Sequence record: PZ019084.1
From: a phage
Strand: one strand, 5' to 3'
Length of the DNA: 64,000 bases
In this document: in pieces, positions 1 through 64,000 of the stretch
How the letters are laid out: each line of letters begins with the position of its first letter
Numbering within the stretch: the stretch's first letter is position 1
Program-made: the position numbers and the translations under genes
Notes under the pieces: generated by a model
What the model was told of the DNA's origin: nothing
The model's input: only the letters and a program-made list of their open reading frames with translations
Database searches by the model: none

Positions 1-366
1 AACGAAGATGTCGCTGAGACTCTGCTAACCCTGAGCGGTCAAATTCATCAATAACGATTACTTTTTGACGACCATCAAATGAAGCTGCACTAGCAAAATT
101 AGTCAAAGGACCACGAACGAAATCAATTTTACAGTCTGATCCATTCACAAACATCATATCAGCATTTACATCATGACACAATGCTTTTGCTACAGTCGTT
201 TTACCTGTTCCTGGAGAAGGAGAATGAAGAATAATATGTGGAATCTTACCTTTACTTGTAATAGATTTAAAGGTTTCTTTATCAAAGGCGGGAAGAATAC
301 ATTCATCGATAGTAGATGGACGATATTTCTGTTCAAGAATGTGTTCTTTTTCATTTACAGTAATCA
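1..366 (-). CDS. 44: Clamp loader large subunit gp44, N-terminal part (gene runs off the window start)
   Basis: Minus-strand translation from ATG at 366-364 reads MITVNEKEH...; P-loop SPSPGTGKT encoded near 200-230; sits immediately downstream of gene 45 as in T4. Confidence 0.85.
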
Positions 367-399
367 TAATTTCCTCATTCAAGTTTTAGTGTAAATTTA

Positions 400-411
400 A
401 GGGCCGAAGCC
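400..411 (-). terminator. UUCG-loop GC hairpin between genes 45 and 44
   Basis: Minus strand gggcTTCGgccc in the 50 nt spacer between the 45 stop and 44 start. Confidence 0.45.
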
Positions 412-416
412 CTTTA

Positions 417-1103
417 TTAAAAGTCGTGGGTAGAATCAGCTTCAAGAGCTACTACATAATTCGCATGTTCACCTTCAAATTTAGCAGCGCCTTGTTTACC
501 TTTTGCCCAGAGCAGAAGTTTATAATTTCCTGGTTGCATTTTCATATTTGCCATATTGATAATGAAATTAAATGTATTTTCACCATCATAATCACCAAGA
601 GTCAAAGAATATTTAACACGGGTCAAAGCAGAATCTTCCACTTTATTAAAACCGTTAATTACAATTTTACCTTCTTTTACTGTGATAGCAATTGTATCAA
701 TCTGCAGACCACGAGATACACGCAACAGCTGTTGAAGGTCTTCAGCTTTAATTTCAGTAACAACAGATGCTACCGGGAATGGAATTGGTTTATTAGGAGC
801 AACTACTGTGCTCGGATCAGCTGCTGGCCAAAAAATTGTTGAACGGGCATCAGCAATTTTAATATTTCCATCTTCTGACTGGGAAATTTCTGCATCGTCA
901 TTAACTAAGGACAGAATACCGAGAAAACCGTTCAAATCGTAAATCGCTACATCAAAATCAATAGTGTCAGAAATATTTGCTTCCGCATAAGTTGTACCAT
1001 TAACTGCGCGAGTCATAATAAATTGACCGGATTTAAGCATAATACCGGAGTTAATAGTAGCGAAATTTTTAAGCAGAGCAGTAGTATCTTTAGACAGTTT
1101 CAT
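417..1103 (-). CDS. 45: Sliding clamp gp45
   Basis: 228 aa; sequence MKLSKDTTALLKNFATINSGIMLK... matches the T4 gp45 I remember almost residue for residue. Confidence 0.95.
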   Translation of the reverse strand: MKLSKDTTALLKNFATINSGIMLKSGQFIMTRAVNGTTYAEANISDTIDFDVAIYDLNGFLGILSLVNDDAEISQSEDGNIKIADARSTIFWPAADPSTVVAPNKPIPFPVASVVTEIKAEDLQQLLRVSRGLQIDTIAITVKEGKIVINGFNKVEDSALTRVKYSLTLGDYDGENTFNFIINMANMKMQPGNYKLLLWAKGKQGAAKFEGEHANYVVALEADSTHDF

Positions 1104-1158
1104 GTAATTTCCTTCAATTCAAATGAGATTTAATTTTATAACTAATTTAATAAAGCAA

Positions 1159-1548
1159 TTAACGATTAAAATCAGCAGCAATTGTTTCCGCAACAATTTG
1201 AGCAGCAACAATTAGACGTTCATCTGCATTACCGCAATAATCATCTTCAAGGCGTTCACCACATGAAGTCATAATAAATTTAGCACCAGCATTTAGAGAT
1301 TCTGCCGTATGTTTGCGCATCAGTTCAATCCATTTATCACTCACTTCACGATCGATGGCTTCATAATACGCATGACGAGCAGGTGCAGATTTAATTTTGC
1401 TCTGAATAACTTCCATTGCGTTATCAGAAAGAGACAAAACCCATGCTCGACGAATTTTATTTTGGTTTTGTGGATTTGAATCAGAACGCACGTGTTTTGG
1501 CTGAATATCTTTTACATCAACAGTATAATTCACAGTAATTTTAGTCAT
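1159..1548 (-). CDS. rpbA: RNA polymerase-binding protein RpbA
   Basis: 129 aa ORF directly upstream of gene 45; length and position match T4 rpbA. Confidence 0.75.
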
Positions 1549-1557
1549 AATACACCT

Positions 1558-1749
1558 TTAGTCATAATAATCAGTAACAGTCCAAGCTTCATTCCTGTTG
1601 GACATTATTTTCGTATATTCTGATTTAAATGCATTCTTAAGCATAGATTCAGTAACTATATGCTCTTCATTAGAAAAATTATTTCTCAGAATATATCGTT
1701 TTATTTCAGGAATAGTTAATAGATGCTGTCCAGTTGAATATTCTGCCAC
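1558..1749 (-). CDS. Small early protein (position of T4 45.2)
   Basis: 63 aa ORF between rpbA and gene 46 region; assignment by position and length only. Confidence 0.45.
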   Translation of the reverse strand: MAEYSTGQHLLTIPEIKRYILRNNFSNEEHIVTESMLKNAFKSEYTKIMSNRNEAWTVTDYYD

Positions 1750-1759
1750 AGTTCCTCCG

Positions 1760-1767
1760 TATAAATA
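1760..1767 (+). promoter_or_regulatory. Late promoter (TATAAATA) for the HNH endonuclease gene
   Basis: Exact TATAAATA 34 nt upstream of the HNH ATG, followed by AAAGGA RBS. Confidence 0.65.
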
Positions 1768-1800
1768 TGTTTATCACTCGCTGTATCAAAAGGATATGTT

Positions 1801-2517
1801 ATGAATTATAAACTAATTTATGAAAAGTTAATCTCTAATGCTAAATCTCGAAAACTTGATTGCTATACTGAATCTCATCACATTATACCACGCTGTTTAA
1901 ATGGTAGCGATGACGCTTCAAACTTAGTAGATTTAACACCAGAAGAGCACTATGTAGCTCATCAACTTTTAGTAAAAATTTATCCTTCTGAACCAAAATT
2001 AGTCTATGCTGCTAACATGATGACAGTTTCTACGAAATACGCTAAACGTAACAATAAAACTTTCGGCTGGATTCGTCGTAAACTCTGGGAAATAGAAAAG
2101 AATAAAGAGTTCTCCCAAGAGACACGAAAGAAAATGTCCGACGCAGTAGCTAATAAAGCAAGACTAACTTGTCCACATTGCGGTAAGTCTGGATTAAGCG
2201 GGAATATGAATCGATGGCATTTTGATAACTGCCCAAATCACCCCAATCCTAAAGTTAGACCGCCAATGTCTAAAGAACACAGAAATAATATCTCAAACGG
2301 GCTTAAAGCAATCGTTCTTGAAGAAACATCATGCGAATTCTGCGGAATGATAGGCAAGAAATGCGTTATCGCAGCGCATAGAAATTTCTGCAAGAAAAAT
2401 CCAAATGGACGCAAGAAAACTGAAAAGACTGGTACTTGCGTCCATTGTGGTAAAGTTACCACGTTCGGAAATTTATCAAGATGGCATAATGATAATTGTA
2501 AATATAAACCTAGCTAA
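1801..2517 (+). mobile_element. Free-standing HNH homing endonuclease gene with C-terminal Cys/His zinc-finger repeats
   Basis: 238 aa; HNH motif ESHHIIPRCLNGSDDASNLVDLTPEEH; repeats CPHCGKSG...RWHFDNC and CVHCGKVT...RWHNDNC; only plus-strand gene in a minus-strand block; TATAAATA at 1760-1767. Confidence 0.8.
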
Positions 2518-4198
2518 TCTTAGCTAAACTAAATCTACCAACTTTTTCCATTTGAATGTGCTGACCATATTCCTGTGGGTCATGGTCTTTATGCGAAATT
2601 ATGAAGAAGTTGGTATCCTTCAAACCATCTAAAATTTTAGCCACATTTTTAATACCTTCAGCATCAAATGCACCGTCATACACTTCATCAAGAAATAAAC
2701 AACTTATTTTAACACCTGAAACTTTTTCAGCAATATCACGCCAAGTAAATAAAAGAGCAATATCAATTCGTGCTTTTTCACCTTGACTAAATGAAGCATA
2801 ACTAAAATCTTCACGACCACGGGATTTAATTGTCTCATTAAATTCTTCATCTAATGTAAACACATAATCCGCTTCCATTATTTTAAGATAATGATTAATC
2901 TGCTTATTAAATAATGGAATGTACTTTTTAATAATAGCACCTTTAATACCAGAATCTTTGAGCATATCAGTCAAAATTCCTCTATGGTATTTTTCCATTA
3001 CTAAATTAGTTTTTGTCTTAACAATTTTATCAAGTTCTTCTTGAAGCAGTGCTATTTCATCAGCATGGTCAATAAACTCAGATGATGCTTTTTCTATAGC
3101 TGCTTTAACTTTTTTAGCTTTATCTACAGTCGTGATTAGAGATTGCTTTTTATTGCGAATATCATTCGCCAACGTCTGCTGGGTTTTAATATTATCTCGG
3201 TATTCATCAACGAGAACTTTTAAATTATCACGATGTGTTGAAAGCTGTTCAAACGAATGCGTGCATTCAGAAACTTTATCTTTAATTTTAGAAACAACTT
3301 TATCACCGGAACTTAATTGTGACAAACAGGTTGGACATAATCCACCTTCGTGATACATATTAATGACTTTATTATACGAGTCAATTTTTGATTTAATTAA
3401 AAATGCTTCTTGACCGATTTTATTAAATGCATCAGTCGGGTCTTCATCCAAAACAATATTAACTAATCTTTCATTAGCTTCTTCTATTTCCGATTTTAGC
3501 GTTCTAGCTTCTTTTGCCAAATCATCATACATATTCTGCAGACGAGTAAGGTTATCACCGGTTAATTTTTTCTGACGTTCAACGTTATCATTATATATTT
3601 TAATTTGTTGGATAATACTATCTTTTTTAACATCAAGCACTTGGTTTTGTGAATTTAATTCACGTATTAGTGCTTTATTAAGCTTATCCATTTCAGCTAA
3701 TGTTCCTACCTCGAGTAGGTCTTCGACAAGCTTTCTTCTTGCAGGAGTGGATAAGCCCATAAAAGGGGTATATCCAGCCGTGCCGAGTACGACGATCTGT
3801 TTGAAACTGGCGTATGACATTCCGATAAGCTGTTCAAATTCTGCTTGGAAATCTTTACTGCTGGCAGATTCATTAAGACGTGTACCGTTAACGGTGATTT
3901 CGAAAACGTTTGGTTTTTGTCCTCTTTTGATATAGTACTTTTTCTCATCATATTCCATCCACAGTTCAACTAAAAGTTCTTTCTTATTTGTACTGTTTAT
4001 TAATTGGCCTTTCTTTACATCACGAAATGGCTTGCCAAAAAGCCCAAATGTGATGGCTTCTAACATAGTAGACTTACCACCGCCATTTCGCCCAGTAATA
4101 AGAGTTTTTTGAACCTTATCTAGTTGAATGTCAATAGGATTTCCACCTACTGACATTATATTTTGATACCTAACTCGGTTTAGTTTAAAATTCTTCAC
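2510..4198 (-). CDS. 46: Recombination endonuclease subunit gp46 (Rad50/SbcC-like ATPase)
   Basis: 562 aa; Walker A GRNGGGKST near N-terminus, long coiled-coil middle, Cys motif CPTC, C-terminal Walker B region LFLDEV; size matches T4 gp46. Confidence 0.9.
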   Translation of the reverse strand: MKNFKLNRVRYQNIMSVGGNPIDIQLDKVQKTLITGRNGGGKSTMLEAITFGLFGKPFRDVKKGQLINSTNKKELLVELWMEYDEKKYYIKRGQKPNVFEITVNGTRLNESASSKDFQAEFEQLIGMSYASFKQIVVLGTAGYTPFMGLSTPARRKLVEDLLEVGTLAEMDKLNKALIRELNSQNQVLDVKKDSIIQQIKIYNDNVERQKKLTGDNLTRLQNMYDDLAKEARTLKSEIEEANERLVNIVLDEDPTDAFNKIGQEAFLIKSKIDSYNKVINMYHEGGLCPTCLSQLSSGDKVVSKIKDKVSECTHSFEQLSTHRDNLKVLVDEYRDNIKTQQTLANDIRNKKQSLITTVDKAKKVKAAIEKASSEFIDHADEIALLQEELDKIVKTKTNLVMEKYHRGILTDMLKDSGIKGAIIKKYIPLFNKQINHYLKIMEADYVFTLDEEFNETIKSRGREDFSYASFSQGEKARIDIALLFTWRDIAEKVSGVKISCLFLDEVYDGAFDAEGIKNVAKILDGLKDTNFFIISHKDHDPQEYGQHIQMEKVGRFSLAKIS

Positions 4199-4458
4199 AA
4201 AAGATTCCTTTTAATGTATCTTTTAGACCATTCTATCATATCATCATAATCTAAAAAGTATTCATCAAATTCAGCCATGCAAACAACACCTTGTGCTGCT
4301 TTTGATGTAATATAAATTATTCCAACATATCTAGAATCTTCTTCGGTGTAATCAATATTTGCTATGAATTCATCGTTAATGTCAAATGTCGAAAACTTCA
4401 CAGTATGCATCCTTAATACAAGATACAGCCATATCTTGTAATGATTTAGGTGTGTCAT
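4195..4458 (-). CDS. Small acidic protein; true start probably the internal ATG at 4410
   Basis: Stop overlaps gene 46 start (ATGA coupling). The longest-ORF start overlaps the upstream ORF by 77 nt, so the internal Met (MHTVKFSTFD...) is more likely. Confidence 0.35.
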   Translation of the reverse strand: MTHLNHYKIWLYLVLRMHTVKFSTFDINDEFIANIDYTEEDSRYVGIIYITSKAAQGVVCMAEFDEYFLDYDDMIEWSKRYIKRNLL

Positions 4459-4645
4459 TATCTAAAATGTTGAAGTTAAAAGATACAGCCCAGTCAGTGC
4501 AGACCGTGACCTTTTTAATACAATTATCTTCAACCTCTAGCGGTTCAAACCAATATTCAATAATTTCTTTATGCCCAATATCATCTTTTACTTCGCATTC
4601 AAAATGCTGACTCATCATAACATTTTTAAATTCATCAAAAGTCAT
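4382..4645 (-). CDS. Small acidic protein between genes 47 and 46
   Basis: 87 aa; start ATG overlaps gene 47 stop (ATGA), suggesting translational coupling. Confidence 0.4.
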   Translation of the reverse strand: MTFDEFKNVMMSQHFECEVKDDIGHKEIIEYWFEPLEVEDNCIKKVTVCTDWAVSFNFNILDNDTPKSLQDMAVSCIKDAYCEVFDI

Positions 4646-5661
4646 TGTGTTGCCTCTACATATAACTGATTTGCATATTGAATAAGTGCTTCGCGGTCAG
4701 AATCAGTGATGTCTGGAATTGTATTAATGTATTCTTCCATCAACGTCTGAAGAGATTGAACTTCAACTTCTTCACTATCATCTGACTCGATAGAGTTATC
4801 AATCTTTGACACAACTCGTAATGAATGCACAACTTTTTCTAGTTCAGATTCGAACTTCGTTAGATTTTTGTCTACCTCAGTTACTATAACACGTACTGAT
4901 AGATTTGTAAAATCTTTATAGTCAATTTTTCCCTTAAATGGATACTGAATTCGACGGTGCCAAGTAGTGTTGTTTGGAATAAATTCCATTCGTTCTGTTT
5001 CTGTATCAAACATCCAGAACCCGCGAGGGTCATTCTCGTCACCTGCAGTTAGTGTCCATGGTGTCCCAATATATCTGACGTTAGCAGCCTCAGAGATAGT
5101 ATGGAAGTGACCAGACCACACCTCTTTATAAGTCTTAAGGAAATCAGGTTCAAGACCGTGAGATTTCATTCCTTTATAAAAATAAAATCCATTCAGTTCC
5201 CAGTGACCAACACAAAAAGAAGCAGATGAAGTTTTGATGTGTTCAAGAATTTCACCAGTATTTTCTTCGCACATCCAAGGAATTAAATCAATCAAACATC
5301 CGTCAAAATCTACTGTAGTAGGCTTATCATATACTTTAACATTAGGATATTTAGCCAAAAGCTCAGTAGAAGCATTTGGAGTTAAAGTATTTTTAAAGTG
5401 CATATCATGGTTTCCTACAACAGTATGTAGGGTAATACCAGCATCATCAAGCATTTGAACTATTTCACGAGCGAACTCCATAGTTTTATGCGTGATTGCT
5501 TTTCGCACATCAAAAATATCGCCGTATTGAATCCATGTAGTAATTCCGTTTTTCTTAGAATATTCTATTGCTTGTTTAATTCCATCCAACTGAATGGATT
5601 GAACCCACTCATCATCGGCTTTAACACCTAAATGCCAATCACCTAAATTTAAAATTTTCAT
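4642..5661 (-). CDS. 47: Recombination endonuclease subunit gp47 (Mre11/SbcD-like phosphoesterase)
   Basis: 339 aa; calcineurin-like phosphoesterase motifs (MKILNLGDWHLG, GDIFD, GNHD, GH.H); same size as T4 gp47. Confidence 0.9.
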   Translation of the reverse strand: MKILNLGDWHLGVKADDEWVQSIQLDGIKQAIEYSKKNGITTWIQYGDIFDVRKAITHKTMEFAREIVQMLDDAGITLHTVVGNHDMHFKNTLTPNASTELLAKYPNVKVYDKPTTVDFDGCLIDLIPWMCEENTGEILEHIKTSSASFCVGHWELNGFYFYKGMKSHGLEPDFLKTYKEVWSGHFHTISEAANVRYIGTPWTLTAGDENDPRGFWMFDTETERMEFIPNNTTWHRRIQYPFKGKIDYKDFTNLSVRVIVTEVDKNLTKFESELEKVVHSLRVVSKIDNSIESDDSEEVEVQSLQTLMEEYINTIPDITDSDREALIQYANQLYVEATQ

Positions 5662-5821
5662 ATATCAAGAACCGTCATTGAAATGCAAAATAAAATTATT
5701 GAAATAAATCCGTCCGGAGTGCTAAAGAACCCAATCCAACATGCTCTAGTGAATAGATAAAATGCGAGAAAAAGTATCACATATCCAAGAAATATCATTA
5801 TATCAAACTCCGTATAAAGCT

Positions 5822-5840
5822 AAAGGGCCGAAGCCCTTTA
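5822..5840 (-). terminator. UUCG-loop GC hairpin at the a-gt stop
   Basis: Minus strand taaagggcTTCGgccctttag overlapping the a-gt stop codon, followed by T-rich sequence. Confidence 0.5.
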
Positions 5841-7040
5841 TTTTGTAATAATGTCAAACTGTTCTTTAAAGCAGAAGCTTGAATCTTGATGCTGATACAA
5901 AAATTCATAAGCTTTTTCGCGTTCACGGTCATAAAGAGCTCGGTCAGATGACAGTTCTTTAATACGCTCAAATGTTGATTCCATGTCATTTTCATCAAAC
6001 CAAACGATACCGCTATCATGAGAAATTAACGGAGTATTATCAACACGGAATTTTAAATTTTCGCCAGTAGATTTCCAAAATACTGGAATTGTTCCACATG
6101 CACCAAGCTCGAGATGAGTATATTCTAAAGAACGTTGTAGATATTTTTTGTCCAACTTACTCAGCTGATAACCAAATCCAGATTTACTCATGCGTTCAAG
6201 CATTTCGCTATTTACATAACGGTCAAGAATTTGCGTTGGCAAATTAGGAGCAATTTTAATTTGGTCTACTTGATGAAGACGATAATACTCGTATGGAATT
6301 CCTTTTTCTTTAATAGGAATGAACGCTGGAGAACGTTCCAGACCTTCCATAATAGTACTTAACCCTGCAGGTTTAAGATGTTTTTCGTGAAAATCAAACA
6401 TCTGATAAAAACCTTTCCATGTAGTAGTACGACCAATCCAACGGTTGATATTCATGTTAATTTCAGAAACATCTTTCCAGTAAGTTGATCGAACCTTCGC
6501 AATATCCATAGGAGGCTGAAAGTTGTATACAGTCGGTGCTTCTTCAATATCATCAAACAGTGAAACAGTTTCTGGATACCATTCTTTCATCAGAACTTTA
6601 TTAAAATCACCATTATCAGAATGACTAAAAATAACATCAGCTCGGCGAACAGTTTCTTCTAATCCCAAATTTCGACGCAAAGAAAGAGAAGAATGGTCAT
6701 GTTGATAAACTACAACACGAACCGAAGGTTTAATGTTATCAATAATTTTTTTATAGTTATTAATAGTGTCTTCTTCGACTGAAGTAGCAGGAACTGAATT
6801 GATAACTAGAATATCACAATCATTTACCAGCTTAAGCGTTTTATCGTATTCTTTTGCCAATAAAACCGGAATTGAAAATGATTTATAATCATGCGCGCAA
6901 TTACGTGTAAATGATTTATCTTTAGCATAAACCAAAGTTACTTCATGACCATTTTTAATAAACCAATCACGCTGCTCAAGAGAAAATTTAGTTACGCCAC
7001 AACCTTCAAGACCTCGAGCCATAAAAATGCATACTTTCAT
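5838..7040 (-). CDS. a-gt: DNA alpha-glucosyltransferase
   Basis: 400 aa, same as T4 AGT; N-terminus CIFMARGLEGCGVTKFSLEQRDWF matches remembered T4 AGT. Confidence 0.85.
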   Translation of the reverse strand: MKVCIFMARGLEGCGVTKFSLEQRDWFIKNGHEVTLVYAKDKSFTRNCAHDYKSFSIPVLLAKEYDKTLKLVNDCDILVINSVPATSVEEDTINNYKKIIDNIKPSVRVVVYQHDHSSLSLRRNLGLEETVRRADVIFSHSDNGDFNKVLMKEWYPETVSLFDDIEEAPTVYNFQPPMDIAKVRSTYWKDVSEINMNINRWIGRTTTWKGFYQMFDFHEKHLKPAGLSTIMEGLERSPAFIPIKEKGIPYEYYRLHQVDQIKIAPNLPTQILDRYVNSEMLERMSKSGFGYQLSKLDKKYLQRSLEYTHLELGACGTIPVFWKSTGENLKFRVDNTPLISHDSGIVWFDENDMESTFERIKELSSDRALYDREREKAYEFLYQHQDSSFCFKEQFDIITK

Positions 7041-7061
7041 TTAATATCCTCATTGTTTTGG

Positions 7062-7089
7062 TTTATTTTACCAAAAATTTATAAAGCAA
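7062..7089 (-). promoter_or_regulatory. Candidate middle (MotA-dependent) promoter for a-gt
   Basis: Minus strand reads attGCTTTAtaaatttttggTAAAAT: MotA-box-like TGCTTTA followed about 12 nt later by TAAAAT, about 25 nt upstream of the a-gt ATG. Confidence 0.4.
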
Positions 7090-7090
7090 T

Positions 7091-7110
7091 ATAGGAGCCG
7101 AAGCTCCTAT
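7091..7110 (-). terminator. UUCG-loop hairpin upstream of a-gt promoter
   Basis: Minus strand ataggagcTTCGgctcctat. Confidence 0.45.
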
Positions 7111-7283
7111 CCGCATAATACGCCATACAAAGGCTCGTTAGAGCTTCTAAATTTTATGCGCTTATATGTTATAGTTCCTTCTGCTTTAGCTTTATCGTGA
7201 GCCTCTTTAAAGCGTCTCATCATTTCTACTTTAGAGGAACGAATTTTATTATAATCTATTTCAGAAGTCTGGGTGTTCATCTT

Positions 7284-7490
7284 TCACAATTGCCACCATT
7301 TTTTGACTTGATAAGAATCAACCCACACTTTCATGTTAGGGTCTGCTCTTACAATAGGAGGATTAACTTCTTTAATTGAACTATCATGGTATTCTTTTTC
7401 AGAAATTTTCACACAAAGATGACCATTCAAAGATTCAGTAAATCCTGCATTAATTTTAAGACGCTTGAATTTTACGTGTGTAAGCATCAA
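7284..7490 (-). CDS. Hypothetical small protein
   Basis: 68 aa ORF in the 55 to a-gt interval; coding strand consistent with neighbours. Confidence 0.3.
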   Translation of the reverse strand: MMLTHVKFKRLKINAGFTESLNGHLCVKISEKEYHDSSIKEVNPPIVRADPNMKVWVDSYQVKKWWQL

Positions 7491-7773
7491 TCATATCCTC
7501 AATCTGCGATCTAGTAGTCTTCCAAAGAATACTAATGAGTTCATCGTTATATGGCTGTTTTAGAATATCCCGACTTTTCTTGATAGCATATTCGTATTGA
7601 GCAAAATTATTGTTTTCAGCTGCAATCTGAGCGTGCTTATAAAGACGGTTCAGTTCGCGTTTATTTTTAGACAATAACTTATTTGCTTTTCTTTCTGCTT
7701 CAAGACGGTTCTTTTCTTCAATAGAAGAAATAAGCTTTTCCACTTCATCATTAATTTCGGGTTTATCAGTCAT
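7456..7773 (-). CDS. Hypothetical protein, predicted coiled coil
   Basis: 105 aa, charged and helical-looking (EKNRLEAERKANKLLSKNKRELNRL). Confidence 0.45.
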   Translation of the reverse strand: MTDKPEINDEVEKLISSIEEKNRLEAERKANKLLSKNKRELNRLYKHAQIAAENNNFAQYEYAIKKSRDILKQPYNDELISILWKTTRSQIEDMIDAYTRKIQAS

Positions 7774-7774
7774 A

Positions 7775-7993
7775 TTATTTCTCTAATATAAAATAAAAAT
7801 CATCATCTGTTAAATGATACCGATAGTTTAATTCTACACCATTAGATTTAAAAGCGGTATCATACGGATTTTCTGGATCAATATCAATGTCAAGAGCTAA
7901 AACTTCCCTGAGATACATTTTAAGTAAATAGGGAATAGCTTCAACTTCAGGTATTTCTTCCAAGAATCCGGAGAGGTTAATCGTTAGCCTCAT
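7775..7993 (-). CDS. Hypothetical small protein
   Basis: 72 aa ORF, stop 1 nt before next gene start. Confidence 0.4.
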
Positions 7994-8534
7994 ATAAAAA
8001 ATCCAAACTAGGAGAATCGTCTACAACACTTTTCTTTTCAGCCCCCGGTGTTCTATAGGTTGATTCTTCGTAATGCGTCATTTTATCGTAGATGTCTTGA
8101 ATAAAAGTTTCATCTACTAACGCAACCATATCGTCGTCACGACTGTCATAGACATTGTGAACGAAGTAACTGTATTTCTTTGCAACTTCCTTACGTTCTT
8201 TTTTAATACGTTGGACGAATGCATTAAAACAAGCTTGAGTTATATATGCATGTGGGTTTTTATATTTCGTTTCATCAAAATTATGAAGCCCCTTAATAGA
8301 AGCTTCTATACCATCTGCAATCATTTCTTGTTTCCAGGATTGGGTGTATCCTGAAAAGTTGAAACGTTTAGATAAGCCTTCTGCAATAAGCATAATGGCC
8401 AATCCGATAGTATCATTCTGACGAACTACTTTATTTGGGTCTTTATTATTTGCTAATTCTGTTTTCCAATCAATAATAGCTTGTAAAAGCTCTTTATTGT
8501 TTACGTAATTATATTTAGGCTTAGTTTCTGACAT
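7977..8534 (-). CDS. 55: Late-transcription sigma factor gp55
   Basis: Translation ...[33 protein letters not shown]... matches remembered T4 gp55; start set at the MSETKPKY Met. Confidence 0.85.
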
Positions 8535-8612
8535 TTTCACCTCTTAGCTCAATTCATAGATCTATTATATCATAATATTTGAAGATCTATCTTAAAGCAT
8601 AGAGGATATCAG

Positions 8613-8882
8613 TTATCTAAGTAAGCAGTATGCTTGGAACACTTTCTCCATCATCTTTTTAAATTCATGAATATCTATGTAATGACTAGTTAAATCAGCA
8701 TGATATAAAAAGTCTAAAAACTTTTCATGCGTGCTAACATATTCAATTTCATTTAATTCAGAAACATGGCTTTCCCAATATCCAACACCAGTCTTATTTG
8801 GGAAAAATGAAATTTTCATATATTGGTCAACATAGAAAATTCCATAATTTTCAATAGTAATAGAAATATTAATAAATTTCAT
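8613..8882 (-). CDS. Hypothetical small protein
   Basis: 89 aa ORF in the 55-to-nrdH block of small early genes. Confidence 0.4.
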   Translation of the reverse strand: MKFINISITIENYGIFYVDQYMKISFFPNKTGVGYWESHVSELNEIEYVSTHEKFLDFLYHADLTSHYIDIHEFKKMMEKVFQAYCLLR

Positions 8883-9094
8883 ACATTCATCAACTTAGCC
8901 GCTTCAAGAGCTGCATCTAGTGAATCAAATTGGTCAACGTATTCAATCAATTTGCCGTAATTAGCGTATAACCACCATTGGCTAAATTCATACTCAAGAA
9001 TGAATCCATTTCCTTCAATTTGAGTTAAACCAATGCCGTTTGTATTTACTTCATATCCGGCAAGACGTAAATCGTTAATAAGAGCTTCATTCAT
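8879..9094 (-). CDS. Hypothetical small protein
   Basis: 71 aa; start/stop overlap with neighbours (operon-like packing). Confidence 0.4.
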   Translation of the reverse strand: MNEALINDLRLAGYEVNTNGIGLTQIEGNGFILEYEFSQWWLYANYGKLIEYVDQFDSLDAALEAAKLMNV

Positions 9095-9096
9095 AA

Positions 9097-9423
9097 TTAT
9101 GCCTTAGTAATTTTCAGATCAGCAAATTTTTTCTTGCGTTGATTTTTCATACGACGAATAGTTTTATCGGAAATTTCATGCTTTTGATAAGCTTTAGATT
9201 CTACACCAAAAGCTTTAACATCAAATTCTGACAAGATATATTGAACCAACAATTCACGGATAGTATTTCGTCCAATTTTTTGATCATTCTGTTTCATCGT
9301 CTGATGAAGCTCTTTTTCCCATTTATCCAAAATTTGAGGAGTTACAATATCGCCTTTTTCTAGCAGAGAAACTACTTTATCATATGCATAAGAATTGATG
9401 GCGTTTTTAATTTGAATAGTCAT
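9097..9423 (-). CDS. Hypothetical small basic protein
   Basis: 108 aa ORF; lysine/arginine-rich C-terminus. Confidence 0.4.
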   Translation of the reverse strand: MTIQIKNAINSYAYDKVVSLLEKGDIVTPQILDKWEKELHQTMKQNDQKIGRNTIRELLVQYILSEFDVKAFGVESKAYQKHEISDKTIRRMKNQRKKKFADLKITKA

Positions 9424-9461
9424 ACATTATCCTCAATTACGTTAAAATTTTATTATCCAAA

Positions 9462-9477
9462 AAGGGCCGAAGCCCTT
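9462..9477 (-). terminator. GC hairpin with UUCG loop followed by U-run (intrinsic terminator)
   Basis: Minus strand reads aagggcTTCGgcccttTTTTgg. Confidence 0.6.
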
Positions 9478-9676
9478 AGCTAAACTGTTTGGCACCCTTC
9501 CAGCCTTCGTACATCATTGCAGCTGATATTAATATTGCTCCTGCGCATTTTGAATATTTGTGATTCCAAAACCAGTTCAGAAAAACTTCGTCATCAATAC
9601 CTTGGGCTATCATATTTTCAAAGAACTGGCGACGAGCTTCAGCAATTCGTTGCGATAATTTAGATTCAGGATTCAT
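9476..9676 (-). CDS. Hypothetical small protein
   Basis: 66 aa ORF ending at the terminator hairpin. Confidence 0.4.
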   Translation of the reverse strand: MNPESKLSQRIAEARRQFFENMIAQGIDDEVFLNWFWNHKYSKCAGAILISAAMMYEGWKGAKQFS

Positions 9677-9892
9677 TTAAATTTTCCAGTTACCGTTTTC
9701 ATCAATGAATTTAATCCAGTCATTTACTGACCACTTGGTGGTATCGCCTTTTGGAGCAATATTTAAAGTGTATAATCCTTGTTTAAAAAGCATGCGTTTG
9801 ATATTCATATTTTCCTCAGCTGTAACGATAGCACTCGTTTGATTTACGCTTAGCAACTCGTTGAGAAGTATTGTAATCAAAATCATCGTCAA
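9677..9892 (-). CDS. Hypothetical small protein; start may be the internal ATG at 9808
   Basis: ORF-finder start overlaps upstream ORF by 77 nt; internal Met at 9808 has GAGGA-type RBS. Confidence 0.3.
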   Translation of the reverse strand: MTMILITILLNELLSVNQTSAIVTAEENMNIKRMLFKQGLYTLNIAPKGDTTKWSVNDWIKFIDENGNWKI

Positions 9893-10109
9893 TGTAAACT
9901 GATTTTTTCAACTTTCTTACTTCACCACGCAATTGACGATTTAGCTCATCTTTAACTTCTGAATCAATGCCTTTCATTCTACGCCATTTATCAGAGCGAA
10001 AAATGTTTTCAACCATATCTTTATGACTTACACCATCAGGAGCTTTACGCTTTCCGAAATAGTCATAATCACGAACTTTCAAGTCTTTACGACGATACGT
10101 TTTACCCAT
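9816..10109 (-). CDS. Hypothetical basic protein
   Basis: Start set at MGKTYRRKDLK with AAGGAAA RBS 9 nt upstream; longer ORF-finder start would overlap the upstream gene. Confidence 0.4.
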   Translation of the reverse strand: MGKTYRRKDLKVRDYDYFGKRKAPDGVSHKDMVENIFRSDKWRRMKGIDSEVKDELNRQLRGEVRKLKKSVYIDDDFDYNTSQRVAKRKSNECYRYS

Positions 10110-10284
10110 GGAGTTTAATTTCCTTAGCAACTGAACTAAATACAGCACGATCGCAAATCATCTGTTTATGTAACTTGAGTATAAGATAATAAACTTCAAA
10201 ACCGTTTACATAAGTAACACGAACAACATTACCATTAATAAAATAATATTGTCCCTTTTTAATTTCTTTATCAACCACAACCAT
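10102..10284 (-). CDS. Hypothetical small protein
   Basis: 60 aa ORF immediately downstream of an early promoter. Confidence 0.35.
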   Translation of the reverse strand: MVVVDKEIKKGQYYFINGNVVRVTYVNGFEVYYLILKLHKQMICDRAVFSSVAKEIKLHG

Positions 10285-10311
10285 ATCAAATCCTCAAAGG
10301 CAATTCATGTG

Positions 10312-10344
10312 TTAATAATACCACAGTTTGAACTTCTTGTAAAC
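10312..10344 (-). promoter_or_regulatory. T4-type early promoter
   Basis: Plus strand shows -10 complement ttaataatacca, then gtaaac (-35 GTTTAC) and the recurrent aactttgtgaaa upstream element. Confidence 0.55.
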
Positions 10345-10424
10345 AACTTTGTGAAAATTATTTTAGGGAATGATAAGAAGGGAACGATAGCTTAGAATGG
10401 TAATATACAGAATGTGAGAAAGAA

Positions 10425-10439
10425 AGGCCCAGAGGGCCC
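10425..10439 (-). terminator. GC hairpin plus T-rich tract downstream of nrdH
   Basis: Minus strand reads cgggccctctgggccTTTCTTTC directly after the nrdH stop. Confidence 0.45.
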
Positions 10440-10442
10440 GTC

Positions 10443-10751
10443 TTAGTCTTCTATGATATCTCTATCATATCCAAGTGAAATGAGAGTTTCTTTGAAGTGT
10501 TTAATGTTCTTTTGTCTAGAATCATTGATGAAAATGACTGGATAACGAATGTTAAGAGATGTGAATCCAGCGCGTTTAGCAAGAGATACAATCAGTGGAC
10601 GATCATACTCAATCTTACCATTATTTGTAAGAACTTTATAGAAAGTAAAAGGAGCATTGAGCTCCTTTAGAAGTTTTGTAACTGATTGACATCCAGGACA
10701 ACGACCTACTTCATCTGGAATTCCATAGACTTCAATCTTGTTTTGTTTCAC
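10443..10751 (-). CDS. nrdH: Glutaredoxin-like protein NrdH
   Basis: 102 aa with CPGC redox motif (GRCPGCQSV); adjacent to nrdG/nrdD. Confidence 0.7.
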   Translation of the reverse strand: MKQNKIEVYGIPDEVGRCPGCQSVTKLLKELNAPFTFYKVLTNNGKIEYDRPLIVSLAKRAGFTSLNIRYPVIFINDSRQKNIKHFKETLISLGYDRDIIED

Positions 10752-10753
10752 AA

Positions 10754-10966
10754 CTATTCCTTACTAAGAGCAGCATTCAGCTTGTTAGTAATTTTATCCA
10801 GACGCTCATTGAACTCGCTAGAAGATAGTCCTTTTTCTGGAGAAATTAAGCTAATCACGAAAAATATAGCAATAAAAGGAATAAGGAAAATAGCTCCAAC
10901 TGCCATAAACAAAAAGAATGTTACAGTTGTAAGAAAATCAGCTAAACCTTTACGAAATTTATACAT
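10754..10966 (-). CDS. Small membrane protein
   Basis: 70 aa with one long hydrophobic segment (FLTTVTFFLFMAVGAIFLIPFIAIFFVISLI). Confidence 0.4.
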   Translation of the reverse strand: MYKFRKGLADFLTTVTFFLFMAVGAIFLIPFIAIFFVISLISPEKGLSSSEFNERLDKITNKLNAALSKE

Positions 10967-11081
10967 ATTTTACCCTTAATTGATTAACCAAGCATTGATA
11001 AGCACTAAACTATATTGCGAATAAAATTCTGGACCAAAATGAAAAATCATATCATTTATAGTGTCCATAATATAATTCAAT

Positions 11082-11552
11082 TTAATCATGTTTCCACACC
11101 CCATCGGTATTTGACCAAAGTCGCTGATTATCTGATCCTCGCCACAGCTTTTTAGTCGGAAGATTTTTCTCATACTTCCCATCAATAATAACATCAACAT
11201 ATTTAAGCATTTCTAGTTGTTTAATATCTTCAAACTTGTATCCTGTCCACAACCAAATGCTTTTATTTGGATAAAGATTTTTTACCGTTTGAACAATACA
11301 ATGAACAACATCCCGGTTATCAGGATAAAGAGGGTCTCCTCCAGTTATAGTTAATCCTTCTATATAATCATTATTCAAACATTCAATTAATTGTTCTAGT
11401 GTTTCACCAGTGAATGGAACGCCATTTCTAGCATTCCATGTTGATTTATTATAACATCCTTCACATTTATGCAAACACCCCGTAACGAAAAGAACGACCC
11501 TGCATCCAGGGCCATTCACAAAATCACAGGGATAAAATCTATCGTAATTCAT
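11082..11552 (-). CDS. nrdG: Anaerobic ribonucleotide reductase activating protein NrdG (radical SAM)
   Basis: 156 aa; cysteine cluster GCLHKCEGCYNK; same size as T4 NrdG; directly downstream of nrdD. Confidence 0.9.
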   Translation of the reverse strand: MNYDRFYPCDFVNGPGCRVVLFVTGCLHKCEGCYNKSTWNARNGVPFTGETLEQLIECLNNDYIEGLTITGGDPLYPDNRDVVHCIVQTVKNLYPNKSIWLWTGYKFEDIKQLEMLKYVDVIIDGKYEKNLPTKKLWRGSDNQRLWSNTDGVWKHD

Positions 11553-13366
11553 TGGTGTTTAACCCTATGCATGATTTCTTTATTTTTGCCGAGATTAAAT
11601 CCACGTTCATTCGGATTTCCCAAATAACCACAAGTTCTTCTTATTGTGTTCATCTTTTTAGGATCAGTTTCTCCACAAATAGAACAAACAAACCCGTTTT
11701 CAGTAGGAGTCATTTCATGAGTACTTCCGCATGTAAAACATTTATCTACTGGCATATTAACACCAAAATAATCTAAATGTTGTGCAGCATAATCCCAGAC
11801 AGCCTCAAGACCTTTTAGGTTATTTTTCATATCAGGAAGTTCAACATAAGAAATGTGACCACCTGTCGCAATGAAATGATATGGGGCTTCGCGAGAAATC
11901 TTTTCAAACGGGGTGATATTTTCTTCTACTGAAACGTGGAAACTGTTAGTGTACCAGCCTTTATCAGTAACATCCTTTACACTTCCATATTTCTCAGTAT
12001 CAAGTTTACAGAAGCGATAGCACAGGTTTTCAGCAGGAGTAGAATACAAGCTAAAAGCAAAACCGGTTCTTTCAGTCCACTGCTTAAGACGAGCATTCAT
12101 TTTAGTTAAAATTTCCTGTCCAATATCACGACCGACAAGAATATTCAATTCGTGAATACCAATGTATCCTAGGGACACTGAACTTCTACCATTTTTAAAT
12201 AACTCAATTATGTCATCATCAGGTTTAAGACGAACCCCGAATGCACCTTCTTGGTAAAGAATAGGAGCAACAGTCGCTTTAACTCCTTTTAAGGAACTAA
12301 TTCTACACATCAAAGCTTCAAAACACAAATCCATTCGTTCATTGAACAATTCGGCAAATTTCTGTTCATTGAATTGTGTTCCAATATAAGAATCTAACGC
12401 AATACGAGGAAGATTCAGTGTTACAACACCAAGATTATTACGTCCATCAAGAATTTCATTACCAGTCGAATCTTTCCATACGCTCAAGAAACTGCGGCAA
12501 CCCATTGGAGAAACAGGAATAGATGAACCTGTGATAGCTTTATTATTCTTAACTGAAATAATATCAGGATACATTCTTTTGCTTGCGCATTCTAGAGCAA
12601 GCTGCTTAATATCATAGTTCGGATCGTCTTTATAAAGATTGACACCCTCTTCAATGAACATAACAAGTTTAGGGAAAATAGGAGTTATCCCATCACGACC
12701 AAGACCTTTAATACGATTTTTCAGAATTGCCTTCTGAATCATTCGTTCAGTCCAGTCAGTTCCCGTGCCAAACGTAATTGTTACAAAAGGCGTTTGTCCG
12801 TTTGAACTAAAGAGAGTATTTACTTCATATTCATAAGCTTGGAATGCATCGTATACGTCTTTTTCTGTTTTAGATTGGGCATAATTCAAAGCATCAGCGA
12901 TTTGCCATTTTTCTGCATCCTCAATATGTTTTGCATAGGTGCGTTTAACATAAGGAGAAAGTACTTTATCTACATTAGCAAAAGTCGTTCCGCCATACTG
13001 ATGTGAAGCAACCTGTGCGGTAATTTGTGCCATAATTGCAGTAGCAACACCAATCGATTTAGGCGTTTCAATTTGAGCATTACCTAGCTTAAATCCTTTT
13101 TCAAGCATTCCTTTTAAATCTACTAAACAGCAATTAGTAAATGGAAGAGCAGGGGAATAATCAATATCATGAAAATGGATAATTCCGCTTTCATGTGCTT
13201 TCATAATAAAAGACGGGACCATATTTTTGGCAATGTGCTTAGACACAATACCAGCCATAAGGTCCCGTTGAGTTGGAAAAACACGAGAATCTTTATTAGC
13301 ATTCTCGTTTAAAAGGTCTTTATTAGTTTTATGAATCAATCCTTCAATTTCTTTTTCAATTGTCAT
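11549..13366 (-). CDS. nrdD: Anaerobic ribonucleoside-triphosphate reductase NrdD, uninterrupted
   Basis: 605 aa continuous ORF; C-terminal glycyl-radical motif RRTCGYLG and zinc-ribbon cysteines (CFTCGS...CSICG). Confidence 0.9.
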   Translation of the reverse strand: MTIEKEIEGLIHKTNKDLLNENANKDSRVFPTQRDLMAGIVSKHIAKNMVPSFIMKAHESGIIHFHDIDYSPALPFTNCCLVDLKGMLEKGFKLGNAQIETPKSIGVATAIMAQITAQVASHQYGGTTFANVDKVLSPYVKRTYAKHIEDAEKWQIADALNYAQSKTEKDVYDAFQAYEYEVNTLFSSNGQTPFVTITFGTGTDWTERMIQKAILKNRIKGLGRDGITPIFPKLVMFIEEGVNLYKDDPNYDIKQLALECASKRMYPDIISVKNNKAITGSSIPVSPMGCRSFLSVWKDSTGNEILDGRNNLGVVTLNLPRIALDSYIGTQFNEQKFAELFNERMDLCFEALMCRISSLKGVKATVAPILYQEGAFGVRLKPDDDIIELFKNGRSSVSLGYIGIHELNILVGRDIGQEILTKMNARLKQWTERTGFAFSLYSTPAENLCYRFCKLDTEKYGSVKDVTDKGWYTNSFHVSVEENITPFEKISREAPYHFIATGGHISYVELPDMKNNLKGLEAVWDYAAQHLDYFGVNMPVDKCFTCGSTHEMTPTENGFVCSICGETDPKKMNTIRRTCGYLGNPNERGFNLGKNKEIMHRVKHQ

Positions 13367-13836
13367 TTTAAACTCTTTCTAAGCTGCTTCTTAAATGAAG
13401 CTATTAATTGTGTTTTGGTGTCAGATTCATTATATTCAAATCCTCTTTGAAGCATCTCAGCCATCATTTCCTCTTTTCCTAAACGAGAAAATTCCTTTGA
13501 TTTATCTCCAACGAAGTTAGGGTGAATATTATTTTGGGTGTAATCGGATTTTAAATAAGTAAGTAAATTTTCTAACCATTCAAGATAATCAACGCCTTGT
13601 CCCTTTAAGCCAGAACGATTAAATTTGTGCTTCATTTGACCTTCTGCAGCATTACACAGATTACATAGCAACCCACGTACCTTTCCTGCTTTTGGTCCAT
13701 TTAATTCATGGTCATGGTCAAGGTGATTAGCTTGAACATCAGGATTTAGTTCTCGTTGGCAAATTAAGCATTTACCGTTTTGTGCATTATAAAATTTCTG
13801 TTTTTCTTCTTTGTATAATTTGCCAGTCAATAACAT
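13363..13836 (-). CDS. 49: Endonuclease VII (Holliday junction resolvase) gp49
   Basis: 157 aa; MLLTGKLYKEEKQKFY...CLICQREL...HLDHDHELNG matches remembered T4 endo VII nearly exactly. Confidence 0.95.
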   Translation of the reverse strand: MLLTGKLYKEEKQKFYNAQNGKCLICQRELNPDVQANHLDHDHELNGPKAGKVRGLLCNLCNAAEGQMKHKFNRSGLKGQGVDYLEWLENLLTYLKSDYTQNNIHPNFVGDKSKEFSRLGKEEMMAEMLQRGFEYNESDTKTQLIASFKKQLRKSLK

Positions 13837-13885
13837 AATAAAACCCTTACCTTGAATAGATAAGGGTATTTATTATTTTCAAGTA

Positions 13886-14350
13886 TTAAAATGCTCGGCC
13901 AGAAAAAGAATTTTGAGTTTCAAGCCATTCAATATATTCTGCTGCAGCTTGCATTAAATTTCCTTCATAGCCATCGTTATTTTCTTGTGCAGCTAATTTA
14001 GCTAATGCATATGAAATACGTTCACCTTGAAAAGCGGCTTTAGGTTTATGAATAGCTTGATCAACTCGTTCTACAACTTCTTCAATCTCGCCATTTTCTA
14101 CTGATTCAGTATTCCACAAGCACCAATACGTAATTGGCTTATCATAGATGTTAATAACCTTTCCGTCAGAAAGTTCAATTTCAATAATTCCAGTATCAGG
14201 TTCTATATCATCTTCGCATTCTTTTGCAAGTTCACGAACTTTAAAGACAGTACCTGCACTAAGTTCCGGCCAGTAATTACACAGCCCTTTATCAGCACGA
14301 TTAATTCTAAACCACTTATCTACTGTAATCATGTCCCATCTCCATATCAA
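13886..14350 (-). CDS. Hypothetical acidic protein (position of T4 pin/49.x; not confirmed)
   Basis: 154 aa ORF; assignment by position only. Confidence 0.4.
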   Translation of the reverse strand: MIWRWDMITVDKWFRINRADKGLCNYWPELSAGTVFKVRELAKECEDDIEPDTGIIEIELSDGKVINIYDKPITYWCLWNTESVENGEIEEVVERVDQAIHKPKAAFQGERISYALAKLAAQENNDGYEGNLMQAAAEYIEWLETQNSFSGRAF

Positions 14351-14455
14351 TTAAGTCATTTATTGTTGGTTCATTATATACTGTTTCTTCATCAGTGTAA
14401 ACCGGTTCTTCCGGCTCTGGCTCTACTGTTTCCCATCTAGCCGCCCACCAAGGTT

Positions 14456-14776
14456 TTATAGCGTAATCCATTCTCGTATTGTCTGAGTTACTACACGTTC
14501 ACGGGGCTCGACTAGTTCAACAGTCGGAACTGCATAATACCAGTCAGAATGGTAAGAACCTGAGCGAGATTCATTTACAGACACATGAACGTTATGTTTT
14601 GGACTAAAATAAACGCACTGCCGATATTGGCATTTGCCATCTTGTACCCAATCTTCTATTTCGACAGGTTTAAGATAATCCGAAAAATCGAAATCATAAT
14701 TTTCTGAAAATGCATCATGGTCTTCGATGATTTCACTCAGAACTGCATCAACATCTAATTTATTTTCAATAGTCAT
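14456..14776 (-). CDS. Hypothetical acidic protein
   Basis: 106 aa ORF. Confidence 0.4.
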   Translation of the reverse strand: MTIENKLDVDAVLSEIIEDHDAFSENYDFDFSDYLKPVEIEDWVQDGKCQYRQCVYFSPKHNVHVSVNESRSGSYHSDWYYAVPTVELVEPRERVVTQTIREWITL

Positions 14777-14786
14777 TTGTCACCAA

Positions 14787-14996
14787 TTAATTTCGCAATT
14801 TATTAAGTTCTTCATAATCAATCCAGGATTCTAATCCTGATGGCAAATCAGATTCAATTTCCCAAAGAAGTTCTTCAATTTTCTGAAGACGATCTAATTC
14901 TTCGGCAGGAATAGTAACCATTGACGGAGTTCTTGATACACTAATATCGTAAATCATATTTACCCCAGTTTGACCATGCAATCGCCATATTTCCAT
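14787..14996 (-). CDS. Hypothetical small protein
   Basis: 69 aa ORF. Confidence 0.35.
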   Translation of the reverse strand: MEIWRLHGQTGVNMIYDISVSRTPSMVTIPAEELDRLQKIEELLWEIESDLPSGLESWIDYEELNKLRN

Positions 14997-15175
14997 TTAG
15001 AAATAGACTTTTCACCGTTAGAATAATAAACTTCGAGTTTAGCACGATTATTTTTAATTTGAATAACCTTGGCTGTCATCAAAGTTCCATACCCGTAATA
15101 AACTGCAACCTCATCACCTACATATACCGCGCTTCCGCGGTAGTCATGGATATAATCAGTTCCTTCGAGCATCAT
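14960..15175 (-). CDS. Hypothetical small protein
   Basis: 71 aa ORF; stop overlaps next start. Confidence 0.35.
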   Translation of the reverse strand: MMLEGTDYIHDYRGSAVYVGDEVAVYYGYGTLMTAKVIQIKNNRAKLEVYYSNGEKSISKWKYGDCMVKLG

Positions 15176-15435
15176 TTAAAGTATTCCCGCAATTGGTCAA
15201 ATCCACCAATATGACTTCCATCAGGAGCAAATACTTGTGGCATTGTCAAACCAATTTGAGTATCACGACCTAGTTTAGTCAGAAGCTCAGCGATTTTCTC
15301 ATCATCAAAAACACCTTTTTCTGGCATAATGTTGATAAATTCAAATGGCTGTTTCTTCACAGTCAAGAGACGTTTTGCATTATCGCAATACACACATTTA
15401 TGGATGTTGCTATCATAACCATATACTTTAAACAT
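15172..15435 (-). CDS. nrdC: Glutaredoxin/thioredoxin NrdC
   Basis: 87 aa; MFKVYGYDSNIHKCVYCDNAKRLL... matches remembered T4 NrdC including the CVYC active site. Confidence 0.95.
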   Translation of the reverse strand: MFKVYGYDSNIHKCVYCDNAKRLLTVKKQPFEFINIMPEKGVFDDEKIAELLTKLGRDTQIGLTMPQVFAPDGSHIGGFDQLREYFK

Positions 15436-15436
15436 A

Positions 15437-15679
15437 TTATTCCTTAATTCCTAGTACTTGTTTAAAAGTCTCGTCGTAATCAAGACTTTGACCTGTTTGT
15501 TCTTTATGTTTGTATATAATATCACTTACTTCTGATAGCATATTTTTATATGAACGAGTTAAAGCAGATTTAAGCACGCTGTATCTATCAGGAAATTTAC
15601 CATGTTCATTATAATACGCTATTGCTAATTCACGGACTGCCCTTTCAGCAGTCTCCATATATTCTTTACGCTTTGTCAT
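15437..15679 (-). CDS. Hypothetical small protein
   Basis: 80 aa ORF. Confidence 0.4.
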
Positions 15680-15962
15680 TTTCTTCTCGGTTAAATCGGT
15701 GTTTGCAATGACGGCATTTATAACGAAGATTACTAGTCTGCCAATGGACTAATTGAACCTGTTCAGTACCGCATTCAGGACAATTAGGAACGTTTTTAGA
15801 AGCCCTTTCGCGACGTTCAACCATAGCCATAATGGCATCCCAAGCTGGAGGTTTAAAATCTAAATCGTCAGTAACTAGCAGTCCTTTATCAAACCCAGCG
15901 CATGGAGTCCATTCAGGAAAATCTGAAGCTTCGGCAATATCTTCTAATAGACGCTTTTTCAT
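15666..15962 (-). CDS. Small zinc-ribbon protein
   Basis: 98 aa; paired Cys motifs CPECGTE...CRHCKH. Confidence 0.45.
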
Positions 15963-16888
15963 TTCAATACCTCAATAGCATTACGTAAACCATTTGCTTT
16001 TGCATTAAGAGCTTTTAACAATTTAGTGTGTTCGGCAATCTGGGCTTCAACTTCAATCAAACGAGCATTGAGATATTCGCGTTCTTCGCTCAGGCTATCA
16101 ACCTTTTCTACTTTAGGTTCTTTTACAATTGGCTTGTATGTATTAGGGTTCTTCAGTTTAATTAGAATGCGTGAGCTGTATAACATTGAACCATTATCTT
16201 CGGTTTCGTCATACATTTCTACTACGTCCATGATTTTTAACATCATGCGGAGTTTATAAGACAACGAACGAATAGTTTTGTTGTGCTTATTAATTTCTCT
16301 AGCTGTCATGGTGCCGAGATTACGTGAGTAATAATAAGGAACCTGGATATTAATTAATACTGATGAACCACCTGGCTTGTGTGTTACTTCATCAGCAATA
16401 ACCCAGTCCTTAACATGAACTGTATTTGTACGGTCATCACCCGCGGTAAACAGTTTGCGAGCATGCTTAAAAAGCATATTCACTTGGTCATTGAATTGAC
16501 AAGCAAATTTATCAGCAAATTTAGTTTCAGGAATGGTAGATAACCAATCAGCCAAATGGGTCTTTTTAACATCGTTAACAATAGTAAATTCAACCAAATC
16601 GGTTATAGATGTCGCAGATTTAATGAAGCTCGGCTTCATAAAGTTTTTAATGTTATCACTAGCTACAGTAGAAGATAACAGACGAGAACGTTTAAACCAT
16701 TGAAGCAAATTGCCTAACGAATGAGAATAAGCGTTTTGAGTATCTTTACAGATATGATTTTCCTGGCCAACATATTGAAGGAAATCACGAAGAATATTAT
16801 TGATTATTGCTCTGTGCCCAATCTGATAATTACGATGTTTAGTAATAAGACTGTCAAAATAATCAATATAATGTTTACGAGTTTTCAT
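15959..16888 (-). CDS. Early protein, member of a tandem paralog family with C-terminal coiled coil
   Basis: 309 aa; starts MKTRKHYIDYFD; C-terminal heptad-like helix ([33 protein letters not shown]). Confidence 0.5.
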   Translation of the reverse strand: MKTRKHYIDYFDSLITKHRNYQIGHRAIINNILRDFLQYVGQENHICKDTQNAYSHSLGNLLQWFKRSRLLSSTVASDNIKNFMKPSFIKSATSITDLVEFTIVNDVKKTHLADWLSTIPETKFADKFACQFNDQVNMLFKHARKLFTAGDDRTNTVHVKDWVIADEVTHKPGGSSVLINIQVPYYYSRNLGTMTAREINKHNKTIRSLSYKLRMMLKIMDVVEMYDETEDNGSMLYSSRILIKLKNPNTYKPIVKEPKVEKVDSLSEEREYLNARLIEVEAQIAEHTKLLKALNAKANGLRNAIEVLK

Positions 16889-16940
16889 GTTCTTCTCACT
16901 TGGTTAATGATTTATACTCCGAGCCATCCTTGGCTTTAAA

Positions 16941-17942
16941 TTACTTAATTAACTGTAAAGCTTGTTCAAGACGATCCAGACGATTAACAGATTCTTCCCA
17001 AATCCTTTTAGCCTGCTCATATTCTTTCTGCGCTTTATTAGAAATTTCTAGAGCTTCTTTATAAGCTTTTTCTAGTGCAATAACTTCTGGACGAATTTCT
17101 ACATGTTCAGGCGAATCATCAAGATTATCCATTAGTTCCTCAAGTGTAATTTCTTCTTTAGGAGTATTCACAATTTCATCACATTTTTGTTGGTAAATTT
17201 CTTTATCAGTCGGTAAATAAGCACATTTCACTTCACGAAGACTAACTACAATTTTATATCCTTCCCAACCGCATATATTCTTAAAAGGATACGTATGAAT
17301 ATTTTCTACTGTTTCCATACAAAGTAATGCGGTTTCTAATTGACGAGTTATAGTGCTAGCAATTGAGAAAAATTTATTAATGTTCTTTTGGTTAGTTTCT
17401 GGTGTAAAAAATCCATAATTCACAAAAATAGATACTTTATTTTTATCAAGTTCATATTCTTTTATGATAATCATATCAGAAGCCAAAGGATGAATTTGAC
17501 GATAATCGCCATAACATAATTTAGAAGCTGATTTTAGAATCTGTCCTTTGAAAAGTCTGAAATTACTAATCCAACGACGAGTAAAAATATTCTCAGGGTC
17601 TTCTTTATTATTAAGATGATAAGAATTAACATCACCGAACCAATTATATCCTACTACATCTTTGGTTCGTTTAATTTCTTTCCCAAAATTACCAAGAATA
17701 TCCCGATTAACCAAATATGAAAGAAGACGAGACTCTTTAAAGGTTTTCTTGATAACATCTTTATCTACACGGCTAGAAATTTTACGAATTTCATGAATAA
17801 ATTTAGTAGAAGAAACAATACCTGCATCAACACTATTGAGCCATTGATTGATAATAGAAATAACGCTATTTTGACCAAACATCGGTATAGCTTTATCATC
17901 AATAACGCTGTTGAATGATTTGATATATTCGTTACGAGTCAT
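16941..17942 (-). CDS. Early protein, paralog family member
   Basis: Start set at MTRNEYIKSF (GAGGAG RBS; longer ORF start lies inside the promoter); C-terminal coiled coil. Confidence 0.5.
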   Translation of the reverse strand: MTRNEYIKSFNSVIDDKAIPMFGQNSVISIINQWLNSVDAGIVSSTKFIHEIRKISSRVDKDVIKKTFKESRLLSYLVNRDILGNFGKEIKRTKDVVGYNWFGDVNSYHLNNKEDPENIFTRRWISNFRLFKGQILKSASKLCYGDYRQIHPLASDMIIIKEYELDKNKVSIFVNYGFFTPETNQKNINKFFSIASTITRQLETALLCMETVENIHTYPFKNICGWEGYKIVVSLREVKCAYLPTDKEIYQQKCDEIVNTPKEEITLEELMDNLDDSPEHVEIRPEVIALEKAYKEALEISNKAQKEYEQAKRIWEESVNRLDRLEQALQLIK

Positions 17943-17970
17943 AATAATCTCCTCAGTAGAAAGTAAGAAC

Positions 17971-18000
17971 ATTATACCACATCCTTGTGGCGAAGTAAAC
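17971..18000 (-). promoter_or_regulatory. T4-type early promoter with spacer stem-loop (PeSL-like)
   Basis: Plus strand cattataccacATCCTTgtggcgaagtaaac: -10 complement, hairpin ccaca/tgtgg around ATCCTT, and gtaaac (-35). Confidence 0.55.
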
Positions 18001-19028
18001 TAGTTTAGTGCATTTAGTGCATTGTTTAGTTTAGAACGTTGCTTCGTGAGATTTTTGACTTTTTCTTGAGCTTTTTCTAGCATCTTTTCAGCTTCTAACA
18101 CTTCATTAGTTGCTTTAACGAGTTCATCATCTACTGCCTTGATAGACTTCTCAATCGCATCGGCATGCCATTTTTCAACAGGTTTAAGACTCGGATTTTC
18201 AACAGGAAGAAAATTCACTTTATTGAATTTCCATGCATCATTATTACCTGAACTATACATCCAAAATTTAGGATCGTTTGATGAGTAATTGGATAAATTT
18301 AAATTTAAGTTATCTTGCACTTCTTGCTTTTTCTCTTGTGTAACTTCGTCCTTTCTCAAAAATTCATATTTAAATGAAACGATCATATCAAGTTCATACG
18401 TTGTTGTATGTTCCCAATTTCGCTCAAAACGAGGTAAAATCTTAGACTGAACTGCAGCAACAACATCCATATACTTAAATGCTTCTGTCAACTGCGATTT
18501 AAGGCATTCGCAAATTGAAAGAGAATTTTTTGTATTAGGTTTAAAGCTAATTCGTGCAGTTCTGTTATTTTCTTTTAATGGTCTTACTTCCATCTGAAGA
18601 GTATAACCATCAAATTTCAGATTCTTTAAGTTAATATCAGAACCTTTTAATCGACTCGCAGTTGATAAAATTTGCTTTAATTGTCTACGGAACAGAGCAA
18701 TAAATCTCCATTCAATACGATAATGATTTGGATTGAAAAATCCAGATAATAAATCGACCTTACTTTGACCAACGCCTTGAACAAATAGAGGATTTTTATA
18801 ATCAATAGTTTTACAGAAATCTGTGAGCTGCTCACGAGCCGTCATTTGTGTAATATACCCCGCTTTACTAAAATTACTCACCCATTCACTGCTATTTAGA
18901 TATTTAAAATGATGAATAGCACGATTAACTTTATCAGGGTCTAAATTATTTTGACACAAAAATGTCATAACATCACGAGTATAGCTGGCATTACGAACCA
19001 TATCTTCAATTTGAGAACGAGTTTTCAT
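18000..19028 (-). CDS. Early protein, paralog family member
   Basis: 342 aa; starts MKTRSQIEDMV; C-terminal coiled coil (EKMLEKAQEKVKNLTKQRSKLNNALNALN). Confidence 0.5.
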   Translation of the reverse strand: MKTRSQIEDMVRNASYTRDVMTFLCQNNLDPDKVNRAIHHFKYLNSSEWVSNFSKAGYITQMTAREQLTDFCKTIDYKNPLFVQGVGQSKVDLLSGFFNPNHYRIEWRFIALFRRQLKQILSTASRLKGSDINLKNLKFDGYTLQMEVRPLKENNRTARISFKPNTKNSLSICECLKSQLTEAFKYMDVVAAVQSKILPRFERNWEHTTTYELDMIVSFKYEFLRKDEVTQEKKQEVQDNLNLNLSNYSSNDPKFWMYSSGNNDAWKFNKVNFLPVENPSLKPVEKWHADAIEKSIKAVDDELVKATNEVLEAEKMLEKAQEKVKNLTKQRSKLNNALNALN

Positions 19029-19036
19029 GGTGTTCC

Positions 19037-19948
19037 TTAAGATTTAAGTAAATCAACAATTTTAATTAACTTTTCACGCTCAGATTTAGCTTTACTACTC
19101 AATCCAGATAGTCTGAAAATTTCATCGTCATATTGTTGAATAGAAATATTCAGCTCTTCAATCTGCTTATTAAAATAATCAATTTGTTCAGAATGTTTTT
19201 CGTTACTACGAACTGGTACAGGTTTTGTAGGCAATGTAGTTGAACTGGATTCATCCGGGCGATAAATTAAAATACAGCTTGAACCAATAGGGCATTTTTC
19301 ACCAGATGAATATTCTAATGTTCCAGCTTCTTTTAAAACTTCAAAAGCTAAACAGAGATGATGACCCATATTAACATAATCTGTAGAGTGAGCTCTGATG
19401 TAATAATCATCTCCACGAATACTAAATTTAAAGCATTTAAGGTCTTCTGTATTATTGGTCTTAAAAATCATTTGTTTATCTAGACCTTTAGCTAATCGAG
19501 CGCCTAATGCTAATAGTCGTCGTTGATTTTCCCACAAATCTGCGATCATTTGATCGAATGATAATTTTGGCATCAGTCGACCATAAAGGTCATATCCTTT
19601 ATTGTAATTACGAAGAATTTCACTCGCGTTAATACGAGACAATGCTCCAATTTTATTAAGGGCTTTCATAATGCGATTAGATAAACTCATTCCAGACCCA
19701 TTTGTTCGCTGTAAATGTTTTTCTAATCCAAATCCAATATCAACTTTAAACTTATCTAAAATTTCTGCATGAACATCTCTGTCGATAACATTCAAATCCA
19801 AAGTTGAGTTAAATCTATGAAAAAATTTATCTGGCTCTCCACGACGAAGTACAGTCCATTCATTCATCATTTTTTTATTAACTAAAGATTTAATTACTGC
19901 ATTGACATTATTAATTACTACTGACATATTTTCCTCACTCAATTTCAA
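19037..19948 (-). CDS. Early protein with C-terminal coiled coil (possible fourth family member)
   Basis: 303 aa; similar size and C-terminal helix, but N-terminus differs (MKLSEENMSV). Confidence 0.45.
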   Translation of the reverse strand: MKLSEENMSVVINNVNAVIKSLVNKKMMNEWTVLRRGEPDKFFHRFNSTLDLNVIDRDVHAEILDKFKVDIGFGLEKHLQRTNGSGMSLSNRIMKALNKIGALSRINASEILRNYNKGYDLYGRLMPKLSFDQMIADLWENQRRLLALGARLAKGLDKQMIFKTNNTEDLKCFKFSIRGDDYYIRAHSTDYVNMGHHLCLAFEVLKEAGTLEYSSGEKCPIGSSCILIYRPDESSSTTLPTKPVPVRSNEKHSEQIDYFNKQIEELNISIQQYDDEIFRLSGLSSKAKSEREKLIKIVDLLKS

Positions 19949-20342
19949 TTTTACTAAATATACAGAATAAGATGGAACAGACTATATAAGCACCACACAC
20001 AGATTGAACTAATACCATTCCAAAGAACCAAACAATATTATCAAACAATGTCTGTTTTACGTCGAAAGGACGTAAACTTACAGTAATATTATCACCTTTT
20101 TCTATTGAAGAATACATCTCTGGGGAAATATATTCACTAAATCTATAACCATCTTTGAGTTCATATACGGCAATAAACGATAAACTAGACCCTTTTCCTT
20201 GTGTTCCTGTAATGGTATTAACTACAGTAACATCATAATCTTTATAATGCATATAATCATTAATTGCGTAATAACCATATGCAACTACTACACATAAACA
20301 ACATATCAATAAATTCAATCTTTTAATTATCAACTGTTTCAT
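19935..20342 (-). CDS. Membrane protein
   Basis: 135 aa; hydrophobic N-terminal and C-terminal segments. Confidence 0.45.
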   Translation of the reverse strand: MKQLIIKRLNLLICCLCVVVAYGYYAINDYMHYKDYDVTVVNTITGTQGKGSSLSFIAVYELKDGYRFSEYISPEMYSSIEKGDNITVSLRPFDVKQTLFDNIVWFFGMVLVQSVCGAYIVCSILFCIFSKIEIE

Positions 20343-20370
20343 AATAATCTCAATTAAAAGGGCTTAGAAC

Positions 20371-20396
20371 CATTATACCATCCTTGGTATAAAGCG
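20371..20396 (-). promoter_or_regulatory. Early promoter -10 region with spacer stem-loop (weak -35)
   Basis: Plus strand cattataccATCCTTggtataaagc: TGGTATAATG on coding strand; hairpin tacca/tggta around ATCCTT. Confidence 0.4.
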
Positions 20397-20397
20397 G

Positions 20398-20925
20398 TTA
20401 TGCGAGTACCGTCTTTAACCGTTCTTCAAACTTCCGAAGAGTATTTTGGCGTTCAGCTCTTTGCTTTTTGTAAGTTTCAATACGCTCTGAAATGAGAGTG
20501 TATCGTTCATTTACTGATTCTTTCATAAAATCAGGAATTTCACGAGAAGCTTTAATCTCGTCAAATTTATCAATAACAGCTTGCTCTTCAGCAATTAAGT
20601 TATCATACATTAAAATATCTTTCTTGATGAACTCAATATCTTCTTGAGTTACACGAGATAATTTAGATGCTTTATCCTTTTTGTACTGTTCATTAGTATC
20701 ACGAGACCAGTGTAATGTACGATTTTTATTCGTATTTTTGTAAATTTCTACAATACCAATCTCATCAATAATAACGATCCAATTCCAACGGGATTTGTAA
20801 ATTTGTCCTCCATCAACAGTGATTTCACCTCCGATTGAGATGTCGTTAAAGAACTTGCTTTGTGCTTCAGATTTAAATTTACCATCGTTGTAATTTACCA
20901 AGTTGAAAATATCTTTAGCGTTCAT
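20398..20925 (-). CDS. Hypothetical protein
   Basis: 175 aa ORF downstream of an early promoter. Confidence 0.45.
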   Translation of the reverse strand: MNAKDIFNLVNYNDGKFKSEAQSKFFNDISIGGEITVDGGQIYKSRWNWIVIIDEIGIVEIYKNTNKNRTLHWSRDTNEQYKKDKASKLSRVTQEDIEFIKKDILMYDNLIAEEQAVIDKFDEIKASREIPDFMKESVNERYTLISERIETYKKQRAERQNTLRKFEERLKTVLA

Positions 20926-20952
20926 TTTGTGTTCCTCCGTAGTTGATAGTTG

Positions 20953-20983
20953 TATAGTACCACAGAGGAACAGTCTTGTAAAC
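20953..20983 (-). promoter_or_regulatory. T4-type early promoter
   Basis: Plus strand tatagtacca...(spacer)...gtaaac; coding strand GTTTACA N18 TACTATA with TGG upstream. Confidence 0.6.
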
Positions 20984-20985
20984 TA

Positions 20986-21300
20986 CTAAAAGAAACTTCT
21001 TTCACAATTTTTTCCACTGAACCATGCGCTCACTACTTTCTTAGTCTCAGGAGCAGTGTTATCCATAAACCATTCAAAGGCAGCCTTTTTATGATTCTGG
21101 AGGGCTTCTCGGGCTTTAATCTGCTCGCGGTCTATTAACACTAACATATGAGCCTTTCTTGTCACCATGGGCTTCTTATGATTTTTTGAATACTCCCAGT
21201 CATTTGTCCATCGCATTGTCGTTGCGAACTGAAATACTGCTTCTTTAATTTTAGTTTCGTAAATTTCACGAGCCTTTGAGTATAACATCACTACCTCCAT
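20986..21300 (-). CDS. Hypothetical protein
   Basis: 104 aa ORF. Confidence 0.4.
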   Translation of the reverse strand: MEVVMLYSKAREIYETKIKEAVFQFATTMRWTNDWEYSKNHKKPMVTRKAHMLVLIDREQIKAREALQNHKKAAFEWFMDNTAPETKKVVSAWFSGKNCERSFF

Positions 21301-21389
21301 TCACCAGTTTAATTCTAGTCATCTTTTTAATGGCAGTCCATATAATCTATTTCTGAACTGCCTTTTTGTCATAGAAGTCCTCTTATGAA

Positions 21390-22358
21390 TTATTTCAGAA
21401 GAGTAACCTCAGCGATTTCTTCCCAACCGTTTTTATCGGTCATAATAAAGTCAGCAAGATAAAGAGCAGTACGCAGTGAAACATTGCGTAAACGATTAAC
21501 ATTAACTTTCATCCATGATAATGCTTTATAAGTTTCTTCATCAGAAAGACCGCGCTTTTGCATCATGTCAGTTGAAAGAATAACATCTTCAACCCTGACC
21601 ATAATTTCTTCATTAGTGTGAACACCCAAATCCAAATAAACCGAGCGGGACACTAATGCTTGTAAATGTGGAGCAAGTTTAGTACCACGGTCTAATTCGC
21701 GGTCAATGTCAACGTTTGTGATAAAAACAATCGTTCCTTTAAATTCAAACTCACGGTCAATGCCTTTTTCTTCTAAGTAAGAAGACGCAGTGCTCCAGCA
21801 GACTTTACGGGTCTCTCCAGTGTCCAGAGCGGCTTTTAGAAGATTAAGAATGTCCATATCAGAGAAAACATCCACATCATCAATCAAAAGGACAGAATTC
21901 TCTTCACGATTATTCCAAAGCTGCTCATAAAGACCAATACCAGAGATTTTACCATTAATACTTTTATATTCAATGTATCCAATATCATTTGCTTTATTTA
22001 AAGCTTTATCTAAAGAATACGTTTTACCAATACCTGCTGCGCCAGAGATAATCAATGAACGAATATTTCCGTTAATAATACCATTCGTCATCATTCCCAT
22101 AACATTAAATCTTTTATTAATGCGGGTTTTCATATCTTCATACGATTCTTTAACTTCCTCAACTTTTACACCATCATATGAAATATCTGATTTGTAAACC
22201 CAAACACCGCGACGTTTACCGTCAATTTCAACAAAAACTTTACCATCTCCTTGTGCATCTACCGGAGCATTATCTGGGAACCATTCGCCTAAGAGCTCAA
22301 AAGTTCCAGAGATTTCTTTACCGAAGTAGATACCCTTATTGATAGTTACAGTTTTCAT
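21390..22358 (-). CDS. P-loop ATPase (AAA-like)
   Basis: Walker A GAAGIGKTY and Walker B-like LLIDDVD; start set at MKTVTINKG (GGAG RBS) just downstream of the early promoter. Confidence 0.6.
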   Translation of the reverse strand: MKTVTINKGIYFGKEISGTFELLGEWFPDNAPVDAQGDGKVFVEIDGKRRGVWVYKSDISYDGVKVEEVKESYEDMKTRINKRFNVMGMMTNGIINGNIRSLIISGAAGIGKTYSLDKALNKANDIGYIEYKSINGKISGIGLYEQLWNNREENSVLLIDDVDVFSDMDILNLLKAALDTGETRKVCWSTASSYLEEKGIDREFEFKGTIVFITNVDIDRELDRGTKLAPHLQALVSRSVYLDLGVHTNEEIMVRVEDVILSTDMMQKRGLSDEETYKALSWMKVNVNRLRNVSLRTALYLADFIMTDKNGWEEIAEVTLLK

Positions 22359-22391
22359 TTTATTCTCCAAATCCGTATCAGTTGATAGTTG

Positions 22392-22422
22392 TATAGTACC
22401 ATAAAGCTTTATGCTTGTAAAC
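22392..22422 (-). promoter_or_regulatory. T4-type early promoter
   Basis: Plus strand tatagtacca...gtaaaccgttttgtgaaaaaa. Confidence 0.6.
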
Positions 22423-22453
22423 CGTTTTGTGAAAAAATTTTGAAATAAAAAAA

Positions 22454-22471
22454 GGGAGCCCGAAGGCTCCC
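22454..22471 (-). terminator. UUCG-loop GC hairpin with U-run (intrinsic terminator)
   Basis: Minus strand gggagccTTCGggctcccTTTTTTT directly after the stop of the 337 aa ORF. Confidence 0.65.
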
Positions 22472-22473
22472 TA

Positions 22474-23487
22474 TCATTTATAATAACTTCGGTGGTTTTC
22501 AAGATAAACCCTCTCAAGGAAGTCATCCCAGAAACCCATGTCTACTTTTTGCTGCATACCGTTCTTAGAAGCTTCAATGGATGCTGCTTCTACTTGATCG
22601 ACCACATCTTCCAAAAACTCTTGAACAGTTTTAAATGGATGTTTACCCAGCTTCACGTCGAGAATAAATGGAGCGTCTTGAAGTGGATAGACTAAGTCAC
22701 CAGTTTTGTAAATTTCCAATAGTTGGAGTCCACCACGACAAGCATGACTCAGAGCTTTCCAGTCAATGCCCTCATTCGCTTCAGCCTTACGAGCACGTTC
22801 GCCATATTCAGCATCTAATTTATTCAGTGACTGTTTAAGCTCGATAAGAGAAAGCGTTGTTTGATATTTACGACCCAACACAGTGTAGAACGTTTGTGGG
22901 CCTGTTTTCTCATGATTATGGAATACCCATTCACAGAATTCGTTCTCTGGAAGACGATGCTTAATATCTTCAACTTTAGTTCGACGAAGTCTATCAGGGA
23001 TTCCTTCTTGATAATCAACCCACTGATCGGGGATTTGATTAACTACTTTCAATACATCACGCAATGCGGCCAAACGAGAACCCTTGACGCCGTATTTAGA
23101 AGCTTGCTTGCGAACATATCCTAAATAGGATTTCATGTTAGTCGTATAAAAACGAGAACGATTGTCTTGAATAAACTTCCATACATCAGGCAAATCAGAT
23201 TTAACTACCAGTTCAGGTGGAGTGTGAAGCATATCCAATGCTACAGTTTCACCATCTGCTGCTAATTTAAAGAAATATTTAAGACTATATAGTTCATGGT
23301 CAATATCATCTTTAGTGTTTTTAGATGATGTATTGTTAGTGTTTTTGCTCATATGCTCTTTAACATTTCCGATAAGAATATCGCGAGCAGGAGGAACAAA
23401 GATTTCTTTAAAATCTACATCAGATTCTGGAGTAGAAGTTCCATAAAGATGACTACCAAAATAGCTTTTCATTACTGTTTTCATCAT
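22474..23487 (-). CDS. Predicted nucleotidyltransferase-fold protein (Pol-beta-like NTase motif)
   Basis: 337 aa; N-terminal FGSHLYGTSTPESDVDF fits the hG[GS]x(9-13)DhD NTase signature; helical C-terminal region. Confidence 0.5.
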   Translation of the reverse strand: MMKTVMKSYFGSHLYGTSTPESDVDFKEIFVPPARDILIGNVKEHMSKNTNNTSSKNTKDDIDHELYSLKYFFKLAADGETVALDMLHTPPELVVKSDLPDVWKFIQDNRSRFYTTNMKSYLGYVRKQASKYGVKGSRLAALRDVLKVVNQIPDQWVDYQEGIPDRLRRTKVEDIKHRLPENEFCEWVFHNHEKTGPQTFYTVLGRKYQTTLSLIELKQSLNKLDAEYGERARKAEANEGIDWKALSHACRGGLQLLEIYKTGDLVYPLQDAPFILDVKLGKHPFKTVQEFLEDVVDQVEAASIEASKNGMQQKVDMGFWDDFLERVYLENHRSYYK

Positions 23488-23945
23488 TCAGCCTTATATT
23501 CAATAACAGGACATACTTTAGCTTTACGCGCTTTTAAAAATTCGACGATAATAGATTTCTTGGGTTGAATAGGAGGTAAACCCTTATACGCCCTATCAAT
23601 ATTTTCTACATGTAAAGCATAATCCTTTTTCCATTTATAATCTTTATATTTTTCATGCAGTTGTGCAGGAATAACAAATGAACCAATAATAAGTAAAACA
23701 AGCAAAATGGCAAGTATAAATGCTGATGGAATAAGAGTCCATAAACTACCAAAAATAAGCCATTTCTGTATGATTTCTGCGCAGATAATAGTTAGACCTG
23801 CGAGCATAGTACATCCGAATAAAGAAACGAAAAATGTAGGGATAACAATAGACCAAAAATACGCGCACAGTGTCTTAGGTCGTTTCCATTCGTCGTTAAA
23901 CATTTTGAATAATTTATAATGCCAAGAGTTTTCATTAATAATCAT
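23484..23945 (-). CDS. Membrane protein
   Basis: 153 aa with at least three hydrophobic spans. Confidence 0.45.
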   Translation of the reverse strand: MIINENSWHYKLFKMFNDEWKRPKTLCAYFWSIVIPTFFVSLFGCTMLAGLTIICAEIIQKWLIFGSLWTLIPSAFILAILLVLLIIGSFVIPAQLHEKYKDYKWKKDYALHVENIDRAYKGLPPIQPKKSIIVEFLKARKAKVCPVIEYKAE

Positions 23946-23947
23946 AA

Positions 23948-24469
23948 TTATCCTTTCATTGAAGGTGTAACAGTTGTTAAATACTTAATCATAGCTTCAG
24001 CTTCTGATTTTGATAATGAAATTTCTCCACTGTTTTGACGAATAGAAATAAAATCCGGATGACGGTCACCACCAGCTTTTAAAACACACATATAAGTATC
24101 AGTTTCATCTTCAATATCTGAAATGATTGAAGCAGTTCCGCATGAATGCGGTTTTTGATAAATCAATGCAGCTTTTCTTCCACCGTTTGACTGTTCATAA
24201 ACTTTTAACACATCAAACAAATCACTTCTTTTATCAATAGCTAAGATGTTGTTTTCATCTTCAATGTTAAATCCTTCGGATACTTCATAAAGTGTCACCC
24301 ATAAATCACCTATATCGATAGTAGCATTTACTTTTCCATGGCTTTCAAGAGCATGACAAATTTTCTTGATTTCGTCATAACTCATTTTAATAATATCATC
24401 TCCTTGAATAAGGAAGATGTCATTTTTAAATTCAACACGAATTAAACCACTTTCACTTGAAATAAACAT
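23948..24469 (-). CDS. Hypothetical protein, paralog of the next gene
   Basis: 173 aa; C-terminal region resembles that of ORF 24476-25033 (SKSEAEAMIKYLTTVTPSM vs TKDEAIALKTYLDSVIPTM). Confidence 0.45.
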   Translation of the reverse strand: MFISSESGLIRVEFKNDIFLIQGDDIIKMSYDEIKKICHALESHGKVNATIDIGDLWVTLYEVSEGFNIEDENNILAIDKRSDLFDVLKVYEQSNGGRKAALIYQKPHSCGTASIISDIEDETDTYMCVLKAGGDRHPDFISIRQNSGEISLSKSEAEAMIKYLTTVTPSMKG

Positions 24470-24475
24470 ATTTCC

Positions 24476-25033
24476 TCACTTTGAAATCATAGTTGGAATG
24501 ACAGAATCAAGATAAGTCTTTAGCGCAATAGCTTCGTCTTTGGTAAATGTGACAATATGTGATCGAAAATCGTCAATTTGGCGAATAGTTAAGACATCTC
24601 CCTCTTCATAACATTTTGATACATTTAAAAGAGTTTCATCATTCTGATTGCAAGCGTTAGTAATAATAGCATTGCAATTTTTGAGCCATTTTAAACTATG
24701 TTTTCTTTCATTAGAATAATAAAAATATTTAATCTTAGCTATAAAACTATCCCAATGGATAACTGATAAACACATTGACTCACTGTTAATATTAAATCCT
24801 GGGCATGAAGAATAAAAATGAATTTTGTGCTCATCATTGATGCTTACTATTTTATCAGTATAAGGATATTCAATTTGGGTTAAATGAATGATTTCACTAG
24901 GCGTAAAATATAGCATATCGTCTTCTTGCGTCAAACGATACATGTTATTTACTTTTTCTATAGCCAATTCACCAAAAAGTGGACTAACTTCTAATACCAA
25001 TCGTTTCATATTGATTCTCTTCGACTCACTCAC
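24476..25033 (-). CDS. Hypothetical protein, paralog of the previous gene
   Basis: 185 aa; shared C-terminal motif with ORF 23948-24469. Confidence 0.45.
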   Translation of the reverse strand: MSESKRINMKRLVLEVSPLFGELAIEKVNNMYRLTQEDDMLYFTPSEIIHLTQIEYPYTDKIVSINDEHKIHFYSSCPGFNINSESMCLSVIHWDSFIAKIKYFYYSNERKHSLKWLKNCNAIITNACNQNDETLLNVSKCYEEGDVLTIRQIDDFRSHIVTFTKDEAIALKTYLDSVIPTMISK

Positions 25034-25167
25034 AATTACATACTCCTTTGAATAGTATCAATAATGTTGTTCACCAGATTATAAGTAAACATTGGATAAT
25101 TATATTGAATCATCACATACACAACAAACAAAACTTTCATTCTCTTCTCCTTGGCAGTTGACAAGAT

Positions 25168-25198
25168 TACTATACCATAACCTTGCCAACTTGTAAAC
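25168..25198 (-). promoter_or_regulatory. T4-type early promoter
   Basis: Plus strand tactatacca...ttgtaaacaa. Confidence 0.5.
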
Positions 25199-25200
25199 AA

Positions 25201-25374
25201 TTAAATGACGTTTTCAATAAAATTCTGAAGCTTTGTGTGAGCATCAACCATGATTTTCATTTCTTCCTTTGCGAAAGCTGTACCTCTTTCTCGAGCAGAA
25301 TACTCATAGTCAGAAACTGCATTAGCATATTCTTCAATTAGCTTCATTAAAAACATCTGCTTTTCAGTTTTCAT
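25201..25374 (-). CDS. Small protein (57 aa), not in ORF track
   Basis: Minus-strand ATG at 25374 preceded by AGGTGG RBS; translates MKTEKQMFLMKLIEEYANAVSDYEYSARERG... to TAA at 25201. Confidence 0.3.
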   Translation of the reverse strand: MKTEKQMFLMKLIEEYANAVSDYEYSARERGTAFAKEEMKIMVDAHTKLQNFIENVI

Positions 25375-25558
25375 TATTCCACCTAATCATTTCAAGATAT
25401 TGAACTAACTTAGCTTTGGATTTATCCAAATCCTTTTTAGCTGCTTCTATACCATCGTACGAATATCCTTCACAGTGCTCAACTGCCAATTGGTATGAAT
25501 CTATTTCAATATCACGTGCTAATTTAATGATTTTTTCAAACTGTTCACGTGTTAGCAT
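25364..25558 (-). CDS. Hypothetical small protein
   Basis: 64 aa ORF. Confidence 0.35.
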   Translation of the reverse strand: MLTREQFEKIIKLARDIEIDSYQLAVEHCEGYSYDGIEAAKKDLDKSKAKLVQYLEMIRWNNEN

Positions 25559-25560
25559 AC

Positions 25561-25800
25561 TTAAACTCTCGTATTATGATCGATAATTTCATCAAGAAAC
25601 ATATCTAAAGCTTCTACAGCATTATCAACTTTAGCTTCAAGTTCTTCAGCACCTTTATTTGCAATGCCTGACGAAAACCAAGCAAAGTCACTAAGTTCCT
25701 CATCTGCTTTGCGAATTAAAGCTACCAATTCTTTAATTTTATCTGCTTGTTCAATGCTAATCATTATTCCACCACATATGAAAGAGAGAATATTGCACAC
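25561..25800 (-). CDS. Hypothetical small acidic protein
   Basis: 79 aa ORF. Confidence 0.35.
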
Positions 25801-25952
25801 GCCATGTGAGTTGCAGCTTCATCACACATATCATAACGTTTCTTAAGAAGTTCTACAAGTTCTTCACTAGTAACGTCATCCATGTTGACGAAAAAATCAC
25901 CATTAATGATGACGTAGATATTTCCTTCTTGATTAAGTGCTTCAATTTTCAT
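25764..25952 (-). CDS. Hypothetical small protein
   Basis: Start set at [10 protein letters not shown] with GAGGAG RBS; longer ORF start lies inside the promoter. Confidence 0.35.
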
Positions 25953-25979
25953 GATGTTCTCCTCTTTATCCGATGGTTG

Positions 25980-26010
25980 TATAGTATCACAGCTCAAATG
26001 GAAAGTAAAC
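25980..26010 (-). promoter_or_regulatory. T4-type early promoter
   Basis: Plus strand tatagtatcac...gaaagtaaac. Confidence 0.55.
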
Positions 26011-26025
26011 CGGTAAAATGAAAAA

Positions 26026-26043
26026 AGTCTCCCGAAGGAGACT
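26026..26043 (-). terminator. UUCG-loop GC hairpin with U-run (intrinsic terminator)
   Basis: Minus strand agtctccTTCGggagacTTTTTT. Confidence 0.65.
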
Positions 26044-26047
26044 ATTG

Positions 26048-26434
26048 TTATTCGAGGGAAAGAAGATACTTACTCTGGTAAAACATTCCAGTAATATCAT
26101 CTATCGTGCTTTGAATGGCTGGAGGCATTTCTTTATAAATGCTGTTAGATTGGTCTAGTATGCGATCAATCATTTTAACTGTATCAGTAGGAAGTTTACT
26201 AGCATCTGGAATTGAAGGTGTGTATTTTCTACCAGAATACCCCAAATATTGCTCACCAAATTTATCAATCAAATCTGGCAACTCAGAGAAAATAAAATCG
26301 TATGCTTTGTGTCTAGCATAACTTTTAGTTTCAAAATGCGCAGAATGAAAATAAGCTTGTGCAGCCATTAATAAACCTAAGTATTCATCTGCCTTTGAAG
26401 GTTTTCCGCTTTGTGAAAAGTCGCTGAATTTCAT
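26048..26434 (-). CDS. Hypothetical protein (position of T4 rI.1)
   Basis: 128 aa ORF immediately downstream of rI. Confidence 0.45.
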
Positions 26435-26724
26435 TCAGTCTCCAATTTAATGTTCATAATTCTAGCGTATGATTGTGCCATCTCCGCGCCTCGTTCTATG
26501 CATTCAAAATCAGAAGAGCACGGGTCATTTTTATAGGTCGTTCGCATGAAACTATAGAACTGTTTAGATGATTCTACGCTTTTATTTTCAAAAAGCGTAT
26601 AAACATGTCTAATACCAGATTCCATAAATTTATCAAAATGAGGATCAACATTCGCTTCAATCGGCGGAGATAAAACAAATGCTAATCCTAGCATGGCGAA
26701 TAATGCCGCTGCTTTTAAGGCCAT
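26431..26724 (-). CDS. rI: Lysis inhibition regulator RI (signal-anchored periplasmic protein)
   Basis: 97 aa; MALKAAALFAMLGLAFVLSPPIEANVDPHFDKFMESG... matches remembered T4 RI. Confidence 0.9.
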   Translation of the reverse strand: MALKAAALFAMLGLAFVLSPPIEANVDPHFDKFMESGIRHVYTLFENKSVESSKQFYSFMRTTYKNDPCSSDFECIERGAEMAQSYARIMNIKLETE

Positions 26725-26736
26725 AAAGGCCTCCTA

Positions 26737-26949
26737 TCATTTTTGTCCTGTATTTACTTTATGCCGATGCACGGCCTTAACTTTATCAAGGTATTTTTCA
26801 AAATTTCGCAATCTAGTATAGTCTGCCGGAGATTGGTTGAGTGATACTTCTCGACGCAAAGCTGAAATGATATTTCCAACTTCCCTACGAATTTCATCTA
26901 ATTGAAGAACAGTAAGATTGCGAAGTTGCTTTTCAGTTAATTGTAGCAT
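26737..26949 (-). CDS. Hypothetical small protein
   Basis: 70 aa ORF between tk and rI. Confidence 0.4.
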
Positions 26950-26997
26950 ATATACATATACCCCTTTAGTTAGATAAACCTATTTATAACTTTTGCA

Positions 26998-27579
26998 CTA
27001 ACCGAGCTTTTTAGTTAATTCATTCCAATGTTTTCTACACAAAGAAACATAAATTTCATCACCAATACAGATTTGATTACCTTCTTTAACTGGTGTTCCA
27101 TCTTCCATTAATCGAGCTGTCATAATAGCTTTTTTACCACAATGACAAACTGCTTTTAGTTCAATAAGTTTATCTGCAATCGCCAAAAGTTCTTTAGAAC
27201 CTTCAAATAATTTTCCGGCGAAATCAGTCCTTAACCCATAAGCCATAACAGGAACATTATATGTATCAACAATTCGGCTTAATTGATGCACCTGTTCAGT
27301 TTTTAAAAACTGAGCTTCATCTACAAATACACAATGAATATCTTTTTGTGCTTCAGCCCATTTATAGAACTCAAAAATATCCATATTATCCGTAATAATA
27401 TTCGCTTCCTGTTTAATTCCAATGCGAGAAACGACTTCACAGACAGAATCGCGAGTATCAATAGCAGGCTTAAGAACTAATACACCCATTCCACGTTCTT
27501 TATAATTATGCGCAGCAGTCAAAAGAGAAGCAGATTTTCCAGCATTCATTGCTGCATAAGTAAAAATTAAACTCGCCAT
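26998..27579 (-). CDS. tk: Thymidine kinase
   Basis: 193 aa; P-loop AAMNAGKS, zinc-ribbon cysteines near C-terminus; same length as T4 Tk. Confidence 0.9.
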   Translation of the reverse strand: MASLIFTYAAMNAGKSASLLTAAHNYKERGMGVLVLKPAIDTRDSVCEVVSRIGIKQEANIITDNMDIFEFYKWAEAQKDIHCVFVDEAQFLKTEQVHQLSRIVDTYNVPVMAYGLRTDFAGKLFEGSKELLAIADKLIELKAVCHCGKKAIMTARLMEDGTPVKEGNQICIGDEIYVSLCRKHWNELTKKLG

Positions 27580-27580
27580 C

Positions 27581-27769
27581 TTAGTCCTTAGTTAAATTTT
27601 CTAAATATGTTTCTAAATCATTTTCAGCTTTATCGATAGATTTTACTAATTCGTAATATGTTTCGGCATCTCCATAATCTGAAGCCGCTTCAAAAGATAA
27701 ATCTCGTTCTAAACTAACAATTTCGCTGATTAAAAATCGTATTTCATTCTTTTGTTCGCGAGTAATCAT
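27581..27769 (-). CDS. Hypothetical small acidic protein
   Basis: 62 aa ORF. Confidence 0.35.
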   Translation of the reverse strand: MITREQKNEIRFLISEIVSLERDLSFEAASDYGDAETYYELVKSIDKAENDLETYLENLTKD

Positions 27770-27972
27770 AAGGAATTTATATAATCAATAAGTTCTTGTT
27801 CTTTATCGTCGAAATCTTTACACAGTTCTTCGTATTCATCGGTATTAAAAGGACCGCATTCATCACAAACTTTTTCTAATTCATTGTTTTTATCCATAAC
27901 TTCGTGAATAAGAGAAAATAGTCTGTCTTTTTGTTCTTTACTCAGACTCATAACCATGTAACCTTTAAGCAA
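27766..27972 (-). CDS. Hypothetical small acidic protein
   Basis: 68 aa ORF. Confidence 0.35.
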   Translation of the reverse strand: MLKGYMVMSLSKEQKDRLFSLIHEVMDKNNELEKVCDECGPFNTDEYEELCKDFDDKEQELIDYINSL

Positions 27973-28160
27973 TATTCTTCTACGTGCTGTTTACGACCTT
28001 TCTTATCAATAAAGGTATATTCAACGAATGTTCCAATATAGTCTTTATCTACATTATGTGGACTATTAATTGGGCATTTAGTACTGCAAATGCGTTCCCA
28101 TTGACGAATAATTTCCACTTTGTTTTTAGGATCAAACGGATGCGGGTAATGTACTTTCAT
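27948..28160 (-). CDS. Hypothetical small protein
   Basis: 70 aa ORF. Confidence 0.35.
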   Translation of the reverse strand: MKVHYPHPFDPKNKVEIIRQWERICSTKCPINSPHNVDKDYIGTFVEYTFIDKKGRKQHVEEYCLKVTWL

Positions 28161-28611
28161 AATCCACCACTATTAAATCAATATCAGGAGTAAACATGTC
28201 AATTAATTTAGAAACCTTATCCCAATCACCACCAGCAATACCGCAACCTATGCGTGGAATGTAAATTACTGGTTTAAACAAAAGGGTTTCTGCCTGTAGA
28301 TTTAATTCTATCATGCAGTTTACTAAAGCACCATAATCAAGATTAGGACCCGGTTCGTATTGCGTATACAGGTTATAGCATATACCAAATCCTGTAGGAC
28401 TATGTTTAAAAACAATAGACATATCGCCTAATTTATCACGAGAACCGTACTCGGTAGTGGTTTTATCTATTTCTAAAATTTTGGGATAGGCTCTTGCTAA
28501 TTGACCTGCTACGCCAGAGCCCATTGTGTGGAAGCAATTGCACCCGTGCGCAATAATATTACCTTGAAGAAATAGGGCGACAATATCGCCCTTGATATAT
28601 TTTACAATCAT
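28132..28611 (-). CDS. Macro-domain protein (ADP-ribose binding/processing fold)
   Basis: 159 aa; IIAHGCNCFHTMGSGVAGQLA resembles the macro-domain NAAN...GGGVxG motif; later glycine-rich IGCGIAGGDWD segment. Confidence 0.55.
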   Translation of the reverse strand: MIVKYIKGDIVALFLQGNIIAHGCNCFHTMGSGVAGQLARAYPKILEIDKTTTEYGSRDKLGDMSIVFKHSPTGFGICYNLYTQYEPGPNLDYGALVNCMIELNLQAETLLFKPVIYIPRIGCGIAGGDWDKVSKLIDMFTPDIDLIVVDYESTLPASV

Positions 28612-28955
28612 CTAGTACTCAATCCTCGATTATAAGAATCTACCAAACGGTCAACCATTGAATGACAAGCGGCTTTATCTTTCTCCTCCGCAACTGAACA
28701 TTCTAAGGTATTCCACTTTTTAGCATATCGTTTTAATAAAGTATCGTTCTTGTATCTACTTGTTTTATCTCTTTCTCCGTCTTTATATGCATATATTAAT
28801 TTCTGCGCAAATTCAGCTTGGCATGCTTTATTTTTCCCACAATAATCCGCGGCAGTACGGTTTACATACTCTCTAACTTCAGAATATGATATATCTGCTG
28901 ATGCAGAAGCAGAAAATGAAATTAATCCTATACATAAAACCAAAATTTTAGTCAT
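28608..28955 (-). CDS. Secreted protein with signal peptide (position and size of T4 vs; identity unconfirmed)
   Basis: 115 aa; N-terminal signal peptide MTKILVLCIGLISFSASASA. Confidence 0.4.
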   Translation of the reverse strand: MTKILVLCIGLISFSASASADISYSEVREYVNRTAADYCGKNKACQAEFAQKLIYAYKDGERDKTSRYKNDTLLKRYAKKWNTLECSVAEEKDKAACHSMVDRLVDSYNRGLSTR

Positions 28956-29493
28956 TTACTATTTCCAAAAGTTTATTATTTTTAAGGTAGTTAGCCTTTT
29001 CTAGGACTTCAGAAGCATATTTAGAACCTGCTTTAACATTCCATCCCGAATTATAAGAGGATATTGCTTTTCTTATATCACCCTTATGTATATTTAACCA
29101 ATAAGAAAGTTCAATGTACGCCCAGGAAGCTGAATTGGACCGTTTATTCAACATTCTTTTTATTTCAGCATCAGTCATATTATAACCAAGTTCCTTAACT
29201 CTTGCTCGCATAGTTGGCAAATAATTTTGGAACATTCCATAGGCATGATGCTTTGGTTTAGATTTTAAATTAACTCCGGCAGAGCTTTCTTGCCATAAAA
29301 TAGCAGCCATTATATGACCTAATCCGCTCTTGTGGATGTTTTTGTGTGTTTTATATTTTCCATCCTTAGAAAATTGTTCCCCGAATTGATACGCGTAACG
29401 CATGTTATCGAGTTGGACATTACTGAAAGTATGCTCGGAGCTATGCGCCATCATTGAAATGGCCAATAGACCAGCGAGTAGTGCTTTTCTCAT
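28948..29493 (-). CDS. Secreted lytic-transglycosylase-like protein
   Basis: 181 aa; signal peptide MRKALLAGLLAISMMAHS; SLT-like segment AAILWQESSAGVN...YGMFQ. Confidence 0.5.
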   Translation of the reverse strand: MRKALLAGLLAISMMAHSSEHTFSNVQLDNMRYAYQFGEQFSKDGKYKTHKNIHKSGLGHIMAAILWQESSAGVNLKSKPKHHAYGMFQNYLPTMRARVKELGYNMTDAEIKRMLNKRSNSASWAYIELSYWLNIHKGDIRKAISSYNSGWNVKAGSKYASEVLEKANYLKNNKLLEIVND

Positions 29494-29500
29494 GCTTACC

Positions 29501-29962
29501 TCATTGAGTTTTAATTACTGCTTTAGAAGCCTTTCCCGGTAAACGACGACTGTTGATAATTGCCATCCTGCATTGAAGCGACGGGTCTTTGAACTTCGCA
29601 TTAGGTTTACAAACTGTAAATCCAAGCCAAAGATTTCCATCTGTGATTTCTAAACGCCCAGGACGATATTCAACCCCATCAATAAAATCCTCGTCAATGT
29701 CAGGACGCGGAGGCATACTCAGGAATTCATTAACTTCTAAAACATGGTCTTTTATTTTGTGGAATAATTCAAAAACATATGTCTCATCAATCTCCCGTTG
29801 AATTGCACGATCAAGGAGATGCTGAGAATATTTTAGATGAAACGATGAGACCCCTGCTGCTTTTGATGCCTCACGAATCTCATTGTTAATTTGACGAAAC
29901 TCCGACTCAAAGTGACGACGAAGCTTATTTCGACGGATAAAAACTTCTGTGTTGATAGTCAT
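29501..29962 (-). CDS. regB: Endoribonuclease RegB
   Basis: 153 aa, same length as T4 RegB; GAGGAG RBS; early promoter immediately upstream. Confidence 0.85.
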   Translation of the reverse strand: MTINTEVFIRRNKLRRHFESEFRQINNEIREASKAAGVSSFHLKYSQHLLDRAIQREIDETYVFELFHKIKDHVLEVNEFLSMPPRPDIDEDFIDGVEYRPGRLEITDGNLWLGFTVCKPNAKFKDPSLQCRMAIINSRRLPGKASKAVIKTQ

Positions 29963-29989
29963 GTTATTCTCCTCTTAACTGATAGAAAA

Positions 29990-30019
29990 ATTATACCACA
30001 GTCAAGAGGAAAAGTAAAC
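29990..30019 (-). promoter_or_regulatory. T4-type early promoter (regB)
   Basis: Plus strand attataccaca...aaagtaaac. Confidence 0.55.
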
Positions 30020-30021
30020 AG

Positions 30022-30342
30022 TTATTCTTTAAATCTAATCAATTTATTCATAGACTTTGTAACTTCTGCACGAACCTCATGTAAGTTTTTAAGCTGTTCA
30101 AGACGCTGCTCGTAGTAAGCAATTTCATCTTCTTCGAGACAGTCTTGTGAATCTTCTTTAAGATAACGTGCATAATCCTGGAAAGCTTTACGGACTACTT
30201 CTTGGAAGTCATCAAGACTTTGAATTTTCTTAGGAGCAACAGATACACGACGAGGGGCAGTATAATACTCATAACCAAACCCTGCGCTTAATTGAGCCAT
30301 TAATATTTTTCCTCTGGTTGGAACACAGCACGACAAGCCCAC
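30022..30342 (-). CDS. Hypothetical protein
   Basis: 106 aa ORF. Confidence 0.4.
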
Positions 30343-30566
30343 ATACTAGCTTCTTTGAGTTTCGTTTTAGCAATAGTTAACTGATCGAGGCTTTCAGCAT
30401 AATTCTTTGCGAATTCGCAGTCTTCACAATTATCTAGTGCTTCCCAGAATTCGTCATATAAAGCGTCAAAGATAAGTCCTAAACGAACTTCAGCGTCTTT
30501 GATAGCATTCACTTTACCGATTTTCTCTTCAGTGTGCGGCTTATAACCTTTAATGTCTTCAATCAT
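30300..30566 (-). CDS. Hypothetical small acidic protein (positional candidate for T4 vs.4)
   Basis: 88 aa ORF; assignment by gene order only. Confidence 0.4.
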
Positions 30567-30780
30567 ATTCTACTTCCTCACCAGTACATAAATCATATTC
30601 AACTAAACGAATAGGTTCATGAATGCCATATCCTTGAACAGAAATTTCTGTCGTAGGATAAATTCCATCAATATCACCCATGGTCCACGCTTCATTAAAT
30701 TGCTGTTCGCCTGAATTACTAAACCACTCGGCGAAAGCATTTAACACATCTTTAGAACCTTCAATAATTATCTTTGCCAT
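30559..30780 (-). CDS. Hypothetical small protein
   Basis: 73 aa ORF. Confidence 0.4.
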   Translation of the reverse strand: MAKIIIEGSKDVLNAFAEWFSNSGEQQFNEAWTMGDIDGIYPTTEISVQGYGIHEPIRLVEYDLCTGEEVEYD

Positions 30781-31142
30781 TACAAGCTCTCAGTAAAGGT
30801 ACGAGCGATAACGTCGCGCTGCTGTTCCGGAGTCAGAGAGTTAAAGCGAACTGCATAACCGGATACACGGATGGTCAGCTGCGGATATTTTTCCGGATGC
30901 TTAACTGCATCTTCCAGAGTTTCACGACGCAGAACGTTAACGTTCAGGTGTTGACCACCTTCAATTTTAACTGTAGGCTGTTGTTCAATTTCAATTTCAC
31001 GGGTGTGCAAACCGTAGAAAATTTCTGGGTCTACAAAAGAGTCCTCTTTAAAAGTTTTAGAGACAATAATTCGTGCCTGAATACCATCTTCAAAATAAAT
31101 AGTACCTTTATGTGTGCCTTCAAGAATTTGATATGCTTTCAT
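30780..31142 (-). CDS. Autonomous glycyl-radical cofactor (GrcA/YfiD-like)
   Basis: 120 aa; C-terminal [60 protein letters not shown] matches my memory of E. coli GrcA, including the RVSGY radical motif. Confidence 0.85.
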
Positions 31143-31148
31143 ATAACC

Positions 31149-31481
31149 TCAATTAGAAAATAAATTTATCCAAGACTGTTCTTTAATTAAAAATGGCTCA
31201 GAATCATATGCCATTAAACTTTGGGTGATTAGTCCTTTAAAAGGCCCATCAATAAATTCCATGGTAAAATATGGAATTTTATTCATTAATCTTGCATTAG
31301 GAGCAGTGCACAAAACTCTGCATCCTTTGAATACGCCTTTTTGTAATTTGTATTGCTTAGGATAAAATTCGCTCAAGACGTTGTTATTTGCCAAAATTTC
31401 AAAATGATTCACCAATTTATTTTTAATAGTTTTTGGCGAAAAATAAAGATATTCGAAAAGTTGCGTATCTGTCATCATTGC
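31149..31481 (-). CDS. Hypothetical protein
   Basis: Start set at internal MMTDTQLFEYL to avoid a 55 nt overlap with the upstream gene. Confidence 0.35.
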   Translation of the reverse strand, partial: AMMTDTQLFEYLYFSPKTIKNKLVNHFEILANNNVLSEFYPKQYKLQKGVFKGCRVLCTAPNARLMNKIPYFTMEFIDGPFKGLITQSLMAYDSEPFLIKEQSWINLFSN

Positions 31482-32062
31482 ATTCCAATTACGAAAAACT
31501 GTGGACGAGTAATACCACCAATGCAACATTTACTATTGCAGCAGTGTTGCACAGTTTCAATATGAATATCGTAAATTTTATCCATATCAGGAGATTTAAC
31601 AGGCTCATCGATTATATACAAGATTCGAGAAAGCGATAAACCTCTGAACTTGCTACCTCTATTACCAACAAAACTACGGACAGAATCGGTAAATAAGCGA
31701 AATCGAATATCATCGCTAGAATAACGAGAAAATTCTTTTTTAATGTGGCCCGCAGAAATTTTAGCGTAAGCTGAAGTATTAGAAAGAACAATAACTGTTC
31801 CACCGTCATACAGCCAATTAGCAGCAAAATTAGTCACAGCAGTTGATTTACCAGATTGGCGTCCACCATCTAGTCGAAGTGTACAATATTGTTTAAGCAA
31901 GTCTTCAAATGGTGGGATATAATCGTTTTTACAAATTTCTTCTACTCTAGCATCAGAATGGTGTGTAAAAGCATTCATCAGGGATAGATAAGGACCAGTT
32001 AAAAATGTTCTCATTTTATTCTCTCTAAATTTGGGCCATTCCATGGCGCATGAATTGTCCAT
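31475..32062 (-). CDS. Small P-loop NTPase
   Basis: Walker A GGRQSGKST and Walker B LYIIDEP; true start may be the MRTFLTG Met at 32014 (GAGAGAA RBS). Confidence 0.5.
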   Translation of the reverse strand: MDNSCAMEWPKFRENKMRTFLTGPYLSLMNAFTHHSDARVEEICKNDYIPPFEDLLKQYCTLRLDGGRQSGKSTAVTNFAANWLYDGGTVIVLSNTSAYAKISAGHIKKEFSRYSSDDIRFRLFTDSVRSFVGNRGSKFRGLSLSRILYIIDEPVKSPDMDKIYDIHIETVQHCCNSKCCIGGITRPQFFVIGMQ

Positions 32063-32167
32063 TTCTGTATTTACCCATTACCGCACTTGGGCTCGACCTT
32101 ATTACAGGTTGGCGGGAATCCCTCATAGAATCATGAGGTCCAGCTTGTTCCCATATTTCTTATTTGC

Positions 32168-32641
32168 TTATTTGAATGATTTGACGTACTGAATAGAGCC
32201 TTTGCTATTCACGAAAGCGATTTTACCATTTTTATTATACATGGTAGCAGTACGCTGATAACCATAAGTTTGCTTACCAGATTGATAACCAACTAATGCA
32301 AAATTATCTTCACCCATTTTATTCTGTTTAGCGCGGATGCGTTCATGACCGTGTGCCATAAGAACCTTAGCGTCGCCAGTTGCAATGGATCTACGAGTTT
32401 TTTCATCTTCAACTGTATTAACAAAATCGTCAAATGAATCAAATTTAGCATGGGATTTATTATACAGTTTTCCATCTACTGCATAATTATATCCTTGTAC
32501 ATCCATCTCAACTTCTGTACCGTCATCCAATACAGCAGTGATTTTTTGACCTTTTTTAAATTTCAAAAGATCAGTAAAAGATTCAGCAATAATTTGAGAA
32601 TTAATAGCTGCTTCAGTAATAAATTCTTGGTATGTTTTCAT
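32168..32641 (-). CDS. Internal protein with capsid targeting sequence (ipII locus)
   Basis: 157 aa; N-terminus MKTYQEFITEA is the T4 CTS pattern; located between ipIII and the position where denV would be. Confidence 0.6.
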   Translation of the reverse strand: MKTYQEFITEAAINSQIIAESFTDLLKFKKGQKITAVLDDGTEVEMDVQGYNYAVDGKLYNKSHAKFDSFDDFVNTVEDEKTRRSIATGDAKVLMAHGHERIRAKQNKMGEDNFALVGYQSGKQTYGYQRTATMYNKNGKIAFVNSKGSIQYVKSFK

Positions 32642-32747
32642 GTATATCCTTTAAATGTAAATAATTTTATTCTTTAAGTTTGGGACAATTCACACATGAA
32701 TTGTCCATTTCTGTATTTATCTATTACCGAGTTCGGACTTGGCTTTA

Positions 32748-33326
32748 TTAATTACCACGGGCTGCATTAGCAACGGCGTAAGCATACTGAACATTAGCGT
32801 CCTTAAACGTACCTTTAGAGGTATCTATTTCTGCCTTAAAGCCGCCTTTAGCCATAACATCAGCAAATTCTTTACGGAAGGCCATTGCATCAAGACCTTT
32901 CCATGATGATTTATGCTTGGCGAATTCAAGACCAGCGTAGTTGACAGCCTTAGCTAATTTATTATCAATAACCCATTTACCAGCTTTAGGCACAAACACC
33001 GGGCCTTTCTGTTTAGAGAATAGTTTTAAATTCCAGCGACGAAGGTCACCGTCAGCTTTAACAAAAGCTGCATCCAAGTTACTAGCAACAACATCTTGAA
33101 TATGGCCAAATTTAAGCCCATCAACTTCAATATTTAGATCAGTACGCCAGCGAAGTCCTTCCCAAGCGAAAGCTTTAAAGTCGGAAGCTTTTGTGGCTAG
33201 ATATCGTTCAAGTGGAGCAGTTTTAGGGTCAAAGCCGTTTCCACCACGATAGTTCCACTCGTCCTTATTAATGCCTTTGGCCTTTTCCGCAGAAGCTTCA
33301 GCGATAAATTCTTTATACGTTTTCAT
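32748..33326 (-). CDS. ipIII: Internal protein III
   Basis: 192 aa; N-terminal CTS MKTYKEFIAEA; position next to e and size match T4 IPIII. Confidence 0.75.
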   Translation of the reverse strand: MKTYKEFIAEASAEKAKGINKDEWNYRGGNGFDPKTAPLERYLATKASDFKAFAWEGLRWRTDLNIEVDGLKFGHIQDVVASNLDAAFVKADGDLRRWNLKLFSKQKGPVFVPKAGKWVIDNKLAKAVNYAGLEFAKHKSSWKGLDAMAFRKEFADVMAKGGFKAEIDTSKGTFKDANVQYAYAVANAARGN

Positions 33327-33361
33327 GTGTTTCCTTTAAATATTTTAATTAGTAACTATGA

Positions 33362-33393
33362 ATATACTATCACAGTTCTAGGAGAAAGTAAAC
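33362..33393 (-). promoter_or_regulatory. T4-type early promoter
   Basis: Plus strand atatactatcaca...aaagtaaacaac. Confidence 0.55.
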
Positions 33394-33397
33394 AACT

Positions 33398-33928
<531 letters not shown>

Positions 33929-34384
33929 TTAAAAGAGGCTGTTCATTATTCGGTAAAGTGAAGGACCCATCACATATTGCCATTGAGCACGAGGAATAAG
34001 AGCAAAAGCATCCATCTCTGGAATCATAACGCCATCTTTATTTTCAAAATAAGACTCGCAATAGCAATTTCTAAACATCTCATGCTCTACTGGAATCGTA
34101 TAATAAAATAACTGTAAGTCTTTATTACTAGAATATTTAAATACACCTAGGTCTTCTAGAAGGTCTGGATTATAATTGCTAAAACCGGTCTCTTCTAAGC
34201 ATTCTCTTCGTGCTGCATCTAGTGCGCTCAAATCAGAATTTTCTACACGGCCTTTTGGAATATCCCAGCGATGTGCCATCATTCCAGGCTTACGAGAACC
34301 AGTAACTCGTCCCATAAATAAATCTTTATCTTCTGTCATAAAGATAATACCAGCTGATAGTGTTTTCATTTTAATTTCCTGCAT
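33929..34384 (-). CDS. Nudix hydrolase
   Basis: 151 aa; Nudix box GRVENSDLSALDAARRECLEETG. Confidence 0.7.
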   Translation of the reverse strand: MQEIKMKTLSAGIIFMTEDKDLFMGRVTGSRKPGMMAHRWDIPKGRVENSDLSALDAARRECLEETGFSNYNPDLLEDLGVFKYSSNKDLQLFYYTIPVEHEMFRNCYCESYFENKDGVMIPEMDAFALIPRAQWQYVMGPSLYRIMNSLF

Positions 34385-34854
34385 TCAGTGATAAAGTTAT
34401 TTAAATTTTGAGCATATTTCTTTTCATCAAAAATCTTTTGCTGCCTACGTAAACGCCATGGCATTTCAATGAACACGCACCATATTCCTGATAGTACTGC
34501 TGCTGTAAAAATATTAACAAGTATGATTAAAAGAATCCAATCTCCCGTTCTGCCTACTGGACTTTCTCCAAAGAAGCAAAATACAAATGATGTCACAGGA
34601 AAACTAATAATATACCACAGAATCATAATCTTATCTGTGAACCAATCAGCGTTCGTTAATTTAGCGCGACCATTATGAATACACACGAATTTATCATCTG
34701 TTGCAGTAGATGGCTTAACTGGTTGATATCCCATTCTAAACTCCCTAATCAGCAAATTTTTCATATCTTCGGAACAGCCATTCCAGTCAACTCTATCAAC
34801 TGAAATGCCATCGTCCCCATCATCTAAATCATACCAGCGAGTTTTTAAAATCAT
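34366..34854 (-). CDS. Membrane protein
   Basis: 162 aa with two long hydrophobic helices. Confidence 0.4.
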   Translation of the reverse strand: MILKTRWYDLDDGDDGISVDRVDWNGCSEDMKNLLIREFRMGYQPVKPSTATDDKFVCIHNGRAKLTNADWFTDKIMILWYIISFPVTSFVFCFFGESPVGRTGDWILLIILVNIFTAAVLSGIWCVFIEMPWRLRRQQKIFDEKKYAQNLNNFITECRKLK

Positions 34855-35225
34855 TTAATTTTCCTACAATCACTCACAAACTCTTCCATTGATTCTTTTT
34901 CAATATAAGACATGTAGTTATTATATTCCTTTAATTGTATTTTGTAATCCTTTTTTCTTTGCCAATTTATTTTAAAATTATCATAATGAAAATATAACAT
35001 GGTACCAAAGAATGAAAATAATGAAATTGCTATAGTATAACGAAGTTCACTCCAAACTTCTATTATATCTACTATACCGCTGACATTACTGCGGATGTTT
35101 AAAATAATACAATCAATCATTAATCCAATAAGACTACCAGCAAGAGCTGCAGCCAACGCCACAGCAAAAATTAAAAATGACTCAGAAAAAGAATATTTAA
35201 CTTTATTTAGTTTTGGCTTTTGCAT
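34851..35225 (-). CDS. Membrane protein
   Basis: 124 aa with two hydrophobic helices. Confidence 0.4.
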   Translation of the reverse strand: MQKPKLNKVKYSFSESFLIFAVALAAALAGSLIGLMIDCIILNIRSNVSGIVDIIEVWSELRYTIAISLFSFFGTMLYFHYDNFKINWQRKKDYKIQLKEYNNYMSYIEKESMEEFVSDCRKIK

Positions 35226-35620
35226 CGTGATTCCTTAACAAATTTCATAATTTCATTAAATTCATGCATATCTAATTTAAGCTGGTGTTCCTTTTTAATC
35301 TTTTTACACTGAGCTTTCCATTCGCGTACACGTTTACGATAATGTCTTCCTTGATACCAATATCCTACCCAATTTACAGGTACCAATAAAAATGGAACTA
35401 CTAATGGAAGAATTAATACTAACAAAAATATTACGCCAGATTCAATATCAGTCATAAAGTCTATAACCATTCCAATAATCAATAGAATTACAAATGATAT
35501 AGCTGTCACAGGACCTATTAATACATCAGTAGGAATTAGCTGGCGCTTTAATTCATACTTCACAGGTTTACTTGGAAGGTATAGTGATGGCTTTAACATA
35601 TTCTCTACATTCCTTAACAA
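35207..35620 (-). CDS. Membrane protein
   Basis: 137 aa with two hydrophobic helices; start may be an internal Met. Confidence 0.4.
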   Translation of the reverse strand: MLRNVENMLKPSLYLPSKPVKYELKRQLIPTDVLIGPVTAISFVILLIIGMVIDFMTDIESGVIFLLVLILPLVVPFLLVPVNWVGYWYQGRHYRKRVREWKAQCKKIKKEHQLKLDMHEFNEIMKFVKESRCKSQN

Positions 35621-36176
35621 ATTTTTCTAATAATAAATCGCTTTCAAAACTAGGATTTTCCACGAATTTATCAAAAAGATCATCAACAATATTCAAGATA
35701 TTCCTTTTACTAAGAATACGTTTATTTTCATGTTTCGTTTCAGAATCAACTATAAGAGTAAAGAAATATTTCTTTCCCTGAAATTTTACTGTAGTATCAA
35801 TATAGAATAAATTTGACTTTTGTAAGTTACGTTTAAACCATGCGTCACTTAAACTATAAACACCGAGATAATCAAAATCGTCGTTTAAATAACATACTGT
35901 CCATTCAGGAGAAATGAAATCAGTAAATTCAACATCAAAATCACACGTCAATGAATGAATTGATTCAATACTGTTAATAAGTATTCCAGGGCGTATTAAA
36001 GACTTTTTACCTCTAGAAAATCTTCCAGAAAGACTTTCATCAGTTTCATATGAAGACCCCCAATAGTAATTACGTCCTTCTGCCATACGTTTAAGAGCAT
36101 TTAGTAATTGGTCTGGAACATCAACCTGTCTTTGGAACTCTTCAAACATTGAATTGAAATCACTTTGCATTTTCAT
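35568..36176 (-). CDS. Hypothetical protein
   Basis: 202 aa ORF. Confidence 0.4.
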   Translation of the reverse strand: MKMQSDFNSMFEEFQRQVDVPDQLLNALKRMAEGRNYYWGSSYETDESLSGRFSRGKKSLIRPGILINSIESIHSLTCDFDVEFTDFISPEWTVCYLNDDFDYLGVYSLSDAWFKRNLQKSNLFYIDTTVKFQGKKYFFTLIVDSETKHENKRILSKRNILNIVDDLFDKFVENPSFESDLLLEKFVKECREYVKAITIPSK

Positions 36177-36197
36177 TCCTATTTACTCCAAGTAATA

Positions 36198-36211
36198 GGG
36201 GCCGAAGCCCC
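36198..36211 (-). terminator. UUCG-loop GC hairpin
   Basis: Minus strand ggggcTTCGgcccc between two ORFs. Confidence 0.45.
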
Positions 36212-36217
36212 TTATCA

Positions 36218-36811
36218 TTATTTCAGAGAATTAATATATTCCTGAACATCGGCAGAGGTAGTTTCAACCCCGGAAATATTACCGTTAAAGGTTTCAACTC
36301 GAGCAAGGGTATCTTCAATATCAACCTTAGTCAGCGCTGCGATTTCAACTACATCATCGGCAGTACTAATTCCAAGGGCATTTGCTGCACGAGTTTCACG
36401 GATATATTCCAATTTAACTGCAAGTTCTTGGCGAGCATCATCTAATTCAACTACTTTCTTGGCGATTTCAATTCGCATTTCAGCATAACCGTCAGCTTTA
36501 GTAGTCAACTGCTCAGCTGTTCGACGATATAGTAAACCGAGTTTAGCATGCATTGTTACATCTTGACCTTCAGAAAGAAGTTTACGAATTTCACGCTCTT
36601 TTGATTCGGCTTGTCGATTCTTTTCGACAATAAGTTCACGAATACGTTTTTCTTCATTAATAGATTTAACAGAAGCAGTTTTTAGATCTTTAATTTTATC
36701 AAGCAGTTTTGCTGCTGCAGCAGTATACTGTTCTTCAACAGATAGATTTTTAGCCATAGCAGAACCAAGTTTAGTGCGAATAAACTCAACAATTTTCTTC
36801 AGTGTGTTCAT
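36218..36811 (-). CDS. Coiled-coil protein (PspA/IM30-like features; tentative)
   Basis: 197 aa, almost entirely helical/charged with alanine-rich heptads; resemblance to PspA family judged by eye only. Confidence 0.35.
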
Positions 36812-36854
36812 AGTATTTCCTTAGGTTAATTGAGATTTAAAATCCGTGGGAGTA

Positions 36855-37031
36855 TTATACTCCAAAGAGTTTATAAACTATTTCGACATCGCCTTTTGCT
36901 GCTTTATAACCTTCAGCCCAGGATACAACCGAATTTTTATCTGAAGATTCAAACTCTGGCATTGGGCTTTCACCAATATTCACGCAGTATGTTTCTTCAT
37001 TCTCGTCAAACCAAATAATTAAAGTAGTCAT
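36855..37031 (-). CDS. Small protein (58 aa), not in ORF track
   Basis: Minus-strand ATG at 37031 preceded by GGAGAAATAA RBS; translates MTTLIIWFDENEETYCVNIGESPMPEF... Confidence 0.3.
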   Translation of the reverse strand: MTTLIIWFDENEETYCVNIGESPMPEFESSDKNSVVSWAEGYKAAKGDVEIVYKLFGV

Positions 37032-37065
37032 TTATTTCTCCGTTTCTGTATTTGTTTTGATAAGT

Positions 37066-37095
37066 CTATAATAACACCATCCTTGGTGTTTGTAC
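37066..37095 (-). promoter_or_regulatory. Early promoter-like element with spacer stem-loop
   Basis: Plus strand ctataataacaccATCCTTggtgtttgtaca: hairpin cacca/tggtg around ATCCTT next to a TATTATAG -10-like box. Confidence 0.4.
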
Positions 37096-37105
37096 ATCAT
37101 TATTT

Positions 37106-37438
37106 TTAATTTTTCCAACTTAACAACTTGTAGTGTCCTTCATTCATACGTGGTTTATCCCAAGAAATACTAATATATGATTCACTGTCAATAGAAGTCG
37201 CCGGGTTTTTCTCTACCGTAAGACCTTCACTTTCCAGCCATTCAATAGTATTTGCGCATAAATCGGAAGAACACCTCATCGGAAACCGGCAAGATTTTTC
37301 ACCTTTAGATGCAGCGTTATACATCTTTTCTAAAATACGCTTTTGCACGTTTTTAAAAATAGTTTCAGCGGATTCTTCAGATTTTTTATTCAGTTCAATA
37401 TAAAGACTCATAACATTCTTCTCATTAATAGGGCTCAT
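37106..37438 (-). CDS. Hypothetical protein
   Basis: 110 aa ORF. Confidence 0.4.
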   Translation of the reverse strand: MSPINEKNVMSLYIELNKKSEESAETIFKNVQKRILEKMYNAASKGEKSCRFPMRCSSDLCANTIEWLESEGLTVEKNPATSIDSESYISISWDKPRMNEGHYKLLSWKN

Positions 37439-37466
37439 AATATCTCAATCATGAGCCTGTGTAAAC

Positions 37467-37742
37467 TTATTTCATATTATTGAAATATTCTTCTGCGATT
37501 TCGTCGTTATCATGGTAAACTTTAGAAGACAGTTTAACATAACCTTCAGCAGTGAACATGTTAATCACAACCTTTACAGTATACCACTGACCGTCTTCAT
37601 TACCCATTACTGCGTAAGTTTCAAACATCGGATGGTCAGGACCGATAACTTTAATATCATTCACTGTACGACCGAAATCTTCTGAAACGCATTTCATAAA
37701 GAAGTTGAACAGTTCGCCGTAATTATCCATTTTATTCTCCAA
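37467..37742 (-). CDS. Hypothetical protein
   Basis: 91 aa ORF downstream of an early promoter. Confidence 0.4.
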   Translation of the reverse strand: MENKMDNYGELFNFFMKCVSEDFGRTVNDIKVIGPDHPMFETYAVMGNEDGQWYTVKVVINMFTAEGYVKLSSKVYHDNDEIAEEYFNNMK

Positions 37743-37773
37743 GTTGTTTTCAGTATCAGTAGTTGATAGTTGT

Positions 37774-37804
37774 ATAGTACCATGGAAGAACAGAGATGTA
37801 AACC
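37774..37804 (-). promoter_or_regulatory. T4-type early promoter
   Basis: Plus strand tatagtacca...gatgtaaaccgttttgtgaaaaaa. Confidence 0.6.
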
Positions 37805-37941
37805 GTTTTGTGAAAAAATTTTAAAAATTTTTAGGGAATTCTAGGGCAGGGAGGGGCAATTAAAAGATAGGATAATATATTATAAAGGGTAGAAACTAAA
37901 TGATGCCTAGAGAGGTCCAGAAAGGCCTAGATGCCAAAAAG

Positions 37942-37960
37942 CCCTATCATTTAGATAGGG
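37942..37960 (-). terminator. Hairpin plus U-run (intrinsic terminator)
   Basis: Minus strand ccctatctaaatgatagggcTTTTTgg just downstream of ORF 37969-38532. Confidence 0.55.
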
Positions 37961-37968
37961 ATTTAAAA

Positions 37969-38532
37969 TTATTTATCTAGTTTAGTTATTATAGCTTCTG
38001 CGGCAGCTTTTAGCTTAGATGCGGTGTTAATACGATTTTTAATTTCAGTATACGCATCGCCAAGAACATCAAGGCTATCAGAATAAACACTTACACTATT
38101 GCGTTCGCTATTTGAAATAGAACCTTTAGTTTTACGATCAAAATCGGTGTACACGTCTTGAAGATCACGGGCTGCCTTCTTTGCATCATCCAATGCGTCA
38201 AGAGCTTTATTCAAAGCATTAACGTATTTTTTAGTGTCAAACATATTCTTAGAAATTTTAACAGGTGCGCGTTCAGGAGTAGCTAATGCAGATTTAGGAA
38301 CCTGAGCGCCAGATGCCAATTTCTTAGAAATTTTGAAAAACGCTTTATTGAATTTATTTTCTTGACTCATCGTAAAAGAACTATTATCGATGTTGTACAT
38401 TTCAATAGCTTTAGCTTTCCACTTAAGAAAATTGCCGCGGTCTTTTGGGTCCAAGTGGAAGAATACTTTAGTAAGATCTGCTTCAGATGGTAATTTTGCT
38501 GCTTCGGTTAAAAATTCGGCATAGGTTTTCAT
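37969..38532 (-). CDS. Candidate capsid-targeted internal protein (CTS-like N-terminus)
   Basis: 187 aa; N-terminus MKTYAEFLTEAAK resembles the CTS of ipII/ipIII; lysine/alanine-rich. Confidence 0.5.
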   Translation of the reverse strand: MKTYAEFLTEAAKLPSEADLTKVFFHLDPKDRGNFLKWKAKAIEMYNIDNSSFTMSQENKFNKAFFKISKKLASGAQVPKSALATPERAPVKISKNMFDTKKYVNALNKALDALDDAKKAARDLQDVYTDFDRKTKGSISNSERNSVSVYSDSLDVLGDAYTEIKNRINTASKLKAAAEAIITKLDK

Positions 38533-38627
38533 TTAAAATCCTTGAAATAATTTATCAGTTGGTTATTAATTATTTATTACTTTGTTATTATCCGTAACAG
38601 CATTCTCTATGTGATTCAAACTAAAAA

Positions 38628-38650
38628 GCCCCAACCTTTCGGTCGGGGCT
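38628..38650 (-). terminator. Hairpin plus U-run (intrinsic terminator)
   Basis: Minus strand agccccgaccgaaaggttggggcTTTTTag. Confidence 0.6.
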
Positions 38651-38657
38651 AAGAATG

Positions 38658-39131
38658 TTATTTGATTTGTTTAGCAGACCAAATGCGGTCTTTAATAATT
38701 TTTTGGATGTCTTCAACATACTCAAGAGAGTGAACATGTGGATTATCTTTGAAACTATAAGCACGGGCTAACTTTTGGCCTTCGGTTTTGATTACTAAAA
38801 GCTCTTTAAGGATAGCTTCATATTTAGCGATAATTCCTTTAACGATATTTTTTTCTTGTGCAGCTTTAGGATCTGCTTTAGGAGCAGGTTTACCCGAAGC
38901 CTTTGCAAAAGCAGCACCAGTAGCAACTAAACTTTTCCAGGCCATACTAACCGCATTTCCCGTAAATCCTTCTGCTTTCATGTCGCGAGCAAATTGGAAT
39001 CGTGATTCGTCAGAAGCATCTTTATAGGAATATTTACCCGCTGCAATGGCTGCTTTTGCGACAGCTTGAATTTCGGTGCTAGATGCTTCATTTAACACCG
39101 CTTCATTTAAAAATTGAGCATATGATTTCAT
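38658..39131 (-). CDS. Candidate capsid-targeted internal protein (CTS-like N-terminus)
   Basis: 157 aa; N-terminus MKSYAQFLNEAVLNEA resembles the CTS; late promoter TATAAATA 40 nt upstream. Confidence 0.5.
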   Translation of the reverse strand: MKSYAQFLNEAVLNEASSTEIQAVAKAAIAAGKYSYKDASDESRFQFARDMKAEGFTGNAVSMAWKSLVATGAAFAKASGKPAPKADPKAAQEKNIVKGIIAKYEAILKELLVIKTEGQKLARAYSFKDNPHVHSLEYVEDIQKIIKDRIWSAKQIK

Positions 39132-39171
39132 CTTATTTCCTGTTTTAATTCGTAGATTTAATATACTACTA

Positions 39172-39179
39172 TATTTATA
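39172..39179 (-). promoter_or_regulatory. Late promoter (TATAAATA)
   Basis: Plus strand tatttata = TATAAATA on coding strand, between terminator hairpin and ORF 38658-39131. Confidence 0.6.
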
Positions 39180-39186
39180 CTAAAAA

Positions 39187-39208
39187 GCCCCGACCTTTCG
39201 GTCGGGGC
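39187..39208 (-). terminator. Hairpin plus U-run (intrinsic terminator)
   Basis: Minus strand gccccgaccgaaaggtcggggcTTTTTa, downstream of the stable-RNA/tRNA region. Confidence 0.6.
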
Positions 39209-39258
39209 TAAGCCTTGCGGCAACCTTGTCGGGGTTCCACCTGCTAAGGCAAGTGTTT

Positions 39259-39420
39259 GTACGAAACGCCGGGATTCGAACCCGGTTATTAAGCAGTTGA
39301 CGCTACTCAATATTTTTAAAAGGCCATATCTCGACCATATCCGAACGTTCCGTCAAAAACGCTACTCGGCTTACGGCAAAGATATTTCCTCGAATCGATA
39401 ATTCTGTGCGCCGTTTCTGC
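39259..39420 (-). ncRNA. Candidate stable RNA with tRNA-like 3-prime domain (T4 species 1/2-like)
   Basis: Minus strand contains ACCGGGTTCGAATCCCGG (T-arm-like) followed by CGTTTCG pairing with AGAAACG about 150 nt upstream; too long for a tRNA, no ORF. Confidence 0.35.
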
Positions 39421-39426
39421 TGTGAT

Positions 39427-39475
39427 GTAAGGGGACATTAACAGATCGTAAAGATTTGTTAATGCCAGTCCTTAC
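39427..39475 (-). ncRNA. Extended imperfect hairpin, possible second small stable RNA
   Basis: Nested inverted repeats gtaagg/ccttac and cattaaca/tgttaatg in a non-coding stretch upstream of the tRNA-like RNA. Confidence 0.3.
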
Positions 39476-39520
39476 CCAGGGAACATCAGTCCGACGACTT
39501 ACCGGTAGCGACCCGGTTTC

Positions 39521-39871
39521 TTAATATTCTTTTAAAGCATTAATCTGTTCACGACGTTTACGCCATAAATCAATTACTTCATACGCAGATTCAGCATTTC
39601 GAATTGGACGGCATTTATATAAAGACTTATGATTTTGATATTGTGTAGATAACGGAATTTTATCTAAAAGGTCTTTACGTTCAAAGTATTCGTAACCATC
39701 TAAGCCAAATGAACGATTTTTGAGAAATTGCCAATGACCAAATTCGTTTTGAATATAAATATAATCCGCGTGTTGATAAAGTAAATTAATTTCACGAAAT
39801 GAGATATGTTTTTCATATTCATTGAAGTAAAATGTTAAATCATGAACTACTAAATAAACATTACCTTTCAT
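39521..39871 (-). CDS. Hypothetical protein embedded in the tRNA/stable-RNA region
   Basis: 116 aa ORF between tRNA-Arg and the stable-RNA region; no recognisable motif. Confidence 0.4.
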   Translation of the reverse strand: MKGNVYLVVHDLTFYFNEYEKHISFREINLLYQHADYIYIQNEFGHWQFLKNRSFGLDGYEYFERKDLLDKIPLSTQYQNHKSLYKCRPIRNAESAYEVIDLWRKRREQINALKEY

Positions 39872-39889
39872 ATTTTCCTCACTTATAAT

Positions 39890-39965
39890 TGGTCGAGGCA
39901 GTAGGGATCGAACCTACGACCTAGGACTTAGAAGGTCCTTGCTCTTCCTTCTGAGCTATGCCCCG
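39890..39965 (-). tRNA. tRNA-Arg (anticodon TCT)
   Basis: Minus strand folds as cloverleaf: acceptor CGGGGCA/TGCCTCG, anticodon loop CTTCTAA, T-arm GGTTCGATCC, CCA encoded. Confidence 0.8.
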
Positions 39966-40046
39966 TAATTGGGGTGACCGATGGGAGTCGAACCCATGAC
40001 TACGAGAATCACAATCTCGAGTTCTACCAACTGAACTACGGCCACA
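39966..40046 (-). tRNA. tRNA-His (anticodon GTG)
   Basis: Acceptor GTGGCCG/CGGTCAC, D-arm GTTCAGTTGGTAGAAC, anticodon loop TTGTGAT, T-arm GGGTTCGACTCCC, CCA encoded; no encoded G-1. The tRNA itself is approximately 39971-40046. Confidence 0.6.
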
Positions 40047-40159
40047 TTAATACCTACTCCAACAATCAAGATGTCTTCACACGAAATTAAGAGAAGAGTG
40101 ATCAGTTCAACCCCTATAATCGCGTCAAGTAGATATTAATGTGACAGTTGTCACAAATT

Positions 40160-40234
40160 TGGCGGACGTGATAGGATTCGAACCTATAACCAATCGCTTA
40201 ACAGGCGATCGCTCTGCCATTGAGCTACACATCC
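40160..40234 (-). tRNA. tRNA-Asn (anticodon GTT)
   Basis: Acceptor GGATGTG/CACGTCC, anticodon stem ATCGC/GCGAT with loop CTGTTAA, T-arm AGGTTCGAATCCT, CCA encoded. Confidence 0.7.
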
Positions 40235-40238
40235 AAAT

Positions 40239-40325
40239 TGGTGGGGAGTGATGGAGTCGAACCACCCGAGTCGCAATGACAATGGATTTACAGTCCACAC
40301 CGCTACCTCTACGGGATAACTCCCC
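40239..40325 (-). tRNA. tRNA-Tyr (anticodon GTA), long variable arm
   Basis: Acceptor GGGGAGT/ACTCCCC, anticodon loop CTGTAAA, long variable arm, T-arm GGTGGTTCGACTCCATC, CCA encoded. Confidence 0.65.
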
Positions 40326-40338
40326 TTAATTCTTAATT

Positions 40339-40413
40339 TGGTGGCCCTGGGTGGAATTGAACCACCATCTGGCGATTATGAGTCGCTTGCTTGAACCTTC
40401 CAGCTACAGGGCC
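40339..40413 (-). tRNA. tRNA with CAT anticodon (Ile, as in T4, or Met)
   Basis: Acceptor GGCCCTG/CAGGGCC, anticodon loop CTCATAA, T-arm GGTGGTTCAATTCCACC, CCA encoded; position matches T4 tRNA-Ile. Confidence 0.65.
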
Positions 40414-40414
40414 T

Positions 40415-40490
40415 TGGTGCTGATTGACGGAATCGAACCGCCGACCTTCTCATTACAAGTGAGTTGCTCTACCTACTGAGCTAAATCAGC
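40415..40490 (-). tRNA. tRNA-Thr (anticodon TGT)
   Basis: Acceptor GCTGATT/AATCAGC, D-arm GCTCAGTAGGTAGAGC, anticodon loop CTTGTAA, T-arm GGCGGTTCGATTCCGTC, CCA encoded. Confidence 0.8.
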
Positions 40491-40495
40491 AAAAC

Positions 40496-40585
40496 TGGCG
40501 GAGGCGATAGGATTTGAACCTATGAGTCGCCGGAGCGACTGCCGGTTTTCAAGACCGGTGCATTAAACCACTCTGCCACGCCTCC
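40496..40585 (-). tRNA. tRNA-Ser (anticodon TGA), long variable arm
   Basis: Acceptor GGAGGCG/CGCCTCC, anticodon stem CCGGT/ACCGG with loop CTTGAAA, long variable arm, T-arm AGGTTCAAATCCT. Confidence 0.8.
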
Positions 40586-40587
40586 AG

Positions 40588-40661
40588 TCTCCATACAAGG
40601 ATTTGAACCTTGGACCTCCTGATCCCAAATCAGGCGCTCTACCAAACTGAGCTACACGGAG
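40588..40661 (-). tRNA. tRNA-Pro (anticodon TGG), CCA not encoded
   Basis: Acceptor CTCCGTG/TATGGAG, anticodon stem CCTGA/TCAGG with loop TTTGGGA, T-arm AAGGTTCAAATCCTT. Confidence 0.75.
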
Positions 40662-40671
40662 TAAATTAAAT

Positions 40672-40745
<74 letters not shown>

Positions 40746-40750
40746 AAATT

Positions 40751-40837
40751 TGGTGCGAGAAGTGGGACTCGAACCCACAAGGAAATCATTCCGCAGCATT
40801 TTAAGTGCTGTGCCTTTACCAATTTGACCATTCTCGC
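40751..40837 (-). tRNA. tRNA-Leu (anticodon TAA), long variable arm
   Basis: Acceptor GCGAGAA/TTCTCGC, anticodon loop CTTAAAA, long variable arm, T-arm GGGTTCGAGTCCC, CCA encoded. Confidence 0.8.
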
Positions 40838-40838
40838 G

Positions 40839-40911
40839 CTGGGAATAAAGGACTTGAACCTTTGCATCCTGGAATCAAAATCCAGTGCCTTACCAACTTG
40901 GCTAATTCCCA
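40839..40911 (-). tRNA. tRNA-Gln (anticodon TTG), CCA not encoded
   Basis: Acceptor TGGGAAT/ATTCCCA, anticodon stem CTGGA/TCCAG with loop TTTTGAT, T-arm AAGGTTCAAGTCCTT. Confidence 0.75.
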
Positions 40912-41008
40912 ATTATTAACAAAGGCTCTCAAACAAGAACCCTTGATGATAGAGGGTATTAATCAGTGCGATATGAGTTAATAATAACAAATAATTCTTA
41001 AAGCATAT

Positions 41009-41296
41009 TTACCATTTATGATAATACATATTTACGATGCATTCAAGATCTAAAGGATTCTTGAAAATATCATATTCAAGAGGACCTTTTTCCGTTTCAA
41101 TAAAGAAATCAAAGTTAACTGTGTTAAATTTACGGTCTTCCTTCACTAATTTAACTTGAGAAGATGAACGGTCAATGTAAACCTTTTCAACTTCAAAATA
41201 TGTTAAAATGCCATAATCATCAATCAAGGCTTTAGCCGCGTCTTGATCATATTTATATCCATTTTCAATGGACGATACTTTCGCATAAAGAATCAT
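41009..41296 (-). CDS. Hypothetical protein
   Basis: 95 aa ORF upstream of the tRNA cluster. Confidence 0.4.
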   Translation of the reverse strand: MILYAKVSSIENGYKYDQDAAKALIDDYGILTYFEVEKVYIDRSSSQVKLVKEDRKFNTVNFDFFIETEKGPLEYDIFKNPLDLECIVNMYYHKW

Positions 41297-41298
41297 TA

Positions 41299-41709
41299 TT
41301 AACCTTTATCAACAATAGTATGAGTATGGGCATTTACAATTTGCCACCAGTCGAAACTATCGCCAAATCGTTTTGATTTATTGTCTTCAATAATTTGGCG
41401 TAATTCATCTTCTGTTTCAGCATACGCAATCAAATCATCATATCCACCGCAAGGATAGTAATTATCGCCTGCGAACAAAAGAAAATTTACTTTAGATGGG
41501 TCTACATAATAATGCTCTTTAGGATATTTAGTTCCTCTCCAATCAGTTACTTCAACATAACGATAAGAAAATCCATTTTTACTTTCAATCCAACTCCACG
41601 CTTCAAAAGGAGTATTAAAAACTTTATCAGGTATTAAATTACCTTCAAAATGAGAAGGATTTGCATAATCCCCAGCATAAACATAGTATTCGTTAATACT
41701 TACACTCAT
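41299..41709 (-). CDS. Hypothetical protein
   Basis: Start set at MSVSINEYYV (AGGTGA RBS); aromatic-rich. Confidence 0.4.
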   Translation of the reverse strand: MSVSINEYYVYAGDYANPSHFEGNLIPDKVFNTPFEAWSWIESKNGFSYRYVEVTDWRGTKYPKEHYYVDPSKVNFLLFAGDNYYPCGGYDDLIAYAETEDELRQIIEDNKSKRFGDSFDWWQIVNAHTHTIVDKG

Positions 41710-41710
41710 T

Positions 41711-41896
41711 CTATTCACCTTTAGAAATTTTATCCATAACAATAGCGATTAAACCAATTAAAAATGCTACTACAAGTGAAAAAACATTTTCTGCTGTAGT
41801 CAATAATCCGCATATAAATCCAACAAACATTGAAAAACTAAAAGCGGAAGCAGAAATTGCAATAGCAACATTTCGAATTAATTCACAACGTTTCAT
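41711..41896 (-). CDS. Small membrane protein
   Basis: 61 aa, two hydrophobic segments; downstream of early promoter. Confidence 0.4.
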   Translation of the reverse strand: MKRCELIRNVAIAISASAFSFSMFVGFICGLLTTAENVFSLVVAFLIGLIAIVMDKISKGE

Positions 41897-41922
41897 TTTA
41901 TTCTCCTCGGTAGTTGATAGGG

Positions 41923-41954
41923 TAATAGTATCACAACTAAAACCCTATGTAAAC
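41923..41954 (-). promoter_or_regulatory. T4-type early promoter with flanking inverted repeat
   Basis: Plus strand atagggtaatagtatcacaactaaaaccctatgtaaac: -10 complement inside inverted repeat ataggg/ccctat, then gtaaac. Confidence 0.55.
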
Positions 41955-41972
41955 AACTTTGTGAAATATTTA

Positions 41973-42260
41973 TTACAAAAGATTTTTAGCAATAATCTTG
42001 AGATATGCCGCAGAAATGTGTTTAGCTTTAAACAACGCAGTTTCTTCAGCAGGAGAGATAATGATTGTAGCACCATCCTTTTTAGCAGACCACCCATCAC
42101 CTAGGTAAACAGTACCTTTGATTTCTTCGCCATCAACCAAGCTAATCATTGGTTTACCTTCTCGTCCTTTATTTGCTTTAATAACTTCAGAAGTAAGAGT
42201 AGCTTCAGTAATAGTAGAAACCGGGGTAGTTGTAGAAGTAAATTCTTTGAAAGTTTTCAT
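41973..42260 (-). CDS. Internal protein at the ipI locus (CTS-like N-terminus)
   Basis: 95 aa (same as T4 IPI precursor length); N-terminus MKTFKEFTSTTT; located just upstream of 57B as ipI is in T4. Confidence 0.5.
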   Translation of the reverse strand: MKTFKEFTSTTTPVSTITEATLTSEVIKANKGREGKPMISLVDGEEIKGTVYLGDGWSAKKDGATIIISPAEETALFKAKHISAAYLKIIAKNLL

Positions 42261-42288
42261 TTTATTTTCCTAATTAATTTTGATGAGA

Positions 42289-42320
42289 TAATAGTATCAC
42301 TACCTCATCAGCATGTAAAC
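42289..42320 (-). promoter_or_regulatory. T4-type early promoter with flanking inverted repeat
   Basis: Plus strand gatgagataatagtatcactacctcatcagcatgtaaac: -10 complement within gatgag/ctcatc repeat, then gtaaac. Confidence 0.55.
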
Positions 42321-42332
42321 AACTTTGTGAAA

Positions 42333-43029
<697 letters not shown>

Positions 43030-43030
<1 letters not shown>

Positions 43031-43743
43031 TATAGTACCTTTAGTGTATTTTTAATTTTAGAAAAAAGTTCTTCAAGAGAACCATCGTTTGTAATTACTA
43101 AATCGCCATCACGAATTGGCAATCCAGCTTCTGTAATATGAGTATCATTGGATTTTTGACCAGGACGAACTACATGAATTACTGTAGCACCCATCGCCCT
43201 AGCCGCATCCATTTCATGATCTTGACGAGTATCAGGAACGATATAATAATCATAACCTGAGTTAAATTTATCAAGATAATCTAAAGCAAATAATTTTACC
43301 CAATACATGCGGTCGAAGTTATTAACAATCAAATCCGTACCTAGGGCTTGCATCAGACGACGGACTGACCATTGATCTTCAATATTATTTATAACGTCAG
43401 CAATCTTGTTAAATGCTACGAAATTAACTGCGTCATCAAAAACAAACACACCTTTAATTGGACTTTTACTATTAAGATAGCAAAATGCTTGTCCCATAAT
43501 CGTAATTACTTCTAATTTAGTCAGATTTAAATTAGTCTCACGATCATAGTCAATTCCTTCAAACTCTTTACGAGTTAAGCAAGGATAGTCAGTGTTTGCT
43601 GCAAATACACCCCATGCATAAGCCAATGCATCTTTAATAGGACCAGCAAGTTGATATTTAACTGCAGAATAATTATTCATAATAAAATCTGCAGTAGTAT
43701 CTTTTCCACTACGCTTTACACCACTTAAAAAGATTAGTTTCAT
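43030..43743 (-). CDS. 1: dNMP kinase gp1
   Basis: 237 aa; P-loop GVKRSGKDT near N-terminus; position between 57A and gene 3. Confidence 0.85.
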
Positions 43744-43792
43744 ATGTTTCTCCTCAAATTTAGTTAAGATTATAACACATGAAACTGAAGCA

Positions 43793-44323
43793 TTAAACTT
43801 CTGCTATAATTTTACCATCTTTTTCTACTTGAAAATACGTATAAGGAATCGTTGCTGTACATACTAAAGCCGGGTCTGAATCTTCCGTGTAGCTAAATTC
43901 TACTTCAGACAGGTCAGAAACCCAAGGCTTATAAAAATTTATTGACATCACGATTTCAGTTTTACTATTATCTAAAATGTAAAGCGTAATGTATTCAGGA
44001 CCTGTTTTTTGGGCAGTATTTTCGCCTGTAAGATAGTTACTAGTTCCTAGCATCCATTCATACATTCCTATCCACGACTTAAGTTCTTCATCAACTATAA
44101 ATCTCACGATGAGTGGGTCGTACTCAAATGTAACACCTGGACGTTGTGCTCGGCCTAGTCCAAACGGCCCAGTCACGGTATCAGTAACAGGTATCCTAAT
44201 TCCCGGAATAGGAACTGACTGAGCATTTAAAGTAAAAGCAGATGTAGTATTACTATGCGGTATTGATACTACAAAGTTAGTTGTATTTGCTTGGTTAAAA
44301 ATTTGTTGTAGTGCTTGCGACAT
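43793..44323 (-). CDS. 3: Tail completion/sheath stabiliser gp3
   Basis: Start set at MSQALQQIFNQ with GAGGA RBS, giving 176 aa (the T4 gp3 length as I remember it); the longer ORF-finder start lacks an RBS. Confidence 0.7.
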   Translation of the reverse strand: MSQALQQIFNQANTTNFVVSIPHSNTTSAFTLNAQSVPIPGIRIPVTDTVTGPFGLGRAQRPGVTFEYDPLIVRFIVDEELKSWIGMYEWMLGTSNYLTGENTAQKTGPEYITLYILDNSKTEIVMSINFYKPWVSDLSEVEFSYTEDSDPALVCTATIPYTYFQVEKDGKIIAEV

Positions 44324-44429
44324 ATATTCCTCATAATGCTTCATAAATGTTAGTGGTATAATGGGTCTAAGTCCCTTCCATTCAATTCCAATTAGAACAA
44401 ACAATAGAAAAGAATGGAAGATAATAGAA

Positions 44430-45254
44430 TTAGATATTTGACCAGACTTTGTTTGCAGAGAAACGTTTTCCTTTTGAAACGAACTGCTGAAGTGGCATTA
44501 ACACAACGTTCGCCCAGTCTTTCGGGGCGATTTCAACAAGGCTACCCATAATATTACCGGGTATATATGCCTTAATCATTTGGTCTGCACCCCTAAATCC
44601 TTTCACTTGACTCCAATCAATTTTTAATTTCGTTTTATTAGTAATAGTAGGCGTATTTGAATATTGCTTTAAAAGCTCTTCTAGAAATTGCTGACGAGCT
44701 TTAGGTGGAATATAGTGCAAGTTCAATCCGTACATTAAATTATGTTTACCTAAACCGAGGTAAATTATCAAAGGAAATTTATCCCAGTAAGGAAGAGTTT
44801 CTTTGTGTTTAGCATCATAAGCAAAAGCATATATTCGTCCCGGCTGAGGGCGAACAACTTTATGTCCTTTTACTTGCTTAATAGTTTCAGCAAACCACTT
44901 TCTGGTTTTATTATTAATTGCTGCACCTTCATTACGAATTTTATCACGCAATGTTTGCCTGAATGAATTTATCATAAGCAGTTGTCTTTCTTGCTTATTG
45001 AGTTTATTCATTGGTTTTGATTCAAGCTTTTGAATCTTTTCAGCCGTTTTAATTCCTGAAGCATATTTTGACATTGCCGAAGTAAACGTAGAGTATTTGA
45101 TTCCTCTTTCTTCAGCAAATTGCTTTCCTGTCATTCCTTTTGCTTTGGCCTTTCTGTATTCAAGACCTATCTGAATCCATTTCTTTTCGTTTAATGATTG
45201 CTTAACCTTTGGAACTTGGGGAGTGCTTTCATTAATTATTTGAAAAATAGCCAT
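44430..45254 (-). CDS. 2: DNA end protector gp2
   Basis: 274 aa, same as T4 gp2; position between genes 3 and 4. Confidence 0.8.
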
Positions 45255-45706
45255 TATGCCCCCTTAAAGCCAAGAGCTCGTAATCCATCTTCTGTTAGAA
45301 TTCTAAATTTTATTCCACGCTTTTCAGCTAAAGCTTGCGCTGCTTTCCATTTGTCAGTATTAACGGAATATGTATAAATTTCATTCATAAATCTTTTCTT
45401 CGCTGCAGTTGTTAGATGTGCTGGTTTAACTGGTGGTTGTGTTTCTTTTTTAGGTTTTATTTCAATAAAAAATTCTTGTCCAGAAGAATCTTTCATCCAA
45501 ATGTCCATGAAGTATCTACGTTTTTTCCCTTCTGCATTACAAAAATAAGGAATTACTGCTGTTTCACTACCCCATGCAATAATTTCTGGATTTTTATCTA
45601 ACCATTCAAAAAAGAATTTTTCCCAATTTGATCTATACGTAATTTTTTTAGGGTCACCTCTATATTTTGATATATTTTTAGGAACCCATTTTCCAGAATA
45701 TGCCAT
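45254..45706 (-). CDS. 4: Head completion protein gp4
   Basis: 150 aa, same as T4 gp4; late promoter directly upstream. Confidence 0.8.
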
Positions 45707-45717
45707 TGGATTCTCCT

Positions 45718-45740
45718 TATAAATAGATAATATATTTATA
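45718..45740. promoter_or_regulatory. Divergent late promoters for gene 53 (plus) and gene 4 (minus)
   Basis: TATAAATA on plus strand at 45718-45725; tatttata (TATAAATA on minus) at 45733-45740. Confidence 0.7.
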
Positions 45741-45753
45741 AACAGGAGGGCCC

Positions 45754-46344
45754 ATGCTCTTTACATTTTTTGATCCGATTGAATATGCGGCCAAAACGGT
45801 GAATAAAAACGCGCCGACTATTCCTATGACAGATATTTTTAGAAACTATAAAGACTATTTTAAACGCGCTCTTGCGGGATACCGCTTACGTACTTACTAT
45901 ATCAAAGGTTCACCACGCCCGGAAGAATTAGCAAATACTATATATGGAAATCCACAGTTGTATTGGGTTTTATTGATGTGTAATGATAATTATGATCCGT
46001 ATTATGGATGGATTACTTCGCAAGAAGCTGCTTATCAAGCATCTATACAAAAATATAAAAATGTAGGTGGAGACCAAATAGTATATCACGTGAATGAGAA
46101 TGGTGAAAAATTTTATAATTTAGTATCATACGATGATAATCCATATGTTTGGTATGACAAAGGCGATAAAGCTAGAAAATATCCTCAATATGAAGGAGCA
46201 CTTGCTGCTGTTAATACGTATGAAGATGCTGTTCTTGAAAATGAAAAACTTCGTCAAATAAAAATAATAGCAAAATCAGACATCAATTCATTTATGAACG
46301 ACCTTATACGTATAATGGAGAAATCTTATGGAAATGATAAGTAA
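45754..46344 (+). CDS. 53: Baseplate wedge protein gp53
   Basis: 196 aa, same as T4 gp53; first gene of the plus-strand baseplate module. Confidence 0.8.
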   Translation: MLFTFFDPIEYAAKTVNKNAPTIPMTDIFRNYKDYFKRALAGYRLRTYYIKGSPRPEELANTIYGNPQLYWVLLMCNDNYDPYYGWITSQEAAYQASIQKYKNVGGDQIVYHVNENGEKFYNLVSYDDNPYVWYDKGDKARKYPQYEGALAAVNTYEDAVLENEKLRQIKIIAKSDINSFMNDLIRIMEKSYGNDK

Positions 46345-48055
46345 TAACCTTAATTGGTTTGTCGGTGTTGTTGAAGATAGAATGGACCCATTAAAATTAG
46401 GTCGTGTTCGTGTTCGTGTGGTTGGTCTGCATCCACCACAAAGAGCACAAGGTGATGTAATGGGTATTCCAACTGAAAAATTACCATGGATGTCAGTTAT
46501 TCAACCTATAACTTCTGCAGCAATGTCAGGAATTGGAGGTTCTGTTACTGGACCGGTAGAAGGAACTAGAGTTTATGGTCATTTTTTAGACAAATGGAAA
46601 ACTAACGGAATTGTCCTTGGCACGTATGGTGGAATAGTTCGCGAAAAACCGAATAGACTTGAAGGATTTTCTGACCCAACTGGGCAGTATCCTAGACGTT
46701 TAGGAAATGATACTAACGTATTAAACCAAGGCGGAGAAGTAGGATATGATTCCTCTTCTAATATTATCCAAGATAGTAACTTAGACACCGCAATAAATCC
46801 TGATGATAGACCACTATCAGAGATTCCAACCGATGATAATCCAAATATGTCAATGGCTGAAATGCTTCGCCGTGATGAAGGATTAAGATTAAAAGTTTAT
46901 TGGGATACTGAAGGATATCCGACAATTGGTATTGGTCATCTTATCATGAAGCAGCCAGTTCGTGATATGGCTCAAATTAATAAAGTTTTATCGAAACAAG
47001 TTGGTCGTGAAATTACTGGAAACCCAGGTTCTATTACAATGGAAGAAGCGGTAACTTTATTTGAACGTGATTTAGCTGATATGCAACGTGACATTAAATC
47101 ACATTCTAAAGTTGGCCCAGTTTGGAAAGCAGTTAATCGTTCTCGTCAAATGGCGTTAGAAAATATGGCATTTCAGATGGGTGTTGGTGGTGTAGCTAAA
47201 TTTAACACAATGTTAACTGCTATGTTAGCCGGAGATTGGGAAAAAGCATATAAAGCTGGTCGTGATTCATTATGGTATCAACAAACAAAAGGCCGTGCAT
47301 CCCGTGTTACCATGATTATTCTTACGGGAAATTTGGAATCATACGGTGTTGAAGTGAAAACCCCAGCTAGGTCTCTATCAGCAATGGCTGCTACTGTAGC
47401 TAAATCTTCTGACCCTGCTGACCCTCCTATTCCAAATGACTCGAGAATTTTATTCAAAGAACCAGTTTCTTCATATAAAGGCGAATATCCTTATGTGCAT
47501 ACAATGGAAACTGAAAGTGGACATATTCAGGAATTTGATGATACCCCTGGGCAAGAACGATACAGATTAGTTCATCCAACTGGAACTTATGAAGAAGTAT
47601 CACCGTCAGGAAGAAGAACAAGAAAAACTGTTGATAATTTGTATGATATAACCAACGCTGATGGTAATTTTTTGGTAGCTGGCGATAAAAAGACTAACGT
47701 CGGTGGATCAGAAATTTATTACAACATGGATAATCGTCTTCACCAAATAGATGGAAGCAATACAATATTTGTACGTGGCGATGAAACTAAGACGGTTGAA
47801 GGTAATGGAACTATCCTAGTCAAAGGTAATGTTACTATTGTAGTTGAAGGTAATGCTGACATTACAGTTAAAGGAGATGCTACCACTTTAGTTGAAGGTA
47901 ATCAAACTAATACAGTAAATGGAAATCTTTCTTGGAAAGTTGCTGGGACGGTTGATTGGGACGTTGGCGGTGATTGGACAGAAAAAATGGCATCTATGAG
48001 TTCTATTTCATCTGGTCAATACACAATTGATGGATCGAGGATTGACATTGGCTAA
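46328..48055 (+). CDS. 5: Baseplate hub/cell-puncturing protein gp5 with lysozyme domain
   Basis: 575 aa; internal lysozyme domain (EGLRLKVYWDTEGYPTIGIGHL) resembling gene e product; C-terminal VEGN/VKGN beta-helix repeats. Confidence 0.9.
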   Translation: MEMISNNLNWFVGVVEDRMDPLKLGRVRVRVVGLHPPQRAQGDVMGIPTEKLPWMSVIQPITSAAMSGIGGSVTGPVEGTRVYGHFLDKWKTNGIVLGTYGGIVREKPNRLEGFSDPTGQYPRRLGNDTNVLNQGGEVGYDSSSNIIQDSNLDTAINPDDRPLSEIPTDDNPNMSMAEMLRRDEGLRLKVYWDTEGYPTIGIGHLIMKQPVRDMAQINKVLSKQVGREITGNPGSITMEEAVTLFERDLADMQRDIKSHSKVGPVWKAVNRSRQMALENMAFQMGVGGVAKFNTMLTAMLAGDWEKAYKAGRDSLWYQQTKGRASRVTMIILTGNLESYGVEVKTPARSLSAMAATVAKSSDPADPPIPNDSRILFKEPVSSYKGEYPYVHTMETESGHIQEFDDTPGQERYRLVHPTGTYEEVSPSGRRTRKTVDNLYDITNADGNFLVAGDKKTNVGGSEIYYNMDNRLHQIDGSNTIFVRGDETKTVEGNGTILVKGNVTIVVEGNADITVKGDATTLVEGNQTNTVNGNLSWKVAGTVDWDVGGDWTEKMASMSSISSGQYTIDGSRIDIG

Positions 48056-48584
48056 TATACTTCCAATGAGCGCTGATTTAGGAGAATCCATGGAAGGTTC
48101 TTCTATCGACGTCACCTTTACCGCTCAATTAGAAACAGGTGAAACGTTAGTATCTATAAATATAACTAGTTACGAAGAAACTCCTGGGGTTTTAGTAGAA
48201 GAAAATCGTTTATATGGAACGTATGAATCTGTATTTGGATTTGGAAATGATGCGTTGAAATATCGTTTAGATAATGAATTTAAAACCGCTGCTTCATGGG
48301 AAGACCTTCCAACTGATTCTAATACTCAGTTATATCTATGGAAAGCTCCTCAAAACCTCCAGAAGACATTCACTTACGAAGTAACATTAATATATGACTA
48401 CCAAGAACAAGGTGAATCTGGAGGTTCTGGCAGTAATTCTAGGTCATCTTCTGATACTACTGAACCAACGAATCCTCCGGCTCCAATAAGAAAAACTCTT
48501 GTTAAAAATTACACAAAAACTATAGTTGGAAATTGGAGTCGTTGGGCTAATAAATTGAGAAGCTACGTGTATGAGAGGCCATAA
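48027..48584 (+). CDS. gp5.1-like protein
   Basis: 185 aa ORF overlapping the gp5 stop; true start may be the Met at 48066. Confidence 0.5.
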
Positions 48585-48878
48585 ATGTCAGGATTAAGTT
48601 ATGATAAGTGTGTTACTGCCGGCCATGAAGCATGGCCTCCAACGGTTGTGAATGCTACACAAAGTAAAGTATTCACCGGAGGAATTGCTGTTCTTGTAGC
48701 AGGCGATCCAATTACAGAACATACAGAAATTAAAAAGCCATATGAAACACATGGCGGAGTGACACAACCTAGAACTTCTAAGGTATATGTCACTGGAAAG
48801 AAAGCTGTTCAAATGGCTGATCCAATATCATGCGGTGATACTGTGGCTCAGGCATCATCTAAAGTATTCATTAAATAG
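48585..48878 (+). CDS. 5.4: PAAR-repeat spike tip protein gp5.4
   Basis: 97 aa, same as T4 gp5.4; position right after gp5/5.1. Confidence 0.7.
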
Positions 48879-48886
48879 GATTTAAA

Positions 48887-50869
48887 ATGGCAAATACCCC
48901 TGTAAATTATCAATTAACAAGAACAGCAAATGCTATTCCCGAGATATTCGTCGGGGGTACGTTTGCTGAAATAAAACAAAACCTCATTGAATGGCTTAAT
49001 GGCCAAAATGAATTTTTGGATTATGATTTTGAAGGCTCAAGATTAAACGTTCTGTGTGACCTTTTGGCTTATAATACGCTGTACATTCAGCAGTTTGGTA
49101 ATGCTGCTGTGTATGAAAGCTTTATGCGTACTGCTAACTTACGTAGTTCAGTAGTTCAAGCGGCACAAGATAATGGATATTTACCTACTTCAAAATCAGC
49201 TGCTCAAACTGAAATTATGCTAACTTGTACAGACGCATTGAATAGAAATTACATTACTATTCCTCGCGGTACTCGCTTTTTAGCATATGCAAAAGATACT
49301 TCAGTTAATCCTTACAACTTTGTATCTACTGAAGATGTTATTGCTATTCGTGATAAAAATAACCAATATTTTCCACGTTTAAAATTGGCCCAGGGACGTA
49401 TAGTAAGAACTGAAATCATTTATGATAAATTAACACCTATTATCATTTATGACAAAAATATTGATAGAAACCAGGTTAAATTATATGTTGATGGAGCGGA
49501 ATGGATTAACTGGACAAGAAAGTCAATGGTTCATGCTGGTTCAACATCAACGATTTACTATATGCGTGAAACTATTGATGGAAACACTGAATTCTATTTT
49601 GGCGAAGGTGAAATTTCTGTTAATGCTTCTGAAGGAGCTTTGACCGCTAATTATATCGGAGGTCTTAAACCTACCCAGAACTCTACGATTGTTATTGAGT
49701 ACATCAGTACTAACGGCGCAGATGCGAATGGCGCAGTCGGATTTTCATATGCAGATACATTAACAAATATAACTGTCATCAATATTAACGAAAACCCAAA
49801 TGATGACCCAGATTTTGTTGGGGCAGATGGCGGCGGCGATCCAGAAGATATTGAACGTATTCGCGAATTGGGTACTATTAAACGCGAAACCCAGCAACGC
49901 TGCGTAACTGCGACTGACTATGATACATTCGTTTCAGAGAGATTTGGTTCTATTATTCAAGCAGTTCAGACGTTCACTGATTCTACTAAACCTGGTTATG
50001 CATTTATTGCTGCTAAACCTAAATCAGGGCTATATTTAACTACTGTACAGCGCGAAGATATTAAAAATTATCTCAAAGACTATAATTTAGCTCCTATTAC
50101 GCCATCAATTATTTCTCCTAATTATCTTTTTATTAAGACTAATTTAAAAGTCACATATGCTTTAAATAAGCTACAAGAATCCGAACAGTGGCTCGAAGGT
50201 CAAATAATTGATAAAATTGATCGTTATTATACCGAAGACGTAGAAATTTTTAACTCATCTTTCGCTAAATCTAAGATGTTGACATATGTAGATGATGCAG
50301 ATCACTCTATCATTGGCTCATCAGCGACAATTCAAATTGTTCGTGAAGTACAAAACTTCTATAAAACGCCTGAAGCAGGTATTAAATACAATAATCAAAT
50401 AAAAGATCGTTCTATGGAATCTAATACGTTTTCATTTAATTCTGGACGAAAGGTTGTGAATCCTGATACTGGTTTAGAAGAAGATGTATTATATGACGTT
50501 CGTATAGTATCAACAGACCGAGATTCTAAAGGAATTGGTAAAGTTATTATTGGTCCATTTGCTTCTGGCGATGTTACAGAAAATGAAAACATTCAGCCGT
50601 ATACAGGCAACGATTTTAACAAATTAGCAAATTCTGATGGACGCGACAAATACTATGTTATCGGTGAAATAAATTATCCAGCTGATGTGATTTATTGGAA
50701 TATCGCTAAAATTAATTTAACATCTGAAAAATTTGAAGTTCAGACCATCGAATTATATTCTGACCCAACCGATGATGTTATCTTTACTCGCGACGGTTCA
50801 CTGATTGTATTTGAAAATGACTTACGTCCACAATACTTAACTATCGATTTGGAGCCTATATCACAATGA
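48887..50869 (+). CDS. 6: Baseplate wedge protein gp6
   Basis: 660 aa, same as T4 gp6; gene order. Confidence 0.85.
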   Translation: MANTPVNYQLTRTANAIPEIFVGGTFAEIKQNLIEWLNGQNEFLDYDFEGSRLNVLCDLLAYNTLYIQQFGNAAVYESFMRTANLRSSVVQAAQDNGYLPTSKSAAQTEIMLTCTDALNRNYITIPRGTRFLAYAKDTSVNPYNFVSTEDVIAIRDKNNQYFPRLKLAQGRIVRTEIIYDKLTPIIIYDKNIDRNQVKLYVDGAEWINWTRKSMVHAGSTSTIYYMRETIDGNTEFYFGEGEISVNASEGALTANYIGGLKPTQNSTIVIEYISTNGADANGAVGFSYADTLTNITVININENPNDDPDFVGADGGGDPEDIERIRELGTIKRETQQRCVTATDYDTFVSERFGSIIQAVQTFTDSTKPGYAFIAAKPKSGLYLTTVQREDIKNYLKDYNLAPITPSIISPNYLFIKTNLKVTYALNKLQESEQWLEGQIIDKIDRYYTEDVEIFNSSFAKSKMLTYVDDADHSIIGSSATIQIVREVQNFYKTPEAGIKYNNQIKDRSMESNTFSFNSGRKVVNPDTGLEEDVLYDVRIVSTDRDSKGIGKVIIGPFASGDVTENENIQPYTGNDFNKLANSDGRDKYYVIGEINYPADVIYWNIAKINLTSEKFEVQTIELYSDPTDDVIFTRDGSLIVFENDLRPQYLTIDLEPISQ

Positions 50870-53800
50870 CAGTAAAAGCACCTTCAGTCACTAGTCTCAG
50901 AATTTCCAAGTTATCCGCAAATCAGGTGCAAGTACGCTGGGATGACGTTGGTGCTAATTTCTACTATTTTGTAGAAATCGCTGAGACAAAAACAAACTCG
51001 GGGGAAAATCTCCCGAGTAATCAATATAGATGGATTAACTTAGGATATACTGCAAATAACAGCTTCTTTTTTGATGATGCTGACCCGTTGACATCATACA
51101 TTATCAGAGTAGCTACTGCTGCGCAAGATTTTGAGCAGTCTGATTGGATTTATACCGAAGAGTTTGAAACTTTTGCTACAAATGCTTATACATTTCAAAA
51201 CATGATTGAAATGCAATTAGCTAATAAATTCATTCAGGAAAAATTTACTCTTAATAATTCTGATTATGTCAATTTTAATAATGACACTATAATGGCTGCA
51301 TTAATGAATGAATCATTTCAGTTCAGCCCATCATATGTTGACGTTTCATCAATAAGCAATTTTATTATTGGTGAAAATGAGTATCATGAAATACAGGGTT
51401 CTATTCAGCAAGTATGTAAGGATATTAACCGAGTTTATTTGATGGAATCAGAAGGGATTCTATACCTTTTTGAGCGTTATCAACCTGTAGTTAAAGTATC
51501 CAATGATAAAGGACAAACTTGGAAAGCTGTAAAGCTCTTCAATGACCGCGTAGGATATCCTTTATCTAAGACAGTATATTACCAATCTGCGAACACAACA
51601 TACGTTCTAGGATACGACAAGATTTTCTATGGCCGCAAATCGACTGATGTTAGATGGTCAGCTGACGATGTCAGATTTAGTTCGCAGGATATAACATTCG
51701 CTAAACTTGGCGACCAATTACATTTAGGATTTGATGTAGAAATTTTTGCCACTTACGCGACTTTACCAGCGAATGTATATCGCATTGCAGAAGCTATTAC
51801 TTGCACCGATGATTACATTTACGTTGTCGCCAGAGACAAAGTTAGATACATAAAAACGAGCAATGCACCTATAGATTCTGATCCATTATCTCCAACATAT
51901 TCGGAAAGGCTTTTTGAACCTGATACGATGACTATAACCGGAAATCCTAAAGCAGTATGCTATAAAATGGATTCTATCGGTGATAAAGTTTTTGCTCTTA
52001 TTATTGGTGAAGTTGAAACATTAAATGCTAATCCTAGAACATCAAAAATAATTGATTCTGCTGATAAAGGAATATATGTTTTAAATCATGACACAAAAAC
52101 ATGGAAAAGAGTTTTTGGCAATACTGAAGAAGAAAGAAGACGTATTCAACCGGGGTATGCGAATATGTCAACTGATGGTAAATTAGTTTCTCTATCATCG
52201 AGTAATTTTAAATTTTTAAGTGATAATATTGTTAATGACCCTGAAACTGCAGTAAAATATCAGTTAATCGGTGCTGTTAAATATGAATTTCCTCGTGAAT
52301 GGTTAGCTGATAAGCATTATCATATGATGGCATTTATAGCAGATGAAAAGTCTGATTGGGAAACTTTTACTCCTCAGCCGATGAAATACTATGCAGAACC
52401 ATTCTTTAACTGGTCTAAAAAATCTAACACACGTTGTTGGATAAACAACTCTGATAGGGTTGTAGTAGTTTATGCTGATTTGAAATACACTAAGGTTATA
52501 GAAAATATTCCTGAAACATCACCAGATAGATTAGTTCATGAATACTGGGATGATGGCGATTGCACTATAGTAATGCCAAATGTTAAATTCACTGGATTTA
52601 AAAAATATGCGTCTGGGATGCTTTTCTATAAAGCCTCTGGCGAAATAATTTCTTACTATGATTTTAACTATCGTGTTAGAGACACTGTCGAAATTATTTG
52701 GAAGCCAACTGAAGTATTTTTAAAAGCATTTTTACAAAACCAAGAGCATGAAACTCCTTGGTCGCCTGAAGAAGAGCGTGGATTAGCTGACCCTGATTTA
52801 AGACCGTTGATTGGCACAATGATGCCTGATTCTTATTTGTTACAGGATTCGAATTTTGAGGCATTTTGCGAAGCATATATTCAGTATCTTTCTGATGGAT
52901 ATGGAACCCAGTATAATAATTTACGAAATTTAATTCGTAACAAATATCCACGAGAAGAGCATGCATGGGAATATTTGTGGTCAGAGATATATAAAAGAAA
53001 CATTTATTTAAATGCTGACAAACGCGATGCTGTTGCAAGATTTTTCGAATCACGTAGCTATGATTTTTATTCTACTAAAGGAATTGAAGCATCATACAAA
53101 TTTCTTTTTAAAGTTCTTTATAATGAAGAGGTTGAAATTGAAATTGAATCTGGGGCTGGTACTGAATATGATATAATCGTTCAATCTGATTCTTTGACTG
53201 AAGACTTAGTAGGACAAACGATTTATACAGCCACAGGAAGATGTAATGTTACTTATATAGAAAGAAGCTATTCTAATGGTAAATTGCAATGGACCGTAAC
53301 TATTCATAATCTTTTGGGAAGATTGATTGCCGGTCAAGAAGTTAAAGCAGAAAGACTTCCTAGTTTTGAAGGCGAAATTATTCGTGGCGTTAAAGGAAAG
53401 GATTTGCTTCAAAACAATATAGACTATATTAATAGAAGTAGATCATACTATGTAATGAAAATTAAATCCAATTTACCTTCTTCCCGCTGGAAATCTGACG
53501 TTATTCGTTTTGTTCATCCAGTAGGATTTGGATTTATAGCAATTACCCTTTTAACAATGTTTATTAATGTTGGTTTAACTCTTAAACATACAGAGACTAT
53601 AATTAATAAATACAAAAACTATAAATGGGATTCTGGATTGCCTACTGAATACGCTGATAGAGTAGCTAAATTGACTCCAACTGGAGAAATTGAGCATGAT
53701 TCAGTAACAGGCGAAGCAATTTATGAGCCTGGCCCAATGGCTGGCGTAAAATATCCTCTTCCTGATGACTATAATGCTGAAAATAATAATTCAATATTTC

Positions 53801-53964
53801 AAGGTCAATTGCCGTCTGAACGACGTAAATTAATGAGTCCTTTATTTGATGCATCTGGAACAGCATTTGCACAATTTAGGGATTTAGTTAATAAACGTCT
53901 AAAAGATAATATAGGAAATCCAAGAGACCCTGAAAATCCAACACAGGTTAAAATAGATGAATGA
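50866..53964 (+). CDS. 7: Baseplate wedge protein gp7
   Basis: 1032 aa, same as T4 gp7; gene order. Confidence 0.85.
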   Translation: MTVKAPSVTSLRISKLSANQVQVRWDDVGANFYYFVEIAETKTNSGENLPSNQYRWINLGYTANNSFFFDDADPLTSYIIRVATAAQDFEQSDWIYTEEFETFATNAYTFQNMIEMQLANKFIQEKFTLNNSDYVNFNNDTIMAALMNESFQFSPSYVDVSSISNFIIGENEYHEIQGSIQQVCKDINRVYLMESEGILYLFERYQPVVKVSNDKGQTWKAVKLFNDRVGYPLSKTVYYQSANTTYVLGYDKIFYGRKSTDVRWSADDVRFSSQDITFAKLGDQLHLGFDVEIFATYATLPANVYRIAEAITCTDDYIYVVARDKVRYIKTSNAPIDSDPLSPTYSERLFEPDTMTITGNPKAVCYKMDSIGDKVFALIIGEVETLNANPRTSKIIDSADKGIYVLNHDTKTWKRVFGNTEEERRRIQPGYANMSTDGKLVSLSSSNFKFLSDNIVNDPETAVKYQLIGAVKYEFPREWLADKHYHMMAFIADEKSDWETFTPQPMKYYAEPFFNWSKKSNTRCWINNSDRVVVVYADLKYTKVIENIPETSPDRLVHEYWDDGDCTIVMPNVKFTGFKKYASGMLFYKASGEIISYYDFNYRVRDTVEIIWKPTEVFLKAFLQNQEHETPWSPEEERGLADPDLRPLIGTMMPDSYLLQDSNFEAFCEAYIQYLSDGYGTQYNNLRNLIRNKYPREEHAWEYLWSEIYKRNIYLNADKRDAVARFFESRSYDFYSTKGIEASYKFLFKVLYNEEVEIEIESGAGTEYDIIVQSDSLTEDLVGQTIYTATGRCNVTYIERSYSNGKLQWTVTIHNLLGRLIAGQEVKAERLPSFEGEIIRGVKGKDLLQNNIDYINRSRSYYVMKIKSNLPSSRWKSDVIRFVHPVGFGFIAITLLTMFINVGLTLKHTETIINKYKNYKWDSGLPTEYADRVAKLTPTGEIEHDSVTGEAIYEPGPMAGVKYPLPDDYNAENNNSIFQGQLPSERRKLMSPLFDASGTAFAQFRDLVNKRLKDNIGNPRDPENPTQVKIDE

Positions 53965-54961
53965 TTCAAGTGTTATCTATCGTGCGATAGTTACTTCAAA
54001 ATTTAGAACAGAAAAAATGTTGAATTTTTATAATTCAATTGGAAGTGGTCCGGATAAAAACACTATCTTTATCACATTTGGAAGATCAGAACCATGGTCA
54101 TCAAATGAAAATGAGGCGGGCTTTGCCCCGCCTTATCCCACTGATTCTGTATTAGGTGTAACTGATATGTGGACACATATGATGGGAACAGTAAAGGTTC
54201 TTCCATCAATGCTTGATGCTGTTATTCCTCGCAGAGATTGGGGAGATACTAGATATCCGGATCCATACACATTTAGAATTAACGATATTGTAGTGTGTAA
54301 CTCAGCTCCTTACAATGCTACTGAATCAGGCGCAGGCTGGCTAGTATATCGTTGTTTAGATGTTCCTGATACTGGAATGTGTTCAATAACATCTTTAACT
54401 GATAAGGATGAATGCCTCAAATTAGGTGGAAAATGGACTCCTTCTGCTAGGTCAATGACTCCTCCTGAAGGTCGAGGAGACGCGGAAGGAACAATCGAAC
54501 CCGGCGACGGATATGTTTGGGAATATCTTTTTGAGATTCCGCCTGATGTATCTATAAATAGATGCACGAATGAATATATCGTGGTTCCTTGGCCTGAGGA
54601 ATTAAAAGAAGACCCGGCTAGATGGGGGTATGAAGATAATCTCACTTGGCAACAAGATGATTTTGGATTAATTTACCGTGTTAAGGCAAATACTATCCGT
54701 TTTAAAGCATATTTAGATTCAGTTTATTTTCCTGAAGCTGCATTGCCGGGAAATAAAGGATTTAGACAAATATCAATAATCACGAATCCTCTTGAAGCTA
54801 AAGCTAATCCAAATGACCCAAACGTTAAAGCTGAAAAGGATTATTATGATCCGGAAGATTTAATGAGGCATTCGGGCGAAATGATTTATATGGAAAATAG
54901 GCCACCTATTATCATGGCAATGGATCAAACAGAAGAAATCAATATTCTGTTTACATTTTAA
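53957..54961 (+). CDS. 8: Baseplate wedge protein gp8
   Basis: 334 aa, same as T4 gp8; followed by terminator hairpin. Confidence 0.85.
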   Translation: MNDSSVIYRAIVTSKFRTEKMLNFYNSIGSGPDKNTIFITFGRSEPWSSNENEAGFAPPYPTDSVLGVTDMWTHMMGTVKVLPSMLDAVIPRRDWGDTRYPDPYTFRINDIVVCNSAPYNATESGAGWLVYRCLDVPDTGMCSITSLTDKDECLKLGGKWTPSARSMTPPEGRGDAEGTIEPGDGYVWEYLFEIPPDVSINRCTNEYIVVPWPEELKEDPARWGYEDNLTWQQDDFGLIYRVKANTIRFKAYLDSVYFPEAALPGNKGFRQISIITNPLEAKANPNDPNVKAEKDYYDPEDLMRHSGEMIYMENRPPIIMAMDQTEEINILFTF

Positions 54962-54966
54962 CTTAA

Positions 54967-54984
54967 GGGAGCCCATGGGCTCCC
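54967..54984 (+). terminator. GC hairpin plus T-run (intrinsic terminator after gene 8)
   Basis: gggagcccatgggctccc followed by tttttcttt. Confidence 0.6.
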
Positions 54985-54992
54985 TTTTTCTT

Positions 54993-55000
54993 TATAAATA
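54993..55000 (+). promoter_or_regulatory. Late promoter (TATAAATA) for gene 9
   Basis: Exact TATAAATA about 25 nt upstream of the gp9 ATG. Confidence 0.7.
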
Positions 55001-55024
55001 CTATAAACTCATAAGGAAACCGCT

Positions 55025-55891
55025 ATGTTCATTCAAGAACCAAAGAAATTGATTGATACCGGCGAAATTGGTAACGCTTCTACTGGTGATATCTTATTCG
55101 ACGGTGGTAATAAAATTAATAGTGATTTTAACGCAATTTATAATGCGTTTGGCGATCAACGCAAAATGGCAGTAGCAAATGGCACTGGAGCAGATGGCCA
55201 AATTATCCATGCTACTGGATATTATCAAAAACACTCTATTACAGAGTACGCAACTCCAGTAAAAGTTGGCACTAGGCATGATATTGATACCTCTACTGTA
55301 GGTGTTAAAGTTATCATTGAAAGAGGCGAACTCGGCGATTGTGTTGAATTCATTAACTCAAATGGATCAATATCAGTTACTAATCCTTTAACAATTCAAG
55401 CTATTGATTCAATTAAAGGTGTTTCGGGTAATTTAGTAGTAACTAGTCCATATAGTAAAGTTACTTTACGCTGTATTTCATCTGATAATTCTACATCGGT
55501 TTGGAACTATTCTATTGAAAGTATGTTTGGGCAAAAGGAATCACCAGCTGAAGGTACATGGAATATTTCTACATCCGGATCAGTTGATATTCCACTATTT
55601 CATCGCACTGAATACAATATGGCTAAATTGTTAGTTACATGCCAATCGGTAGATGGAAGAAAAATTAAAACAGCAGAAATAAATATTCTTGTGGATACTG
55701 TTAATTCAGAGGTAATTTCTTCTGAATATGCTGTCATGCGAGTTGGTAATGAAACCGAAGAAGACGAAATCGCTAATATTGCATTTAGTATTAAAGAAAA
55801 TTATGTAACGGCGACTATAAGTTCTTCAACTGTCGGTATGAGAGCAGCAGTTAAAGTTATCGCTACGCAGAAAATCGGGGTGGCTCAATAA
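55025..55891 (+). CDS. 9: Baseplate protein gp9 (long tail fibre socket)
   Basis: 288 aa, same as T4 gp9; gene order. Confidence 0.85.
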   Translation: MFIQEPKKLIDTGEIGNASTGDILFDGGNKINSDFNAIYNAFGDQRKMAVANGTGADGQIIHATGYYQKHSITEYATPVKVGTRHDIDTSTVGVKVIIERGELGDCVEFINSNGSISVTNPLTIQAIDSIKGVSGNLVVTSPYSKVTLRCISSDNSTSVWNYSIESMFGQKESPAEGTWNISTSGSVDIPLFHRTEYNMAKLLVTCQSVDGRKIKTAEINILVDTVNSEVISSEYAVMRVGNETEEDEIANIAFSIKENYVTATISSSTVGMRAAVKVIATQKIGVAQ

Positions 55892-57699
55892 TGAAACAAA
55901 ATATTAATATCGGTAATGTTGTAGATGATGGTACCGGTGACTACCTGCGTAAAGGTGGTATAAAAATAAATGAAAACTTTGATGAGCTTTATTATGAGCT
56001 CGGTGATGGAGATGTTCCATATTCAGCCGGTGCCTGGAAAACTTATGATGCTTCATCTGGCCAAACATTAAAAGCTGAGTGGGGGAAATCATACGCTATT
56101 AATACCTCTTCTGGAAGAGTAACTATAAATCTTCCAAAAGGAACTGTCAATGATTACAACAAGGTAATTAGAGCTAGAGACGTATTTGCTACATGGAACG
56201 TCAACCCAGTTACATTAGTAGCTGCTTCCGGCGATACGATTAAAGGGTCTGCAGTACCAGTTGAAATTAATGTTCAATTCAGCGATTTGGAATTAGTGTA
56301 TTGCGCCCCAGGACGTTGGGAATATGTCAAAAATAAGCAAATTGACAAAATTACCAGTTCAGACATTAGTAATGTAGCTCGTAAAGAATTTTTAGTCGAA
56401 GTCCAAGGACAAACAGACTTTTTAGATGTTTTCCGTGGAACTAGTTATAATGTAAATAACATCAGAGTAAAACATCGTGGTAACGAATTGTATTACGGCG
56501 ATGTATTTAGTGAAAACAGCGATTTTGGCTCTCCGGGCGAAAACGAAGGTGAATTAGTTCCTCTTGATGGATTTAATATTCGATTAAGACAGCCTTGTAA
56601 TATTGGTGATACTGTTCAAATTGAAACATTTATGGATGGCGTATCACAGTGGAGAAGTTCATATACAAGACGTCAAATTAGATTGTTAGATTCAAAATTA
56701 ACGTCAAAAACTTCTCTAGAAGGAAGTATTTACGTTACTGATTTATCAACAATGAAATCAATTCCATTTTCTGCTTTTGGATTAATTCCAGGAGAACCTA
56801 TTAATCCTAACTCTCTTGAAGTTCGTTTTAATGGAATTTTACAGGAATTGGCTGGCACAGCTGGAATGCCATTATTTCATTGTGTTGGTGCCGATTCAGA
56901 CGATGAAGTAGAATGCTCTGTTTTAGGTGGAACTTGGGAACAATCTCATACCGATTATTCAGTTGAAACTGATGAAAACGGCATACCAGAAACATTGCAC
57001 TTCGATAGAGTATTTGAGCATGGCGACATTATCAATATCACCTGGTTTAATAATGATTTAGGTACATTATTAACAAAAGATGAGATTATTGATGAAACCG
57101 ATAATCTCTATGTATCGCAAGGGCCGGGAGTAGATATTTCTGGTGATGTAAATTTAACAGACTTCGATAAAATTGGTTGGCCAAATGTAGAAGCAGTTCA
57201 ATCTTATCAACGCGAATTTAATGCTGTTTCAAATATCTTTGATACGATTTATCCTATTGGAACTATATATGAAAACGCTGTTAATCCAAATAACCCTGTT
57301 ACATATATGGGATTCGGCTCATGGAAATTATTTGGGCAAGGAAAAGTTTTAGTTGGATGGAATGAAGATATTTCGGACCCTAACTTTGCTCTAAATAACA
57401 ACGATTTAGATTCGAGCGGAAATCCTTCGCATACTGCAGGTGGAACAGGTGGTTCTACTTCTGTTACATTGGAAAATGCTAATCTTCCTGCAACTGAAAC
57501 AGATGAAGAAGTTCTAATAGTTGATGAAAATGGATCAGTCATTGTTGGTGGGTGTCAATACGATCCAGATGAATCCGGTCCAATTTACACTAAATACCGT
57601 GAAGCTAAAGCATCTACTAACTCTACTCACACTCCGCCAACATCAATAACTAACATTCAACCATATATTACAGTTTATCGTTGGATAAGGATTGCATAA
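55891..57699 (+). CDS. 10: Baseplate wedge protein gp10
   Basis: 602 aa, same as T4 gp10; gene order. Confidence 0.85.
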
Positions 57700-58358
57700 T
57701 GAGTTTACTTAATAATAAAGCGGGAGTTATTTCCCGCTTAGCCGATTTTCTTGGTTTTAGACCTAAAGCTGGTAATATAGACGTAATGAATCGTCAATCA
57801 GTTGGGTCAGTGACAATTTCTCAATTAGCGAAAGGATTTTATGAACCTAACGTAGAATCAGCTATTAATGATGTTCATAATTTTTCTATAAAAGACGTTG
57901 GTACAATTATTACTAATAAAACTGGTGTTTCTCCTGAGGGTGTTTCTCAAACTGATTATTGGGCATTTTCAGGAACTGTGACAGATGATTCGCTTCCTCC
58001 TGGTTCTCCTGTTACTGTATTAGTATTTGGTCTTCCAGTTTCAGCAACAACCGGAATGACAGCTATCGAGTTTGTTGCCAAAGTTCGCGTTGCACTGCAA
58101 GAAGCTATTGCGTCATTTACTGCTATCAACTCATATAAAGACCATCCAACAGATGGTAGTAAATTAGAAGTTACTTATTTAGATAATCAAAAACATGTAT
58201 TAAGCACATATTCTACATATGGAATAACTATTTCGCAGGAAATTATTTCTGAGTCTAAACCTGGCTATGGTACATGGAATTTATTAGGCGCACAAACTGT
58301 AACTTTAGATAATCAGCAGACTCCTACAGTATTTTATCATTTTGAGAGAACAGCATGA
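57699..58358 (+). CDS. 11: Baseplate wedge protein gp11 (short tail fibre attachment)
   Basis: Start set at [10 protein letters not shown] (TAATG overlap with gp10 stop), giving 219 aa as in T4. Confidence 0.85.
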
Positions 58359-59938
58359 GTAATAATACATATCAACACGTTTCTAATGAATCTCGTTATG
58401 TAAAATTTGATCCTACCGATACAAATTTTCCACCAGAGATTACTGATGTTCAGGCTGCTATAGCAGCCATTTCTCCTGCTGGCGTAAATGGAGTTCCTGA
58501 TGCATCGTCAACAACAAAGGGAATTTTATTTCTTGCCACTGAACAGGAAGTTATAGATGGAACTAATAATACCAAAGCAGTTACACCAGCAACGTTGGCA
58601 ACAAGATTATCATATCCAAACGCAACTGAAACTGTTTACGGATTAACAAGATATTCAACCGATGATGAAACCATTGCTGGAGTTAATAATGAATCTTCTA
58701 TAACTCCTGCTAAATTTACTGTCGCCCTTAATAATGCCTTTGAAACTCGTGTTTCAACTGAATCATCAAATGGGGTTATTAAAATTTCATCTCTACCGCA
58801 AGCATTAGCTGGCGCAGATGATACTACTGCAATGACTCCATTAAAAACACAACAGTTAGCTGTTAAATTGATTGCGCAAATTGCTCCTTCTAAAAATGCT
58901 GCTACAGAATCTGAACAAGGCATAATTCAGTTAGCTACAGTAGCACAGGCTCGTCAGGGAACTTTAAGAGAAGGATACGCAATTTCTCCTTATACGTTTA
59001 TGAATTCTACTGCTACTGAAGAATATAAAGGCGTAATTAAATTAGGAACACAGTCAGAAGTTAACTCGAATAATGCTTCTGTTGCGGTTACTGGCGCAAC
59101 TCTAAATGGTCGTGGTTCTACGACGTCAATGAGAGGCGTAGTTAAATTAACTACAACCGCCGGTTCACAGAGTGGAGGCGATGCTTCATCAGCCTTAGCT
59201 TGGAATGCTGACGTTATCCACCAAAGAGGCGGTCAAACTATTAATGGAACACTTCGCATTAATAACACACTTACAATAGCTTCAGGTGGAGCAAATATTA
59301 CCGGAACAGTTAACATGACTGGCGGTTATATTCAAGGTAAGCGTGTCGTAACACAAAATGAAATTGATAGAACTATTCCTGTCGGAGCTATTATGATGTG
59401 GGCCGCTGATAGTCTTCCTAGTGATGCTTGGCGTTTTTGCCACGGTGGAACTGTTTCAGCGTCAGATTGTCCATTATATGCTTCTAGAATTGGAACAAGA
59501 TATGGCGGAAGCTCATCAAATCCCGGATTACCTGACATGCGTGGTCTTTTTGTTCGTGGTTCTGGTCGTGGCTCTCACTTAACAAATCCAAATGTTAATG
59601 GTAATGACCAATTTGGTAAGCCTAGATTAGCTGTAGGTTGTACCGGCGGATATGTTGGCGAAGTACAAAAACAGCAGATGTCTTATCATAAACATGCTGG
59701 CGGATTTGGTGAATGGGATGATGCTGGAGCATTTGGTAATACCCGCAGATCAAATTTTGTCGGTACACGCAAAGGACTTGACTGGGATAACCGTTCATAC
59801 TTCACTAATGACGGATATGAAATTGACCCAGCATCACAACGAAATTCCAGATATACATTAAATCGTCCCGAATTAATTGGAAATGAAACACGTCCATGGA
59901 ACATTTCTTTAAACTACATAATTAAGGTAAAAGAATGA
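58355..59938 (+). CDS. 12: Short tail fibre protein gp12
   Basis: 527 aa, same as T4 gp12; gene order. Confidence 0.85.
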
Positions 59939-61398
59939 CAGATATTGTACTGAATGACTTACCATTCGTTGACGGCCCTCCTGCAGAGGGCCAGAGCCGC
60001 ATTTCCTGGATTAAAAACGGCGAAGAAATATTAGGAGCTGACACACAATATGGAAGTGAAGGCTCAATGAATAGACCTACAGTTTCTGTACTAAGAAATG
60101 TTGAAGTTCTTGATAAAAACATTGGAATACTTAAAACATCTTTAGAAACCGCAAATAGTGATATTAAAACAATTCAGGGCATCTTAGATGTATCTGGTGA
60201 TATTGAAGCTTTGGCCCAAATAAGTATCAATAAAAAGGATATTTCTGACCTCAAAACGCTAACCAGTGAACACACAGAAATATTAAATGGAACTAATAAT
60301 ACGGTTGACAGTATTCTTGCCGATATTGGTCCATTTAACTCCGAGGCCAACTCTGTATACAGAACAATCAGAAATGATTTACTGTGGATAAAGCGTGAAC
60401 TTGGACAATACACTGGTCAAGATATTAATGGTCTTCCTGTTGTAGGAAATCCTAGTAGTGGAATGAAGCATCGCATTATTAATAATACCGATGTCATTAC
60501 TTCACAGGGAATACGTTTAAGCGAATTAGAAACAAAATTTATTGAATCTGATGTAGGTTCTTTGACTATTGAAGTTGGTAATCTCCGTGAAGAGCTTGGA
60601 CCTAAACCACCGTCATTTTCACAAAACGTTTATAGCCGCTTAAATGAAATTGACACTAAACAGACAACAGTTGAGTCTGACATTAGCGCTATTAAGACCT
60701 CAATAGGATATCCAGGAAATAATTCGATTATCACGAGTGTTAATACAAACACTGATAATATTGCATCTATTAATTTAGAGCTAAATCAAAGTGGAGGTAT
60801 TAAACAGCGTTTAACCGTTATTGAAACTTCTATTGGTTCAGATGATATTCCTTCGAGTATTAAAGGTCAAATCAAAGATAATACGACTTCAATTGAAGCT
60901 CTAAATGGAATCGTCGGTGAAAACACTTCATCCGGTTTAAGAGCGAATGTTTCGTGGTTAAACCAAATTGTTGGAACTGATTCTAGCGGTGGACAGCCTT
61001 CTCCTCCTGGGTCTCTTTTAAACCGAGTTTCTACAATTGAAACTTCTGTTTCAAGCTTGAACAACGATGTTCAGAACCTACAAGTAGAGATTGGTAATAA
61101 CAGCACAGGAATTAAAGGGCAAGTTGTAGCATTAAATACTTTAGTAAATGGAACTAATCCAAACGGTTCAACTGTTGAAGAACGCGGATTAACCAATTCA
61201 ATAAAAGCTAACGAAACCAACATTGCATCAGTTACACAAGAAGTGAATACAGCCAAAGGTAGTATATCTTCTCTGCAAGGTGATGTTCAAGCTCTACAAG
61301 AAGCAGGTTATATTCCTGAAGCTCCAAAAGATGGTCAAGCTTACGTTCGTAAAGACGGCGAATGGGTATTACTTTCTACCTTTTTATCACCAGCATAA
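59935..61398 (+). CDS. wac: Fibritin (whisker) wac
   Basis: 487 aa; long coiled coil; C-terminal foldon [27 protein letters not shown] matches remembered T4 fibritin foldon. Confidence 0.9.
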
Positions 61399-61401
61399 CA
61401 T

Positions 61402-61417
61402 GGGGCCGCAAGGCCCC
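61402..61417 (+). terminator. GNRA-loop GC hairpin after wac (terminator or RNA-stability hairpin)
   Basis: ggggccGCAAggcccc; only a weak T-tract follows. Confidence 0.4.
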
Positions 61418-61430
61418 AAAGGATTTTTAA

Positions 61431-63132
<1,702 letters not shown>

Positions 63133-63173
63133 TAAATATTATAAACTAATTAAAGCCCAGATTAGGAGAAATC

Positions 63174-63992
63174 ATGTTTGGTTATTTTTATAATTCGTCT
63201 TTTAGACGATATGCTACCTTGATGGGCGATTTGTTTTCAAATATCCAAATCAAACGTCAGTTAGAATCTGGTGATAAGTTTATACGTGTTCCTATTACGT
63301 ATGCATCAAAGGAACACTTCATGATGAAATTAAATAAATGGACATCGATAAATTCACAAGAAGATGTAGCTAAAGTTGAAACTATTCTACCTCGTATAAA
63401 TTTACATTTAGTTGATTTTAGCTATAATGCTCCATTTAAAACAAACATTTTAAATCAGAATTTACTGCAAAAAGGCGCAACTTCCGTAGTATCGCAGTAT
63501 AATCCATCTCCTATTAAAATGATTTATGAATTGAGTATCTTTACTCGCTACGAAGATGATATGTTTCAAATAGTTGAACAGATTCTTCCATATTTTCAAC
63601 CTCATTTTAATACAACTATGTACGAGCAGTTTGGAAATGATATTCCATTTAAAAGGGATATTAAAATTGTACTGATGTCTGCTGCTATAGACGAAGCTAT
63701 AGATGGGGATAATTTATCTCGTCGTAGAATTGAATGGTCATTAACATTTGAAGTAAATGGATGGATGTATCCTCCAGTAGATGATGCAGAAGGATTAATT
63801 CGTACTACTTATACAGATTTTCACGCCAATACAAGAGATTTGCCTGATGGCGAAGGTGTTTTTGAATCTGTTGATAGTGAAGTTGTTCCTCGAGATATTG
63901 ACCAAGAAGACTGGGATGGAACAGTAAAACAAACTTTCACTAGCAATGTAAATAGACCAACACCGCCAGAACCTCCTGGCCCAAGAACATAG
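63174..63992 (+). CDS. 15: Tail sheath stabiliser/terminator gp15
   Basis: 272 aa, same as T4 gp15; gene order. Confidence 0.8.
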   Translation: MFGYFYNSSFRRYATLMGDLFSNIQIKRQLESGDKFIRVPITYASKEHFMMKLNKWTSINSQEDVAKVETILPRINLHLVDFSYNAPFKTNILNQNLLQKGATSVVSQYNPSPIKMIYELSIFTRYEDDMFQIVEQILPYFQPHFNTTMYEQFGNDIPFKRDIKIVLMSAAIDEAIDGDNLSRRRIEWSLTFEVNGWMYPPVDDAEGLIRTTYTDFHANTRDLPDGEGVFESVDSEVVPRDIDQEDWDGTVKQTFTSNVNRPTPPEPPGPRT

Positions 63993-64000
63993 AGGTTATT

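Follow-up and report, generated by a model that had tools for sequence, protein, structure and literature searches.

What do the small genes e.2, e.3, e.4, e.5 and e.6 of T4-like phages do, and do they act together? T4 is the reference lytic phage, and e.2-e.6 are still annotated as hypothetical in it, with e.2-e.4 already named as membrane proteins. We examined this block in a 64,000-nucleotide stretch of a T4-like phage (Tequatrovirus; record PZ019084.1; hereafter, the window), in which all five genes lie on the minus strand. In order of transcription, they are:

36218..36811, minus strand: e.6, 197 aa, phrog_1203 (E = 1.1e-87)
35568..36176, minus strand: e.5, 202 aa, soluble, phrog_2607
35207..35599, minus strand: e.4, 130 aa from the ATG at 35599, two-TM hairpin, phrog_2604
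35207-35620, minus strand: e.4 as the listed ORF, with a TTG at 35620 as a possible alternative start
34851..35225, minus strand: e.3, 124 aa, two-TM hairpin, phrog_2330
34366..34854, minus strand: e.2, 162 aa, intact form, phrog_2203 ('membrane protein')

A sequence-only reading of the window had described three small membrane genes followed by a coiled-coil gene, located between the Nudix gene and the internal-protein genes. The ORFs are present at the coordinates it gave, all on the minus strand, and their order holds on window coordinates, but transcription starts from the e.6 side, with the membrane genes downstream, and the soluble 202-residue e.5 (35568-36176), which that reading did not mention, intervenes. 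The described location needs a similar amendment, as three small ORFs stand between e.6 and the internal-protein genes. Because the block recurs at ≥90% identity in more than 450 phage records, and because mass spectrometry of T4-infected cells detected all five proteins (PMC9697503 supplement), these are real genes and not chance ORFs. The block is transcribed early: according to the same supplement, its RNA is early and its protein builds up in the middle period, with e.4 protein detected early in infection, and we found no late promoter inside the block.

We found e.6 to be largely helical, with about 82% of its residues in helices in an AlphaFold2 (AF2) model that resolves the following parts:

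36746-36805, minus strand: predicted helix alpha0, residues 3-22
36572-36739, minus strand: arm 1 of a helical hairpin, residues 25-80
36377-36556, minus strand: arm 2 of the helical hairpin, residues 86-145
36221-36373, minus strand: C-terminal part, residues 147-197, unlike PspA and ending in a conserved Y-[IL]-x-S-L-K

The hairpin, modeled at a pLDDT of about 90, is the long alpha1-alpha2/3 hairpin that forms the core fold by which ESCRT-III membership is judged. At the level of sequence and model, alpha0 aligns to alpha0 of Vipp1 as a putative membrane-binding helix, with a hydrophobic moment of 0.45 (compared to 0.61 for Vipp1) and a net charge of +4. Beyond the hairpin, residues 147-162 are of low confidence, and short helices are predicted at residues 165-175 and 186-196. 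Kyte-Doolittle and Wimley-White octanol windows revealed no transmembrane segment in e.6. The description of this protein as almost entirely alanine-rich helix therefore stands as regards helix and overstates alanine, which at 11.7% equals Glu, with Lys and Leu at 10.2% each.

By eye, the same protein had been likened to PspA/IM30, and profile comparisons bore this likeness out. Upon searching the PDB (hmmsearch) with a profile of 41 e.6-family sequences (A3), we obtained Vipp1 and PspA as the top matches at E = 7.6e-5 to 2.4e-3 (Vipp1 8qfv at 7.6e-5, 9eom at 2e-4, 7o3w at 4e-4, and PspA/Vipp1 6zvr at 2.4e-3), matches that carry a high compositional bias (score 24.6, bias 16.5). Vipp1/PspA accounted for eight of the nine best distinct PDB sequences, in a database that contains thousands of coiled coils, and the alignment runs in register from residue 1 (1-146 to 1-147). 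E. coli PspA itself was matched by this profile at E = 1.3 only. The deeper profile was needed: one built from the closer family (A1), whose search closed on 45 representatives, all of about 195-205 aa, reached Vipp1 at E = 1.4-3.4. Aligning A3 with a Vipp1 alignment by hhalign yielded a probability of 94.2% (P = 1.2e-7, 136 columns) and a score of 54.1, whereas reversed profiles scored 15-17 and none of 30 heptad-block shuffles exceeded 28.3. The profile-profile comparison hence supports placing the coiled-coil protein with PspA/IM30 and not with an unrelated family.

The Pfam family PspA_IM30 (PF04012) was matched by 5 of the 41 e.6-family members, with a best E of 8.9e-10. It was the most-matched Pfam family among them, tied on count with two coiled-coil families, with a far stronger best E-value. 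An Ackermannviridae-type member (P0065) scored 35.1 bits, above the Pfam gathering score of 33.9 bits, and clearly belongs with e.6 (E = 1.5e-21 against the e.6 profile; 24.5% identity to T4 e.6 over 97% of its length). The e.6 of the window, searched alone, did not match PF04012 even at E ≤ 1. In a Foldseek search of BFVD with e.6, the first annotated matches outside the family were a phage PspA/IM30 protein (E = 2e-3) and Snf7 (E = 3.3e-3). All alignments to PspA/Vipp1 end at about residue 140-146, and no similarity of residues 147-197 to alpha4/alpha5 of PspA was detected. Together, these comparisons support the view that e.6 is a divergent, phage-borne relative of PspA/IM30/Vipp1 in the ESCRT-III superfamily, with a different C-terminal third.

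The assignment has a precedent. In 2022, phrog_1203, the PHROG that contains e.6, was tied to PspA by HHpred, and its member Gp_125 of Salmonella phage SeF3a (Kuttervirus) was proposed to be a phage-encoded PspA and an anti-Abi factor (PMC9409062). Gp_125 and e.6 thus share a PHROG, a profile-based PspA assignment and the idea of proton-motive-force protection. As that PspA assignment was published, ours is an extension and not a discovery. Where it deals with Gp_125, that paper presents the PspA protein as something peculiar to a few Kutterviruses, with no mention of T4 e.6, whereas the family found here comprises about 1100 records, down to 32% identity, across Straboviridae and Ackermannviridae. 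We found no published experiment on e.6 in the literature.

Compared with PspA/IM30 (Vipp1; PF04012), e.6 has the same size of about 200 aa, an N-terminal amphipathic helix, a long alpha1-alpha2/3 hairpin in an alignment that matches position by position between residue 1 and about 140 with profile-profile support, and membrane-protein genes as neighbours, comparable to PspBC or LiaI. It differs in that the window protein alone stays below the Pfam threshold, in that its last ~50 residues are unlike alpha4/alpha5 and have their own conserved end, and in being phage-encoded, early-transcribed and not sigma-54/PspF-regulated. In structure, e.6 is matched best outside its own family by the PspA/IM30 protein of Acinetobacter phage vB_AbaM_ME3 and Snf7 proteins of giant viruses, which are likewise virus-encoded members of the superfamily; they share 14-16% identity with e.6 at weak Foldseek E-values (2e-3 and 3e-3) and, unlike e.6, are recognised directly by family models.

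An e.5-family ORF lies directly downstream of e.6 in 40 of 51 loci, a conserved pairing that is new here. Neither hydrophobicity scale (Kyte-Doolittle, Wimley-White) indicated a transmembrane segment in e.5, and no fold match was obtained for it, at an AF2 pLDDT of only 54.

Downstream of e.5, the claim that each small protein has two hydrophobic helices proved correct for e.2, e.3 and e.4 on both Kyte-Doolittle and Wimley-White octanol scales, on which NudE and lysozyme showed no TM-type segments:

35468-35524, minus strand: e.4 TM1, residues 26-44 (130-aa numbering)
35378-35434, minus strand: e.4 TM2, residues 56-74 (130-aa numbering)
35100-35177, minus strand: e.3 TM1, residues 17-42, by hydrophobicity
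34989-35045, minus strand: e.3 TM2, residues 61-79, by hydrophobicity
first 75 aa of e.2, minus strand: N-terminal domain, predicted cytoplasmic, preceding the two-TM hairpin
34570-34626, minus strand: e.2 TM1, residues 77-95, by hydrophobicity
34483-34539, minus strand: e.2 TM2, residues 106-124, by hydrophobicity

TM2 of e.3 is weaker on Kyte-Doolittle (1.31) and clear on Wimley-White (-10 kcal/mol). As the connecting loops are poor and the termini rich in K/R, an N-in/C-in hairpin fits all three proteins. The true start of e.4, annotated in T4 as a 'predicted membrane protein', is probably the ATG at 35599, which gives 130 aa as in Shfl2 and T4. By hhalign, e.3 and e.4 align over 57 columns (48.7%, P = 1.8e-4; reversed control, 0.6%) and are probably paralogues, judging from this profile alignment. 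We limit the paralogy to these two because e.2 aligns to them in 12-15 residues that cover a C-terminal motif alone. In T4 itself, e.2 is shortened to 102 aa, after TM1.

No similarity of e.2-e.5 to PspB, PspC or LiaI was found in Pfam and NCBIfam, and none of e.2-e.4 to holins, T4 Imm or Sp in Pfam, PHROGs, NCBIfam and PADLOC; when all five proteins were compared with NCBIfam and PADLOC, nothing significant came up. The PHROGs matches of e.2-e.4 are labeled function-unknown or 'membrane protein', and e.2 is filed under 'moron, auxiliary metabolic gene and host takeover'. A small two-TM architecture is compatible with holins, Imm or Sp and does not define them. Like PspB/PspC and LiaI, the anchors of PspA/LiaH, e.2-e.4 are small, sit in the inner membrane, have cytoplasmic tails and are encoded beside a gene of the PspA type, but e.5 and e.2-e.4 are unrelated in sequence to PspB, PspC, PspD and LiaI, and the two-helix hairpins of e.2-e.4 have a C-terminal motif of their own.

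This motif, L-E-x-F-I-x-E-C-R-K, is common to e.5 and many small membrane proteins, and its sharing between them is new here. In the block, it occurs as:

35604-35621, minus strand: KFVKECRE, C-terminal motif of e.5
35225-35242, minus strand: FVKESR, C-terminal motif of e.4, at the end of a basic, predicted cytoplasmic tail
34863-34880, minus strand: FVSDCR, C-terminal motif of e.3
34378-34395, minus strand: FITECR, C-terminal motif of e.2

We found it in 133 of 1690 same-strand ORFs, compared to 2 of 828 opposite-strand control ORFs. The motif codons in the window overlap the AAGGA or AGGA Shine-Dalgarno sequence of the next gene, and 79% of motif carriers end within 15 nt of the next ORF or overlap it, as would be expected if the motif were a side effect of nucleic-acid signals where genes adjoin, be it the Shine-Dalgarno sequence and translational coupling of the next gene or linkers for gene-shuffling recombination. 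We consider this origin very improbable, since the Shine-Dalgarno sequence shifts among the motif codons from gene to gene, the motif lies 5-15 residues before the stop codon in e.5 proteins, and the hydrophobic positions (-3, 0, +1 and +4, counted from the Phe of the motif) are spaced as in an amphipathic helix. Across 113 distinct tails, moreover, the motif Arg is encoded by CGT, AGA, AGG, CGA and CGC, and the Cys by TGC and TGT; this use of both CGN and AGR codons for Arg and both codons for Cys points to selection on the protein. On codon usage and the shifting Shine-Dalgarno position, an RNA- or DNA-level origin was largely rejected.

Whether the membrane proteins belong functionally with e.6 is less clear-cut, and support for treating the four genes as a single functional cluster is only indirect, coming from the conserved e.6-e.5 pairing and from the motif common to e.5 and e.2-e.4. 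In Straboviridae, e.6 is paired with e.5 and motif-bearing membrane proteins; in Ackermannviridae and Pseudotevenvirus, no motif protein accompanies e.6. Membrane genes near e.6 vary in number from 0 to 4 and also in position between genera, and some genera, Karamvirus among them, have their motif-bearing TM paralogues at a distance of about 2.5 kb from e.6. Such variation, with the truncation of e.2 in T4, speaks against a tight link between e.6 and the membrane genes. Together with the PHROGs class of e.2, it would suit e.2-e.4 acting independently of e.6, whether in superinfection exclusion or immunity (as with T4 Imm and Sp), in modulating lysis timing, or as other host-takeover 'morons' gathered in a hyperplastic region, with the shared helix targeting a host factor. 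We regard such independence as possible though rather doubtful, because e.5, whose linkage to e.6 is tight, also ends in this motif, because a membrane protein follows e.6 even in Ackermannviridae, and because e.2-e.4 lack the above-mentioned similarity to holins, Imm and Sp. Even less probable is that e.6 itself is a generic long-helix or coiled-coil protein, such as a scaffold, a BAR-like curvature protein or a virion component, whose likeness to PspA is a convergent helical hairpin. The reversed and heptad-shuffled controls far below the real score, the alignment in register from residue 1 and orthologues above the Pfam gathering score all argue against it. Being transcribed early, accumulating as protein in the middle period and lacking a late promoter, e.6 is unlikely to be part of the virion; the labels 'tail completion protein' and 'host specificity protein' borne by homologues were ruled out on the same grounds of timing and promoter.

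Our main reading, which we hold at a probability of about 0.55, is that the block combines a PspA-type e.6, its partner e.5 and the N-in/C-in two-helix proteins e.2-e.4 to maintain the membrane and the proton-motive force in the infected cell. We hypothesize that alpha0 attaches e.6 to the inner membrane on its cytoplasmic side, as in PspA and Vipp1, and that e.6 polymerises there, stabilising or repairing the membrane. This action would keep the proton-motive force of the infected cell, and thereby could guard against premature lysis or membrane-depolarising abortive-infection systems. In this reading, e.5 is a conserved soluble partner of e.6, and e.2-e.4 are inner-membrane proteins that share with e.5 a short amphipathic helix, placed at the end of their cytoplasmic tails. 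Speculatively, this helix may be a common docking peptide through which soluble and membrane proteins are joined to a single partner, with e.6 or e.5 as the most economical choice, analogous to the anchoring of PspA/LiaH by PspB/PspC or LiaI. A bolder and distinctly tentative version is that e.6, e.5 and the motif-tailed membrane proteins form a phage Psp-like membrane-maintenance system, in which the motif helix is a portable docking tag that recruits adaptors, both soluble and membrane-embedded, to a PspA-type polymer and the membrane is kept energised, for example against depolarising abortive-infection effectors or during lysis inhibition, while host psp is barely induced. Superinfection exclusion, lysis timing, general maintenance of the membrane and proton-motive force, and anti-abortive-infection activity may each be the role of the block and stand side by side as undistinguished candidates.

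Placing e.6 in the PspA/Vipp1/ESCRT-III superfamily gives a concrete, testable role to a widely conserved early gene of about 1100 genomes. T4 induces host psp weakly (PMC12795941), and we propose that the phage supplies its own 'phage shock protein' for a tight inner membrane. This would bear on how the proton-motive force lasts until lysis, on sustained lysis inhibition and on resistance to membrane-depolarising defences. If the motif is a docking peptide, it would furthermore link a group of small orphan membrane proteins with the function of e.6.

One further element lies between e.6 and e.5:

36197..36212, minus strand: GC-rich hairpin with a UUCG tetraloop (AGGGGC-UUCG-GCCCCU), 6 nt past the e.6 stop, with no U tract following

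Its minimum free energy is -13.1 kcal/mol, and as this corresponds to z = -1.6 relative to shuffled sequences, the fold alone is not significant. Rather than a classical terminator, it is probably an intercistronic mRNA-stabilising hairpin or an attenuator.

Using profile comparisons, hydropathy scales and gene-neighbourhood surveys, we confirmed, with corrections, the sequence-only reading of small membrane proteins followed by a long coiled-coil protein. The window derives from a T4-like phage, with a GC content of 32-38% and minus-strand genes in this part, transcribed in the order e.6, e.5, e.4, e.3, e.2, nudE, e. By megablast, 33300-37500 matched 657 phage records, 453 of them with at least 80% query coverage and nearly all Tequatrovirus. 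Four of the five genes e.2-e.6 had been described in the sequence-only reading, and e.5 (35568-36176) had been left out. We regard all five as real genes because their early RNA and protein were detected in T4 infection (PMC9697503 supplement).

Genes of the block and the C-terminal motif carried by four of them; lysozyme and NudE identified from the ORF list and Pfam scan, e.2-e.6 from records using T4 gene names.
33398-33892, minus strand, T4 lysozyme gene e
33929-34384, minus strand, Nudix hydrolase NudE
34366-34854, minus strand, e.2
34378-34395, minus strand, motif of e.2
34851-35225, minus strand, e.3
34863-34880, minus strand, motif of e.3
35207-35599/35620, minus strand, e.4
35225-35242, minus strand, motif of e.4
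35568-36176, minus strand, e.5
35604-35621, minus strand, motif of e.5
36218-36811, minus strand, e.6

Two hydrophobic helices had been noted in each small membrane protein, and formal scoring with Kyte-Doolittle 19-residue windows and Wimley-White octanol free energies, which agreed with each other, found two of transmembrane (TM) length in e.2 (residues 77-95 and 106-124), e.3 (17-42 and 61-79) and e.4 (26-44 and 56-74). Neither scale gave a TM-length hydrophobic segment in e.5, e.6, NudE or lysozyme. In e.2-e.4 a short, K/R-poor loop joins the helices and K/R-rich termini flank them, a charge pattern that fits a predicted N-in/C-in hairpin. The membrane predictions themselves are already known from the T4 annotation, where e.2, e.3 and e.4 are each a 'predicted membrane protein' and e.6 a 'conserved hypothetical protein'. 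Comparison of e.3 with e.4 by hhalign (48.7%, P = 1.8e-4, 57 columns; reversed control 0.6%) supports their being paralogues from TM2 to the C-terminus, and the similarity of e.2 and e.5 is limited to a motif of 12-15 residues. Intact e.2 has 162 aa in the window and many relatives; in T4 (5947-6255 of its locus) it is shortened to 102 aa, ending right behind the first TM helix, with the tail on a separate 63-aa ORF, so that laboratory T4 can dispense with e.2.

The likeness of e.6 to PspA/IM30, proposed by eye, gained support from profile searches. Alone, window e.6 gave no match to PF04012, the Pfam PspA_IM30 family, at E <= 1 in a single-sequence Pfam scan, and its sole PHROGs match was phrog_1203, labelled 'unknown function'. 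A profile from close homologues reached Vipp1 in the PDB at E = 1.4-3.4 only, yet in register. With a deeper profile of 41 sequences, distant members included, Vipp1/PspA made up 8 of the 9 best PDB sequences (E = 7.6e-5 to 2.4e-3), residues 1-146 being aligned to 1-147. When the 41 members were searched one by one, PF04012 was matched by five, the top count, which two coiled-coil families shared; by E-value it was far ahead of every other Pfam family, with 8.9e-10 for its best match. One Ackermannviridae-type member, P0065 (nearest relatives in Ackermannviridae, for instance phages SJ3 and UPM 2146), matched the e.6 profile at E = 1.5e-21 and T4 e.6 with 24.5% identity across 97% of its own length, and scored 35.1 bits against PF04012, above the Pfam gathering score of 33.9. 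The e.6 family extends to 1100 phage records, with identity down to 32%, in Straboviridae and beyond; it is wide but closed: among 1.84 billion representatives the profile recovered only 45 members, all of ~195-205 aa.

In an AlphaFold2 model (pLDDT 74.8), e.6 is ~82% helical, with helices at 3-22, 25-80 and 86-145, a predicted layout like that of PspA alpha0, alpha1 and alpha2/3, and past residue 145 a low-confidence linker and two short helices. The helicity claimed in the sequence-only reading thus stands; 'alanine-rich' was overstated, because Ala (11.7%) equals Glu (11.7%), with Lys and Leu at 10.2% each. The first of these helices is cationic (net charge +4) and amphipathic (hydrophobic moment 0.45), and the C-terminus carries a conserved Y-[IL]-x-S-L-K.

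Downstream of e.6, across 10 annotated loci and 40 viral contigs in which ORFs were called, we found a conserved partner. An ORF begins 30-60 nt downstream of e.6 in all 10 annotated loci, and iterative HMM search assigned the ORF directly after e.6 to the e.5 family in 40 of 51 loci. After it, most Straboviridae encode 1-4 small proteins, each with 1-2 TM helices. In Ackermannviridae the position after e.6 is taken by a protein of 185-191 aa whose TM helix is N-terminal. As e.5 homologues are tagged PF26876 in the protein database, a family model for e.5 exists. The new elements are the conserved e.6-e.5 pairing and a C-terminal motif family, in which e.2-e.5 share the ending F-[IV]-x-[ED]-[CS]-R. 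Six-frame translation of the 64-kb window gave five occurrences of this pattern, four of them 3-11 residues from the stops of these consecutive genes. Over all loci, the motif lies within the last 25 residues of 133 of 1690 same-strand ORFs, versus 2 of 828 on the opposite strand. In nearly all Straboviridae loci the protein at the e.5 position carries it, as do many small 2-TM proteins and, a few kb away, some small soluble ones; besides e.2-e.5, it is C-terminal in 111 distinct soluble and 1-2-TM proteins of T4-like phages. The extended consensus, [LIVF]-[END]-x-F-[IV]-x-[EY]-C-R-[KEGR], is hydrophobic at -3, 0, +1 and +4, positions that form one face of a predicted short amphipathic helix. 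We found no description of the motif in the literature, which could not be queried by motif sequence.

A rival reading, which we consider unlikely, makes the motif a side effect of signals at gene junctions. It does overlap the Shine-Dalgarno of the next gene, but at codons that differ from gene to gene. Among 113 distinct tails, the Arg codons are CGT, AGA, AGG, CGA or CGC and the Cys codons TGC or TGT, which shows that selection acts on the protein. Also unlikely, in our view, is the reading of e.6 as a generic helical protein. In hhalign, the deeper e.6 profile matched an alignment built from 23 Vipp1 proteins of cyanobacteria with a probability of 94.2% (score 54.1, P = 1.2e-7) over 136 columns, beginning at residue 1, and controls for coiled-coil bias scored 15.0 and 16.8 with reversed profiles and a mean of 16.7 (maximum 28.3) with 30 heptad-block column shuffles. 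Our conclusion is that e.6 and PspA/Vipp1 share a homologous alpha0-alpha3 core, and that the C-terminal third of e.6 is divergent.

The PspA assignment, supported by this formal analysis, extends a published idea and is not new, because it was already made for phrog_1203, to which both e.6 and Gp_125 of Kuttervirus SeF3a belong. In the text of PMC9409062 (2022) that treats Gp_125, the protein is called homologous to PspA from a pdb70 comparison, phage-encoded PspA is proposed as a possible counter to abortive infection that keeps the proton-motive force from being lost, and the gene is taken to occur in only a few Kutterviruses, T4 e.6 being unmentioned there. Phage homologues were absent from the ESCRT-III/PspA superfamily reviews searched, and further literature searches gave nothing on T4-like phages.

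With the PspA/Vipp1 homology of e.6, the two-helix features of e.2-e.4, the e.6-e.5 pair, the protein-level motif and early expression established, we suggest that e.6 would stabilise the inner membrane of the infected cell, by analogy with PspA/Vipp1, for which alpha0-mediated membrane binding, polymerisation and protection against proton leakage are established in the literature, including references quoted in PMC12795941. The rationale is that T4 activates the host psp operon only weakly (PMC12795941). More speculatively, the motif might be a docking helix through which e.6, or another common partner, is joined to e.5 and the membrane proteins. Alternatively, e.2-e.4 may have a role unconnected with e.6, such as exclusion or the timing of lysis.

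Database labels for e.6 homologues include 'host specificity protein', 'tail completion protein' and 'putative 22.0 kDa protein', and the first two look like propagated mis-annotations, as they conflict with early expression and PspA homology. RB43 e.6 (5193-5486 of its locus) is annotated at 97 aa, and tblastn aligns query residues 52-197 from upstream of the annotated start; probably the true start is further upstream, or else the gene has been disrupted.

Right after the e.6 stop codon lies a hairpin, GGGGC-UUCG-GCCCC (36197-36212, minus strand), without a U tract and with a folding energy not significant against shuffles (z = -1.6). Hairpins of this C(UUCG)G type are known from intercistronic regions of T4. 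The late-promoter consensus TATAAATA is present in two copies directly upstream of e (33906-33913 and 33919-33926, minus strand) and in a third, at 39172, upstream of an internal-protein gene; none lies inside e.2-e.6, in agreement with their early RNA class in T4 (PMC9697503 supplement). Four internal-protein-like ORFs (33326, 32641, 38532 and 39131, minus strand) begin with the capsid-targeting sequence MK[TS]Y.[EQ]F[IL].EA. Its core, EFIxE, contains (L/I)-x-E, the pattern recognised by the T4 prohead protease, and resembles F-I-x-E-C-R, which may be coincidence. The tRNA cluster at 39890-40911 (minus strand) holds 11 genes (Arg, His, Asn, Tyr, Met, Thr, Ser, Pro, Gly, Leu, Gln); the T4 record lists 8 over the corresponding stretch. 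Two near-identical terminator-like hairpins, 39186-39209 and 38627-38650 (minus strand; AGCCCCGACCGAAAGGTCGGGGCT / ...GGTTGGGGCT, then TTTTAG), flank the internal-protein-like gene 38658-39131, one upstream and one just past its stop codon, which suggests a repeated cassette boundary.

Follow-up and report, generated by a model that had tools for sequence, protein, structure and literature searches.

Two genes after rnaC in a T4-like phage as candidate injected internal head proteins

Internal proteins (IPs) of T-even phages reportedly inhibit type IV restriction enzymes of the GmrSD type, as Bair and colleagues are said to have found in 2007. Conserved flanks at the two IP loci were reportedly described in 1994 by Repoila and colleagues, to whose series the names Ip4 and Ip5 are said to belong.

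In T4, the first 10 residues, which form the capsid targeting sequence (CTS), are alone enough to package foreign proteins, and amber-suppressor work on IPIII assigned targeting mainly to residues 4 and 7 and processing to residues 8 and 10 (Mullaney & Black 1996, summarised in PMC9026906). Ip1, Ip2 and Ip3 act as inhibitors of three different GmrSD type IV restriction enzymes, one each (Silas et al. 2025, PMC12373910), and T-even relatives have long been known to carry extra CTS-tagged proteins (PMC12373910, PMC3012670, PMC9026906).

Here we analyse two genes, ORF1 and ORF2, in a 64,000-nt stretch of phage DNA (record PZ019084.1), which we call the window. Their products share with IPI, IPII, IPIII, Ip4 and Ip5 the same CTS residues, an [L/I]xE site for the prohead protease gp21, and a small, basic, lysine-rich make-up; like those proteins, they are dispensable, variable among close relatives and flanked by repeats. 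By contrast, their mature sequences are unrelated to those of IPI, Ip4 and IPIII, their genes lie at a different, third position directly after the rnaC terminator and before e.8, and their family, unlike most named Ips, keeps its position and can be followed over several genera. The explanation we favour, and hold to have somewhat better than an even chance, is that ORF1 and ORF2 encode two paralogous injected internal head proteins, most likely acting against host defence.

A cassette locus after rnaC

The window is a segment of a Tequatrovirus genome (nearest records pSs-1, ime09 and SA21RB, at 97-98% identity), and its source is a T4-like phage of the ime09/RB32 type. On the minus strand, the order of genes is tRNA cluster, 116-aa ORF, rnaC-like stable RNA with its terminator, ORF2, ORF1 and e.8. 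The relevant features are as follows.

39890-40911, minus strand: tRNA cluster, 11 tRNAs
39182-39209, minus strand: terminator hairpin of the rnaC-like RNA, upstream copy of the direct repeat of the ORF2 cassette (AGCCCCGACCGAAAGGTCGGGGCTTTTT)
39172-39179, minus strand: late-promoter octamer TATAAATA, exact match to T4, 40 nt before the ORF2 ATG
38658-39131, minus strand: ORF2, 157 aa, MKSYAQFLNEA...
39102-39131, minus strand: ORF2 CTS, codons 1-10, MKSYAQFLNE, with Y4, F7, L8 and E10
38623-38650, minus strand: terminator after ORF2, downstream copy of the ORF2-cassette repeat
38571-38578, minus strand: AATAAATA, 7/8 match to the late-promoter octamer, 38 nt before the ORF1 ATG
37969-38532, minus strand: ORF1, 187 aa, MKTYAEFLTEA...
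38503-38532, minus strand: ORF1 CTS, codons 1-10, MKTYAEFLTE, with Y4, F7, L8 and E10
37942-37960, minus strand: terminator after ORF1 (CCCTATCTAAATGATAGGG followed by CTTTTT)
37467-37742, after ORF1 in minus-strand order: e.8
41973-42260: IPI gene, at the ipI locus, away from ORF1 and ORF2
32748-33326, minus strand: IPIII gene, in the ipII/ipIII locus (32168-33326)
32168-32641, minus strand: Ip4 gene, 157 aa, named as in the RB14 and AR1 annotation

The initial annotation had given these coordinates for both ORFs and had set them apart from the ipI, ipII and ipIII loci. Both statements stand; the strand, which it left unstated, is minus for both. By tblastn, 165 phage records carry ORF1, with identity never below 85%, and 512 carry ORF2. 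Because of this spread over many records and of pairwise dN/dS values of 0.04-0.12 for both genes, we conclude that ORF1 and ORF2 are real genes under strong purifying selection.

Alignment with T4 locates the insertion: homology stops exactly where the rnaC terminator ends and picks up again directly after the ORF1 terminator. The rnaC and ORF2 terminators are 28-nt copies of one sequence, and in the direct-repeat family to which they belong (D2) the upstream copy shares 93% identity with the one at 38614-38653. At a single junction, GCTTTTT|GGTATCT, four allelic states are found.

T4: locus empty
RB32: only ORF2; a '34 bp imperfect direct repeat' is noted in its annotation
RB14: only ORF1, which the record lists as hypothetical ORF136
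This window: ORF2 followed by ORF1

Records that match the contiguous two-gene arrangement over 80% or more of the query number 128; many others have ORF2 alone, and neither gene is present in T4, RB6 or ACG-C40. Judged by these alignments, ORF1 and ORF2 are separate terminator-bounded cassettes inserted directly after the rnaC terminator, and the rnaC/e.8 site is a third IP cassette locus, apart from ipI and ipII/ipIII, which the initial annotation had missed. The arrangement recalls the PeSL cassettes (Arbiol et al. 2010, PMC2839356; Comeau et al. 2014, PMC4122927), which likewise place a single gene between repeated stem-loop regulatory elements, with insertions and deletions exactly there. 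A PeSL, however, combines an early promoter with a stem-loop, whereas the flanks of ORF1 and ORF2 consist of a terminator hairpin followed by a late-promoter octamer.

The other IP genes of the window are also flanked by repeats. The ipII position is occupied not by T4 IPII but by the 157-aa CTS protein called Ip4 in RB14 and AR1, whose gene is bounded by 56-nt direct repeats (82% identical, 32049-32104 and 32695-32750) and forms another cassette. The IPI gene is bounded by 54-nt direct repeats (80% identical, 41914-41967 and 42280-42333) that contain an early-promoter-like GTTTACA...TACTAT and are PeSL-like; a third copy (63% identical) lies upstream of e.8, at 37763-37816.

Several neighbouring features differ from T4. 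The tRNA cluster has 11 genes against 8 in T4, and the homing endonuclease gene segB is absent inside it. The tRNAs beyond the T4 list are those for His, Asn and Tyr and one with a CAU anticodon, which ARAGORN calls Met and which the RB14 annotation, at the same cluster position, calls tRNA-Ile. A 114-nt stretch between tRNA-His and tRNA-Asn (40046-40159) has no tRNA call. The 116-aa ORF (39521-39871, minus strand), a hypothetical protein also found in ACG-C40, AR1 and SH7, lies roughly where T4 has rnaD. The rnaC-like stable RNA (about 39190-39340, minus strand) is conserved with T4; Rfam, which holds no rnaC model, gave no family matching it. At the position of e.7 there are two ORFs that differ from T4 e.7 (37106-37438 and 36855-37031, both minus strand); the RB32 record notes that e.7 is replaced by a homologue of RB69ORF146c, which makes this a variable spot adjoining the cassette locus.

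Predicted transcription, capsid targeting and processing

Hairpins with T-runs follow rnaC (39209-39186), ORF2 (38650-38627) and ORF1 (37960-37942), directly after the end of each ORF, as expected from the initial annotation, which had assigned each gene its own terminator. It had also assigned the second ORF an exact late promoter, and the octamer TATAAATA is indeed there, 40 nt before the ATG, beginning 2 nt past the T-run of the rnaC terminator. In this AT-rich window the octamer occurs 13 times against 10.7 expected and is not enriched, so the promoter call for ORF2 rests on its position and on its conservation in relatives. Of 13 family members, drawn from seven genera or lineages, 12 have NATAAATA 28-40 nt ahead of the ATG; in 7 of those 12 it is the exact TATAAATA, and in most members it comes directly after a terminator hairpin. 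The same succession of terminator and octamer precedes the homologues in RB32, VEc20, JS98, KP1, fGh-Ecl01 and fHe-Yen9-01. The sole member lacking NATAAATA, gp153 of fHe-Yen9-01, starts 10 nt after gp154 and is presumably co-transcribed with it.

ORF1 has no exact late promoter. RB14 and CT01 carry GATAAATA at the position of its promoter, and we infer that this AATAAATA/GATAAATA site serves as a late promoter whose first base varies. We also considered a sigma-70 promoter for ORF1 and rejected it, since sigma-70-like sites in the region number 8 against 6.8 expected by chance. Motif, position and conservation together point to late transcription from a TATAAATA-type promoter after the preceding terminator.

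At the N-terminus, both ORFs have the targeting residues, an aromatic residue at position 4 and Phe at position 7, and both have a predicted gp21 site, which calls for Leu or Ile at position 8, Glu at position 10 and a small residue next (L8-T-E10|A in ORF1, L8-N-E10|A in ORF2). We searched the six-frame translation of the window with a strict CTS pattern, M[KR][ST]Y.[EQD]F[LIV].E, and found four matches, all at the start methionine of long minus-strand ORFs: ORF1, ORF2, IPIII and Ip4. In 200 shuffled sequences the pattern was never found (0/200). The description of these N-termini in the initial annotation as close variants of the T4 CTS is thereby confirmed, with Y4, F7, L8 and E10 all kept. 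The CTS is also kept in distant relatives, the rest of whose sequence is only 16-28% identical:

JS98 orf135: MKTYNEFLNESVLNEA
Kosakonia phage 305 gp152: MLNFNEFITESVELVTEA
fGh-Ecl01 homologue: MLNFKEFITESSFNMITEA
fHe-Yen9-01 gp154: MLQYNEFLKESLISEA
fHe-Yen9-01 gp153: MLEYSEFLKELFCEA
Klebsiella phage KP1_122: MKFKEFLAEA
Potts1 gp293, from Met31: MLKFKDILTES

Yersinia phage fHe-Yen9-01 also encodes a 52-aa protein, gp156 (L004 2200-2358, plus strand), with a near-perfect CTS, MKTYIEFINE, and a very lysine-rich body, which may be a miniature internal protein; the late-promoter motif was not found within 140 nt upstream of it.

These observations bear on whether ORF1 and ORF2 might instead be ordinary late cytoplasmic proteins that are never packaged and resemble the CTS by chance or through shared ancestry of their 5′ ends. 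Recombination among ip cassettes might transfer a 5′ end but not the function that goes with it. Yet chance resemblance sits poorly with the shuffled sequences, and four functional residues have been kept in homologues that have diverged almost everywhere else; moreover, in T4 such a leader suffices to package foreign proteins (PMC9026906). Kinship with known cytoplasmic T4 proteins, which the initial annotation had named as grounds for abandoning its reading, was looked for, and neither ORF is homologous to any named cytoplasmic T4 protein. We regard a purely cytoplasmic role as very improbable.

Packaging of both proteins as internal proteins is, in our judgement, quite likely, and the residues required in IPIII suggest how it would proceed. 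The 10-residue CTS would bind the scaffolding core and bring the protein into the prohead, where gp21 would cut after Glu10 or, in ORF2, possibly after Glu15, since a second candidate gp21 site, VLNE15|A, lies just past the CTS. The expected mature N-termini are AAKLPSEADLTK... for ORF1 and either AVLNEASSTEIQAVAK or ASSTEIQAVAK for ORF2. Mature ORF1 is predicted to have 177 aa, a mass of about 19.7 kDa and a pI of 9.54 (precursor 14.4% Lys), and mature ORF2 147 aa, 15.5-16 kDa and a pI of 9.50 (precursor 13.4% Lys). This basic, lysine-rich composition is closely similar to that of IPIII from the same window (pI 9.60). Proteins of this kind, of about 16-20 kDa, would stay with the packaged DNA and, by the precedent of the IPs, be injected with it.

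Entry into the core is, however, all that a CTS guarantees, and the proteins could be core-targeted scaffold accessories that act in assembly only and are degraded by gp21, so that little or none is injected. ORF2 has an additional internal [LI]xE site, ILKE at residues 107-110, and several relatives share with it the second site just past the CTS. ORF1, on the other hand, has a single [LI]xE site, the one in its CTS; the scaffold proteins known to be fully degraded are core genes, whereas ORF1 and ORF2 are dispensable cassettes; and a disposable peptide would have no need of the long conserved helical domain that forms the C-terminus of both proteins. We judge such an assembly-only role improbable, though less so than a cytoplasmic one.

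A virion proteome is available for SH7, which carries the ORF2 homologue gp129 (PMC5238451). It lists 13 proteins, without gp129 and without any internal protein; because no internal protein is listed at all, this proteome is too shallow to count against gp129. Packaging as internal proteins agrees with the sequence-level tests on CTS residues, composition, polymorphic cassettes and homology to cytoplasmic T4 proteins, and the late-promoter motif, kept at the same distance in relatives across genera, would fit it as well.

A family across T4-like phages

Both ORFs match phrog_2280 (PHROGs v4) over their full length, ORF1 with an E-value of 6.3e-53 (residues 1-181) and ORF2 with 1.7e-60 (residues 1-157). 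The PHROG itself has neither function nor name; our analysis adds to it the CTS, the late-promoter motif, the conserved position and the domain structure. A direct BLASTP comparison of ORF1 with ORF2 aligns the CTS alone, whereas hhalign of their C-terminal domains gives a probability of 96% and an E-value of 3e-9. AlphaFold2 models, of moderate or low confidence (pLDDT 72 for ORF2 and 64 for ORF1), show a common layout of CTS helix, small helical N-domain, Pro/Ala/Lys linker and long helical hairpin. Behind the CTS of ORF2 come a small helical N-domain (spanning roughly residues 18-71), a Pro/Lys linker and the C-terminal helical hairpin; ORF1 has a helical N-domain and then a Pro/Lys-rich linker, and its C-terminal helical hairpin is a homologue of the one in ORF2. 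Since the two proteins match one PHROG, align in their C-terminal domains and are predicted to have a common architecture, we take them, from profile comparison and modelling, to be distant paralogues with a common C-terminal helical hairpin. This paralogy within one widespread family was missed in the initial annotation.

The two domains evolve at different rates, the N-domain (dN 0.20-0.26) changing faster than the C-domain (dN 0.05-0.07). An ORF1 homologue in Shigella phage CT01 (L015 901-1389, plus strand) has cleanly lost, in frame, the 25-residue Pro/Lys-rich linker; judged by this deletion, the linker seems to be dispensable and the domains on either side of it seem to work as separate modules.

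Six more genera or lineages of T4-like phages have relatives beside their tRNA cluster that begin with a CTS and are preceded by NATAAATA. In Dhakavirus, Kanagawavirus, Karamvirus, Marfavirus and Jiaodavirus (genera or lineages), a member is found immediately downstream of the tRNA genes; in JS98, its place is between the tRNAs and e.8; and in fHe-Yen9-01 (Tegunavirus), both types occur in tandem in the reverse order. The C-domain is kept in phages of Escherichia, Klebsiella, Enterobacter, Yersinia and Kosakonia.

Outside this family, searches found little. Pfam and NCBIfam gave nothing meaningful for either ORF, and library matches of ORF1 to cytochrome b562 and ALIX were sub-threshold noise. 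Profile searches of PDB sequences found no relative of either family among solved structures. With the ORF2 model, Foldseek returned no related fold from the PDB (best E-value 0.6) and only truncated self-copies from BFVD, a set of predicted viral structures. HMMER with ORF1 against 1.8 billion proteins returned only its own cluster, fragments and one distant 204-aa relative. The mature parts of ORF1 and ORF2 gave a best BLASTP E-value of 2.3 against IPI, Ip4 and IPIII of the window, a comparison confined to these three proteins; with leaders removed, the five CTS proteins of the window were mutually unrelated by BLASTP.

The family appears to be uncharacterised. Almost all of its records are annotated as hypothetical, including those of RB14 and AR1, whose annotators named Ip4 (and, in RB14, Ip5) and left the family gene hypothetical. 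Only one UniRef entry, for a Klebsiella phage homologue, reads 'Internal head protein'. In the searchable literature, queried by locus tag and accession, by the names of RB69 ORFs and of Ips, and through virion proteomes, no paper dealing with these genes turned up.

Possible roles of the candidate injected proteins

The initial annotation had read ORF1 and ORF2 as plausible injected anti-defence effectors. We tentatively propose, at somewhat less than even odds, that the two proteins do counter host defence: in the host, they would most likely neutralise a defence directed against the incoming DNA, a proposal made by analogy with Ip1-3. The presumed delivery route is that of these GmrSD inhibitors (CTS, head, injection with the DNA), and the phage group that carries ORF1 and ORF2 likewise has glucosyl-hmC DNA exposed to such enzymes. 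By contrast, the searches described above showed no sequence similarity of either ORF to IPI* or the other inhibitors, and no fold similarity of the ORF2 model to them. The faster-evolving N-domain may give specificity, with the conserved C-terminal hairpin providing a common function.

The same proteins could instead have a job intrinsic to the phage, such as neutralising the charge of the DNA, condensing it or assisting its ejection, without a specific defence target. They are basic and lysine-rich, and in T4 heads the lysines of internal proteins touch DNA phosphates (PMC3012670). Strong purifying selection acts on their C-domain, which is kept in phages infecting five host genera, and the family keeps a fixed genomic position adjoining the tRNA cluster. 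The low dN/dS and the retention of the C-domain across these hosts are unlike a typical arms-race effector, and they fit a phage-intrinsic, DNA-associated role equally well. Such a role cannot be essential, however, since T4, RB6 and ACG-C40 do without both genes, and presence or absence among near-identical phages resembles the behaviour of accessory host-range genes. Ip1-3, too, are basic, yet are specific inhibitors. That T4 dispenses with both genes favours an accessory, host-dependent role, and we consider the phage-intrinsic alternative unlikely, though weightier than a role in assembly only.

ORF1 and ORF2 are, by analogy, good candidates for injected counter-defence proteins, which would not constitute a new kind of system. 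In the 2025 work, all three T4 internal proteins turned out to be specific inhibitors of different GmrSD enzymes (PMC12373910), and for this reason every uncharacterised CTS-tagged protein is a candidate counter-defence factor or host-range determinant. New here are the third IP locus, the paralogy with a common C-domain and the conserved cassette of terminator and putative late promoter. With its four states, the locus offers a useful natural case of genes being shuffled at regulatory repeats.

The family occurs in hundreds of sequenced therapeutic and food-safety phages, nearly always as 'hypothetical', and naming it, with its processing sites and cassette boundaries, provides testable constructs and better phage annotation. 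A bolder reading, to which we give only a small share of our confidence, is that the phrog_2280 proteins may form an old, genus-spanning third class of injected head proteins beside the tRNA cluster, in which the fast N-domain would recognise some defence or factor of the host distinct from GmrSD and the C-terminal hairpin would give a common effector or DNA-binding function. If this is true, tandem paralogues such as ORF1 and ORF2 would widen the range of defences or hosts that the phage can overcome.

What the first reader, a model, noticed from the sequence alone, without database searches (positions are those of the whole stretch)
39211..39520. Non-coding structured RNA region with a tRNA-like 3-prime domain next to the tRNA cluster
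About 300 nt without an ORF contains a T-arm-like GGGTTCGAATCCC with a flanking acceptor-like helix whose partner strand lies about 150 nt upstream, plus a separate long imperfect hairpin (39427-39475). This resembles the stable species 1/species 2 RNAs of T4, which are co-transcribed and processed with the tRNAs and whose functions remain poorly defined.
Basis: partly seen in the sequence, partly recalled or inferred. Interest (0 to 1): 0.45.

Follow-up and report, generated by a model that had tools for sequence, protein, structure and literature searches.

The report
Orthologues of T4 rnaC and rnaD
This stretch holds a T4-like phage's copies of two small stable RNAs (species 1 and species 2) that have been known since the 1970s; one is a tRNA look-alike cut out by the cell's tRNA-processing enzymes, and what either RNA does is still unknown.

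Summary
The window is a Tequatrovirus. On the minus strand, 39524-39405 is the orthologue of T4 rnaD (species 2 RNA) and 39398-39260 is the orthologue of T4 rnaC (species 1 RNA, 137/139 identical). A conserved 3' trailer (39259-39211) and the operon's intrinsic terminator (39209-39186) follow. So the feature is already known, and its function is still unknown in papers up to 2025.

New here, from 17 rnaC homologues in several T4-like genera:
- rnaC is a four-way-junction tRNA mimic: a 7-bp acceptor-like stem stacked on a T arm, a long arm and a 10-bp hairpin. 24 of 41 pairs show compensatory changes.
- The apex loop of the long arm (UUGACG) kisses the hairpin loop (CGUCAA). This is kept in 17/17 sequences, with two compensatory switches.
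- rnaC sits in tRNA arrays like a tRNA gene and is precisely absent from some Dhakavirus genomes.
It also occurs in an rV5-like phage.

Neither RNA matches any Rfam family. I favour tRNA-mimic or decoy roles, but that is inference.

The parts
39405..39524 (-). rnaD orthologue (T4 species 2 RNA), about 120 nt. The 5' end is inferred by alignment to T4. It overlaps the stop codon of the upstream ORF.
   Evidence: Alignment to the T4 annotated rnaD. Fold z-score -3.7.
39501..39517 (-). rnaD 5' hairpin: ACCGG-GUCGCUA-CCGGU.
   Evidence: Folds. The closing pair changes from A-U to G-C in L084 and L085. W70 has a different hairpin at the same place.
39409..39496 (-). rnaD conserved core. The closing stem is CGUCG (39496-39492) with CGGCG (39413-39409). 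The inner helix is UGUU (39485-39482) with AGCA (39421-39418). The invariant loop strands are GGACUGA/GAAA and CCCUG (39481-39477)/CAC (39424-39422).
   Evidence: Core alignment A3 has 97% of cells paired against 29-60% when slid, and 4 of 9 pairs with compensatory change. The core is identical in a Vequintavirinae phage.
It is hypervariable between close relatives.
   Evidence: Only 7 of 53 alignment columns are invariant among 10 Tequatrovirus/Dhakavirus loci, against 125 of 139 for rnaC. At least three unrelated hairpin sequences occur.
39399..39404 (-). 6-nt spacer GAAUUA between rnaD and rnaC.
   Evidence: T4 has AAAUUA here.
39260..39398 (-). rnaC orthologue (T4 species 1 RNA), 139 nt. 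It is a tRNA-shaped four-way junction.
   Evidence: 137/139 identical to T4 rnaC. Covariance model R1 scores it 150.9 bits, against at most 23.5 bits for any non-member. Consensus structure.
39391..39397 (-). rnaC acceptor-like stem, 5' strand CGAUUCG. It pairs with 39268-39262.
   Evidence: The third pair is A-U in Tequatrovirus and G-C elsewhere. The two central U.U mismatches are replaced by U-A and C-G in phage TG1.
39321..39390 (-). rnaC long arm, in the place of a D arm. Its apex loop nucleotides UUGACG lie at 39356-39351.
   Evidence: 13 of the arm's 20 pairs (helices 2-5) show compensatory change.
39351..39356 (-). Kissing-loop strand 1, UUGACG. It pairs with CGUCAA at 39302-39297.
   Evidence: 6 of 6 pairs are standard in 17/17 sequences. 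The compensatory forms are UUGAUG/CAUCAA (TG1) and UUGGCG/CGCCAA (Klebsiella phage EI clade).
39287..39312 (-). rnaC 10-bp hairpin next to the T arm. Its conserved 6-nt loop CGUCAA (39302-39297) is kissing-loop strand 2.
   Evidence: 8 of the 9 modelled pairs show compensatory change.
39269..39285 (-). rnaC T arm: CCGGG-UUCGAAU-CCCGG.
   Evidence: Sequence. 2 of 5 pairs are compensatory. The loop is T-loop-like in 15/17 sequences and is UGCAUGC in the two CIP9-lineage rows.
39260..39268 (-). rnaC acceptor-like stem, 3' strand CGUUUCG (39268-39262), plus the 3' overhang UA (39261-39260). The genomic continuation is CAA.
   Evidence: The equivalent position reads U-CCA-A in the Klebsiella phage EI clade.
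39211..39259 (-). Conserved 3' trailer of the tRNA operon, with three small hairpins and the single-stranded stretch GGUGGAACCCCGAC. It is not part of the mature T4 species 1 or 2 RNAs.
   Evidence: Conserved in Tequatrovirus and Dhakavirus, where it directly follows rnaD when rnaC is absent. Absent after rnaD in L066 and W70. Fold.
39186..39209 (-). Intrinsic terminator of the tRNA/rnaD/rnaC transcription unit, followed by a U tract (39185-39181).
   Evidence: Terminator scan finds a 10-bp stem, 8 of the pairs G-C, then TTTTT. PMC2330249 states that the T4 transcript ends after the species I gene.
39521..39871 (-). Context: a 116-aa ORF of unknown function lies between tRNA-Arg (39890-39965) and rnaD. 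T4 has no such ORF; there rnaD abuts tRNA-Arg.
   Evidence: It matches phrog_3355, of unknown function. The same arrangement occurs in G4507 and in T2L-type clusters (PMC2330249).

Best explanation
The region encodes this Tequatrovirus's orthologues of T4 rnaD (species 2 RNA, 39524-39405) and rnaC (species 1 RNA, 39398-39260). The 3' trailer and intrinsic terminator of the tRNA operon follow.

Shown here:
- Both RNAs lie on the same strand as the 11 tRNA genes and upstream of a single terminator.
- rnaC folds into a tRNA-shaped four-way junction. A 7-bp acceptor-like stem formed by its two ends stacks on a 5-bp T arm. The other two arms are locked together by a 6-bp loop-loop kiss (UUGACG with CGUCAA).
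- rnaD is a small 5' hairpin plus a long stem. The stem has invariant internal loops and a hypervariable tip.

Inferred from the anatomy and from T4 literature:
- The RNAs are transcribed as the tail of the polycistronic tRNA precursor.
- The acceptor/T-arm module makes rnaC a substrate for host RNase P at its 5' end and for tRNA 3'-trimming exonucleases. It is therefore released and stabilised like a tRNA.
- Excision of rnaC also defines the 3' side of rnaD and frees the trailer.

Function is inference only; I put each reading at roughly 0.3:
- rnaC acts as a tRNA mimic that occupies or diverts a tRNA-binding host or phage factor, rather than decoding. It has no anticodon loop, and its 'anticodon-side' arms are tied up in the kiss.
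- rnaD presents its conserved internal loops to a protein, while its variable tip tunes a host-specific interaction.
For: Identity:
- The T4 annotation of rnaC and rnaD and the alignments. 809 phage records carry the region.

Transcription unit:
- The tRNAs are on the minus strand and the terminator is at 39209-39186.
- In T4, a ~1.75-kb primary transcript is presumed to be the precursor of the eight tRNAs and of species I and II RNAs and to end after the species I gene (PMC2330249).
- RNAC and RNAD are detected in T4 infection and confirmed by Northern blot (PMC9697503).

rnaC structure:
- RNAalifold and pair counts on 17 sequences from Tequatrovirus, Tegunavirus, Kanagawavirus, Karamvirus and Marfavirus genomes give 94% of cells paired against 38-50% when slid. 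24 of 41 pairs have compensatory changes, and 0 of 500 shuffles reach this.
- The kissing loop is paired in 17/17 sequences, with two compensatory switches.
- The single-sequence minimum-energy fold gives the same cloverleaf.

tRNA-like handling of rnaC:
- In other genera rnaC sits inside tRNA arrays, with tRNA-like spacers on both sides (PS49, TG1, CIP9, EI).
- ARAGORN even calls the G4507 copy a 'tRNA-Lys'.
- The 3' end reads U-NCA-A, and is a genuine U-CCA in the EI clade.

rnaD:
- The core helices covary.
- The core is identical in an unrelated Vequintavirinae phage, directly after a tRNA-Met.
- The tip is hypervariable.
- A convergent adaptive SNP arose in rnaD in all three BW1 lines evolved on a semi-permissive host. 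By my mapping of the published coordinates it falls inside this tip (PMC12685909).
Against: - No transcript, end-mapping or processing data exist for this phage. RNase P cleavage at the rnaC 5' end is recalled from the older T4 literature and was not checked here.
- In this window an ORF replaces the tRNA that abuts rnaD in T4, so the rnaD 5' end must be made differently and is unknown.
- The annotated T4 rnaC starts one nucleotide before the acceptor-like stem, which is unusual for an RNase P product.
- The T-loop is lost in the CIP9 lineage (UGCAUGC), so T-loop recognition cannot be essential everywhere.
- rnaC is absent from some Dhakavirus genomes. From memory of the older literature, the T4 tRNA-region deletions grow on laboratory hosts. 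Any function is therefore conditional.
- Nothing here identifies a binding partner. The region has no sequence similarity to any E. coli genome.
Confidence: 0.85

Rival explanations
1. The two RNAs are by-products without a function of their own. They would be relics of tRNA genes, or structured spacers whose only role is in cis: giving RNase P and RNase E entry points and protecting the 3' end of the tRNA precursor from exonucleases.
For: - They lie at the 3' end of the tRNA operon, just before the terminator.
- rnaC is dispensable in some Dhakavirus genomes, which lack it precisely.
- rnaD occurs without rnaC or the trailer in L066 and W70.
- No function has been found in 50 years (PMC3014915; PMC12685909).
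Against: - A mere spacer would not keep 125 of 139 rnaC columns invariant within Tequatrovirus/Dhakavirus.
- It would not keep a long-range kissing loop through compensatory changes across genera.
- It would not keep the unpaired rnaD strands (CCCUG, CAC, GGCGCA) invariant across two phage families.
- rnaC keeps its architecture when it sits in the middle of tRNA arrays, where no 3'-end protection is needed.
- Convergent selection on rnaD has been reported.
Confidence: 0.2
2. rnaD and/or the released 3' trailer act as base-pairing regulatory RNAs or RNA sponges. The closest analogue is the 3' external transcribed spacer of the E. coli glyW-cysT-leuZ tRNA operon. The variable rnaD tip, or the single-stranded GGUGGAACCCCGAC of the trailer, would serve as the seed, and the terminator hairpin plus U tail as an Hfq handle.
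For: - The trailer has the layout of a 3'-derived sRNA: small hairpins, a conserved single-stranded stretch, then a terminator with a U tract. It is conserved in Tequatrovirus and Dhakavirus even where rnaC is missing.
- The rnaD tip is hypervariable and is the site of an adaptive SNP, as expected for a specificity element.
Against: - No target was identified.
- The region shows no similarity or extended complementarity to E. coli genomes at blastn sensitivity (searches both strands).
- The rnaD tip is predicted to be almost fully base-paired, which is unlike a seed.
- The trailer is absent from other rnaD-bearing phages.
Confidence: 0.15
3. The region is protein-coding. Many GenBank records annotate one to four 'hypothetical proteins' over it.
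For: Mechanical ORFs of 40 and 50 aa exist on the minus strand. 'Hypothetical protein' features lie under the match in many records.
Against: - The 40-aa ORF is absent in G4507, L078, L084, L085 and L075 and is truncated in T4.
- Substitutions are compensatory for RNA helices.
- T4 and RB27 annotate the region as RNA genes.
Confidence: 0.02
4. The RNAs are diverged members of another described RNA class: a true tRNA, tmRNA, a Y-RNA-like tRNA mimic (YrlA), a miniature RNase P RNA, or a hammerhead ribozyme (rnaD contains CUGAUG ... GAAAC).
For: - The T arm and acceptor-like stem.
- ARAGORN calls a 94-nt 'tRNA-Lys' in the G4507 copy.
- By eye, AAGUCGUC / GAACCCCGAC resembles the P4 strands of RNase P RNA as I recall them, and CUGAUG...GAAA resembles a hammerhead core.
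Against: - ARAGORN finds no tRNA or tmRNA here.
- Rfam gives no hit at gathering score. With E up to 10, the only hit is a tRNA-Sec match of 16.6 bits against a threshold of 47.
- There are no Rfam hits on the contiguous Dhakavirus version or on Kanagawavirus and Marfavirus loci.
- The ARAGORN acceptor pairing (ACGGAAC/GUUUCGU) is not conserved in CIP9, TG1 or EI (checked by hand on the sequences).
- The hammerhead reading lacks A9 and stem I, and its G8/A9 positions lie in a helix supported by covariation.
Confidence: 0.02

Closest known systems
Bacteriophage T4 rnaC (species 1 RNA; T4s001, NC_000866 70908-71046)
   Same: 137/139 identical. It has the same position (after rnaD, before the operon terminator), the same strand as the tRNAs and the same ends. 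The window copy is an orthologue.
   Different: Two substitutions only. One of them (A to G in the 10-bp hairpin) turns a U-A pair into U.G.
Bacteriophage T4 rnaD (species 2 RNA; T4s002, NC_000866 71053-71171)
   Same: The 5' hairpin, the core strands and the length (about 120 nt) are the same, apart from one extra G in T4's 5' core strand.
   Different: The apical hairpin differs at many positions. In T4 rnaD starts 2 nt after tRNA-Arg, whereas here a 116-aa ORF (39521-39871) lies between them, so 5'-end formation must differ.
Canonical tRNA, especially class II tRNAs with a long variable arm
   Same: A 7-bp acceptor-type stem formed by the two ends, directly followed by a 5-bp T stem with a UUCGAAU loop. 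A four-way junction. Placement in tRNA arrays with tRNA-like spacers. A 3' end reading U-NCA.
   Different: No anticodon loop and no D arm. The stem contains tandem U.U mismatches. The length is 139 nt. The two remaining arms kiss each other. There is no ARAGORN or Rfam tRNA hit. The model R1 scores real tRNA-Ser at only 16.5 bits.
Bacterial Y-RNA-like YrlA (Rfam RF02553) and the tRNA-like domain of tmRNA: non-decoding RNAs that mimic the acceptor/T-arm half of tRNA
   Same: What it works like: a stable non-coding RNA that carries a tRNA-like acceptor/T-arm module, and so is presumably handled by tRNA-processing and tRNA-modifying enzymes.
   Different: There is no sequence or covariance-model match and no tmRNA call. 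There is no Ro-binding stem and no reading frame. The kissing-loop architecture is specific to rnaC.
3' external transcribed spacer of the E. coli glyW-cysT-leuZ tRNA operon (an sRNA sponge; recalled from the literature)
   Same: A functional RNA could be released from the 3' end of a polycistronic tRNA precursor, ending in the operon terminator. This matches the position of the trailer at 39259-39181.
   Different: No homology and no known partner. This is an analogy only.

Membership tests
T4 rnaC (species 1 RNA) | Sequence orthology to the annotated T4 gene | tested here: met
   137/139 identical over the full length. R1 scores it 150.9 bits and T4 152.0 bits.
T4 rnaC (species 1 RNA) | Position: last RNA gene of the tRNA cluster, on the same strand, followed by the operon terminator | tested here: met
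   PMC2330249.
T4 rnaC (species 1 RNA) | tRNA-like acceptor/T-arm module formed by the 5' and 3' ends | tested here: met
   Covariation. The single-sequence fold agrees.
T4 rnaC (species 1 RNA) | Accumulates as a stable ~140-nt RNA whose 5' end is made by RNase P | not testable with these tools
   Northern evidence exists for T4 only (PMC9697503). RNase P dependence is recalled from the older literature.
T4 rnaD (species 2 RNA) | Sequence orthology to the annotated T4 gene | tested here: met
   116 aligned positions. The 5' hairpin and both core strands match apart from one extra G in T4. The apical hairpin has diverged.
T4 rnaD (species 2 RNA) | Position between tRNA-Arg and rnaC | tested here: met
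   The order tRNA-Arg, rnaD, rnaC is kept, but a 116-aa ORF is inserted between tRNA-Arg and rnaD.
T4 rnaD (species 2 RNA) | Accumulates as a stable ~120-nt RNA | not testable with these tools
   RNAD is reported as a late RNA in T4 (PMC9697503).
Canonical tRNA (Rfam RF00005) | Cloverleaf with a D arm and a 7-nt anticodon loop, scoring above the model threshold | tested here: not met
   No ARAGORN call. No RF00005 hit, even at E up to 10. The only related hit is tRNA-Sec at 16.6 bits against a threshold of 47.
tmRNA | tRNA-like domain plus a tag reading frame | tested here: not met
   ARAGORN finds no tmRNA and there is no Rfam hit.
YrlA / Y-RNA-like (RF02553) | Match to the family model (tRNA-like domain plus Ro-binding stem) | tested here: not met
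   There is no hit in 39211-39524. The only window hit, 17.7 bits against a threshold of 69, lies on tRNA-His/tRNA-Arg.
RNase P RNA | Match to any RNase P model (conserved regions, P4 pseudoknot) | tested here: not met
   No hit at E up to 10 on the window or on the contiguous Dhakavirus form, and none at E up to 5 on the Kanagawavirus and Marfavirus loci.
Hammerhead ribozyme | CUGANGA and GAAA cores flanking stem II, three stems around a cleavage site | tested here: not met
   rnaD has CUGAUGU (no A9) and no stem I. The G8/A9 positions lie in a helix with covariation. There is no Rfam hit.

The most novel reading that the evidence does not exclude
rnaC and rnaD are not T4 curiosities. They are two independent, horizontally mobile non-coding RNA cassettes that travel with phage tRNA arrays. 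rnaC occurs in several T4-like genera, including Marfavirus. rnaD is also found in a Vequintavirinae phage. On this reading they act in trans as decoys for host factors that recognise tRNA or RNA, for example tRNA-targeting defence nucleases, 3'-end-modifying toxins or processing enzymes. rnaC would present a tRNA acceptor/T-arm face on a rigid, kissing-loop-locked body that cannot be decoded or cut in an anticodon loop. The hypervariable tip of rnaD would be a host-specificity determinant under diversifying selection. Neither RNA is represented in Rfam.
Probability: 0.2. Interest if true: 0.7.

Novelty: already known. Interest (0 to 1): 0.33.

Why it matters
As a finding, it is a re-discovery of two RNA genes annotated in the T4 reference genome.

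The open question behind it is old: what the species 1 and 2 RNAs do has been unknown for about 50 years. The comparative results here make that question easier to attack:
- A covariation-backed structure for rnaC, with a specific kissing loop that can be broken and restored.
- A defined invariant core and a variable tip in rnaD.
- Natural genomes that lack rnaC precisely.
- Evidence that both RNAs move between phage lineages as cassettes next to tRNA genes.

Tried and rejected
1. Rfam at gathering thresholds on the whole window, and at E up to 10 on 38900-40200, gave only the tRNAs and noise. The same was true for the contiguous Dhakavirus form and for four other loci.
2. The pairing GAAACG (39414-39409) with CGUUUC, about 150 nt apart, appears in the whole-region minimum-energy fold. 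I rejected it because rnaC homologues elsewhere are preceded by a tRNA, and because the 39397-39391 stem covaries.
3. The RNase P RNA resemblance (AAGUC.. / GAACCCCGAC) came from eye and memory only. No model supports it.
4. The hammerhead reading of CUGAUG...GAAAC was rejected on core positions and covariation.
5. The idea that rnaD and the trailer form one RNA, with GUUCCCUG pairing with CAGGUGGAAC, could not be tested because both strands are invariant where they co-occur. It is weakened by rnaD occurring without the trailer in L066 and W70.
6. Host mimicry at the sequence level: blastn against 5,426 E. coli genomes gave no match.
7. A genome-contig scan for CGGTTCGAGGA-N(100-130)-GGCGTTCCGT gave 44 hits in GC-rich, unrelated taxa. 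All scored at most 17 bits with model R1, so they are chance matches.
8. My first viral contigs pattern was mis-designed and missed Tequatrovirus.
9. The ARAGORN 'tRNA-Lys' in G4507 depends on an alternative acceptor pairing that is not conserved in other genera.
10. Small-ORF coding was rejected.
11. Literature searches for a described function found none. The older T4 RNA-processing papers are not in the searchable library.
Full report
**What the window is**

The 801 bases around the finding match 762 phage records. The best matches are 97.8% identical, almost all are Tequatrovirus, and the hosts are Escherichia, Shigella and Yersinia. ARAGORN and Rfam find 11 tRNA genes on the minus strand at 39890-40911, in the order Gln, Leu, Gly, Pro, Ser, Thr, Met, Tyr, Asn, His, Arg. 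This is the 'T2L-type' tRNA region, which has no segB, carries extra tRNAs and has two ORFs (PMC2330249). The finding (39211-39520) lies just downstream on the same strand, so everything below is read on the minus strand.

**Identity**

The T4 reference record annotates, downstream of tRNA-Arg, misc_RNA rnaD ('species 2 RNA', 119 nt) and then rnaC ('species 1 RNA', 139 nt). Aligning that T4 stretch with the window gives near-identity from the start of rnaD to the terminator.
- rnaC maps to 39398-39260 with 137/139 identical.
- rnaD maps to about 39524-39405, with differences concentrated in one hairpin.
- After rnaC comes a conserved 49-nt trailer (39259-39211), then an intrinsic terminator (39209-39186) with a U tract.

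One difference from T4 is context. In T4, rnaD starts two bases after tRNA-Arg. Here a 116-aa ORF of unknown function (39521-39871, phrog_3355) lies between them, and its stop codon overlaps the inferred rnaD 5' end. G4507 has the same arrangement.

**The observation itself**

- The T arm is CCGGG-UUCGAAU-CCCGG at 39285-39269.
- The acceptor-like 3' strand CGUUUCG (39268-39262) follows it directly.
- The 5' partner of the acceptor-like stem is CGAUUCG at 39397-39391, about 129 nt upstream.
- The whole-region fold instead pairs GAAACG at 39414-39409, about 150 nt upstream.
- Folding energies are well below shuffled controls: z = -6.5 for the region, -4.6 for rnaC, -3.7 for rnaD and -5.0 for trailer plus terminator.

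**What is known**

- A 2022 transcriptome study classifies both as late RNAs 'of yet unknown functions' and confirms expression with a Northern blot that used an RNAC probe (PMC9697503).
- A 2008 paper describes a presumed ~1.75-kb primary transcript that is the precursor of the eight T4 tRNAs and of species I and II RNAs and ends after the species I gene (PMC2330249).
- A 2025 evolution study found one SNP shared by all three lines of the T4-like phage BW1 evolved on the semi-permissive host ECOR34. It lies in rnaD, and the function was still called unknown (PMC12685909).
- From my own memory of the older T4 literature, not checked here: species 1 RNA was sequenced in 1975, its 5' end is made by RNase P from a dimeric precursor with species 2, and deletions of the whole tRNA region grow on laboratory strains.
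- No Rfam family matches either RNA.

**Structure of rnaC**

I collected homologues from the phage collection and from viral contigs. They come from Tequatrovirus, Tegunavirus (TG1), Kanagawavirus (CIP9, Kosakonia 305), Karamvirus (PS49), Marfavirus (Klebsiella phage EI) and uncultured T4-like contigs. An alignment of 17 distinct sequences gives a consensus four-way junction made of:
- a 7-bp stem between nucleotides 2-8 and 131-137;
- a long arm of about 70 nt in the place of a D arm;
- an A-rich linker;
- a 10-bp hairpin with a conserved 6-nt loop, CGUCAA;
- one nucleotide, then a 5-bp T stem with a 7-nt loop;
- a 2-nt 3' overhang.

Pair counts support this structure. 94.1% of cells are standard pairs against 38-50% when partners are slid. 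24 of 41 pairs have changes on both sides, and no shuffle out of 500 reaches the observed values.

In the acceptor-like stem, the third pair is A-U in Tequatrovirus and G-C elsewhere. Two central U.U mismatches are kept in 16/17 sequences and become U-A and C-G in TG1. rnaC folded alone gives the same cloverleaf.

**A kissing loop in rnaC**

The apex loop of the long arm contains UUGACG (39356-39351). This is complementary to the hairpin loop CGUCAA (39302-39297). All six pairs are standard in all 17 sequences. The two positions that vary do so together: UUGAUG/CAUCAA in TG1 and UUGGCG/CGCCAA in the Klebsiella phage EI clade. I take this as a real tertiary contact that ties the two non-acceptor arms together. 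I found no mention of it in the papers I could search, but the 1970s-80s papers are not in that library.

**rnaC behaves like a tRNA gene**

- In PS49 it sits between two tRNAs. In TG1 it is followed by tRNA-Trp. In CIP9 and EI it directly follows a tRNA. The spacers are a few bases long, as between tRNAs.
- After the acceptor-like stem the sequence reads U-ACA-A (Tequatrovirus, Kanagawavirus), U-UCA-A (TG1) or U-CCA-A (EI clade), that is, a discriminator-like U and a CCA-like triplet.
- ARAGORN calls the 3' two-thirds of the G4507 copy a 94-nt 'tRNA-Lys', which explains that annotation in several records. The call uses an alternative acceptor pairing that is not conserved in other genera.
- Some Dhakavirus genomes (IME08, L083, L087) lack rnaC precisely: rnaD runs straight into the trailer (…GGCGCACC|GAACACUUGCC…). 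Others (L075, L078) have it.
- A covariance model built from the alignment scores all members at 129 bits or more and everything else at 23.5 bits or less. The window has one copy.
- The 44 bacterial and archaeal matches to a strict end-motif pattern are chance matches.

**Structure of rnaD**

rnaD has four parts:
- a 5' hairpin (39517-39501);
- a closing stem, CGUCG/CGGCG;
- an inner helix, UGUU/AGCA;
- an apical hairpin (39475-39427).

On a core alignment of 17 sequences the two helices are 97% paired, against 29-60% when slid, and 4 of 9 pairs have compensatory changes. The inner-helix register I propose is better supported than the alternative register in the minimum-energy fold. The variable position next to GAAAC covaries with the first base of UGUU (U-A, A-U, G-C) and not with the constant U that the minimum-energy fold pairs it with.

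The unpaired strands CCCUG, CAC and the CA of GGCGCA are invariant across genera. The internal-loop strands GGACUGA/GAAA are conserved within Tequatrovirus, Dhakavirus and W70.

The apical hairpin is the opposite. Among 10 Tequatrovirus/Dhakavirus loci only 7 of 53 columns are invariant, against 125 of 139 for rnaC. At least three unrelated hairpin sequences occur, and they are shuffled between backbones. By my mapping of the published coordinates (position 164264 in 164080-164336, reverse strand), the BW1 adaptive SNP lies about 41 nt from the rnaD 3' end, which is inside this hairpin.

rnaD also occurs alone, without rnaC or the trailer, in a 170-kb T4-like genome (L066). It also occurs directly after tRNA-Met in the Vequintavirinae phage W70. 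There the core is identical to the window, but the 5' hairpin and the tip are different. rnaC and rnaD are therefore separate modules.

**How it most likely works**

Shown: both RNAs are on the tRNA strand, upstream of one terminator, with conserved structures.

Inferred:
- They are made as the 3' part of the tRNA precursor.
- The acceptor/T-arm stack of rnaC (7 + 5 bp) is what RNase P and the 3' trimming enzymes recognise, so rnaC is cut out and stabilised like a tRNA.
- This cut also separates rnaD from the trailer.

For function I commit to a tRNA-mimic or decoy role for rnaC. It offers the acceptor/T-arm face of a tRNA. It has no anticodon loop, and its other arms are locked by the kiss, so it can bind tRNA-recognising factors without being decoded or cleaved in an anticodon loop. 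For rnaD I favour a protein-binding core with a host-specific tip. I put these functional readings at about 0.3 each.

The main rival is that both RNAs are processing or stability elements with no trans role (0.2). The trailer, or rnaD, acting as a base-pairing RNA or sponge comes next (0.15). Coding ORFs, and membership of tRNA, tmRNA, YrlA, RNase P or hammerhead families, were tested and rejected. The region has no similarity to any of 5,426 E. coli genomes.

**Verdict**

The feature is real and correctly interpreted, and it is already known as a pair of genes, so the finding itself is ordinary. It keeps some interest because the function is a 50-year-old open question and because the comparative anatomy derived here gives direct experimental handles:
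- the four-way junction with a kissing loop;
- cassette-like mobility;
- the natural rnaC-minus genomes;
- the invariant rnaD core with a hypervariable tip.

Noticed in passing
window 40046-40159 (minus strand): The 114-nt non-coding spacer between tRNA-Asn and tRNA-His is predicted to be strongly structured (-32.7 kcal/mol, z = -4.4, 0 of 200 shuffles as good). It could be a third processed RNA of this T2L-type tRNA cluster. No Rfam hit.
   Followed up: partly
window 39186-39209 and 38627-38650 (minus strand); ORFs 38658-39131 and 37969-38532: Almost the same terminator hairpin (AGCCCCGACCGAAAGGT[C/T]GGGGCT plus a T run) occurs twice. One copy follows rnaC and the other follows the next ORF. 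The two downstream ORFs (157 and 187 aa) are paralogues of the same unknown-function family, phrog_2280.
   Followed up: partly
window 39890-40911: Compared with T4, the tRNA set has extra Met, Tyr, Asn and His genes, lacks T4's tRNA-Ile, and has no segB homing endonuclease gene. This is the T2L-type cluster described in PMC2330249.
   Followed up: partly
L011 1374-1467 (Escherichia phage G4507) and other GenBank records: rnaC is mis-annotated as 'tRNA-Lys(ttt)' or 'tRNA-OTHER' in some Tequatrovirus records, and as one to four 'hypothetical proteins' in many others. ARAGORN reproduces the tRNA-Lys call on the G4507 copy, which has a one-base deletion in the A-rich linker.
   Followed up: yes
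L003 1265-1425 and 1655-1785 (Enterobacter phage CIP9); L005 700-940 and 1630-1760 (Kosakonia phage 305): Kanagawavirus tRNA regions contain further long unannotated non-coding stretches between tRNAs. One is a ~160-nt element flanked by the complementary strands CAGUCCAGAGAG and CUCUCUGGAC. Another is a ~125-nt tRNA-like element with an acceptor-like stem (UGAUUUGU...ACAAAUCA), a T arm and a large insertion. Neither matches Rfam.
   Followed up: no
L089 1316-1400 (Escherichia phage W70, Vequintavirinae): Another ~85-nt tRNA-like element (GCGCGGG...CCCGCGC stem, GAAGG-UUCGAGU-CCUUC T arm) is not called by ARAGORN. Similar sequences occur in a jumbo phage, in Klebsiella and Serratia phages, and in phage REP8, where it is annotated 'tRNA-OTHER'.
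   Followed up: no
L089 1495-1585 (Escherichia phage W70): An rnaD homologue lies right after tRNA-Met in an rV5-like phage. Its core is identical to Tequatrovirus, but its 5' hairpin and tip are different. This implies horizontal transfer of the cassette between phage families. Only 6 records carry this arrangement.
   Followed up: partly
L002 1495-1700 (IME08), L083, L087 versus L075, L078: rnaC shows a presence/absence polymorphism within Dhakavirus-type genomes. The boundaries are precise (about 147 nt between ...GCGCAC[C/A]GAA and ACACUUGCC), with short GAA/CAA microhomology at the junction.
   Followed up: yes

Follow-up and report, generated by a model that had tools for sequence, protein, structure and literature searches.

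The closest described counterparts of the locus studied here are found in the tRNA regions of phages T2L and T4. The tRNA region of T2L was sequenced by Brok-Volchanskaya et al. (NAR 2008, PMC2330249; EMBL AJ880101), and in crosses of T4 with T2L, segB was present in 99.6% of the progeny and the 'trna.2 ORF' in 0.4% (PMC2330249). SegB homing removes the trna.2 ORF from the progeny of T4 x T2L crosses: the ORF is deleted, not inserted, a cassette of about 1.3 kb being swapped for the segB cassette through homing (PMC2330249). In T4, transcripts initiated at a promoter 5' of the cluster extend across every tRNA gene and stop after the species I RNA, and a limit on segB expression by processing of the precursor has been proposed (PMC2330249). 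Two other phages provide points of comparison. In the T5-like phage SP15, Rad is encoded in a tRNA-rich region, beside a protective tRNA-Tyr (10.1101/2023.03.15.532788), and the tRNA-Tyr of T6 counters Septu (PMC13096335).

The window, by which we mean the whole stretch of DNA analysed (64,000 nucleotides, phage sequence record PZ019084.1), is from a Tequatrovirus; 1 kb around the gene of interest shares 98% identity with Shigella phage SF2-1 and with Escherichia phages REP4 and G50, and this 1-kb stretch matches 917 phage records. The gene is an ORF of 116 codons, read on the minus strand from an ATG at 39871 to a TAA at 39521 (Table 1). Its ATG lies 18 nt past the CCA end of tRNA-Arg(UCU), on the same strand, and its stop codon abuts the rnaD homologue; rnaC comes next, and then a hairpin that is also annotated as a terminator in phage G50 and that is the predicted end of the tRNA/ORF/stable-RNA transcription unit. 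The initial annotation had placed the ORF between tRNA-Arg and the stable RNAs, in a locus otherwise devoted to RNA genes, and on both points we agree: no other gene-supported ORF was found between the terminator and the first tRNA, the remaining ORFs listed in this interval (39186-40911) being short and overlapping tRNA or stable-RNA genes. The GC content of the ORF is 28%, compared to 35% for the window.

Table 1. Features of the tRNA/stable-RNA locus and of other regions of the window mentioned in the text
Feature	Position	Strand	Basis or remark
116-aa protein gene (PHROG 3355)	39521-39871	-	ORF list, PHROG match, tblastn, dN/dS, published probe primers
Shine-Dalgarno GAGG	39877-39880	-	read from sequence; 5 nt 5' of ATG, 9 nt past tRNA-Arg CCA
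tRNA-Arg(UCU), last tRNA of cluster	39890-39965	-	ARAGORN; Rfam tRNA 66 bits; immediately 5' of the ORF
11-tRNA cluster (Gln, Leu, Gly, Pro, Ser, Thr, Met, Tyr, Asn, His, Arg)	39890-40911	-	ARAGORN, Rfam
rnaD (species 2 stable RNA) homologue	~39405-39524	-	alignment to T4, 103/119 identical
rnaC (species 1 stable RNA) homologue, tRNA-like	39260-39398	-	137/139 identical to T4; covariance model R1, 183 bits
Intrinsic terminator hairpin and T-run	39186-39209	-	terminator scan: 10-bp stem, 8 GC pairs, TTTTT tail
Second terminator hairpin	38627-38650		near-identical to the hairpin at 39186-39209
tRNA-Asn/tRNA-His spacer, 114 nt	40046-40159	-	
Internal-protein-like ORF, 157 aa	38658-39131	-	starts MKSYAQFLNEA
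Internal-protein-like ORF, 187 aa	37969-38532	-	starts MKTYAEFLTEA
IpI homologue, 95 aa	41973-42260	-	position as T4 ipI; nuclease inhibitor in G50 annotation
DUF2654 protein	7456-7773		Pfam, 145 bits

The two primers (#24 and #25) that served for the published trna.2 probe (PMC2330249) match the window at 39841-39869 and 39529-39553, with one mismatch each. Since these positions are the two ends of the ORF, we identify it with the ORF described by Brok-Volchanskaya et al. (2008) as the 'T2L trna.2 ORF'. The two are one gene, located in T2 as in the window between tRNA-Arg and the stable RNAs; RB69ORF150c and RB32ORF133c are homologues, and the family corresponds to PHROG 3355. Only allelic differences separate the two copies, the T2 protein being 87% identical. 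At the level of the cluster, the window phage differs from T2L by an additional tRNA-His and by the absence of the T2L 'trna.1' ORF, which lies elsewhere in the cluster.

The resemblance to segB of T4 is one of arrangement. Both are protein genes inside a polycistronic tRNA precursor, directly flanked by RNA genes, and in both the stop codon coincides with the 5' end of the RNA gene that follows; expression of the ORF is presumably limited, like that of segB, by processing of this precursor. Unlike segB, which encodes a GIY-YIG homing endonuclease of 221 aa, the 116-aa ORF occupies a different interval and shows no sequence or domain similarity to it; it is conserved vertically rather than sporadically, and is eliminated by SegB homing. 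The same holds with respect to free-standing homing endonucleases in general (GIY-YIG Seg or HNH Mob): the ORF has no catalytic domain, its distribution is not sporadic, and it is not the inserted state. A second kind of likeness is with the anti-defence genes of tRNA regions (Rad and ORF71-73 of SP15, and the protective tRNA-Tyr), in that the ORF encodes a small accessory protein among tRNA genes and is dispensable in the laboratory. Rad, however, is a protein of 189 aa with a TOPRIM/RNase-like domain, whereas the ORF protein has neither homology to it nor a recognisable domain.

Several lines of evidence were combined to assess whether the ORF is a real gene. It matches PHROG 3355 with an E value of 1.1e-52, residues 1-115 aligning with positions 1-116 of a profile of 117, and all 13 of the relatives aligned match the same family. 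Homologues were detected by tblastn in 426 phage records. The Mosigvirus copies, whose annotation refers to similarity with RB69ORF150c, are about 68% identical to the window protein in amino acid sequence; the figure is 37% for Erwinia phage Gravdalen and 30% for Pectobacterium phage PM2. Profile searches extended the family to a clade of Klebsiella phages, for which KPV15 stands as representative (E 3e-9, falling to 3e-48 when the profile included this clade), and to Escherichia phage EcS1 (E 3e-16). Pairwise dN/dS values (Nei-Gojobori) range from 0.12 to 0.29, and changes fall mostly at third codon positions (27/20/46 at the three positions, compared to JS09). The frame is intact down to 30 to 40% amino acid identity, with invariant residues kept: T13, L31, W47, K51, Y62-F63, D67, I72 and L84 do not vary in the 25-sequence alignment A5, and the window protein has all of them. 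Of the 11 homologues compared, which cover six Tevenvirinae genera and two metagenomic contigs, 10 have a GAGGAAA motif 2 to 5 nt 5' of the start codon. By this pattern of conservation, the ORF is a genuine gene under purifying selection, and annotating the locus as RNA-only would be wrong. A profile search, the kind of check that the initial annotation had proposed, gave a clear match, and the grounds on which it would have called the ORF spurious, conservation in no relative and missing translation signals, are contradicted by the relatives and by their ribosome-binding motif.

The family is narrow. Among 1.84 billion representatives, only six clusters at 50% identity were matched, and no cellular homologue was found. 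One of the six clusters (P0011, 650 aa) was rejected as a spurious match: it is a repetitive translation of unrelated origin.

We then considered how the gene may be expressed. On the minus strand, no promoter-like site was seen from the start of the cluster to the ORF, and the sole terminator is the one located 3' of rnaC; the ORF is therefore most likely carried on the tRNA/stable-RNA precursor. From this layout and from the T4 literature, the tRNAs, the protein and the stable RNAs would all derive from one polycistronic early or middle transcript. Processing of that transcript would affect both ends of the message. Once tRNA-Arg was trimmed back to its CCA, 9 nt would remain upstream of the Shine-Dalgarno sequence. 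At the other end, the 5' end of rnaD maps by the T4 annotation to 39524, that is, inside the last sense codon of the ORF, and cleavage there would strip the ORF of its stop codon. As processing would trim the leader and clip the stop codon, translation probably occurs mainly from the unprocessed precursor, and at a modest level. A hairpin masking the Shine-Dalgarno sequence, such as that proposed for segB, was looked for at the ORF and none was significant (z = 0.19).

Domain searches agreed with the initial annotation, which had noticed no obvious motif: nothing above threshold was returned for the protein from Pfam, NCBIfam, PADLOC or PDB sequences, and no credible PDB sequence match was obtained with the single protein or with two profiles. 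Two weak leads were followed and rejected. The first was Pfam DUF2654 (PF10849), with 18.9 bits for a cut-off of 25 and 24 residues aligned, which is a local resemblance only; the true DUF2654 protein of the window (Table 1) is helical and unrelated overall to the ORF protein. The second was a cyclic-nucleotide-binding domain (PDB 5c6c), matched with an E value of 0.011 using profile A3. This alignment has a 7-residue gap in the barrel and the phosphate-binding cassette is absent; the match was lost with the broader profile A5, and no such domain appeared in the Foldseek results. A literature search on locus names of the ORF, on peptide strings and in one accessory-gene screen found no functional data.

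The structure was predicted with AlphaFold2 in two runs, using alignments of 13 and 25 sequences, which gave the same moderate model (pLDDT 71, pTM 0.67). It comprises four strands (residues 4-9, 12-17, 37-41 and 47-52), a helix spanning 25-33 and, modelled with confidence, a long helix at the C terminus (93-115). Residues 55-92 are poorly modelled even though they form the best-conserved segment, with the invariant Y62, F63, D67, I72 and L84, and adding the Klebsiella-phage clade to the alignment made this segment no better. With Foldseek, neither model had a match at E <= 0.001 in the PDB, a database that includes solved anti-defence proteins, and no nuclease fold was found by this search. 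In BFVD, the only matches at this threshold were uncharacterised Straboviridae proteins (E 1.5e-8 to 4.7e-4, TM 0.54 to 0.80). Those predicted to share the fold are A0A1Z1LZ56 of Serratia phage X20, A0A2Z5ZCS3 of EcS1 and A0A1J0MHM0 of KPV15, and they are only 22 to 35% identical to the ORF protein. The KPV15 and EcS1 sequence homologues, of 121 and 112 aa respectively and paired with the BFVD entries by matching length, lie in tRNA clusters. As all these relatives are equally uncharacterised, they extend the range of the family and add no function. The protein is hydrophilic (GRAVY -0.8), with 18% aromatic residues and a near-neutral pI (5.8 to 7.8). Its only conserved histidine, H46, is replaced by Met in the Klebsiella-phage clade and by Glu in EcS1, which argues against catalysis.

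The reading that we favour, with low confidence, is that the tRNA operon gives rise early to a small binding protein with a role in the interplay with the host or with its defences. The product would be soluble and non-enzymatic, with a predicted beta-beta-alpha-beta-beta module followed by the long C-terminal helix, and would probably act at an early stage of infection, against a component of the host or of its defences. Its non-enzymatic nature is suggested by the lack of a match to any catalytic family, together with the loss of H46 in the KPV15 clade and EcS1. A role directed at the host or its defences is favoured for three reasons: purifying selection acts on the gene although it is dispensable, members of the family are limited to phages, and phage tRNA regions are documented as counter-defence islands. 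For this last reason, a tRNA-directed host defence would be the most plausible target. No tie of the protein to any defence system came out of PADLOC (0 matches), Pfam or the PDB, and conservation over six genera with a dN/dS near 0.15 is less typical of fast-evolving anti-defence genes, which speaks against counter-defence. The moderate quality of the structure model, with its best-conserved segment badly resolved, also weighs against this reading.

The main alternative, which seems to us unlikely, is that the protein is an RNA-binding partner of rnaC/rnaD or of a phage tRNA precursor, acting as a chaperone, a stabiliser, or a processing or modification factor. Such a role would account for a gene always encoded within the tRNA operon, and for the proximity of an rnaC-like RNA, which covariance model R1 placed 0 to 900 nt from the gene in most gene orders examined: ORF-rnaD-rnaC in Tequatrovirus and Mosigvirus, rnaC-tRNATrp-ORF in PM2 and in metagenomic contig L006, rnaC-small ORF-ORF in KPV15, and rnaC-tRNATrp-tRNAGly-two ORFs-ORF in EcS1. 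This adjacency, however, may just mean that both are old residents of a compact cluster, and the two do not always occur together. T4 and 67 other records hold rnaC and rnaD without the ORF; T4 makes both stable RNAs as well as mature tRNAs. Conversely, Gravdalen and metagenomic contig L007 have the ORF, and rnaC was not detected by the covariance model within the locus fetched for each. An obligatory coupling of the ORF with rnaC was rejected on these grounds. The protein itself gives mixed indications. Its invariant or nearly invariant residues W47, F49, K51 and R53 alternate on one predicted strand, in an aromatic-plus-basic pattern that is typical of RNA-binding sheets; this pattern would fit nucleic-acid binding equally well and so counts against the host- or defence-directed reading. 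Moreover, a best-conserved segment that is poorly modelled alone is what would be expected if it became ordered on a ligand. The near-neutral pI and the lack of similarity to known RNA-binding folds argue in the other direction.

A more elaborate proposal, which we think improbable, is that the protein and rnaC form a functional pair, a phage ribonucleoprotein encoded in the tRNA operon that might serve, for example, as a decoy or a sensor against tRNA-targeting host nucleases, and of which T4 would have lost the protein half. To our knowledge, no function has been known for the species 1 RNA of T4 (rnaC) since the 1970s.

The RNA neighbours of the ORF were themselves analysed. The rnaD homologue folds better than its shuffled versions (z = -3.7). 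The predicted fold of rnaC is tRNA-like, and 18 of its 47 pairs vary in a compensatory manner between genera; no match to an Rfam family was found. Between Tequatrovirus and Mosigvirus, rnaC is almost invariant, while the dS of the adjoining ORF is near 1.5 between the same genera. With scores of 113 to 152 bits, the covariance model found clear homologues of rnaC in KPV15, PM2, EcS1 and a metagenomic contig (L010, 20332-20494; L004, 3027-3185; L006, 79-241; L011, 14943-15101).

To return to the gene favoured here as encoding a host- or defence-directed binding protein, its history was addressed by comparing gene order between genomes. In every genome examined, the homologue is located within the tRNA cluster and on the tRNA strand. 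The genera concerned are Tequatrovirus, Mosigvirus, Winklervirus, Mosugukvirus, Jiaodavirus and Kagamiyamavirus, to which two metagenomic contigs are added. In most cases the gene follows a tRNA directly: the ORF starts 18 to 21 nt after tRNA-Arg in the window, G50, T2, HY01 and JS09, 15 to 20 nt after tRNA-Trp in the contigs L006 and L007, and 89 nt after tRNA-Thr in Gravdalen (L003), while one or two small ORFs lie between a tRNA and the ORF in PM2, KPV15 and EcS1. Position within the cluster is thus kept across the six genera, down to about 25% identity; this synteny comparison was the second check proposed in the initial annotation. We conclude from this constant placement that the ORF is a long-term resident of the tRNA operon in six Tevenvirinae genera.

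The state of the junction upstream of rnaD was also counted, among records containing the 5' end of rnaD. At least 284 records have the ORF next to rnaD, a count that misses the more divergent Mosigvirus copies, compared to 68 records (T4 and 67 others) with the T4-type junction between tRNA-Arg and rnaD. Within this census, the ORF-bearing junction is the commoner state, and the cross-genus synteny indicates that it is also the older one, the T4 state being derived.

In T4 itself there is no copy of the ORF, and tRNA-Arg lies 1 nt from rnaD. The initial annotation had supposed that the analogous interval of T4 hosts mobile or accessory ORFs. This is not the case, as the interval is empty: segB occupies the next interval upstream, the one flanked by tRNA-Ile and tRNA-Arg. 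The T4 and window sequences become homologous again exactly where the ORF ends, at its stop codon. The ORF therefore forms the right-hand end of a cassette by which the two phage types differ. This cassette is about 1.3 kb long, comprises the region from tRNA-Met to tRNA-Arg plus the ORF, and is absent from T4. The tRNA-Arg(UCU) of the window is near-identical to that of T2 and only about 55% identical to that of T4 (L002, 2674-2748), despite more than 85% identity in the adjoining rnaD. T4-type and T2-type phages thus have non-orthologous versions of this isoacceptor, which is consistent with cassette replacement. SegB homing exchanges a cassette whose right-hand limit is set precisely by the stop codon of the ORF, and the ORF is a dispensable accessory gene. 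The locus had been proposed as a likely site of gene turnover, and this stands for the region, which does vary, as shown by the 68 T4-type junctions and by the 99.6% loss in T4 x T2L crosses. It does not stand for the ORF, which is a resident rather than a newcomer, nor for the strict T4 interval.

These data leave very little room for the ORF being a mobile or selfish insertion, that is, a homing-endonuclease-like gene or its passenger, recently arrived between tRNA-Arg and rnaD. Presence in T2 and absence from T4, a sharp breakpoint at the stop codon, a GC content lower than that of the window and location in a known target region of SegB homing could all be read in this way. However, the documented homing event deletes the ORF, the gene is syntenic in six genera under purifying selection, and the ORF-bearing junction outnumbers the T4-type one. 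In addition, the protein has no GIY-YIG, HNH or other nuclease domain, its 116 aa are about half the length of SegB (221 aa, from a 666-bp ORF), and in HY01 the tRNA cluster holds both the ORF and a homing endonuclease gene. We therefore consider a recent insertion to be already largely refuted. As for a chance open frame in the spacer or leader RNA of the stable-RNA precursor, the RNA-coding character of the rest of the operon and the lack of an assigned function or domain would be in its favour, but this idea is refuted by the conservation pattern, that is, low dN/dS with an excess of third-position changes, a frame kept intact at 30 to 40% identity with its invariant residues, and a conserved Shine-Dalgarno sequence, to which a consistent and compact AlphaFold model may be added.

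The ORF was already known, as a hypothetical protein in hundreds of phage genomes and as a name in the 2008 paper, and matters little in itself. It belongs to the very few protein genes kept in tRNA clusters across six genera, and is a reasonable candidate for screens that look for counter-defence or RNA-related functions among the accessory genes of T-even phages. T2, where the ORF is present, and T4, where it is absent, form a natural test pair.

Other features of the region deserve mention. In the more distant relatives, a gp30.3-like gene (PF08010) is found 3' of the ORF, either directly or within two small genes, and is followed by a further tRNA-Gly (L006, 1140-1589; L007, 4060-4509; L004, 4067-4507). 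This ORF/gp30.3-like/tRNA-Gly arrangement is conserved in the distant relatives and absent from Tequatrovirus at this position.

Within the tRNA cluster of the window, the spacer between tRNA-Asn and tRNA-His contains no ORF, no tRNA and no Rfam match. Its predicted fold has an energy of -32.7 kcal/mol (z = -4.4), and none of 200 shuffled sequences did as well. Copies with at least 99% identity to the spacer occur in 175 phage records, and some 150 others, mostly Klebsiella and Enterobacter phages among the examples listed, have a copy of about 82% identity. A similar unannotated gap of about 100 nt is present just 5' of tRNA-His in Gravdalen, PM2, KPV15, EcS1 and contig L007. The spacer may correspond to another conserved small RNA or to a tRNA relic.

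Just downstream of the stable RNAs, two ORFs of 157 and 187 aa begin with similar peptides (Table 1), which resemble the N-terminal capsid-targeting sequence of T4 internal proteins. Near-identical terminator hairpins, AGCCCCGACCGAAAGGT(C/T)GGGGCT, are present in two copies, one 3' of each of these ORFs; the T4 counterpart at this position is e.8. The two ORFs look like variable genes of the internal-protein type, in repeated modules bounded by terminators. On the other side of the cluster, the 95-aa ORF is evidently a homologue of the internal protein IpI. Its location upstream of trna.4-, trna.3- and trna.2-like ORFs confirms the T4-type gene order around the cluster.
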